Shown: piece after piece, positions 1 to 10,977 of the stretch
How the letters are laid out: every line of letters begins with the position of its first letter
How positions within the stretch are numbered: position 1 is the first letter of the stretch
From: a virus
Taxonomy: Duplodnaviria; Heunggongvirae; Uroviricota; Caudoviricetes
DNA length: 10,977 nt
Virus record (IMG/VR): IMGVR_UViG_2648501338_000003
Reading direction: 5' to 3' (one strand)
Notes under the pieces: model-generated
Seen by the model: the letters and a program-made list of their open reading frames with translations, nothing else
Database searches by the model: none
What the model was told of the DNA's origin: nothing
Program-made: the position numbers and the translations under genes

Positions 1-48
1 CATGTAGATGATAATTATTATCATTTTCGTGGGTCCTTTCCGGCGATC
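1..48. other. cosQ: cos upstream segment, expected to contain cosQ (packaging termination element)
   Basis: Sequence 1-60 (catgtagatgataat...ccggcgatccgacaggttacg) closely matches the right end of the lambda genome as I recall it (ends ...CCGACAGGTTACG), immediately before the cohesive end. Exact cosQ boundaries cannot be set from sequence alone. Confidence 0.5.
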
Positions 49-84
49 CGACAGGTTACGGGGCGGCGACCTCGCGGGTTTTCG
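49..84. other. cosN: cosN nicking site; 12-nt cohesive end GGGCGGCGACCT at 61-72
   Basis: Positions 61-105 (gggcggcgacctcgcgggttttcgctatttatgaaaattttccgg) are identical to the first 45 nt of the lambda left end as I recall it; the lambda 12-nt 5-prime overhang is GGGCGGCGACCT. Top-strand nick expected between 60 and 61, bottom-strand nick between 72 and 73. Confidence 0.8.
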
Positions 85-109
85 CTATTTATGAAAATTT
101 TCCGGGATC

Positions 110-120
110 CATGTCCGGTT
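110..120 (-). repeat. R-like repeat copy 1 (catgtccggtt, reverse complement of aaccggacatg)
   Basis: Exact 11-bp match in inverted orientation to the copies at 168-178 and 198-208. Confidence 0.6.
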
Positions 121-167
121 TCTCTTCAAGTTAACTATATGAAAAATATAAAAACAGGTCTTCTGTG

Positions 168-178
168 AACCGGACATG
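168..178 (+). repeat. R-like repeat copy 2 (aaccggacatg)
   Basis: Exact 11-bp direct repeat; the identity extends to 12 bp (aaccggacatga, 167-178 region). Confidence 0.6.
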
Positions 179-197
179 AACAAAAAACAGACATGTA

Positions 198-208
198 AAC
201 CGGACATG
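198..208 (+). repeat. R-like repeat copy 3 (aaccggacatg), overlapping a one-mismatch inverted copy catgaccggtt at 205-215
   Basis: Exact 11-bp direct repeat 30 bp downstream of copy 2. The overlapping inverted near-copy at 205-215 makes a composite site. Confidence 0.6.
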
Positions 209-255
209 ACCGGTTTTGTTGTGATTGTGAGGTGAGAGTTTTTGCGAGGTGAGGA

Positions 256-765
256 GTGGCTACGCAGACTGAAGTTGCCAGGCATTTAAGTCTGACCGAT
301 CGCCAGCTTCGCAGATTGCAGAAATTGCCGGGTGCCCCGATATCGAATAAGCGAGGGCAACTGGATCTGGATGCCTGGCGCGATTTTTACATATCGTATC
401 TGAGGAGAAGTAAAAACGATGTGCCTGATGGCGATAGCGAAGACGACTATGAGGAGAAATTGCTTATTGCCAGATGGGAACTGACAGCAGAACAGGCTGT
501 TACACAGCAGTTAAAAAATGAGGTGTCAAAAGGAAAACTTATTGACACCGGGTTCTGTATTTTTGCCCTCAGTAAGCTGGCAATGGCGTTATCCAGTACG
601 CTTGATTCCATCCCTTTATCCATGCAGCGACAGTTTCCTGATTTAACACCGCGCCATCTTGACCATCTGAAAACCCTTATTGCTAAGGGGGCAAATCAGT
701 GTGCGCGGGCAGGGGATAAATTACCGGATTTACTCGATGAATATATCAGAGCAACAACTGAATAA
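256..765 (+). CDS. nu1: terminase small subunit (Nu1-like), GTG start
   Basis: 169-aa ORF. The C-terminal half (TGFCIFALSKLAMALSSTLDSIPLSMQRQFPDLTPRHLDHLK) aligns with lambda Nu1 (TAFCTFVLSRIAGEIASILDGLPLSVQRRFPELENRHVDFLK). The N-terminus has a helix-turn-helix-like segment (TEVARHLSLTDRQLRRL). GTG at 256 is preceded by GAGGT at 246-250; an in-frame stop at 250-252 rules out a longer N-terminus. Overlaps the start of A by 29 nt, as in lambda. Confidence 0.85.
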   Translation: MATQTEVARHLSLTDRQLRRLQKLPGAPISNKRGQLDLDAWRDFYISYLRRSKNDVPDGDSEDDYEEKLLIARWELTAEQAVTQQLKNEVSKGKLIDTGFCIFALSKLAMALSSTLDSIPLSMQRQFPDLTPRHLDHLKTLIAKGANQCARAGDKLPDLLDEYIRATTE

Positions 766-2665
766 TATGATGGCTGCCGTTTCGGTTGCGCTGCAGCCTC
801 TGGTCAGGGTTGTACCAATGACGGCAGTTGAATGGGCTGATCAAAATTATTATCTGCCTAAAGAATCCTCATACGGTGAGGGCGAATGGAAAACGCTGCC
901 ATTCCAGATCGCCATTATGAACTGTATGGGTAACGACCAGGTTCGCACGGTTAACCTGATTAAATCTGCCCGTGTTGGCTATACAAAGATGTTGCTGGGG
1001 GTGGTCGGGTATTTTATTGAGCATAAATCCCGAAACAGTCTGCTTTTTCAGCCCACGGATTCTGCCGCTGAAGATTTTATGAAGTCTCACGTGGAGGCGA
1101 CGATTCGGAACGTGCCATGCCTGAAAGACCTTTCCCCATGGCTGGGTCGTAAACATCGTGACAATACTCTCACGCTGAAACGCTTTTCATCGGGCGTCGG
1201 TTTCTGGTGCCTGGGCGGCGCAGCCGCCAAAAACTACCGTGAAAAATCCGTGGACGTGGTCTGCTATGACGAACTTTCCTCGTTCGAGCCGGATGTCGAA
1301 AAAGAGGGCTCGCCAACCCTGCTGGGGGATAAGCGTATTGAGGGCTCGGTATGGCCAAAATCCATTCGCGGCTCGACGCCTAAAATCAAAGGCACCTGCC
1401 AGATCGAAAAAGCCGCCAACGAGTCGGCGCATTTCATGCGTTTCTATGTGCCCTGCCCGCACTGTGGGGAGGCGCAGTATCTGAAATTTGGCGATGAATC
1501 CACGCCTTTTGGCCTTAAATGGGAGAAGGACAGCCCCGAAAGCGTTTTCTACCTCTGTGAACATCATGGCTGCGTGATCCATCAGTCTGAACTGGACCAG
1601 AGCAACGGGCGCTGGATCTGTGAAAACACGGGCATGTGGACCCGTGACGGCCTGACGTTTTTCAGCGCCCGGGGGGATGAAATTCCGCCGCCGCGCTCCA
1701 TCACGTTCCATATCTGGACGGCGTACAGTCCGTTCACCACCTGGATACAGATAGTCTATGACTGGCTGGATGCACTGAAAGATCCCAACGGCCTGAAAAC
1801 CTTTGTGAACACCACGCTGGGCGAGACCTGGGAAGAAGCCGTGGGCGAAAAACTCGATCACCAGGTACTGATGGATAAGGTGGTGCATTACACGGCGGCG
1901 GTACCTGCCCGGGTGGTTTATCTGACGGCGGGCATTGACTCGCAGCGAAACCGTTTTGAGATGTATGTCTGGGGATGGGCACCGGGAGAGGAAGCTTTTC
2001 TGGTGGATAAAATCATCATTATGGGCCGTCCCGATGAGGAAGAGACGCTGTTACGTGTGGATGCGGCGATCAACAAAAAATACTGCCATGCAGACGGAAC
2101 CGAAATGACCATTTCCCGTGTCTGCTGGGACACCGGGGGGATCGATGGTGAAATTGTCTATCAGAGGTCAAAAAAACACGGTGTTTTCCGGGTGCTGCCG
2201 GTAAAAGGCGCATCTGTCTATGGCAAGCCGGTGATCACCATGCCGAAAACCCGCAATCAGCGGGGCGTGTATCTGTGTGAAGTGGGGACGGACACCGCAA
2301 AAGAAATTCTCTATGCCCGTATGAAAGCCGATCCCACTCCTGCGGATGAAGCCACGTCGTATGCCATCCGTTTTCCTGATGATCCGGAGATTTTTTCGCA
2401 GACAGAGGCGCAGCAACTGGTCGCGGAAGAGCTTGTGGAGAAGTGGGAAAAAGGAAAGATGCGTCTGCTGTGGGATAACAAAAAGCGGCGTAACGAAGCG
2501 CTGGACTGCCTGGTGTATGCCTACGCGGCATTACGTGTGTCCGTGCAACGCTGGCAGCTTGATCTGGCTGTACTGGCAAAATCCCGGGAAGAAGAGACGA
2601 CCCGGCCAACCCTGAAAGAACTGGCAGCGAAGCTGTCCGGAGGAGTGAATGGTTACAGTCGCTGA
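737..2665 (+). CDS. A: terminase large subunit (gpA-like; ATPase/nuclease)
   Basis: Starting from MNISEQQLNN, the protein aligns along its full length with lambda gpA (e.g. TAVEWADQNYYLPKESSYGEGEWKTLPFQ, KSARVGYTKMLLGV, CWDTGGIDGEIVYQRSKKHG, KKRRNEALDCLVYAYAALR). The ATG at 737 is chosen by homology to the lambda start MNISNSQ; the ORF track begins upstream at 680. Confidence 0.93.
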   Translation: MNISEQQLNNMMAAVSVALQPLVRVVPMTAVEWADQNYYLPKESSYGEGEWKTLPFQIAIMNCMGNDQVRTVNLIKSARVGYTKMLLGVVGYFIEHKSRNSLLFQPTDSAAEDFMKSHVEATIRNVPCLKDLSPWLGRKHRDNTLTLKRFSSGVGFWCLGGAAAKNYREKSVDVVCYDELSSFEPDVEKEGSPTLLGDKRIEGSVWPKSIRGSTPKIKGTCQIEKAANESAHFMRFYVPCPHCGEAQYLKFGDESTPFGLKWEKDSPESVFYLCEHHGCVIHQSELDQSNGRWICENTGMWTRDGLTFFSARGDEIPPPRSITFHIWTAYSPFTTWIQIVYDWLDALKDPNGLKTFVNTTLGETWEEAVGEKLDHQVLMDKVVHYTAAVPARVVYLTAGIDSQRNRFEMYVWGWAPGEEAFLVDKIIIMGRPDEEETLLRVDAAINKKYCHADGTEMTISRVCWDTGGIDGEIVYQRSKKHGVFRVLPVKGASVYGKPVITMPKTRNQRGVYLCEVGTDTAKEILYARMKADPTPADEATSYAIRFPDDPEIFSQTEAQQLVAEELVEKWEKGKMRLLWDNKKRRNEALDCLVYAYAALRVSVQRWQLDLAVLAKSREEETTRPTLKELAAKLSGGVNGYSR

Positions 2666-2855
2666 ACTACAGGCGCTACGTCAGGCGCGCCTTGATTTAT
2701 TAACCGGTAAACGGGTGGTGTCTGTCCAGAAAGATGGTCGCAGAATTGAATATACGGCGGCTTCTCTGGATGAGCTTAACCGGGCGATCAATGATGCGGA
2801 GTCGGTACTGGGGACAACCCGACGTCGCCGTCGTCCGCTGGGAGTGAGGTTATGA
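2649..2855 (+). CDS. W: head-tail joining protein W
   Basis: 68 aa, the same length as lambda gpW, and similar (LLTGKRVVSVQKDGRRIEYTAASL vs lambda [24 protein letters not shown]). GGAGG at 2639-2643 precedes the ATG at 2649. Overlaps the end of A by 17 nt. Confidence 0.88.
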   Translation: MVTVAELQALRQARLDLLTGKRVVSVQKDGRRIEYTAASLDELNRAINDAESVLGTTRRRRRPLGVRL

Positions 2856-4444
2856 AACGAACGCCTGTCCTGATTGATGTGAACGGCGTTCCGCTTCGTG
2901 AGAGTCTCAGCTACAACGGGGGCGGCGCAGGATTTGGCGGGCAAATGGCGGAGTGGTTGCCACCGGCGCAGAGTGCCGATGCAGCCCTGCTGCCTGCGTT
3001 GCGTCTGGGGAATGCCCGGGCAGATGATCTGGTGCGCAATAACGGGATAGCGGCCAATGCGGTGGCACTGCATAAGGATCATATTGTCGGGCATATGTTT
3101 CTGATCAGCTACCGTCCGAACTGGCGCTGGCTGGGGATGCGGGAGACTGCGGCAAAAAGTTTTGTCGATGAGGTGGAGGCGGCCTGGTCGGAATACGCCG
3201 AAGGGATGTCTGGCGAGATCGACGTGGAAGAGAAACGCACGTTTACGGAATTTATTCGTGAAGGTGTGGGCGTTCATGCGTTTAACGGCGAAATCTTTGT
3301 GCAGCCGGTCTGGGATACGGAGAGCACGCAACTGTTTCGTACGCGTTTTAAAGCCGTGAGTCCGAAACGGGTGGACACGCCAGGACACGGTATGGGGAAC
3401 CGTTTTCTGCGGGCCGGTGTGGAGGTCGATCGATATGGTCGTGCCGTTGCGTACCATATCTGTGAGGATGATTTTCCGTTCTCTGGGAGTGGACGATGGG
3501 AACGGATCCCGCGTGAACTTCCCACCGGGCGTCCGGCCATGCTGCATATTTTCGAGCCGGTGGAGGACGGGCAGACCCGTGGGGCCAATCAGTTTTACAG
3601 CGTAATGGAACGGCTGAAGATGCTCGATTCCCTGCAGGCAACACAGCTTCAGTCGGCCATAGTGAAGGCGATGTATGCAGCGACGATTGAAAGTGACCTT
3701 GATACCGAAAAGGCCTTTGAATATATCGCCGGTGCGCCGCAGGGGCAGAAGGATAATCCGCTTATTAATATTCTGGATAAGTTCTCCACCTGGTATGACA
3801 CGAATAGCGTGACGCTGGGCGGTGTCAAAATTCCGCACCTTTTCCCCGGTGATGATCTGAAACTTCAGACCGCGCAGGATTCAGACAATGGATTTTCGGC
3901 GCTTGAACAGGCGCTGCTGCGGTATATCGCCGCCGGTCTTGGCGTTTCCTACGAACAGTTGTCCCGTGATTACTCGAAGGTCAGTTATTCAAGTGCCCGC
4001 GCATCCGCCAATGAGTCGTGGCGCTATTTTATGGGGCGGCGAAAATTTATTGCGTCCCGGCTGGCCACGCAGATGTTTTCCTGCTGGCTGGAAGAGGCAC
4101 TTCTTCGGGGGATTATTCGTCCGCCACGGGCACGTTTTGATTTTTATCAGGCGCGATCAGCCTGGTCACGGGCTGAGTGGATTGGAGCCGGAAGAATGGC
4201 CATTGACGGGCTCAAGGAGGTTCAGGAATCAGTGATGCGCATTGAGGCCGGACTGAGCACGTATGAGAAAGAGCTGGCGCTGATGGGCGAGGATTATCAG
4301 GACATTTTCCGCCAGCAGGTCAGGGAATCTGCAGAGCGGGAAAAAGCCGGACTCTCACGTCCGGTGTGGATAGCGCAGGCGTATCAGCAGCAGATAGCGG
4401 AGAGTCGCAGGCCGGAAGAGGAGACAACACCACGTGAGACGTAA
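2852..4444 (+). CDS. B: portal protein (gpB-like)
   Basis: 530 aa with strong full-length similarity to lambda gpB (GNARADDLVRNNG, FEPVEDGQTRGANQFYSVME, LQTAQDSDNGFS, LLRYIAAGLGVSYEQLSR, GRMAIDGLKEVQE). Its ATG overlaps the W stop in an ATGA arrangement. Confidence 0.93.
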   Translation: MKRTPVLIDVNGVPLRESLSYNGGGAGFGGQMAEWLPPAQSADAALLPALRLGNARADDLVRNNGIAANAVALHKDHIVGHMFLISYRPNWRWLGMRETAAKSFVDEVEAAWSEYAEGMSGEIDVEEKRTFTEFIREGVGVHAFNGEIFVQPVWDTESTQLFRTRFKAVSPKRVDTPGHGMGNRFLRAGVEVDRYGRAVAYHICEDDFPFSGSGRWERIPRELPTGRPAMLHIFEPVEDGQTRGANQFYSVMERLKMLDSLQATQLQSAIVKAMYAATIESDLDTEKAFEYIAGAPQGQKDNPLINILDKFSTWYDTNSVTLGGVKIPHLFPGDDLKLQTAQDSDNGFSALEQALLRYIAAGLGVSYEQLSRDYSKVSYSSARASANESWRYFMGRRKFIASRLATQMFSCWLEEALLRGIIRPPRARFDFYQARSAWSRAEWIGAGRMAIDGLKEVQESVMRIEAGLSTYEKELALMGEDYQDIFRQQVRESAEREKAGLSRPVWIAQAYQQQIAESRRPEEETTPRET

Positions 4445-5939
4445 TCTTTCACACATTATTGCCGCAGCATTCAATGAACCGCTGCTTCTGGAGCCCGCCT
4501 ATGCGCGGGTTTTCTTTTGCGCGCTCGGGCGCGAGATGGGGGCAGCAAGTCTTTCGGTACCACAACAGCAGGTACAGCTTGATGCTCCCGGAATGCTGGC
4601 TGAAACGGACGAGTACATGGCCGGAGGTAAACGACCGGCCCGTGTTTACCGGGTGGTGAACGGTATTGCGGTACTGCCGGTGACCGGCACGCTGGTGCAC
4701 CGGCTGGGGGGGATGCGGCCATTTTCCGGAATGACAGGCTATGACGGCATTGTCGCCTGTCTTCAGCAGGCAATGGCAGATAGCCAGGTGCGGGGCATAC
4801 TGCTGGACATTGACAGTCCGGGCGGGCAGGCCGCCGGCGCGTTTGACTGCGCTGACATGATTTACCGCCTCCGTCAGCAGAAGCCGGTCTGGGCACTGTG
4901 CAATGACACGGCCTGTTCTGCAGCCATGCTGCTGGCGTCGGCCTGCTCCCGACGGCTGGTTACCCAGACATCCCGTATCGGCTCCATTGGCGTGATGATG
5001 AGCCATGTCAGCTATGCCGGTCATCTGGCGCAGGCCGGTGTGGATATCACGCTGATTTACTCAGGGGCGCACAAGGTGGATGGCAATCAGTTTGAAGCCT
5101 TACCGGCAGAGGTTCGCCAGGACATGCAGCAGCGCATTGATGCGGCGCGCCGGATGTTTGCCGAAAAAGTGGCGATGTTTACCGGTCTGTCTGTTGATGC
5201 CGTCACGGGAACAGAGGCCGCCGTTTTTGAAGGTCAGTCCGGCATTGAGGCCGGGCTGGCGGATGAATTAGTCAATGCGTCGGATGCCATCAGTGTGATG
5301 GCCACGGCGCTGAACAGTAATGTCAGAGGAGGCACTATGCCGCAATTAACTGCAACGGAAGCCGCCGCGCAGGAGAACCAGCGAGTGATGGGGATCCTGA
5401 CATGCCAGGAAGCGAAAGGACGTGAACAGCTTGCCACGATGCTGGCAGGACAACAGGGCATGAGCGTTGAACAGGCCCGGGCGATTCTGGCCGCGGCGGC
5501 ACCGCAGCAGCCGGTGGCATCCACGCAGAGTGAAGCCGATCGCATTATGGCGTGTGAAGAAGCGAACGGTCGTGAACAACTGGCGGCAACGCTGGCGGCG
5601 ATGCCGGAGATGACGGTGGAAAAAGCCCGCCCGATCCTGGCTGCTTCACCGCAGGCGGATGCCGGACCCTCACTCCGTGATCAGATCATGGCACTGGATG
5701 AGGCAAAAGGGGCTGAGGCGCAGGCTGAACAGCTGGCTGCCTGCCCGGGAATGACTGTGGAGAGCGCCCGGGCTGTGCTGGCTGCGGGATCAGGTAAGGC
5801 AGAACCGGTCTCTGCATCCACAACCGCCCTGTTTGAACGCATCATGGCGAACCATTCACCGGCAGCGGTACAGGGTGGCGTGCCACAGACGTCAGCAGAC
5901 GGTGATGCGGACGTGAAAATGCTCATGGCCATGCCATGA
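4434..5939 (+). CDS. C: head maturation protease / scaffold protein (gpC-like, S49/ClpP-type serine protease domain), with an extended repeat-containing C-terminal region
   Basis: 501 aa. The N-terminal 300 aa align with lambda gpC (AFNEPLLLEPAYARVFFCAL, GIAVLPVTGTLV, MTGYDGI, AGAFDCAD, KPVWALCNDTACSAA, SRRLVTQTSRIGSIGVMM, ITLIYSGAHKVDGN, GLSVDAV, TEAAVFEGQ, AGLADELVN). Proposed GTG start at 4434 follows AGAGGAG at 4417-4423; the exact start is uncertain. Overlaps the portal stop by 11 nt. Confidence 0.88.
   Translation: MRRNLSHIIAAAFNEPLLLEPAYARVFFCALGREMGAASLSVPQQQVQLDAPGMLAETDEYMAGGKRPARVYRVVNGIAVLPVTGTLVHRLGGMRPFSGMTGYDGIVACLQQAMADSQVRGILLDIDSPGGQAAGAFDCADMIYRLRQQKPVWALCNDTACSAAMLLASACSRRLVTQTSRIGSIGVMMSHVSYAGHLAQAGVDITLIYSGAHKVDGNQFEALPAEVRQDMQQRIDAARRMFAEKVAMFTGLSVDAVTGTEAAVFEGQSGIEAGLADELVNASDAISVMATALNSNVRGGTMPQLTATEAAAQENQRVMGILTCQEAKGREQLATMLAGQQGMSVEQARAILAAAAPQQPVASTQSEADRIMACEEANGREQLAATLAAMPEMTVEKARPILAASPQADAGPSLRDQIMALDEAKGAEAQAEQLAACPGMTVESARAVLAAGSGKAEPVSASTTALFERIMANHSPAAVQGGVPQTSADGDADVKMLMAMP
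5337..5939 (+). CDS. nu3: candidate nested in-frame scaffold protein (Nu3-like), produced by internal initiation within C
   Basis: In lambda, Nu3 is translated from an internal in-frame start in the 3-prime part of C. Here an in-frame ATG at 5337 is preceded by a strong Shine-Dalgarno sequence AGAGGAGG (5325-5332) and would give about 200 aa containing the scaffold repeats. The start is inferred, not proven. Confidence 0.4.
   Translation: MPQLTATEAAAQENQRVMGILTCQEAKGREQLATMLAGQQGMSVEQARAILAAAAPQQPVASTQSEADRIMACEEANGREQLAATLAAMPEMTVEKARPILAASPQADAGPSLRDQIMALDEAKGAEAQAEQLAACPGMTVESARAVLAAGSGKAEPVSASTTALFERIMANHSPAAVQGGVPQTSADGDADVKMLMAMP
5385..5840 (+). repeat. three diverged tandem copies of a roughly 47-53 aa scaffold motif (IMxxxEAxGREQLAxxLAxxPGMTVExARxILAA) within C/Nu3
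   Basis: Protein-level repeats begin at nt 5385 (VMGILTCQEAKGREQLATMLAGQQGMSVEQARAILAAA), 5544 (IMACEEANGREQLAATLAAMPEMTVEKARPILAAS) and 5685 (IMALDEAKGAEAQAEQLAACPGMTVESARAVLAAG), followed by a vestigial fourth IMA at about 5838. The copies are diverged at the DNA level. Confidence 0.75.
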
Positions 5940-5975
5940 AGTCAGTGCTGACCATCAACAGGAGGTTTTTACAAT

Positions 5976-6323
5976 ATGGTAACGAAAACCATCACTGAAC
6001 AGCGTGCGGAAGTACGTATTTTTGCCGGTAATGATCCGGCTCATACCGCCACAGGCAGCAGCGGGATTTCCTCGGCAACACCGGCACTGACGCCCCTGAT
6101 GCTGGATGAAGCCACCGGGAAACTGGTGGTCTGGGACGGACAGAAAGCCGGTAGTGCAGTTGGCATACTGGTACTGCCGCTTGAAGGCACAGAGACGGTA
6201 CTGACCTATTACAAGTCGGGGACCTTTGCGACGGAGGCAATCCGCTGGCCTGAAAGTGTGGATGAACACAAAAAGGCAAATGCCTTTGCCGGCAGTGCCC
6301 TGAGTCACGCGGCGCTGCCGTAA
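5976..6323 (+). CDS. D: head decoration protein (gpD-like)
   Basis: 115 aa, similar to lambda gpD (DPAHTATGSSG, PLMLDEATGKLVVWDG, AVGIL, YYKSGTF, AFAGSA). AGGAGG at 5960-5965 precedes the ATG at 5976. Confidence 0.92.
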   Translation: MVTKTITEQRAEVRIFAGNDPAHTATGSSGISSATPALTPLMLDEATGKLVVWDGQKAGSAVGILVLPLEGTETVLTYYKSGTFATEAIRWPESVDEHKKANAFAGSALSHAALP

Positions 6324-6330
6324 CACGTTA

Positions 6331-6352
6331 TCAGGCCACCGCGGTGGCCTGA
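6331..6352 (+). other. perfect 22-bp palindrome tcaggccaccgcggtggcctga in the D-E intergenic region (stable GC-rich RNA hairpin or dimeric protein site)
   Basis: The sequence equals its own reverse complement. It starts 8 nt after the D stop and ends 29 nt before the E start. No strong T-tract follows it. Confidence 0.7.
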
Positions 6353-6380
6353 CTGATTTCTGAATGAAAGGAACTGATTT

Positions 6381-7409
6381 ATGGGATTGTTTACGACCCG
6401 CCAGTTACTCGGTTATACCGAACAAAAAGTGAAATTTCGTGCGCTGTTTCTGGAGCTGTTTTTCCGCCGTACGGTGAATTTCCATACCGAAGAGGTGATG
6501 CTGGACAAAATTACCGGAAAAACGCCGGTGGCGGCCTATGTCTCCCCGGTTGTTGAAGGAAAAGTGCTGCGTCATCGCGGTGGTGAAACCCGCGTGTTAC
6601 GTCCGGGCTACGTCAAGCCGAAACACGAATTTAATTACCAGCAGGCGGTTGAGCGCCTTCCTGGTGAAGATCCGGCTCAACTGAACGATCCGGCTTACCG
6701 CCGTCTGCGTATCATTACCGATAACCTCAAACAGGAAGAGCACGCGATTGTCCAGGTGGAAGAAATACAGGCGGTAAATGCTGTGTTGTATGGCAAATAT
6801 ACGATGGAAGGAGACCAGTTCGAGAAAATTGAGGTCGATTTTGGCAGGTCGACGAAGAATAACATCACTCAGGGTAGTGGTAAGGAGTGGTCAAAACAGG
6901 ATCGTGACACGTTCGATCCTACACATGATCTTGACCTCTACTGCGACCAGGCCAGCGGTCTTGTGAATATTGCCATTATGGACGGTACCGTCTGGCGTCT
7001 TCTGAATGGTTTTAAGCTGTTCCGCGAAAAACTGGATACCCGTCGCGGTTCAAATTCTCAACTCGAAACGGCAGTGAAAGATCTGGGCGCAGTGGTGTCC
7101 TTCAAGGGGTATTACGGCGATCTGGCCATTGTGGTGGCGAAAACGTCTTATATAGCAGAAGACGGTATCGAAAAACGTTATCTGCCGGAGGGCATGCTGG
7201 TTCTGGGGAATACTGCTGCAGATGGGATCCGTTGTTACGGTGCCATTCAGGATGCGCAGGCGTTGTCCGAAGGTGTGGTGGCCTCTTCCCGTTATCCGAA
7301 ACACTGGCTGACGGTGGGGGATCCCGCCCGTGAATTTACCATGACGCAGTCCGCGCCGCTGATGGTGTTGCCGGACCCGGATGAGTTTGTGGTGGTACAG
7401 GTGAAATAA
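6381..7409 (+). CDS. E: major capsid protein (gpE-like)
   Basis: 342 aa (lambda gpE is 341 aa) with full-length similarity (PGYVKPKHE, DPAYRRLRII, VEEIQAVNAVLYGKYTM, KLDTRRGSNSQLETAVKDLG, YGDLAIVV, MVLGNT, TGDPAREFTMTQSAPLMVLPDPDEFV). AAGGA lies upstream of the ATG. Confidence 0.95.
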   Translation: MGLFTTRQLLGYTEQKVKFRALFLELFFRRTVNFHTEEVMLDKITGKTPVAAYVSPVVEGKVLRHRGGETRVLRPGYVKPKHEFNYQQAVERLPGEDPAQLNDPAYRRLRIITDNLKQEEHAIVQVEEIQAVNAVLYGKYTMEGDQFEKIEVDFGRSTKNNITQGSGKEWSKQDRDTFDPTHDLDLYCDQASGLVNIAIMDGTVWRLLNGFKLFREKLDTRRGSNSQLETAVKDLGAVVSFKGYYGDLAIVVAKTSYIAEDGIEKRYLPEGMLVLGNTAADGIRCYGAIQDAQALSEGVVASSRYPKHWLTVGDPAREFTMTQSAPLMVLPDPDEFVVVQVK

Positions 7410-7417
7410 TCCGTGAG

Positions 7418-7446
7418 CGGGGGCGAAATGCCCCCGTGTCTTTTTT
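7418..7446 (+). terminator. terminator-like hairpin: 7-bp GC stem (cgggggc / gcccccg, loop gaaat) followed by tgtc and a run of six T (7441-7446)
   Basis: Seen directly in the sequence, 9 nt after the E stop. The T-run is separated from the stem by 4 nt, so it is an imperfect intrinsic terminator. An alternative hairpin overlaps it (see findings). Confidence 0.45.
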
Positions 7447-7460
7447 CACAGGGGGCTGAT

Positions 7461-7835
7461 ATGGCAACGAAAGAGCAAAATCTGAAACGGCTTGATGAAC
7501 TGGCCCTGATTCTGGGGCGTGAGCCGGATATATCCGGGAGTGCCGCAGAGATAGCGCAGCGGGTGGCGGAATGGGAAGAGGAAATACAGTCATCCGGCGA
7601 GGATGTTCAGGTTGGGGATACGGTGATCCGGGAGCGGGAAACCGCGGCTCATGATGTTCGTGAGGATACATCCGGTGCGTTAACGCGCATCAGAGTTCTG
7701 ACCTGCCTCCATCTCTGTGGCATTGATGGTGAAACAGGGGAATCCGTTGAGATTGCGGATGTTGGTCGGGTGATTCTGATTATGTCCTCAGATGCAAAAA
7801 CACACGTTGATGGCGGAATGGCTGTTTATGCGTGA
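7461..7835 (+). CDS. FI: DNA-packaging / head-assembly protein FI-like
   Basis: Sits between E and FII where lambda has FI, with similar size (125 aa from the ATG at 7461) and an acidic central region; sequence similarity to lambda FI is weak. The ORF track starts at GTG 7413, but that lies inside the hairpin, so the ATG at 7461 (MATKEQNLKRL) is preferred. Confidence 0.65.
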   Translation: MATKEQNLKRLDELALILGREPDISGSAAEIAQRVAEWEEEIQSSGEDVQVGDTVIRERETAAHDVREDTSGALTRIRVLTCLHLCGIDGETGESVEIADVGRVILIMSSDAKTHVDGGMAVYA

Positions 7836-8181
7836 TTTTCAGAATGCCTTTGATGCTGCCCTTGCCGGGGTGGACAGTACGATTGTTGAAGTGATGGGGC
7901 TCTGTGCACAGTTCACCTCGGGGGCACAGTGTGGCAGAGAAGTTCAGGGGGTTTTTGACGATCCGGAGTCGCTGGGATTTGCCGGTAGCGGGGTCCGTAT
8001 TGAAGGAAGCAGCCCGTCATTATTTGTACGGACGGATACGGTTCGTGCTGTGCGGCGTGGTGACACGCTGACCATTAATGGTGAGACATTCTGGGTGGAT
8101 CGTGTTTCTCCGGATGACGGGGGCAGCTGTTATCTCTGGCTCAACCGTGGGCAACCACCCGCAGTTAACCGGCGACGATAA
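7828..8181 (+). CDS. FII: head-tail connector protein FII
   Basis: Strong similarity to lambda gpFII (FDAALAG, GVFDDPES, GSGVRIEGSSPSLFVRTD, RRGDTLTI, FWVDRVSPDDGGSCYLWL, RGQPPAVNRRR). Start at ATG 7828 (MRDFQNAFDAA) is chosen by alignment to the lambda N-terminus MADFDNLFDAA; it overlaps the FI stop. Confidence 0.9.
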   Translation: MRDFQNAFDAALAGVDSTIVEVMGLCAQFTSGAQCGREVQGVFDDPESLGFAGSGVRIEGSSPSLFVRTDTVRAVRRGDTLTINGETFWVDRVSPDDGGSCYLWLNRGQPPAVNRRR

Positions 8182-8196
8182 ACGCAGGGTGAAATT

Positions 8197-8730
8197 ATGG
8201 CGATAAAAGGGCTTGAGCAGGCGATTGACAATCTGAGCCGGGTTCGTAAAAACGCCATTCCGGCGGCTTCAGCAATGACCATTAACCGCGTGGCCACAAC
8301 GGCGATTAATCAGTCTTCATCACAGGTTGCCCGGGAAACAAAGGTGAGACGGAAACTGGTTAAGGAACGGTCCAGACTGAAACGGGCCACGGTCAGAAAT
8401 CCGAATGCCAGAATTATCGTTAACCGCGGTGATCTCCCGGTGATTAAGCTGGGGATCAGGATGCCGGGGCGTCGCCCGGACAGCATACTCAAAGCCGGTC
8501 AGCATCGGTATCAGCGGGCATTTATTCAGCGATTAAAAAATGGTCGCTGGCATGTCATGCAGCGTGTGGCCGGGAAAAACCGTTACCCCATTGATGTGGT
8601 GAAAATCCCGATGGCGGCCCCACTGAAACAGGCGTTTGATGAGAATGTTGACCGTATCCGGCGTGAACGACTGCCCAAAGAACTGGCATACGCGCTGAAA
8701 CAACAACTGAGGATTGCAATAAAACGATGA
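8197..8730 (+). CDS. Z: tail completion protein Z
   Basis: 177 aa, similar to lambda gpZ (KGLEQAI, QVARETKVRRKLVKERSRLKRATV, RGDLPVIKLG, FIQRLKNGRWHVMQRVAGKNRYPIDVVKIPMA, RIRRERLPKEL). Confidence 0.92.
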   Translation: MAIKGLEQAIDNLSRVRKNAIPAASAMTINRVATTAINQSSSQVARETKVRRKLVKERSRLKRATVRNPNARIIVNRGDLPVIKLGIRMPGRRPDSILKAGQHRYQRAFIQRLKNGRWHVMQRVAGKNRYPIDVVKIPMAAPLKQAFDENVDRIRRERLPKELAYALKQQLRIAIKR

Positions 8731-9122
8731 AACACACTGACATCCGTGCCGCAGTGCTGGATGCACTCGAGCAGCATGAACACGGGGCGACGCTGTTTGA
8801 TGGTCGCCCCGTTGTTTTTGACGAAGAGGATTTTCCCGCGATCGCGGTTTATCTGACGGATGCAGAGTATACCGGTGAAGAGCTGGATGCAGATACCTGG
8901 CGGGCCACACTGCATATTGAGGTGTTTTTACCAGCACAGGTACCGGATTCAGAGCTGGATCAGTGGATGGAAAGCCGGATTTACCCGGCGATGACCGCGA
9001 TCCCGGCACTGGCAGAACTGATTACCACGATGGTTACGCAGGGCTATGAGTATCGTCGTGATGACGATATGGCGTTATGGAGTTCTGCAGATCTGACTTA
9101 TTCCATTACATACGAGATGTGA
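8727..9122 (+). CDS. U: tail terminator protein U
   Basis: 131 aa (same as lambda gpU) and near-collinear with it ([80 protein letters not shown]). ATGA overlap with the Z stop. Confidence 0.95.
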
Positions 9123-9129
9123 GGACGAT

Positions 9130-9882
9130 ATGGCAACACCAAATCCCCTTGAGCCGGTAAAAGGTGCCGGTACCACCCTGTGGGCTTACAACGGCAAGGG
9201 TGACGCCTATGCAAACCCGTTGTCAGACGATGACTGGCAGCGACTGGCTAAGGTGAAGGATCTGACGCCGGGCGAGATGACGGCAGAACCCTACGATGAT
9301 AACTACCTGGATGATGAAGACGCGGACTGGACCGCGACCGGGCAGGGGCAGAAATCTGCAGGAGATACCAGTTTTACGCTGGCCTGGAAACCGGGAGAAG
9401 AAGGCCAGAAAGGGCTTATAGGCTGGTTTGAAAGCGGGGATGTGCGGGCCTATAAAATCCGTTTTCCGAACGGCACGGTGGATGTGTTTCGTGGCTGGGT
9501 CAGCAGTATCGGTAAGGCCGTGACGGCGAAAGAAGTGATCACCCGCACGGTGAAAGTCACCAACGTGGGCAAACCTTCTGTAGCGGAAGAACGCAGCAAA
9601 ATTACGCCGGTCACTGCGATTAAGGTGACGCCGACATCCGGTACGGTGGCAAAAGGGAAAACAACCACCCTGACGGTTTCTTTTGAGCCGGAAAGTGCAA
9701 CAGACAAGACGTTCAGAGCGGTTTCCGCCGATCCGTCGAAAGCCACCATTAGTGTGAAAGATATGACAATTACGGTAAACGGCGTGGCGACAGGTAAGGT
9801 GCAGATCCCTGTGGTGAGCGGAAATGGTCAGTTCGCCGCAGTGGCTGAAGTCACCGTTACTGAAGCGGGCGCTGCAGGGTAA
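9130..9882 (+). CDS. V: major tail protein V with C-terminal Ig-like (Big_2-type) domain
   Basis: 250 aa, with strong similarity to lambda gpV ([131 protein letters not shown]). Confidence 0.95.
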
Positions 9883-9895
9883 ACGGAGGTAATAC

Positions 9896-10328
9896 ATGTT
9901 TCTGAAAACAGAACAATTTGAATATAACGGTGTGTCCGTCACGCTTTCCGAATTGTCTGCGCTGCAGCGTATCGAGCATCTTGCCCTCCTGAAACGGCGT
10001 GCAGAACAGGCAGAATCCAGCGGCAACCTGCAGGTAAGCGTGGAAGATCTCGTCAGAACCGGCGCGTTTCTGGTGGCGATGTCCCTGTGGCATAACCATC
10101 CACAGAAAACGGCAGTCACCGTCAATGAATGAGGCCGTGATGAAGATAGAACAGGAAGTGCTCACCACCTGGCCTGCCGATGCCATTGCCCGGGCGGAAG
10201 ACGTGGTGTTGCGCCTGTCCGGGATGAGCGAAGCTGTTCATCCGGATACTGACAGCACCGAAGTGGCGAAAAATAACACGCTGACTGATGATGATTTTTC
10301 TGCGGGAAAGTCTTCGACGGCGAGCTGA
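9896..10328 (+). pseudogene. G: tail assembly chaperone G, interrupted by a +1 frame break near 10110-10125 (fragments 9896-10132 and 10125-10328)
   Basis: ORF 9896-10132 (MFLKTEQFEYNGVSVTLSELSALQRIEHLALLKR...WHNHPQKT) matches the N-terminal part of lambda gpG. ORF 10125-10328 (MNEAVMKIEQEVLTTWPADAIARAEDVVLRLSGM...AGKSSTAS) matches the C-terminal part but is in a different frame. The homologous reading resumes one nucleotide out of frame, consistent with a single extra base near 10112. Confidence 0.6.
10304..10310 (+). other. -1 programmed ribosomal frameshift slippery heptamer G GGA AAG (G to G-T fusion)
   Basis: GGGAAAG at 10304-10310 is positioned as G|GGA|AAG in the G reading frame, 6 codons before the G stop. 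The -1 frame is open from here to 10813. This is the same heptamer and position as the lambda G-T frameshift. Confidence 0.8.
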
Positions 10329-10813
10329 ACTTTACCCTCAGACTGGCGCGTGAGATGGGGAGACCCGACTGGCGCGCCATGCTTGCCGGGATGACATCCA
10401 CCGAATATGCCGACTGGCGCGCCATGCTTGCCGGGATGACATCCACCGAATATGCCGACTGGCGACATTTTTACCGCACGCATTATTTTCACGATACCCA
10501 ACTGGATATGCATTTTTCCGGGCTGACGTACGCCGTACTCAGCCTGTTTTTTTGCGATCCGGATATGCATCCCTCTGATTTCAGTCTGCTTGCCCCCCGG
10601 CATGAGGAAGAGCAGACGGAGAGGCCGGATGAGGAAAAAATGCTGATGCAGAAAGCGGCAGGACTTGCCGGAGGCGTCCGGTTCGGTGGGGACGGAGGGC
10701 GCGATATTTTATCGTCTGCGGATGTGGCGGATGTCATGGTGGATGATGCCGCATTAATGATGGCTTCAGCGGGGATTCCGGGAGGTGTGAGATATGTCCC
10801 AGCCGGTTGGTGA
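10304..10813 (+). CDS. T: T segment of the G-T tail assembly fusion protein (no independent start; reached by -1 frameshift from G)
   Basis: The -1 frame from the slippery site reads GKVFDGELNFTLRLAREMGRPDWRAMLAGM...HYFHD...LDMHFSGLTY...LSLFF.DPDMHP.DFSLL...LMQKAAGLAGGVRFG...GGVRY, matching lambda gpT as I recall it. It ends at TGA 10811-10813, overlapping the H start. Confidence 0.75.
   Translation, partial: GKVFDGELNFTLRLAREMGRPDWRAMLAGMTSTEYADWRAMLAGMTSTEYADWRHFYRTHYFHDTQLDMHFSGLTYAVLSLFFCDPDMHPSDFSLLAPRHEEEQTERPDEEKMLMQKAAGLAGGVRFGGDGGRDILSSADVADVMVDDAALMMASAGIPGGVRYVPAGW
10367..10456 (+). repeat. perfect 45-bp tandem duplication (2 x gactggcgcgccatgcttgccgggatgacatccaccgaatatgcc), encoding DWRAMLAGMTSTEYA twice in the T frame
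   Basis: Copies at 10367-10411 and 10412-10456 are 100 percent identical. Each copy and the downstream flank (10457-10464) begin with the same 8-bp gactggcg. The duplication is in frame (15 aa) in the T reading frame. Confidence 0.9.
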
Positions 10814-10977
10814 TCTTGTTATTGACCTGAGTCTGGATGCGGTCCGTTTCGATGAGCAGATGAGCCGGGTAAGGCGTCATTTTTCAGGTCTGGATACCGA
10901 CGTCAGAAAAACCGCCAGTGCTGTTGAACAGGGCCTGAGCCGCCAGGCGCTGGCTGCACAAAAAGCCGGGATTTCCG
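10794..10977 (+). CDS. H: tail tape-measure protein H, N-terminal fragment (continues beyond the window)
   Basis: The ATG at 10794 is preceded by GGAGGTG at 10781-10787. The translation MSQPVGDLVIDLSLDAVRFDEQMSRVRRHFSG...LSRQALAAQKAGIS matches the lambda gpH N-terminus (MAEPVGDLVVDLSLDAARFDEQMARVRRHFSG). It is absent from the ORF track because it runs off the window end. Confidence 0.88.
   Translation, partial: MSQPVGDLVIDLSLDAVRFDEQMSRVRRHFSGLDTDVRKTASAVEQGLSRQALAAQKAGIS

What the first reader, a model, noticed from the sequence alone, without database searches (positions are those of the whole stretch)
107..215. Non-lambda cosB with three copies of an 11-bp element joined to lambda-type cosN
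The sequence appears identical to lambda for 45 nt from the cohesive end (61-105) and then diverges abruptly. The following 110 bp contains aaccggacatg three times: inverted at 110-120, direct at 168-178 and direct at 198-208, plus an overlapping one-mismatch inverted copy at 205-215. An AT-rich spacer (128-158) lies between copies 1 and 2. This matches the architecture of lambda cosB (three small-terminase R sites flanking an IHF-bent spacer), but the repeat differs from the lambda R-site sequence as I recall it (CGTTTCC-containing) and its orientation pattern differs. The Nu1 N-terminal DNA-binding domain here is also diverged from lambda while its C-terminal domain is conserved. Together this predicts a packaging specificity distinct from lambda with a shared cosN, like the lambda versus phage 21 relationship.
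Basis: partly seen in the sequence, partly recalled or inferred. Interest (0 to 1): 0.5.

Follow-up and report, generated by a model that had tools for sequence, protein, structure and literature searches.

The report
Uncharacterised cosB type of lambda-like prophages
This is the DNA-packaging start site of a lambda-like E. coli prophage: it keeps lambda's cutting site but carries its own set of small-terminase binding repeats matched to a diverged DNA-binding domain, so it probably represents a further, so far untested packaging specificity that occurs in about a fifth of complete E. coli genomes.

Summary
AACCGGACATG occurs at 110-120 (-), 168-178 (+) and 198-208 (+), with a one-mismatch copy at 205-215 (-). 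Window 61-105 equals lambda bp 1-45.

The region is a lambda-type cos site:
- cosQ at 31-37 and cosN at 59-74.
- R3 at 110-120, which is bp 50-60 from the cohesive end, the position of lambda R3.
- An IHF-like I1 site at 132-144.
- An inverted R2 at 168-178.
- A third site at 198-208.

Downstream lie TerS (256-765) and TerL (737-2665).

In 11 diverged lineages from five enterobacterial genera, R3, I1 and R2 keep the same positions and an invariant 47-bp gap, while the spacer sequence drifts. The core TCCGGTT accompanies this TerS DNA-binding domain as far as Aeromonas, Pseudomonas, Microbulbifer and Azospirillum.

The base 5' of the core covaries with residue 20 of the recognition helix: Arg goes with G, and Asp/Asn/Ser/Thr/Glu go with T.

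The domain is a diverged Nu1-type winged helix, not a foreign one. The repeat is a relative of the lambda and 21 R elements but identical to none.

It is best read as an uncharacterised member of the lambda/21/N15/Gifsy-1 series of packaging specificities. Binding and specificity are inferred, not shown.

The parts
31..37 (+). cosQ (GGGTCCT), the packaging termination signal
   Evidence: The sequence lies 30 nt upstream of the cohesive-end nick, as in lambda. Window 2-105 matches lambda's cos junction at 94%. The 7-bp cosQ is reported as highly conserved in lambda-like phages (PMC4669245). Its function here is inferred.
59..74 (.). cosN: the 12-nt cohesive-end sequence GGGCGGCGACCT (61-72) plus 2 flanking bp on each side
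   Evidence: Identical to lambda bp 1-12 and flanks. The definition of cosN follows PMC9026076.
75..105 (.). Lambda-identical segment between cosN and cosB (lambda bp 15-45), including the conserved ATGAAAATTTT box
   Evidence: Identical to lambda. The box is retained in all related lineages.
110..120 (+). R3-equivalent TerS site, CATGTCCGGTT, at bp 50-60 from the cohesive end
   Evidence: Located. Invariant in 22 collinear E. coli variants. At bp 50 or 51 in all 11 lineages. Lambda R3 is bp 50-65 (PMC9026076).
132..144 (+). I1-like IHF site, TAACTATATGAAA (reverse complement of WATCAANNNNTTR, 2 mismatches)
   Evidence: The same position carries a 0-mismatch consensus in 4 lineages and 1 mismatch in 4 more. 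Lambda I1 (TAACTTAATGTTT, bp 74-86) also has 2 mismatches.
168..178 (-). R2-equivalent TerS site, inverted relative to R3, exactly 47 bp after it
   Evidence: The 47-bp gap is invariant in 11 lineages.
198..208 (-). Third TerS site, in the same orientation as R2 and 30 bp downstream of it; the R1 counterpart with reversed orientation
   Evidence: Conserved at +30 bp in Enterobacter loci L099 and L186 and in E. coli variants, and at +42 bp in Klebsiella loci L089 and L090. Absent in several Salmonella and Citrobacter lineages.
205..215 (+). Degenerate fourth copy, CATGACCGGTT, forming a palindrome with the third site (197-216)
   Evidence: Not conserved outside close E. coli variants. The palindrome also scores as a weak terminator-like hairpin.
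256..765 (+). Small terminase subunit gene (169 aa, GTG start). Codons 1-55 (256-420) encode the winged-helix DNA-binding domain, with the recognition helix at aa 15-22/23 (DRQLRRLQK)
737..2665 (+). Large terminase subunit gene (642 aa), overlapping the end of the TerS gene
   Evidence: 66% identical to lambda gpA over 639 aa. GpA_ATPase and GpA_nuclease domains. The start follows the PhiR12_1 annotation.

Best explanation
Window 61-255 is the cosN-cosB end of a lambda-like prophage genome. The 11-bp repeats are the R elements recognised by the phage's own small terminase subunit.

Proposed mechanism:
1. The N-terminal winged helix-turn-helix domain of TerS (aa 1-55) binds CATGTCCGGTT through its recognition helix (aa 15-23).
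2. The site at bp 50-60 (R3) anchors terminase, so that TerL nicks the lambda-type cosN 12 bp apart.
3. IHF bends the AT-rich I1 box and brings the inverted R2 site next to R3, so that a TerS dimer docks on both.
4. A third site one to two turns further on adds affinity.

Because the R sequence and the recognition helix differ from those of lambda, 21, N15 and Gifsy-1, the phage should package only DNA carrying its own cosB, although it shares cohesive ends with lambda.

Shown here: the anatomy, its conservation, the association of motif and domain, and the fold. Inferred: binding, IHF dependence and specificity.
For: - Position. R3 lies at bp 50-60 versus lambda R3 at bp 50-65. The R3-to-R2 span is 68 bp versus 67 in lambda and 66 in phage 21.
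- Conserved geometry. In 11 lineages (E. coli, Salmonella, Citrobacter, Enterobacter, Klebsiella) R3 is at bp 50/51, an IHF-consensus box at about bp 72 and R2 at bp 108/109. The gap is always 47 bp, although the spacer sequence differs.
- Footprint. Among 22 collinear E. coli variants, 2 of 33 site columns vary against 26 of 77 non-site columns in bp 46-155 (Fisher p = 0.0017).
- Association of motif and domain. Every locus but two (L107, L228) encoding this DNA-binding domain type carries a TCCGGTT core, or a one-base variant of it, upstream. This includes the Aeromonas phage phiARM81ld, whose record starts at the cohesive end and has CATTTCCGGTT at bp 52-62.
- Covariation. Helix residue 20 is Arg in all 8 domain variants whose sites read G-TCCGGTT, and D/E/N/S/T in all 18 whose sites read T-TCCGGTT. 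Lambda (N21, T56) and phage 21 (R21, G56) show the same pairing at the homologous positions.
- Positive control. The same comparative approach recovered GGTTGTTGT repeats beside N15-type domains (L102). That is the experimentally mapped N15 R3 at bp 48-60 (PMC9026076).
- Viability. Phages PhiR12_1 to _5 carry this cos and TerS at 97% identity, and their records name E. coli K-12 or C as host.
Against: - There are no binding, footprinting or packaging data for this class.
- The Arg20/G covariation may rest on a single evolutionary event in this family, because the Arg20 sequences may form one clade.
- Published genetics assign lambda bp 56 to TerS residue E24, not to residue 21 (PMC9026076). 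Which residue reads the variable base is therefore uncertain.
- The I1 box in this window has 2 mismatches to the IHF consensus, and such matches are not enriched in the window overall.
- The AF2 models have only moderate confidence, and Foldseek E-values were all above 0.1.
- hhalign between this domain and the lambda-type domains gave only 17% probability.
Confidence: 0.8

Rival explanations
1. The repeats are genuine TerS sites, but the specificity is not distinct. Because the element shares CATGTC with the phage 21 R sites and TCCG-TT with lambda R3, terminase of 21 or lambda (or vice versa) cross-packages this cos, as N15 terminase packages lambda DNA.
For: The R elements are similar: 21 CATGTCGG, lambda CGTTTCCGTT, this window CATGTCCGGTT. 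One-way cross-packaging between classes is documented for N15 acting on lambda (PMC4669245).
Against: The recognition helix DRQLRRLQK differs from lambda's IRTIQNWQE and 21's PRTIERWQS at most positions. The element has an extra base and lies 2-3 bp nearer cosN, and in lambda shifts of 3 bp are severely deleterious (PMC9026076).
Confidence: 0.12
2. The repeats bind some other protein, such as a phage or host regulator, or act on late-gene expression rather than on packaging.
For: The repeats lie in the leader of the TerS gene. The palindrome at 197-216 followed by T residues scores as terminator-like, as does the stem at 102-118.
Against: No promoter-like site was found in 1-800 and there is no Rfam hit. 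Site positions are fixed relative to cosN rather than to the TerS start, which varies from bp 145 to 200. The motif follows the TerS domain type and not the rest of the genome. The palindrome is not conserved outside close variants.
Confidence: 0.05
3. The repeats are chance matches or selectively neutral remnants of duplications.
For: Short repeats are common in AT-rich intergenic DNA.
Against: 0 of 200 shuffles reach the observed count. The sites are conserved in position and sequence across genera while the flanks diverge.
Confidence: 0.02

Closest known systems
Bacteriophage lambda cos (cosQ-cosN-I2-R3-I1-R2-R1) with gpNu1/gpA terminase
   Same: cosQ and cosN are identical, as is bp 1-45. 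R3 is at the same place, an IHF-like box lies between R3 and an inverted R2, and the R3-R2 span is almost the same (68 vs 67 bp). TerS has a winged-helix N-terminal domain and a Nu1 C-terminal part. TerL is 66% identical to gpA.
   Different: The R element is CATGTCCGGTT rather than CGTTTCC(G/T)TTCT. R3 and I1 lie 2-3 bp nearer cosN. The third site has the orientation of R2, not of R3. The DNA-binding domain is about 12 aa shorter and is missed by Pfam PF07471.
Phage 21 cosB and gp1 (a packaging specificity distinct from lambda with shared cohesive ends)
   Same: The logic is the same: shared cosN, its own R sites and its own recognition helix. The 21 R2/R1 element CATGTCGG(A/G)CC shares CATGTC with this repeat, and Arg at the homologous helix position goes with G in the element.
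   Different: There is one extra base (TCCGG vs TCGG) and a different 3' half (TT vs NCC). The recognition helix differs at most positions, and the 21 domain is readily recognised as Nu1-like. Both classes occur in about 21% of complete E. coli genomes.
N15 / Monarch class (R3 GGTTGTTGT; simple or complex cosB)
   Same: The domain is as far from lambda's as this one is, and both match phrog_57 at about 1e-9. Both classes exist in a simple form (single R3 just before the TerS gene: N15; phiARM81ld for this class) and a complex R3-I1-R2(-R1) form (L102; this window).
   Different: The R sequence and recognition helix are unrelated.
Gifsy-1 cosB
   Same: A lambda-like R3-I1-R2-R1 layout. Its cohesive end GGGCGGCAGCGT is also found joined to this cosB class in Salmonella loci L095 and L096.
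   Different: The Gifsy-1 R element is CAGATCC(G/T)TTC, and its domain is lambda/21-like.

Membership tests
Lambda-like cos site (complex cosB type) | A 12-nt 5' cohesive-end sequence similar to lambda's, with a conserved cosQ upstream | tested here: met
   61-72 is identical to lambda bp 1-12, and GGGTCCT lies at 31-37. Actual cleavage was not tested.
Lambda-like cos site (complex cosB type) | An R3 site about 50-65 bp from the cohesive end, then an IHF site, then an inverted R2 | tested here: met
   R3 is at bp 50-60, the I1-like box at bp 72-84 and inverted R2 at bp 108-118. The layout is conserved in 11 lineages.
Lambda-like cos site (complex cosB type) | A third site, R1, in the same orientation as R3 | tested here: not met
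   The conserved third site (198-208) has the orientation of R2. The R3-oriented copy (205-215) has a mismatch in the core and is not conserved outside close variants. Several lineages have no third site.
Lambda-like cos site (complex cosB type) | TerS binds the R sites and IHF binds I1 | not testable with these tools
   Needs EMSA or footprinting. Only comparative evidence is available.
Phage_Nu1 small terminase (PF07471 / phrog_57) | Sequence match to the family profile | tested here: met
   PF07471 scores 1e-18, above its cut-off, but covers aa 49-150 only. phrog_57 scores 1.7e-55 over aa 1-169.
Phage_Nu1 small terminase (PF07471 / phrog_57) | An N-terminal MerR-like winged helix-turn-helix DNA-binding domain | tested here: met
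   [not shown]
Lambda packaging specificity class | R elements CGTTTCC(G/T)TTCT and recognition helix RTIQNWQE | tested here: not met
Phage 21 packaging specificity class | R elements C(G/A)TGTCGGNNCT and recognition helix RTIERWQS | tested here: not met
   The element shares only CATGTC, and the helix differs. Functional cross-recognition was not tested.
N15/Monarch packaging specificity class | R3 containing GGTTGTTGT and a domain of the form MAVLLNKSDMASS... | tested here: not met

The most novel reading that the evidence does not exclude
This cosB/domain cassette is a separate, widespread and experimentally untouched packaging specificity of lambda-like phages, with two natural sub-specificities: Arg20 with CATG-TCCGGTT, and Asp/Asn20 with CAT(T/C)-TCCGGTT. 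These would give a one-residue/one-base recognition rule, mirrored by lambda N21/T56 versus 21 R21/G56. Which of the several lambdoid prophages in an EHEC genome can package one another, or satellites, would then be readable from this roughly 330-bp cassette. The reversed third site may also mean a nucleoprotein architecture at cosB that differs from lambda's.
Probability: 0.45. Interest if true: 0.55.

Novelty: new member of a known kind. Interest (0 to 1): 0.4.

Why it matters
Packaging specificity in lambda-like phages has been worked out experimentally for lambda, 21 and N15 only. This class is as frequent in complete E. coli genomes as the 21 class: 1155 versus 1160 of 5426. It sits in O157:H7 and O145 prophages, often in two or more copies per genome.

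If its specificity is distinct, it sets which co-resident prophages, defective prophages and cos-carrying satellites can be mobilised by which helper.

The natural series of recognition-helix and R-element variants, together with a viable phage (PhiR12), offers a ready test bed for how a winged-helix terminase subunit reads its site. It also shows that cosN, the cosB/DNA-binding-domain cassette and the TerS C-terminal part assort independently.

Tried and rejected
- **Copy at 205-215 as the true R1.** This reading would give lambda's orientation pattern. I rejected it because only the 198-208 copy is conserved in Enterobacter, in Klebsiella and in the E. coli variants that have lost the palindrome.
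- **Identity with N15 or Gifsy-1.** I checked whether the class is simply one of these specificities. It is not.
- **Full-length AF2 model.** Foldseek on this model gave only non-significant hits.
- **Genome-contig scan.** It returned just 4 loci. The first viral-contig scan returned 80 near-identical loci.
- **Literature.** Searches for the motif and for cosB in O157 prophages found nothing relevant. Sippy 2015, Feiss 2015 (Virology) and Feiss 2010 (Genetics) are not held, so the novelty claim is limited to what I could read.
- **Other negatives.** An Rfam scan of 1-1000 found nothing, and no promoter-like site was found in 1-800.

Full report
**1. Observation**

The 11-mer AACCGGACATG occurs exactly at 110-120 (-), 168-178 (+) and 198-208 (+). 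A one-mismatch copy lies at 205-215 (-). None of 200 dinucleotide-preserving shuffles of the window reached four matches (repeat families).

Window 61-105 is identical to lambda bp 1-45 and diverges from bp 46. Window 2-105 matches the joined cos of lambda and many lambdoid phages at 92-98%, and GGGTCCT (cosQ) lies at 31-37. The window therefore begins 60 bp to the left of a lambda-type cohesive-end site. Below, bp 1 means window position 61.

**2. Genes**

- The ORF at 256-765 (GTG start, 169 aa) is the small terminase subunit. Pfam Phage_Nu1 matches only aa 49-150, and there is no sequence hit to any solved Nu1 domain.
- TerL runs from 737 to 2665. It has the gpA ATPase and nuclease domains and is 66% identical to lambda gpA.
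- The ORF sizes downstream of TerL fit lambda-type W and portal genes. I did not examine the ORFs beyond them.

**3. Where this sequence occurs**

- Of 50,697 phage records, only PhiR12_1 to _5 carry this cosB and TerS, at 97% identity. Their records name E. coli K-12 or C as host.
- The cosB plus DNA-binding-domain segment (100-435) is present at 80% coverage or more in 1155 of 5426 complete E. coli genomes, including O157:H7 and O145. The median is 2 places per genome.
- For comparison: the lambda type occurs in 3955 genomes (the five records listed annotate it as nohA or nohD), the 21 type in 1160, and the N15/Monarch type in 221.

**4. Anatomy compared with lambda and phage 21**

Counting from bp 1:

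| Phage | R3 | R2 (inverted) | Third site |
|---|---|---|---|
| Lambda | CGTTTCC at 53-59 | 114-120 | R1 at 155-161, R3 orientation |
| Phage 21 | CGTGTCGG at 53-60 | 112-119 | R1 at 153-160, R3 orientation |
| This window | CATGTCCGGTT at 50-60 | 108-118 | 138-148, R2 orientation |

- The window also has a degenerate R3-oriented copy at 145-155.
- The R3-to-R2 span is 68 bp here, against 67 in lambda and 66 in phage 21.
- Lambda's I1 box TAACTTAATGTTT is at bp 74-86. The window has TAACTATATGAAA at bp 72-84. Both have two mismatches to the IHF consensus.
- The layout can be superimposed on lambda's with a 2-3 bp shift towards cosN. MAFFT also places a 2-nt gap there.
- PMC9026076 gives lambda R3 as bp 50-65, with bp 55-63 contacted by TerS. 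It reports that the cosN-R3 distance is critical.

**5. Comparative test**

TerS homologues fall into groups that share the C-terminal part but carry different N-terminal domains:

- The type in this window: MATQxEVAxHLxLTxRQLRRLQKLPGAP...
- A type that proved to be the N15 domain.
- The lambda/21 type.

I fetched loci for diverged members of the first type from Klebsiella, Salmonella, Citrobacter, Enterobacter, E. coli and metagenomes.

*Conserved geometry.* In 11 lineages R3 starts at bp 50 or 51. A YAANNNNTTGATW box lies at about bp 72, with 0 mismatches in four lineages, 1 in four and 2 in three. R2 starts at bp 108 or 109, and the gap between R3 and R2 is always 47 bp. The spacer sequence, the cohesive-end sequence and the distance to the TerS start (bp 145-200) all vary.

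*Footprint.* Among 22 collinear E. coli variants, 2 of 33 site columns vary against 26 of 77 non-site columns in bp 46-155 (Fisher p = 0.0017).

*Third site.* It is kept in the R2 orientation at +30 bp in Enterobacter and in E. coli variants that lack the palindrome, and at +42 bp in Klebsiella. It is absent in several Salmonella and Citrobacter lineages. The copy at 205-215 is not conserved beyond close variants.

**6. Motif and domain travel together**

- In distant hosts the same domain type is preceded by a single or tandem TTCCGGTT site about 27 bp before the start codon. This holds for Microbulbifer, Azospirillum, Aeromonas phage phiARM81ld, Pseudomonas phage LPPA33 and several metagenomic contigs.
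- The phiARM81ld record begins at a GGGCG... cohesive end and has CATTTCCGGTT at bp 52-62, with the TerS ATG at bp 79. This is a 'simple cosB' like that of N15.
- As a positive control, the N15-type domain in E. coli locus L102 is preceded by GGTTGTTGT in an R3> <R2 R1> pattern. N15 itself has GAGGTTGTTGTTT at bp 48-60, which is the R3 mapped there by linker-scanning mutagenesis (PMC9026076, PMC4669245).

**7. Covariation**

- Among 26 distinct domain sequences with an upstream site, residue 20 is Arg in all 8 whose sites read (C/G/T)ATG-TCCGGTT. It is D, E, N, S or T in all 18 whose sites read ...T-TCCGGTT.
- Residue 12 also partitions the two groups, but with heterogeneous residues on both sides.
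- Residue 20 lies in the predicted recognition helix (aa 15-22).
- In the alignment with lambda and 21 it corresponds to lambda N21 and 21 R21, and lambda has T56 where 21 has G56. The same Arg/G pairing therefore appears in a second family.
- Caveats: the Arg20 group may be a single clade. Published genetics link lambda bp 56 to E24 (PMC9026076).

**8. Nature of the domain**

- The AF2 model of the N-terminal 81 aa (pLDDT 75) shows strand, helix 4-10, helix 15-22, a short wing and helix 38-54.
- PHROG phrog_57 (terminase small subunit) matches the N-terminal 55 aa at 8e-10. It does so in the same register as the domains of lambda (9e-26), 21 (2e-21) and N15 (7e-10).
- R16, Q22, G26 and P28 are invariant across this protein, lambda, 21 and phi80.
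- The domain is therefore a diverged homologue of the Nu1 domain, about as far from lambda as the N15 domain is. It is not a foreign domain.

**9. Nature of the repeat**

The element is a relative of known R elements:

- Lambda R3: CGTTTCCGTT.
- Phage 21 R2/R1: CATGTCGG(A/G)CC.
- Gifsy-1: CAGATCC(G/T)TTC.
- This window: CATGTCCGGTT.
- Sister subtype: CAT(T/C)TCCGGTT.

**10. Modularity**

- The same C-terminal TerS part occurs with this domain, the N15 domain or a lambda-like domain.
- The Gifsy-1 cohesive end GGGCGGCAGCGT occurs with a lambda-like cosB in Gifsy-1 and with this cosB class in Salmonella loci L095 and L096.
- Other cohesive-end sequences also occur with this class (L091, L099, L101).
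- The exchangeable unit is roughly bp 46 to codon 60, about 330 bp.

**11. Alternatives**

- There is no promoter-like site in 1-800 and no Rfam match.
- Two weak terminator-like hairpins were found (102-118 and 197-216). Both are formed by the repeats themselves, and the second is not conserved.
- Site positions are fixed relative to cosN and not to the gene start. This argues for a packaging role over an expression role.

**12. Literature**

- The accessible papers describe the lambda, 21, N15/Monarch, Gifsy-1 and PICI cosB types (PMC4669245, PMC9026076, PMC6739421, PMC6092414).
- None mentions this motif or this domain.
- PMC4669245 notes that 21 and N15 do not illustrate more extreme exchanges of specificity.
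- Three key subscription papers were not available.

**13. Verdict**

- The locus is a lambda-type cos site belonging to an apparently uncharacterised packaging-specificity class. The class is common in E. coli, including EHEC prophages.
- It is a further member of a known series rather than a new kind of system.
- Interest is moderate. The value lies in a testable recognition rule and in predicting which prophages can package one another.

Noticed in passing
L102:1310-1500 (E. coli A34 prophage); L232:1-100 (phage N15): An E. coli prophage with an N15-type TerS DNA-binding domain has GGTTGTTGT three times in an R3> <R2 R1> pattern around an IHF-like box. The same sequence is the mapped R3 of N15 (bp 48-60). 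It looks like the 'Monarch-type' complex form of the N15 specificity. This cosB/domain segment is present in 221 of 5426 complete E. coli genomes.
   Followed up: partly
L095/L096:1350-1500 (Salmonella) versus L233:29480-29670 (Gifsy-1): The Gifsy-1-type cohesive end GGGCGGCAGCGT is joined to a lambda-like cosB in Gifsy-1 and to the CATTTCCGGTT cosB class in other Salmonella prophages. cosN and the cosB/domain cassette therefore assort independently.
   Followed up: partly
L091, L102, L006, L007 (about 100-190 bp upstream of the TerS start): These loci have a different sequence at the cohesive-end position (…GGGGACGGCAGACGCGCAAAAA… in L091, with close variants in the other three) after a normal cosQ. 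The flanking ATGAAAATTTT box is retained in L091, diverged in L102 and absent in L006 and L007. This is probably a different cohesive end used by related TerL proteins.
   Followed up: no
L230:1-80 (Aeromonas phage phiARM81ld); L231:120-165 (Pseudomonas phage LPPA33): Distant phages with the same TerS domain type have only a tandem TTCCGGTTCCGGTT site just before the TerS start codon, and their short leaders show no R2. This is a 'simple cosB' version analogous to N15.
   Followed up: partly
window 197-216: The third and fourth repeat copies form a palindrome, AAACCGGACATGACCGGTTT, with core centres 11 bp apart and followed by a T-rich run. It could take a TerS dimer on unbent DNA or act as a weak terminator. 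It is confined to close E. coli variants.
   Followed up: partly
window 85-285 (- strand): A 66-aa ORF overlaps cosB, and a shorter version is annotated as a hypothetical protein in PhiR12_1. Its sequence varies in the cosB spacers among variants, so it is probably not a gene.
   Followed up: no
E. coli genomes: The lambda-type cosB plus Nu1 domain segment is present in 3955 of 5426 complete E. coli genomes. The five records listed annotate it as nohA or nohD ('DNA-packaging protein'). Intact-looking lambda-specific cos sites are therefore nearly ubiquitous in the species.
   Followed up: no
[not shown]
   Followed up: no

Follow-up and report, generated by a model that had tools for sequence, protein, structure and literature searches.

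A threefold repeat of a putative protein-binding module in the nested scaffold of a phage-21-type lambda C/Nu3 gene

The analyzed stretch of viral DNA (10,977 nt, called the window throughout) contains a gene of the lambda C/Nu3 type that closely resembles its counterpart in phage 21, and the C-terminal part of this gene contains three tandem copies of a unit of about 45 amino acids. On balance it is probable, though by no means assured, that this phage-21-type gene has two nested products and that the unit is a putative protein-binding module, the triplication of which makes the scaffold multivalent. The following features of the window underlie this reading.

4434-5939, plus strand: C-type gene (phage 21 gene 5), ORF call with a GTG start, 501 aa
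4869-5312, plus strand: Peptidase_S49 domain, aa 146-293 (Pfam PF01343, E = 6e-35)
5325-5332, plus strand: AGAGGAGG, the Shine-Dalgarno (SD) sequence for the nested scaffold, with 4 nt between it and the ATG at 5337
5337-5939, plus strand: nested in-frame scaffold gene (phage 21 gene 6, Nu3 analogue), 200 aa, annotated in M81255 and OL657228
5373-5507, plus strand: unit 1 (Tri1 box), aa 314-358, 79.9 bits with the unit HMM
5532-5654, plus strand: unit 2 (Tri box 2), aa 367-407, 80.7 bits with the unit HMM
5673-5798, plus strand: unit 3 (Tri3 box), aa 414-455, 77.9 bits with the unit HMM
5799-5936, plus strand: C-terminal tail, common to single-unit scaffolds, ending in the hydrophobic motif MLMAMP

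The S49 prohead protease and the scaffold region form one in-frame fusion within the ORF at 4434-5939. Pfam matches and ORFs revealed that the genes on the plus strand of the window have the canonical order of a lambda-type late operon (Nu1-A-B-C-D-E-FI-FII-Z-U-V), and that the C-type gene is placed between a lambda-family portal gene (Phage_portal_2) upstream and HDPD and Phage_cap_E genes downstream. Its product matches the head maturation protease family phrog_53 (E = 7e-229) and scores 120.9 bits against PF01343, for which the cut-off is 24.9. The CSA motif is invariant, and Ser162 of the window protein is aligned with Ser166 of lambda C, reportedly the nucleophile serine (Medina et al. 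2010). The S49 domain, the phrog_53 match and the operon order bear out the initial annotation, in which the gene was described as a lambda-C-type protease with a Nu3-like C-terminal part that contains the repeats. The lengths given there, 501 versus 439 aa, are also correct, and the window protein is 62 aa longer than lambda C (NC_001416, 4418-5737).

Over its full 1506 nt, the C-type gene is 98.7% identical at the nucleotide level to the genes of phage 21 and of phage ev017. In the GenBank entry M81255 ('Bacteriophage 21 head gene operon'), gene 5 is the same ORF, and a nested gene 6 with a putative RBS is annotated, the start of which maps to position 5337 of the window. The same entry contains three repeat_region features, named 'Tri1 box', 'Tri box' and 'Tri3 box' and noted as 'function unknown; putative', which map to 5404-5507, 5544-5654 and 5685-5798. 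The Tri boxes and the units defined by the HMM end at identical codons (358, 407 and 455), and the last two boxes begin exactly at the positions at which the initial annotation had placed the second and third copies (5544 and 5685). In the complete phage 21 genome of 2022 (OL657228), the announcement of which names M81255 as an earlier fragment (PMC9119081), the pair is annotated as 'capsid protease/scaffolding protein' and 'scaffolding protein', with an RBS at the 5325-5332 site. Because M81255 already contains the repeats as well as the nested gene with its start, the present finding is not new, but a correct rediscovery; all three have been known from public annotation for decades.

The window and phage 21 share the GTG start, the nested ATG with its RBS, the end codons of the repeats, and the flanking genes for the portal, the D-like protein (shp) and the major capsid protein. 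They differ by a few substitutions, for example, ALFERIM in the window versus AMFEHFM in phage 21, and the identity to phage 21 falls to 73% in the tail module further downstream in the window. About a third of complete E. coli genomes (1,870 of 5,426) carry the scaffold region in their prophages, with up to five copies per genome. In E. coli genomes, the PGAP label of the region is only 'S49 family peptidase'.

The three repeat units have start-to-start periods of 159 and 141 nt. Local alignments with BLOSUM62 yielded scores of 101 for units 1 and 2, 85 for units 1 and 3, and 97 for units 2 and 3. The null distribution was generated from 2000 composition-preserving shuffles, which scored 25-26 +/- 5, such that the unit-unit comparisons had z values of 11-16. 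As the observed scores were reached by none of the 2000 shuffles, the repeat cannot be put down to alanine richness. We also considered whether low complexity in an Ala/Glu-rich region had produced the repeat as an artefact of composition, and the region is indeed rich in A, E, Q and L. However, this explanation was refuted both by the shuffles and by a profile search, and we regard its probability as practically nil. In the latter, 1.84 billion representative proteins were searched with a profile built from the three units of the window, and the same unit was found in 438 of them (E <= 0.001). These results agree with the initial annotation of three tandem copies: the sequences VMGIL at 5385, IMACEE at 5544 and IMALDE at 5685 are encoded in frame and open homologous units.

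A common consensus, R-I-M-G-I...EAxGRE...PGMTVExAxxILAAAP followed by the tail motif, was found in the window, in lambda, and in the 438 representative proteins. The claim that lambda has a single unit also held, as lambda C contains exactly one (aa 357-400), the sequence of which matches the one that had been quoted. Unit 1 of the window scores best to the lambda unit (130, z = 20.6) and is, judged by sequence, its orthologue. The VMG residues of single-unit homologues are retained in unit 1, and a 3-aa deletion, by which VMG was lost, is common to units 2 and 3. The EAxGRE turn has a near-invariant Arg, which has given way to Ala in the third unit of the E. coli lineage (EAKGAE). At the DNA level, sharing among the copies is limited to short words, which indicates that the copies are old. 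One such word, xGAxCxxATxATGGC, is present at 5537, 5678 and 5834, the onsets of unit 2, unit 3 and a partial fourth unit. This partial fourth onset (FERIMANHS, 5832-5858, with the DNA word at 5834-5848) opens the tail, for which no significant local alignment score was obtained against the whole units. The tail motif F-x-x-x-M...HSP/HPNV is kept in stand-alone scaffolds.

Lambda C/Nu3 shares with the window 59% protein identity, the order of the domains, the unit, the tail motif, and the alignment column of the SD motif and the ATG. The difference lies in the architecture of the scaffold: in lambda, one unit follows a linker of about 48 aa, whereas in the window three units follow a linker of 12 aa. 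In addition, the nu3 start of lambda is placed at 5132 (Met239) in RefSeq/GenBank, and the residue of the window aligned with it is Ile.

A strong SD motif and an ATG at 5337 had been proposed initially as the start of a nested scaffold, and this is the annotated start of gene 6 in phage 21. The pairing of the SD motif with the anti-SD sequence was calculated to be -12.0 kcal/mol, the strongest of all internal in-frame starts, and the next internal candidate reached -7.8. The position is conserved: in 62 of 62 representative homologues a Met is located within six alignment columns of Met302 of the window, and Met309 of lambda (nt 5342) occupies exactly the column of Met302. The other internal Met codons of these genes, 952 in all, served as the background for evaluating the SD motifs. 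An upstream SD of -6 kcal/mol or lower was found in 55 of the 62 representatives versus 5.6% of the background codons, and one of -9 kcal/mol or lower in 24 of the 62 versus 0.6%. Furthermore, gene calls with exactly the 200-aa product of the window exist on 95 public contigs, and many of the stand-alone ORFs with 115-170 aa that public data contain represent the nested gene, picked up by gene finders. The nested scaffold gene is thus a gene prediction with strong support at the sequence level. In M81255 the internal product of phage 21 is labelled 'putative', and its counterpart in the phage studied here is likewise a predicted product.

Protein searches with the scaffold retrieved mostly truncated 'partial' proteins, and therefore the copy number was surveyed on DNA loci. 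The units were counted in the C-type ORFs of 160 loci of relatives from viral and bacterial genome collections. Homologues at least 68% identical in the protease domain contained three units, with three exceptions; they stem from genomes of E. coli, Shigella, E. albertii, Salmonella, Trabulsiella and Providencia. The first exception (L066) has two units via a clean hybrid of units 1 and 2 joined in the shared GREQLA, the next one (L054) has a 19-aa deletion inside unit 2, and the last one (L082) has four units, of which units 2-4 are nearly identical to one another. The lambda-like and more distant homologues (42-62% identity), from genomes of Enterobacter, Klebsiella, Kluyvera, Serratia, Vibrio, Pseudomonas and Marinobacter, contained one unit. 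The exceptions among the distant sequences were one from Buttiauxella with two weak units and four in which none was detected.

When the loci were reduced to 62 representatives with less than 95% identity, one unit was counted in 45, three units in 11, two units in one, four units in one, and none was detected in four. A similar picture was obtained for the 438 proteins from the profile search. Among the best 150 of them, 139 had one unit, and among those of the best 150 with a length of at least 380 aa, 55 had one unit versus a single protein with three. Two-unit arrays arose independently in distant stand-alone scaffolds. One unit is thus the usual state, and probably also the ancestral one, and three units are, in the surveyed sequences, the mark of the enterobacterial phage 21/Gifsy-type clade. 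Because lambda and most relatives have a single unit, the three-unit form represents a real clade-specific expansion. This had been suspected in the initial annotation, and with one unit in 45 of the 62 representatives, the three units are not a general property of the relatives.

The gpC proteins of Gifsy-1-type and other Salmonella prophages are about 70% identical to the window protein in the protease domain, and their three units are orthologous unit by unit and preceded by the same nested SD motif and ATG. However, their unit 3 keeps the Arg (EAKGRE), and their C-terminal tail is longer (...IPGT...). In a tree of the units, the first units of prophage sequences from E. coli, Shigella, Trabulsiella, Salmonella and Providencia clustered. 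The second units of E. coli and Salmonella formed a group, as did the third units of E. coli, Shigella, Salmonella and Trabulsiella; the second unit of Trabulsiella and the second and third units of Providencia were placed outside these groups. The likely history suggested by this tree is that unit 1 gave rise to a duplicate, and that a second duplication followed, before the prophage lineages diverged.

To quantify selection, the window-type sequence was paired with five homologues, four of them diverged three-unit sequences and one closely related. The dN/dS values were 0.03-0.09 for unit 1, 0.06-0.24 for unit 2 and 0.06-0.34 for unit 3. The protease domain yielded values of 0.10-0.19, and the linkers between the units and the tail mostly higher ones. 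The low values in each unit indicate that all three are under purifying selection, with a constraint that loosens from unit 1 to unit 3. The core residues of all units are kept across the sequences from E. coli, Salmonella, Trabulsiella and Providencia, with synonymous sites near saturation.

The structure of unit 1 was predicted with AlphaFold2 from a 54-sequence alignment of diverse single-unit scaffolds. The model has a pLDDT of 83.4, exceeding 90 for residues 11-50, and a pTM of 0.64, and it contains three helices at residues 3-18, 27-34 and 41-50 of the 61-aa query. The unit is therefore probably a conserved folded module, modelled as a small three-helix bundle. The model of the whole 200-aa scaffold from a 13-sequence alignment was poor (pLDDT 60, pTM 0.22) and resembled helical beads on a string. 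A Foldseek search of the PDB with this whole-scaffold model, which is too poor to rely on, yielded no match, and a sequence search of the PDB with the 200-aa scaffold yielded only a chance match (E = 1.3); a solved structure of a lambda-type scaffold was not encountered. In the viral structure library BFVD, every high-probability match was to another S49 prohead protease, in the corresponding region; one of these proteases is from a cyanophage. Membership in the helix-hairpin-helix family PF00633 was rejected, as only unit 3 matched, with 13.1 bits versus a cut-off of 24 (E = 0.093).

Taken together, the following mechanism is proposed. One reading frame would be translated into two proteins, the 501-aa S49 prohead protease and the nested 200-aa scaffolding protein, with a C-terminus common to both. 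The shared region would consist of the 12-aa linker, three modules of about 45 aa, and the conserved tail. Each module is expected to fold autonomously, in the order helix, EAxGRE turn, helix, PGMT turn, helix. The array would have arisen from a single module through two rounds of duplication, by unequal recombination in frame, in the ancestor of the enterobacterial phage 21/Gifsy-type clade. Each module may bind protein and thereby hold the scaffold against the inside of the assembling shell of coat protein, and the shared C-terminus would bring the protease along with the scaffold into the procapsid. With three modules each molecule would be trivalent, such that the copy number would set, and a change in copy number would alter, the valency of the interaction with the capsid. 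For lambda Nu3, interactions with the coat protein E, with itself, with C and with the portal protein B have been reported (PMC3224144). The 'putative' label of the internal product in M81255, the poor model of the whole scaffold and the absence of the near-invariant Arg from unit 3 of the E. coli lineage count against this explanation. In addition, the existence of the two-unit variant and of the 19-aa deletion in unit 2, both in prophages that need not be viable, indicates that three full units may not all be needed.

Several more specific or different explanations have to be weighed against the proposed multivalent scaffold. In all lambda-type scaffolds, the unit might be the element that contacts the coat or another scaffold molecule, its copy number directly setting the valency. 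We regard this as possible, but doubtful; if it were true, the phage-21-type scaffold would be a covalent trimer of the lambda-type element, and fewer scaffold molecules would be needed per procapsid. It is unlikely, although worth consideration, that the unit is instead a module for self-association of the scaffold, with the tandem array as a covalent substitute for oligomers of single-unit proteins rather than as three coat-binding sites. Dimers and the Nu3-Nu3 interaction of lambda have been reported (PMC3224144), and the N-terminal linker has a median length of 12 aa in three-unit scaffolds versus 47 aa in one-unit scaffolds, which looks as though some other portion of the protein were no longer needed. 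However, the whole-scaffold prediction does not pack the three units with any confidence.

The extra units could also be largely redundant products of unequal crossing-over that are tolerated, while unit 1 alone does the work. The decrease in constraint from unit 1 to unit 3, the loss of the near-invariant Arg from unit 3 in the E. coli lineage, and the natural two- and four-unit variants together with the deletion inside unit 2 would fit such redundancy. Nevertheless, dN/dS is well below 1 in all three units, their core residues are kept despite near-saturated synonymous sites, and the three-unit form is the norm in the 1,870 E. coli genomes mentioned above, so that we consider redundancy quite improbable. 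There is only a slim chance that the copy number acts via the length or volume of the scaffold, as a spacer or ruler, and not via the number of binding sites. The scaffold length, counted from the nested Met, does step with the number of units, the medians being 136, 150, 200 and 236 aa for one, two, three and four units. Yet the E-type coat proteins and the D-type decoration proteins of lambda and phage 21 are homologous, and the two phages are not known to differ in size. Disordered linkers would, moreover, suffice for a spacer, whereas the units keep the conservation pattern of a folded domain.

Among the closest known systems for the favoured multivalent scaffold are tandem three-helix-bundle binding modules, i.e., the domains of staphylococcal protein A, the albumin-binding GA modules, and UBA/CUE domains. 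The C-terminal helix-turn-helix of the P22 scaffold docks on the coat protein (PMC11922011, as cited there). The likeness of the unit to this element of P22 gp8 is by analogy only, both being small helical modules near the C-terminus of a scaffold; in gp8 it is present in a single copy and without a fused protease, and no sequence or fold match was found between the unit and the P22-type coat-binding domain or any solved scaffold domain.

As a discovery the finding is minor, as the repeats are publicly annotated and common in E. coli, but it has modest value as a lead on the function of the Tri boxes. What is added here is that the unit is a conserved and probably folded module, of which most relatives have a single copy and one clade has three, that purifying selection acts on every copy, and that natural alleles with two and four units exist. 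The natural alleles with one, two, three and four units form a series with which the influence of scaffold valency can be tested in a classical genetic system.

Additional signals in the region were also inspected. No Rfam family was matched in the window, and promoter and terminator scans revealed no site inside the repeats (5373-5858). The two antisense ORFs at 5234-5545 and 5681-5932 have no Pfam match and were taken as chance ORFs of GC-rich DNA. One weak match each to a promoter and a terminator is located downstream, at 5948-6017, at or near the expectation from shuffled sequences. Lastly, OL657228 contains two minus-strand 'CII binding site' features in this region, which are matches to the pattern ttgynnnnnnttgy; by our own estimate, several such matches per genome are expected by chance.

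Both RefSeq and GenBank place the start of lambda nu3 at nt 5132, which corresponds to Met239 of C and predicts a protein of 201 aa (positions 833-1438 of L003, the fetched lambda locus from NC_001416). The SD motif at this codon is weak, and the position is occupied by a methionine in just 7 of the 62 representative C-type homologues, which share less than 95% identity; in the window, it is an isoleucine. The start that is conserved in the family is Met309 of lambda C (nt 5342; L003 1043-1438), the counterpart of which lies at 5337 in the window. The lambda Met309 codon is preceded by the SD motif CAGGAGGGCGAATG, with a calculated anti-SD pairing energy of -10.8 kcal/mol. Initiation at Met309 yields a Nu3 protein of 131 aa, and 131 positions is also the profile length of PHROG 8399, "head scaffolding protein". 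The same 131-aa product of lambda has been called as a gene on 165 public contigs. In the biochemical literature, Nu3 is described as a protein of about 13 kDa.

In the annotation of the complete phage 21 genome (OL657228), two features fall within the scaffold gene (coordinates of the window):

5342-5355, minus strand, putative binding site of "transcription factor CII"
5576-5589, minus strand, putative binding site of "transcription factor CII"

Both are based solely on pattern matches to ttgynnnnnnttgy, of which, by our own estimate, several are expected by chance per genome.

The copy number of the scaffold repeat varies naturally, as was found for the C-type ORFs of three loci on IMG/VR prophage contigs. 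L066 contains two units owing to a U1/U2 hybrid, L054 carries an internal deletion of 19 aa in U2, and L082 contains four units, the last three of which (units 2-4) are almost the same. The reading frame and the C-terminal tail are intact in all three variants.

Judged from sequence identities, the region is a mosaic (9896-10850 versus 4434-5939). The head module of the window is 98.7% identical to that of phage 21, whereas identity in the G/T tail region is just 73%; in contrast, Stx2a-converting phages are about 97% identical in the latter. The T part of this G-T tail chaperone region (PF06223) contains a perfect 45-bp tandem duplication at 10365-10464 (2.2 copies, 100% match), which inserts DWRAMLAGMTSTEYA in frame. 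A base-by-base check revealed that the duplication is not present in the 97%-identical Stx2a phage; it is apparently also missing from the other best phage matches, each of which is 45 nt shorter as well.

A one-nucleotide insertion near 10115 breaks the tail chaperone gene G (9896-10328) into two ORFs, of 78 aa and 67 aa. The 97%-identical Stx2a phage LC727840 contains an intact G of 143 aa. This difference points either to a prophage that is defective or to an error in sequencing.

What the first reader, a model, noticed from the sequence alone, without database searches (positions are those of the whole stretch)
10095..10135. Tail assembly chaperone gene G is split by a +1 frame break
The N-terminal 78 aa (9896-10132) and C-terminal 67 aa (10125-10328) both match lambda gpG but lie in different frames. 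Frame A reads ...HNHPQKT AVTVNE stop; frame B reads ...RQSPSMNEAVMKIEQEV. The stretch between the conserved QKT and SMNEAV is 13 nt, which is not a multiple of three and so cannot join the two frames; this fits a single extra base (possibly the G at about 10112 in acgGcag). G and G-T are essential for tail assembly in lambda, and every other structural gene in the window is intact. So this is either (a) a sequencing or assembly error, (b) a recent inactivating mutation in an otherwise intact prophage, or (c) a split gene rescued by reinitiation: the frame-B ATG at 10125 sits 5 nt upstream of the frame-A stop (ATGAATGA), which could permit termination-reinitiation. The slippery site for G-T lies in the downstream fragment, so G-T synthesis would also depend on this.
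Basis: partly seen in the sequence, partly recalled or inferred. Interest (0 to 1): 0.55.

Follow-up and report, generated by a model that had tools for sequence, protein, structure and literature searches.

The report
Assembly artefact splits prophage gene G
The frame break in the phage tail-chaperone gene is in the sequence as described, but it is almost certainly a by-product of merging two slightly different prophage copies into one draft contig, so it is ordinary.

Summary
Gene G is read as a 78-aa piece (9896-10132) and a 67-aa piece (10125-10328) in frames one base apart, because the window reads ACG-GCAG-TCA where intact relatives have three bases.

The break is most likely not a mutation. 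The window is a whole draft contig (JHSS01000063.1). At sites where it differs from relatives it nearly always has the alphabetically first base:
- 79/82 against O145 RM9872
- 48/48 against C325
- 40/40 against Z1323HEC0422
- 76/77 against a sister contig

Comparisons between complete genomes show no such bias. No mutational process sorts bases alphabetically, so the contig is a computed merge of two or more co-resident prophage copies.

The complete genome Z1323HEC0422 carries two such prophages, both with an intact 143-aa G. One has GCA (Ala) at codon 73 and the other has CAG (Gln). Aligned at minimal edit distance (ACGGCA-TCA / ACG-CAGTCA), with a base kept wherever either copy has one, they give exactly GCAG.

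The same GCAG occurs on the opposite flanking haplotype in a sister assembly. It occurs in none of about 5,500 G copies in complete E. coli genomes, and in no IMG/VR or metagenome contig.

Verdict: assembly or consensus artefact, confidence about 0.9, low interest.

The parts
1..10977 (+). Whole draft contig (JHSS01000063.1), running from cos and Nu1 to the start of the tape-measure gene H. It is a merged consensus of two or more prophage copies, with polymorphic sites resolved to the alphabetically first base.
   Evidence: One search identifies the contig. sign tests: 79/82, 76/77, 48/48 and 40/40, with controls not significant; 106 of 110 sites equal min(prophage A, prophage B) of Z1323HEC0422, p=9e-27.
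9896..10132 (+). N-terminal piece of tail assembly chaperone gene G (78 aa). The last 6 residues, AVTVNE, are out of frame.
   Evidence: PF06894 positions 1-74, E=1.7e-33.
10111..10115 (+). GGCAG. Codon 73 is written with four bases (GCAG), the union of the Ala allele GCA and the Gln allele CAG. One G (10111/10112 or 10115) is surplus.
   Evidence: the only two gap columns are 10111 (base present in prophage A only) and 10115 (base present in prophage B only); deleting either G gives a 143-aa ORF.
10125..10328 (+). C-terminal piece of G (67 aa from ATG 10125, or 62 aa from ATG 10140, which has GAGG at 10131-10134 upstream).
   Evidence: PF06894 positions 77-122, E=3.6e-11.
10304..10310 (+). 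Slippery heptamer G GGA AAG for the programmed -1 frameshift that makes G-T. It is intact.
   Evidence: Sequence. In one search a simulated -1 slip on the repaired gene gives a 305-aa G-T fusion.
10355..10813 (+). T reading frame, -1 relative to the C-terminal G piece and in the same frame as the N-terminal piece.
   Evidence: PF06223, E=1.3e-14.
10365..10464 (+). Perfect 45-nt tandem duplication inside T (2.2 copies, in frame). It is not part of the frame break, but it is a second place where the contig keeps bases that some relatives lack.
   Evidence: also present in the complete genome C325; absent from O145 RM9872 and from L005.

Best explanation
The frame break is an artefact of how the draft contig was built. 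The source strain carries at least two closely related lambdoid prophages. Their shared late-gene region was collapsed into one consensus sequence. Where the copies differ by a substitution, the written base is the alphabetically first of the two, either because an ambiguity code was later resolved or because of a tie-break rule. Where one copy has a base and the other a gap, the base was kept. At codon 73 of G one copy has GCA (Ala) and the other CAG (Gln). The minimal-edit alignment of these alleles is ACGGCA-TCA / ACG-CAGTCA, and keeping every base yields ACGGCAGTCA, one base too many. Both real genes are probably intact 143-aa G genes with a normal G-T frameshift site.

Shown by the analyses: the alphabetical allele choice, the union structure of GCAG, the existence of both alleles in co-resident prophages of a real genome, and the absence of GCAG elsewhere.

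Inferred: which software step did this, and that no read contains GCAG.
For: (1): at substitutions the window has the alphabetically smaller base in 79/82 sites against O145 RM9872 (p=4e-20), 76/77 against L005, 48/48 against C325 and 40/40 against Z1323HEC0422. Controls between complete genomes give 25/58, 23/39 and 55/95, all not significant.
(2): among 2,797 pairs of natural G haplotypes with at least 8 differences, only 1 reaches 95% one-directional bias. None of 229 natural Gln-allele G regions equals the window with one G removed.
(3): the complete genome Z1323HEC0422 holds two prophages with intact G genes, WP_000479105.1 (GCA) and WP_000479116.1 (CAG). Over window 7866-10977 the window equals the smaller of the two bases at 106 of 110 differing sites (p=9e-27) and never has a third base. 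Outside the 45-nt duplication the only gap columns are 10111 (base in A only) and 10115 (base in B only), and the window keeps both.
(4): a second contig, L005 (JHSQ01000099.1, neighbouring accession prefix), has the same GCAG on the opposite flanking haplotype (10102 G, 10136 T and so on). In 9891-10977 it has the larger base at 35/35 sites. L005 is displayed reverse-complemented, so this is the smaller base in its own record orientation, the same rule.
(5) GCAG is absent from 5,494 G-gene places in 5,426 complete E. coli genomes.
(6) The edit distance between the two alleles is 2 with gaps and 3 without.
(7) Assembler components that merge alternative paths into one consensus with IUPAC codes exist (PMC4515008).
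Against: No reads were available, so the absence of GCAG from real molecules is inferred, not seen. I could not identify the assembler or post-processing used for JHSS and JHSQ (searches found nothing). A few sites do not follow the rule: 30, 1996, 5732, 7878, 9465, 9468 and 9489. L005 does not follow it upstream of 9890 when measured against the Z1323HEC0422 pair (35 smaller, 40 larger), so its collapsed partners there must differ from that pair. If one copy really carried ACGGCAGTCA, the merged consensus would look the same.
Confidence: 0.9

Rival explanations
1. A real single-base insertion in one prophage copy makes G, and therefore G-T, a pseudogene. This would leave a tail-defective prophage, possibly complemented in trans by the G/G-T of a co-resident lambdoid prophage.
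For: The sequence as deposited has the extra base. Two assemblies show it. Genuine inactivations of late genes occur in such prophages, for example IS3 in the terminase gene of Z1323HEC0422 prophage A. A merged consensus would also retain a real insertion.
Against: A random insertion would have to produce exactly the string that the union of the two co-resident alleles gives. It sits on two different flanking haplotypes, with SNPs 10 nt upstream and 24 nt downstream. It is absent from all other G copies searched. The contig demonstrably does not represent a single molecule.
Confidence: 0.05
2. An ordinary base-calling or homopolymer error (G read as GG), unrelated to repeat collapse.
For: The context is a G to GG change after an A4 run. 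It is a draft assembly. Other draft assemblies contain broken G genes, for example P0002 from E. coli 3030-1.
Against: It is the only frameshifting indel in 11 kb. The identical change recurs in a second assembly on another haplotype. This model does not explain the alphabetical allele pattern or the exact GCA/CAG union.
Confidence: 0.03
3. A real split gene that remains functional. This would work either by termination-reinitiation (ATG 10125 overlapping TGA 10130-10132, or ATG 10140 behind GAGG 10131-10134), giving two G pieces. Or it would work by a +1 slip of tRNA-Lys on A-AAA-A (10106-10109), which would give a full-length 143-aa G with only T72R.
For: The start and stop codons overlap and there is an SD-like GAGG. 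The AAAA run allows re-pairing in the +1 frame, and the +1 reading rejoins the G frame one codon later. This is my inference and has not been tested.
Against: Both signals are ordinary internal sequence of every intact G gene, so they were not selected for this purpose. No related phage or prophage has the split arrangement. The break cuts one Pfam domain at positions 74/77. The contig is a chimera.
Confidence: 0.02

Closest known systems
Bacteriophage lambda tail assembly chaperones gpG and gpG-T (Pfam PF06894 plus PF06223, with a programmed -1 frameshift at G GGA AAG)
   Same: The underlying gene is a standard member. After removal of one G the full PF06894 domain is present (E=6e-52). The slippery heptamer is at 10304-10310 and T lies in the -1 frame. 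Gene order is V-G-T-H. RefSeq relatives are annotated gpG and T.
   Different: As written in the contig the gene is broken after codon 72. I attribute this difference to the assembly, not to the phage.
Collapsed-repeat or consensus-of-paths artefacts in short-read assemblies, and chimeric haploid consensus sequences
   Same: One sequence stands for two or more near-identical copies. The phase across variable sites is meaningless. Tools that merge multiple paths and write IUPAC codes are documented (PMC4515008). Chimeric consensus of heterozygous sites is a recognised problem (abstract of PMC8977997).
   Different: Here the variable sites are written as plain bases chosen alphabetically, and two offset single-base gaps were both filled, which creates a frameshift. 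I found no description of this exact signature, and I do not know which program produced it.
Frameshift pseudogenes of cryptic or defective lambdoid prophages
   Same: The appearance is the same: one indel in an otherwise intact late operon of an E. coli prophage.
   Different: The allele pattern of the contig and the union structure of GCAG indicate that no real molecule need carry the indel.
Programmed +1 frameshifting (prfB type) and termination-reinitiation coupling
   Same: There is an overlapping ATGAATGA, and an A-AAA-A run upstream of the break.
   Different: The split is not conserved in any relative. There is no dedicated stimulatory element. The sequences concerned are the normal internal codons of intact G genes.

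Membership tests
Lambda gpG / gpG-T tail assembly chaperone gene pair | Protein matches the Phage_TAC_2 domain (PF06894) | tested here: met
   the N piece covers profile positions 1-74 (E=1.7e-33) and the C piece covers 77-122 (E=3.6e-11). The repaired 143-aa protein covers 1-121 (E=6.4e-52).
Lambda gpG / gpG-T tail assembly chaperone gene pair | Slippery heptamer near the 3' end of G, with T (PF06223) in the -1 frame | tested here: met
   GGGAAAG lies at 10304-10310. The T ORF 10355-10813 matches PF06223. A simulated -1 slip gives a 305-aa fusion. Frameshifting itself was not measured.
Lambda gpG / gpG-T tail assembly chaperone gene pair | Position between the major tail gene V and the tape-measure gene H | tested here: met
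   gene table (V-like PF16461/PF02368, then G, T and H). Searches give the annotations of relatives.
Collapsed multi-copy consensus (assembly artefact) | Alleles at variable sites follow a rule with no biological meaning | tested here: met
   the smaller base in 79/82, 76/77, 48/48 and 40/40 sites. Controls between complete genomes are not significant. panel control: 1 of 2,797 pairs.
Collapsed multi-copy consensus (assembly artefact) | The sequence can be rebuilt from two real co-resident copies | tested here: met
   106 of 110 sites equal the smaller base of Z1323HEC0422 prophages A and B, with no third bases. Both gap columns at codon 73 are filled from the copy that has a base.
Collapsed multi-copy consensus (assembly artefact) | The region is multi-copy in genomes of this kind | tested here: met
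   a median of 1-2 and up to 7-8 places per genome; two copies in Z1323HEC0422. The copy number in the source strain itself could not be measured.
Collapsed multi-copy consensus (assembly artefact) | Reads split into two allele classes and none carries the consensus-only string | not testable with these tools
   No read data are accessible here. The exact-protein look-up, which also covers Logan assemblies of sequencing runs, found the 78-aa product only in the two NCBI draft contigs.
Genuine frameshift pseudogene | The indel is present on a real DNA molecule | not testable with these tools
   This needs reads or resequencing. The indirect evidence is against it.
Conserved split gene or recoding site (+1 frameshift or reinitiation) | The same split arrangement is kept in related functional phages or prophages | tested here: not met
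   None of 5,494 places in complete E. coli genomes has it. There were 0 hits in IMG/VR, GTDB representatives and metagenomes, against at least 120 hits each for the intact sequence in IMG/VR and metagenomes.

The most novel reading that the evidence does not exclude
One prophage copy in these strains really carries ACGGCAGTCA, and G/G-T is still made. This would be either two complementing halves by reinitiation at ATG 10125 or 10140, or a full-length protein (T72R) by a +1 slip of tRNA-Lys on A-AAA-A just upstream. The result would be a tail chaperone needing two opposite frameshifts (+1, then -1) to make G-T.
Probability: 0.03. Interest if true: 0.35.

Novelty: not a real feature. Interest (0 to 1): 0.06.

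Why it matters
For phage biology the finding has little weight. The G/G-T module here is a standard lambda-type one, and both underlying copies are probably intact. Its value is as a data-quality warning. This contig and its sister contig are not sequences of any one molecule. Their V, U, Z, G and T proteins are artificial mosaics, and the two G fragments have entered a 15-billion-protein collection as proteins seen nowhere else. A sign test on the alphabetical order of differing bases detects this kind of artefact cheaply. It could be applied before apparent pseudogenes or novel alleles in draft assemblies of poly-lysogenic strains are interpreted.

Tried and rejected
(1) Three full-text literature searches for the accession prefixes JHSS and JHSQ, their neighbours, and the GCA numbers found nothing relevant. 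The project, platform and assembler remain unknown.

I obtained the alleles from complete genomes instead.

(3) I suspected that the other small indel against O145 RM9872, near position 28 (TTTTCGTGGG against TTTTGCGGG), was a second union artefact. It is not. The window's first 130 bases occur at 100% identity in complete genomes.

(4) General homopolymer-error hypothesis: only three indel events separate the contig from its closest complete relative over 11 kb, and two of them are natural alleles. I rejected it as the main cause.

(5) Gene conversion spreading a real insertion between prophages: it would need a tract shorter than 34 nt, between the SNPs at 10102 and 10136. It would also leave the alphabetical pattern unexplained.

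(6) Searches used a wrong anchor for L005. Their L005 figures are invalid and are superseded.

(7) The sequence search of the PDB with the repaired G found no solved relative. I did not pursue a structural argument about whether two halves could complement each other, because the break appears not to be real.

Full report
**What is in the sequence**

The window is a complete draft contig, JHSS01000063.1 of assembly GCA_001266095.1. It carries the late genes of a lambda-like E. coli prophage, from cos and Nu1 to the start of the tape-measure gene.

Their translations are as quoted. They cover positions 1-74 and 77-122 of one Pfam domain, PF06894, the lambda tail assembly chaperone G.

Alignment with intact G genes from complete E. 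coli genomes shows a single surplus base: AAAACGGCAGTC in the window against AAAACGCAGTC. The G-T slippery heptamer GGGAAAG (10304-10310) and the T frame are intact. All other genes are called intact. The only correction is that the spacer between QKT and SMNEAV is 10 nt, against 9 in intact genes, not 13 nt.

**Is the extra base seen elsewhere?**

- An 81-nt query across the break matched 5,494 places in 5,426 complete E. coli genomes. None is identical, and the best differ by the one-base gap.
- The 30-mer containing the extra G is absent from IMG/VR, from one genome per GTDB species, and from the metagenome contigs.
- An exact-protein look-up found the 78-aa product on only one other contig, JHSQ01000099.1 (L005). 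That contig comes from an assembly with a neighbouring accession prefix.

**The clue from the second contig**

L005 differs from the window at 77 substitutions in 3.1 kb and lacks the 45-nt duplication in T. It nevertheless has the same four bases GCAG at the same place.

SNPs lie 10 nt upstream (10102) and 24 nt downstream (10136) of the break. The same insertion therefore sits on two haplotypes. A shared real mutation would need a conversion tract under 34 nt or an identical recurrent insertion in a non-repetitive context.

**Codon 73 is polymorphic**

Truncated and full-length G proteins in the protein collection read QKT-Q/A/G/E-SPSMNEAV. At the DNA level:

- C325 and one prophage of Z1323HEC0422 have ACG CAG TCA.
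- O145 RM9872 has ACG GCA TCA.
- GE3 and 88-3493 have ACG GCG TCA.

The window has CAG-type flanks and L005 has GCA-type flanks, but both read GCAG. GCAG is the union of the two alleles when they are aligned at minimal edit distance: ACGGCA-TCA over ACG-CAGTCA, two edits instead of three substitutions.

**The contig is not one molecule**

Tabulating variable sites showed that wherever the window differs from a relative, it has the alphabetically earlier base. Formal counts:

| Comparison | Sites where the window has the smaller base |
|---|---|
| Window vs O145 RM9872, whole window | 79 of 82 (p=4e-20) |
| Window vs L005 | 76 of 77 |
| Window vs C325 | 48 of 48 |
| Window vs Z1323HEC0422 | 40 of 40 |

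Controls between complete genomes give 25/58, 23/39 and 55/95, none significant. In a panel of 229 natural G regions (83 haplotypes), only 1 of 2,797 pairs with at least 8 differences reaches 95% bias. No natural sequence equals the window with one G removed; the nearest differs at 9 sites.

The preferences are A over G but C over T, and also A over C, C over G and G over T. They are not strand-symmetric and match no mutational process. They match alphabetical order.

L005 shows the mirror image: it has the larger base at 29 of 30 sites against Z1323HEC0422. L005 is displayed as the reverse complement of its record. In its own orientation it therefore follows the same first-letter rule.

**Reconstruction from a real genome**

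The closed genome Z1323HEC0422 carries two lambdoid prophages with this late region:

- Prophage A at 253 kb, with G = WP_000479105.1 and codon 73 GCA.
- Prophage B at 1.53 Mb, with G = WP_000479116.1 and codon 73 CAG.

Both G genes are intact at 143 aa. Over window 7866-10977 the two prophages differ at 110 aligned sites. The window has the smaller base at 106 of them (p=9e-27) and never has a third base.

Apart from the 45-nt duplication, the only gap columns are 10111 (base in A, gap in B) and 10115 (base in B, gap in A). The window and L005 keep both bases. In 9891-10977, L005 has the larger base at 35 of 35 sites.

The window is thus, almost base for base, the "alphabetical minimum with bases beating gaps" of two prophages like those that coexist in a real strain.

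**Mechanism, and which steps are shown or inferred**

Shown by the analyses:
- The contig's alleles follow a computational rule.
- GCAG is the union of two natural alleles.
- Both alleles coexist in real genomes.
- GCAG occurs nowhere else.

Inferred:
- The source strains carry two such prophages.
- The assembler, or a later step, merged them into one path.
- Substitutions were written as ambiguity codes that were later resolved to the first letter, or as ties broken in A, C, G, T order.
- Single-base gaps were filled.

Assembly tools that merge alternative paths into a consensus with IUPAC codes are documented (PMC4515008). From memory, ABySS's path consensus also keeps the base at indel columns, and CLC's vote rule breaks ties in A, C, G, T order. 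I could not verify either, and I could not find which software was used.

**Rivals**

- A real insertion in one copy would give the same consensus and cannot be excluded without reads. It would, however, require a random insertion to reproduce exactly the union string, on two haplotypes. I give it about 5%.
- A plain homopolymer error does not explain the recurrence or the allele pattern (about 3%).
- A functional split gene cannot be ruled out on sequence grounds alone. It could work by reinitiation at ATG 10125 or at ATG 10140 behind GAGG. It could also work by a +1 slip on A-AAA-A, which would restore a full-length protein with only T72R. These motifs are the normal internal codons of every intact G gene, and no relative keeps the split. 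I give it about 2%.

**Comparison with known systems**

The gene is an ordinary member of the lambda G/G-T chaperone family. The domain, the slippery site, T in the -1 frame and the V-G-T-H gene order were all tested and met.

The frame break belongs with collapsed-repeat consensus artefacts, not with pseudogenes or recoding sites. The defining test for a conserved split gene, presence in relatives, was run and not met.

**Verdict**

This is not a real biological feature, and interest is low (0.06).

The decisive check is a read pile-up across 10095-10140. It should show two clean allele classes and no read with ACGGCAGTCACC.

Noticed in passing
window 10365-10464: A perfect 45-nt tandem duplication (2.2 copies) lies inside T. 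It is in frame and repeats the 15 residues DWRAMLAGMTSTEYA. The complete genome C325 has the same duplication, so it is a natural allele. Most relatives and the sister contig L005 lack it.
   Followed up: partly
window 1-10977 (densest in 1219-1996 and 7936-10636): Because the contig is an alphabetical-minimum merge of two or more prophage copies, its Z, U, V, G and T protein sequences are artificial mosaics. The 78-aa and 62-aa G pieces exist in the 15-billion-protein collection only from these two draft assemblies.
   Followed up: yes
window 10112-10115 (codon 73 of G); L001, L003, L247, L248: Residue 73 of G, just after the conserved QKT, is hypervariable among E. coli prophages. Proteins show Q, A, G or E, and the DNA alleles seen are CAG, GCA and GCG. 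The reason for variability at this one position is unknown.
   Followed up: partly
L005 (JHSQ01000099.1), 2031-2463: The sister draft contig has the same GCAG break and the mirror-image allele bias: the larger base as displayed, which is the smaller base in its own orientation. Upstream of window position 9890, however, it does not fit the Z1323HEC0422 prophage pair (35 smaller, 40 larger). Different copies must have been merged there.
   Followed up: partly
P0002 (EGW77716.1, E. coli 3030-1), 94 aa: This is another broken G in a draft assembly. It reads normally to ...SPSMNEAVMQIE and then runs out of frame (LGSPDHLAC), a different break point from the window.
   Followed up: no
L249 1371-2670 (Z1323HEC0422 prophage A): An IS3-family element interrupts the large terminase gene of the prophage most similar to the window. 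The same element lies beside the second prophage. This is a genuine inactivation in a closed genome.
   Followed up: no
window 1-130: The contig starts about 60 nt left of the cohesive-end sequence GGGCGGCGACCT (61-72; identified as cosN from memory of the lambda sequence). The nearby difference from O145 RM9872 (TTTTCGTGGG against TTTTGCGGG, about positions 24-33) is a natural allele, found at 100% identity in complete genomes.
   Followed up: yes

What the first reader, a model, noticed from the sequence alone, without database searches (positions are those of the whole stretch)
10367..10464. Perfect 45-bp tandem duplication in the T part of G-T, flanked by 8-bp direct repeats
Two identical 45-bp units (10367-10411, 10412-10456) insert an exact 15-aa repeat (DWRAMLAGMTSTEYA) into the T domain; lambda, as I recall it, has one copy (RPDWRAMLAGMSSTEYADWHRFY). 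Each unit and the downstream flank begin with gactggcg, the signature of slipped-strand or short-homology duplication. Perfect identity suggests a recent event and a site prone to copy-number change. The T domain of G-T is thought to mediate interaction with the assembling tail, so copy number might affect tail assembly. It could also be an assembly artefact.
Basis: seen in the sequence. Interest (0 to 1): 0.5.

Follow-up and report, generated by a model that had tools for sequence, protein, structure and literature searches.

The report
Recurrent 45-bp duplication in gene T
A lambda-like prophage in an E. coli draft genome carries a real but rare, recent, in-frame 45-bp tandem duplication in its tail-assembly gene T, of the kind made by copying slippage between two short direct repeats, which is an ordinary mutation and not a new system.

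Summary
Window 10365-10464 holds 2.2 perfect copies of a 45-bp unit (TRF), adding 15 residues (DWRAMLAGMTSTEYA) to the T part of the lambda-type G-T tail assembly chaperone.

The flanking direct repeat is 10 bp (CCGACTGGCG), not 8. Single-copy relatives carry 8-11-bp versions of it 45 bp apart, which is the substrate expected for slipped-strand or short-homology duplication.

The two-copy allele is rare:
- 2 of 5,426 complete E. coli genomes
- 0 of 50,697 phage records and 0 of 72,556 plasmids
- none found in IMG/VR or JGI metagenome contigs, where the normal junction is present

It sits on three different T backbones. One is at least 99% identical to single-copy versions in 511 genomes, so it arose at least twice. 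One lineage carries it unchanged in at least 13 assemblies with intact neighbouring tail genes. This makes an assembly artefact unlikely as a general explanation.

In this contig (JHSS01000063.1) gene G also has a private 1-bp insertion that stops translation upstream of the slip site. If that insertion is real, G-T is not made here at all.

The functional effect of the duplication is untested. The finding is ordinary and of low interest.

The parts
9896..10328 (+). Gene G (tail assembly chaperone), split in this contig by one extra G at 10111/10112. Frame 1 stops at 10130-10132; the rest of G reads in the next frame to TGA at 10326-10328.
   Evidence: Translations. Alignment with three relatives shows AAAACGGCAG against AAAACGCAG. 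Pfam PF06894 positions 1-74 and 77-122 fall on the two fragments. None of 1,396 genomes with this segment has the extra base.
10304..10310 (+). Slippery heptamer G GGA AAG for the -1 frameshift from G into T.
   Evidence: Read from the sequence. G-frame codons are GGA AAG, and the T frame is open from here to 10813. The role is assigned by analogy with lambda (PMC5009743).
10311..10813 (+). T-frame coding segment of G-T, with the stop codon at 10811-10813. It contains the duplication near its N-terminal end.
   Evidence: Translation. Pfam PF06223 scores 54.8 bits against a cutoff of 25.9 and matches residues 29-107 of the 152-aa ORF that starts at 10355.
10365..10374 (+). Direct repeat CCGACTGGCG, copy 1 (left boundary).
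   Evidence: Present at the same place in single-copy relatives.
10367..10411 (+). 45-bp unit 1, encoding DWRAMLAGMTSTEYA.
10412..10456 (+). 45-bp unit 2, identical to unit 1. The novel junction lies at 10411|10412.
   Evidence: A junction-specific 44-nt query (10393-10436) matches only 2 of 5,426 complete genomes.
10455..10464 (+). Direct repeat CCGACTGGCG, third occurrence (right boundary; the ADWR codons of the normal downstream context).
10341..10348 (+). Additional GACTGGCG, 26 bp upstream of unit 1 (the LRLAR codons). Slippage with this copy would be out of frame.
10794..10977 (+). Start of the tape-measure gene H. The contig ends inside it.
   Evidence: Gene calls on the source contig. 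Annotation of relatives.

Best explanation
This is a genuine, recent, in-frame tandem duplication of 45 bp in the T segment of the G-T tail assembly chaperone gene of a lambda-like prophage. The source is E. coli draft assembly GCA_001266095.1, contig JHSS01000063.1.

How it arose (inferred from anatomy): the single-copy gene has a 10-bp direct repeat, CCGACTGGCG, occurring twice exactly 45 bp apart. It encodes the two (P/A)DWR motifs that bracket the most conserved stretch of T. Misalignment of the nascent strand between these two repeats during replication, or short-homology unequal exchange, copies the intervening 45 bp once more.

The same event has happened at least twice in different prophage backbones, but it is rare.

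Effect on the protein (inferred): the upstream context with copy 1 and copy 2 with the downstream context are both native. The product therefore keeps one complete T core preceded by 15 extra residues near the G/T junction. This amounts to a longer linker that carries a spare copy of the conserved motif. I expect it to be neutral or mildly harmful, not a new function.

In this contig G also has a private +1 insertion. It terminates translation 170 nt before the slip site, so if that base is real no full-length G or G-T is made and the tail module is already defective.
For: Shown:
- Perfect 2.2 x 45 bp array and an in-frame 15-aa repeat.
- Identity of the gene: PF06223 for T, PF06894 for G, and the order V-G-T-H.
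- Closest relatives lack exactly one 45-bp unit and keep the 10-bp repeat at both ends.
- In 172 other T loci from IMG/VR and metagenomes the 8-11-bp direct repeat 45 bp apart is present and none has two tandem units.
- The duplication junction is found in 2 of 5,426 complete E. coli genomes by megablast and by word-11 blastn. It is found in 0 phage records, 0 plasmids, 0 IMG/VR contigs and 0 metagenome contigs. The normal junction is found in at least 120 IMG/VR and 52 metagenome contigs.
- Three backbones carry it.
- The AUSMDU00014361 backbone, with the duplication collapsed, is at least 99% identical and single-copy in 511 genomes.
- The exact collapsed 'parent' proteins of the C325 and AUSMDU alleles are on 23 and 22 contigs.
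- The C325-type allele is on 12 contigs (10 read) plus the C325 chromosome. All are 100% identical over 820 bp, with intact G (143 aa), H, M and L.
- The duplicated residues are the most conserved block of T.
- The G frameshift is seen.

Against: - There is no read-level evidence for this contig. It is a short draft contig that ends inside H, in a gene cluster present in a median of 2 and up to 8 places per E. coli genome. Copy number and the 1-bp insertion could therefore be assembly or sequencing errors here.
- The slippage mechanism is inferred from anatomy only.
- The window and C325 alleles are identical from -108 to +125 around the duplication. These two could share one origin followed by recombination, with reversion in single-copy relatives.
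- The neutral or mildly harmful effect is a guess. The AlphaFold2 model of T was poor (mean pLDDT 41) and no mutational data on this part of T could be read.
Confidence: 0.8

Rival explanations
1. Assembly artefact. The source genome has one copy, and the assembler traversed a short loop twice or merged reads from paralogous prophages.
For: The contig is a 10,977-bp piece of a draft assembly that breaks inside H. G-T-H is multi-copy in many E. coli genomes. A second anomaly private to this contig, the +1 G in gene G, lies 255 bp upstream. This exact two-copy protein is on this contig only.
Against: A two-copy path needs reads that contain the novel junction. The identical junction exists in two independently finished genomes and on 12 further contigs carrying the C325-type protein, 10 of which were read. 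The allele is therefore biologically real, and the site is known to produce it.
Confidence: 0.1
2. Single origin. The duplication arose once and was moved between prophage backbones by homologous recombination among lambdoid prophages, not by recurrent slippage.
For: Lambdoid prophages are mosaic; AUSMDU00014361 has a different G joined to a similar T. The window and C325 alleles are identical for 233 bp around the duplication. The 90-bp block is identical in all three.
Against: In AUSMDU00014361 the nearest differences from the other two alleles lie 13 bp upstream of unit 1 and 3 bp beyond the third direct repeat. Transfer would need a conversion tract of only about 113 bp. With the duplication collapsed, that backbone is at least 99% identical and single-copy in 511 genomes. 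The duplicated block is nearly invariant in all T alleles, so its identity carries no information about descent.
Confidence: 0.15
3. Selected functional variant. A second copy of the most conserved T motif changes the interaction with the major tail protein, changes the G:G-T balance, or helps evade a host sensor, and is kept for that reason.
For: The duplicated residues are the most conserved in T. One lineage keeps the allele unchanged in at least 13 assemblies with intact tail genes. The same event recurs. Tail assembly chaperones are targets of a bacterial Avs sensor (PMC12803255).
Against: The allele is very rare: 2 of 5,426 genomes and none in 50,697 phage records, including close relatives that are propagated phages. 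The reported sensor binds the N-terminal G core, not T. The 13 assemblies carry one identical prophage, so this may be clonal inheritance. The predicted RNA structure next to the slip site is unchanged by the duplication. In this contig G is broken.
Confidence: 0.05

Closest known systems
Bacteriophage lambda G / G-T tail assembly chaperone (genes G and T, -1 programmed frameshift at G GGA AAG)
   Same: Same gene order (V-G-T-H). Same Pfam families (PF06894, PF06223). Same slippery heptamer, with T open in the -1 frame. The T N-terminal motif RPDWRAMLAGM(S/T)STEYADW is nearly identical.
   Different: This allele has the 15-residue motif twice. Its downstream motif is DWRH, not lambda's DWHR, which lengthens the DNA direct repeat. 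G is interrupted by a 1-bp insertion in this contig.
Two-copy T alleles of E. coli C325 (NZ_CP124819.1, WP_282633157.1) and AUSMDU00014361 (NZ_CP045827.1, WP_250667838.1)
   Same: Identical 90-bp duplicated block and identical breakpoints.
   Different: The backbones differ. C325 differs at 17 of 820 flanking positions. AUSMDU00014361 has a mosaic G, an apparent A AAA AAG slip site and a T that is about 90% identical. Both have an intact G.
Slipped-strand or short-homology (RecA-independent) tandem duplication between short direct repeats in bacteria and phages
   Same: Head-to-tail identical copies. Each unit begins with the short repeat that also follows the array. The single-copy form has the repeat twice at a spacing equal to the unit length.
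   Different: Nothing distinguishes it in anatomy. The process itself was not observed here.

Membership tests
Lambda-type G/G-T tail assembly chaperone locus | Upstream ORF of the TAC family (PF06894) located between the major tail protein gene and the tape measure gene | tested here: met
   PF06894 matches both G fragments (E = 1.7e-33 and 3.6e-11). The order V (PF16461), G, T, H is seen on the source contig and in relatives.
Lambda-type G/G-T tail assembly chaperone locus | Slippery heptamer near the 3' end of G, with the T ORF open in the -1 frame | tested here: met
   G GGA AAG lies at 10304-10310. The -1 frame is open to 10813.
Lambda-type G/G-T tail assembly chaperone locus | T domain (PF06223) | tested here: met
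   54.8 bits against a cutoff of 25.9. One stretch, residues 29-107 of the 152-aa ORF, beginning in copy 2.
Lambda-type G/G-T tail assembly chaperone locus | Uninterrupted G reading frame from its ATG to the slip site, needed to make gpG and gpGT | tested here: not met
   An extra G at 10111/10112 brings a stop at 10130-10132. It is absent from all 1,396 genomes that hold this segment. It may be a sequencing error.
Lambda-type G/G-T tail assembly chaperone locus | Frameshifting actually occurs, and T binds the major tail protein | not testable with these tools
   Known for lambda (PMC5009743; PMC4493119). Not measured for this prophage.
Short-homology (slipped-strand) tandem duplication | Perfect head-to-tail copies whose unit length equals the spacing of a short direct repeat in the single-copy form | tested here: met
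   In 172 other loci the 8-11-bp repeat lies 45 bp apart.
Short-homology (slipped-strand) tandem duplication | Nearest relatives are single-copy and otherwise identical | tested here: met
   The exact collapsed proteins of the C325 and AUSMDU alleles are on 23 and 22 contigs. 511 genomes are at least 99% identical to the collapsed AUSMDU backbone. The window's own collapsed protein is not in the collection.
Short-homology (slipped-strand) tandem duplication | Presence in the real genome (reads or amplicon) | not testable with these tools
   No reads are available. Support is indirect, from other assemblies with the same junction.
Contingency (phase-variable) repeat locus | Many copy-number states among close relatives, usually switching the reading frame or expression | tested here: not met
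   Only one or two copies were seen. The three-copy proteins are not in the collection. The unit is 45 bp (3 x 15), so the frame never changes. The two-copy state is in 2 of 5,426 genomes.

The most novel reading that the evidence does not exclude
The recurrent doubling of the most conserved motif of the T domain is not neutral. A G-T with two (P/A)DWR-bracketed motifs would bind or release the major tail protein differently, or escape a host sensor of tail chaperones, and would be kept by selection in some prophage lineages such as the C325-type lineage seen in at least 13 assemblies.
Probability: 0.05. Interest if true: 0.4.

Novelty: new member of a known kind. Interest (0 to 1): 0.12.

Why it matters
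It matters little. The locus is a clean natural example of a short-homology tandem duplication recurring at the same codons of a well-studied phage gene.

It marks a position in G-T, just after the G/T junction, where a 15-residue insertion persists in at least one prophage lineage whose neighbouring tail genes are intact. This could guide linker or tag insertion experiments on the lambda tail chaperone.

There are two practical points for annotation:
- RefSeq starts T at an internal Met in two-copy genomes, which partly hides the duplication.
- The frameshift in G shows that this contig's tail module is either defective or carries a sequencing error.

Tried and rejected
- **Structure of the two-copy T domain.** An AlphaFold2 run with a 30-sequence alignment gave mean pLDDT 41 and pTM 0.24. 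This is too poor for a fold search or any structural claim. Only the helix pattern was noted, and I did not rely on it.
- **Solved structures.** A profile search for T found only chance matches, E about 0.5-0.9.
- **Species-representative genomes.** A degenerate junction pattern gave three hits, in a Clostridiales MAG, Brevibacillus and Actinocorallia. For two of them the translation shows an isolated EYADWRAM peptide in sequence that does not resemble T. The third gave no such reading frame in my check. I treat all three as chance matches.
- **Longer T proteins.** The 148-176-aa hits are N-terminally extended or read through at the C-terminus. They are not duplicated.
- **Effect on frameshifting.** The predicted RNA structure just downstream of the slip site is the same with one or two copies, and the duplication starts 57 nt after the heptamer. 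I rejected this as unlikely, although it was not measured.
- **Primary literature.** The papers of Xu, Hendrix and Duda on the T domain are not held, so I used secondary accounts.
- **Coverage as a test of copy number.** Coverage of a long query cannot separate one-copy from two-copy genomes, because the tool joins the two overlapping pieces. I replaced it with a 44-nt junction query that one-copy genomes cannot cover.

Full report
**What is there.** The window is the whole of contig JHSS01000063.1 (10,977 bp) of the E. coli draft assembly GCA_001266095.1. It encodes the left arm of a lambda-like prophage: Nu1, A, W, portal, protease/scaffold, D, E, FI, FII, Z, U, V, G, T and the first 184 bp of the tape-measure gene H.

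TRF finds a single tandem array in the window, at 10365-10464, with period 45, 2.2 copies, 100% matches and no indels. Read directly, unit 1 is 10367-10411 and unit 2 is 10412-10456. GACTGGCG begins each unit and also the downstream flank at 10457. The shared boundary is in fact 10 bp, CCGACTGGCG, at 10365, 10410 and 10455. One more GACTGGCG lies at 10341.

In the T frame the region reads MGRPDWRAMLAGMTSTEYADWRAMLAGMTSTEYADWRHFY.

**Which gene.** The ORF that contains the repeat matches Pfam Phage_tail_T (PF06223, 54.8 bits, cutoff 25.9). The two ORF fragments upstream match the lambda G chaperone family (PF06894). The heptamer G GGA AAG lies at 10304-10310 in the G frame, and the -1 frame is open from there to 10813. 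This is the lambda G/G-T arrangement.

In lambda, about one ribosome in thirty slips to make gpGT. [quoted passage not shown] Neither gpG nor gpGT is in the virion (PMC5009743; PMC4493119).

**Relatives are single-copy.** Against 5,426 complete E. coli genomes, the G-T-H segment matches in 3,646 genomes. The best hits (98.5% and below) span 1,036 bp in the record against 1,082 bp of query, in two pieces. They lack one 45-bp unit and one further base. The same holds for phage records.

The alignment shows that strain Z1323HEC0422 lacks exactly one unit and keeps CCGACTGGCG at both ends of the remaining one. Thirty T proteins of 61-96% identity all have one copy. The duplicated residues, DWRAMLAGM(S/T)STEYA followed by DW, are the most conserved block of the protein.

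**How rare is the two-copy allele.** I used a 44-nt query centred on the novel junction (10393-10436). It was chosen so that a one-copy gene cannot cover it. Results by collection:

| Collection | Duplication junction | Normal junction (control) |
|---|---|---|
| Complete E. coli genomes (5,426) | 2 (C325, Spain; AUSMDU00014361, Australia), by megablast and by word-11 blastn at E <= 1e-6 | n/a |
| Phage records (50,697) | 0 | n/a |
| Plasmids (72,556) | 0 | n/a |
| IMG/VR contigs | 0 | at least 120 contigs |
| JGI metagenome contigs | 0 | 52 contigs |
| GTDB species-representative genomes | 3 matches in unrelated taxa, treated as chance | n/a |

The last three rows used degenerate peptide-level junction patterns (E/STEYADWRAML). 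For two of the three GTDB matches the translation shows an isolated EYADWRAM peptide in non-T sequence.

Among the 172 loci fetched by the control scans, none has two tandem units.

Exact-sequence look-ups in the 15-billion-protein collection gave:
- The window's two-copy protein is on this contig only.
- The C325-type protein is on 12 contigs as the 152-aa form and on 4 contigs as the 140-aa form.
- The AUSMDU-type protein is on one contig.
- Three-copy versions are absent.

**One origin or several.** The 10 C325-type draft contigs that were read and the C325 chromosome are 100% identical over 820 bp around the duplication. They have intact G (143 aa), H, M and L. This is one prophage lineage that inherits the allele stably.

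AUSMDU00014361 has a very different G, an apparent A AAA AAG slip site and a T only about 90% identical. Its nearest differences from the other two alleles lie 13 bp upstream of unit 1 and 3 bp after the third direct repeat. With the duplication collapsed, its 756-bp G-T-H segment is at least 99% identical and single-copy in 511 complete genomes of many serotypes. That duplication is therefore a private, independent event.

The exact collapsed proteins of the C325 and AUSMDU alleles exist on 23 and 22 contigs. The window differs from C325 at 17 of 820 flanking positions but is identical from -108 to +125. A third independent origin is likely, but a shared origin with later recombination or reversion is not excluded.

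I conclude that the event arose at least twice and probably three times.

**Mechanism.** The single-copy gene carries an 8-11-bp direct repeat exactly 45 bp apart in all 172 loci examined. The repeat is 8 bp in the commonest allele and 10-11 bp in alleles of the window's type. The repeat exists because the protein has two (P/A)DWR motifs encoded by the same codons.

This anatomy is what replication slippage or short-homology unequal exchange produces:
- identical head-to-tail units;
- a unit length equal to the repeat spacing;
- the repeat present at both ends and at the junction.

This step is inferred. No tool here observes the process.

The 26-bp spacing to the extra GACTGGCG at 10341 would give an out-of-frame product. 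That may be why only the 45-bp event is seen.

**Consequence for the protein.** This part is inferred. In a tandem duplication both native contexts survive: the upstream flank joined to copy 1, and copy 2 joined to the downstream flank. Pfam aligns the T domain from residue 29, in copy 2, onward. The simplest reading is an intact T core preceded by 15 extra residues near the G/T junction.

The AlphaFold2 model was too poor to say more (pLDDT 41), and no solved relative exists. Persistence of the allele in a lineage with intact tail genes is compatible with tolerance. Other small in-frame changes also occur in T:
- a 9-bp repeat that is x2 here (10718-10735) and x3 in IMG/VR locus L041;
- an 11-residue insertion in P0097.

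Prophage genes can, however, persist without being used. No propagated phage in the collection has the allele. The predicted RNA structure next to the slip site does not change with copy number.

Gene G has one extra G at 10111/10112: AAAACGGCAG against AAAACGCAG in all three aligned relatives. The G frame then stops at 10130-10132, which is 170 nt before the slip site. Pfam positions 1-74 and 77-122 of the G family fall on two separate ORFs, and the source annotation calls two genes.

None of 1,396 complete genomes with this segment has the extra base; the best match is 98% identity over a 49-bp span. If the base is real, neither gpG nor gpGT can be made, and the duplication has no consequence in this genome. 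If it is a sequencing error, it lowers trust in this end of the contig. Reads would settle both questions.

**Artefact?** A two-copy contig path needs reads with the novel junction. The identical junction is present in two finished genomes and in a dozen other contigs, so the allele is real in nature. For this contig I put the chance of an artefact at about 10%.

**Verdict.** This is a real, rare, recent and recurrent short-homology tandem duplication in a well-known gene. It is an allele, not a system. Interest is low.

Noticed in passing
window 10111-10112 (gene G, 9896-10328): One extra G frameshifts gene G, giving a stop at 10130-10132. An ATG at 10125 overlaps that stop and opens the remaining 67 codons. 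The extra base is private to this contig among 1,396 genomes with this segment. It is either a real inactivating mutation or a sequencing error.
   Followed up: yes
window 10341-10348: A fourth GACTGGCG lies 26 bp upstream of unit 1, so the single-copy gene has three copies of the 8-mer within 100 bp. Slippage with this one would be out of frame.
   Followed up: partly
window 10718-10735; L041 (IMG/VR): A 9-bp repeat GCGGATGTG is present twice in the C-terminal part of T (SADVADV) and three times in IMG/VR locus L041. This is another small in-frame repeat polymorphism in T.
   Followed up: partly
L124 (IMG/VR contig, reverse strand 1865-5909 and 6146-10157): Two G-T-H modules lie in tandem on one viral contig, about 80% identical to each other. 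One is close to the window (97-98%) and one is lambda-like. This is either adjacent prophages, a module duplication or a chimeric assembly.
   Followed up: no
L001 1499-1921 and L002 1499-1921 (C325, AUSMDU00014361); the window equivalent starts at 10391: RefSeq annotation starts T at an internal Met (Met13 of the 152-aa ORF, inside copy 1) in two-copy genomes, giving 140-aa proteins (WP_282633157.1, WP_250667838.1, WP_249436970.1). This partly hides the duplication. T has no independent start in lambda; it is made only as G-T.
   Followed up: partly
L002 about 1400-1440 (AUSMDU00014361): This prophage joins a very different G gene, with an apparent A AAA AAG slip site in place of G GGA AAG, to a T of the same family. 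The mosaic junction lies close to the slip site.
   Followed up: no
window 10794-10977: The contig ends 184 bp into the tape-measure gene H. This is typical of draft assemblies breaking where several lambdoid prophages share sequence (median 2, up to 8 G-T-H places per genome).
   Followed up: partly
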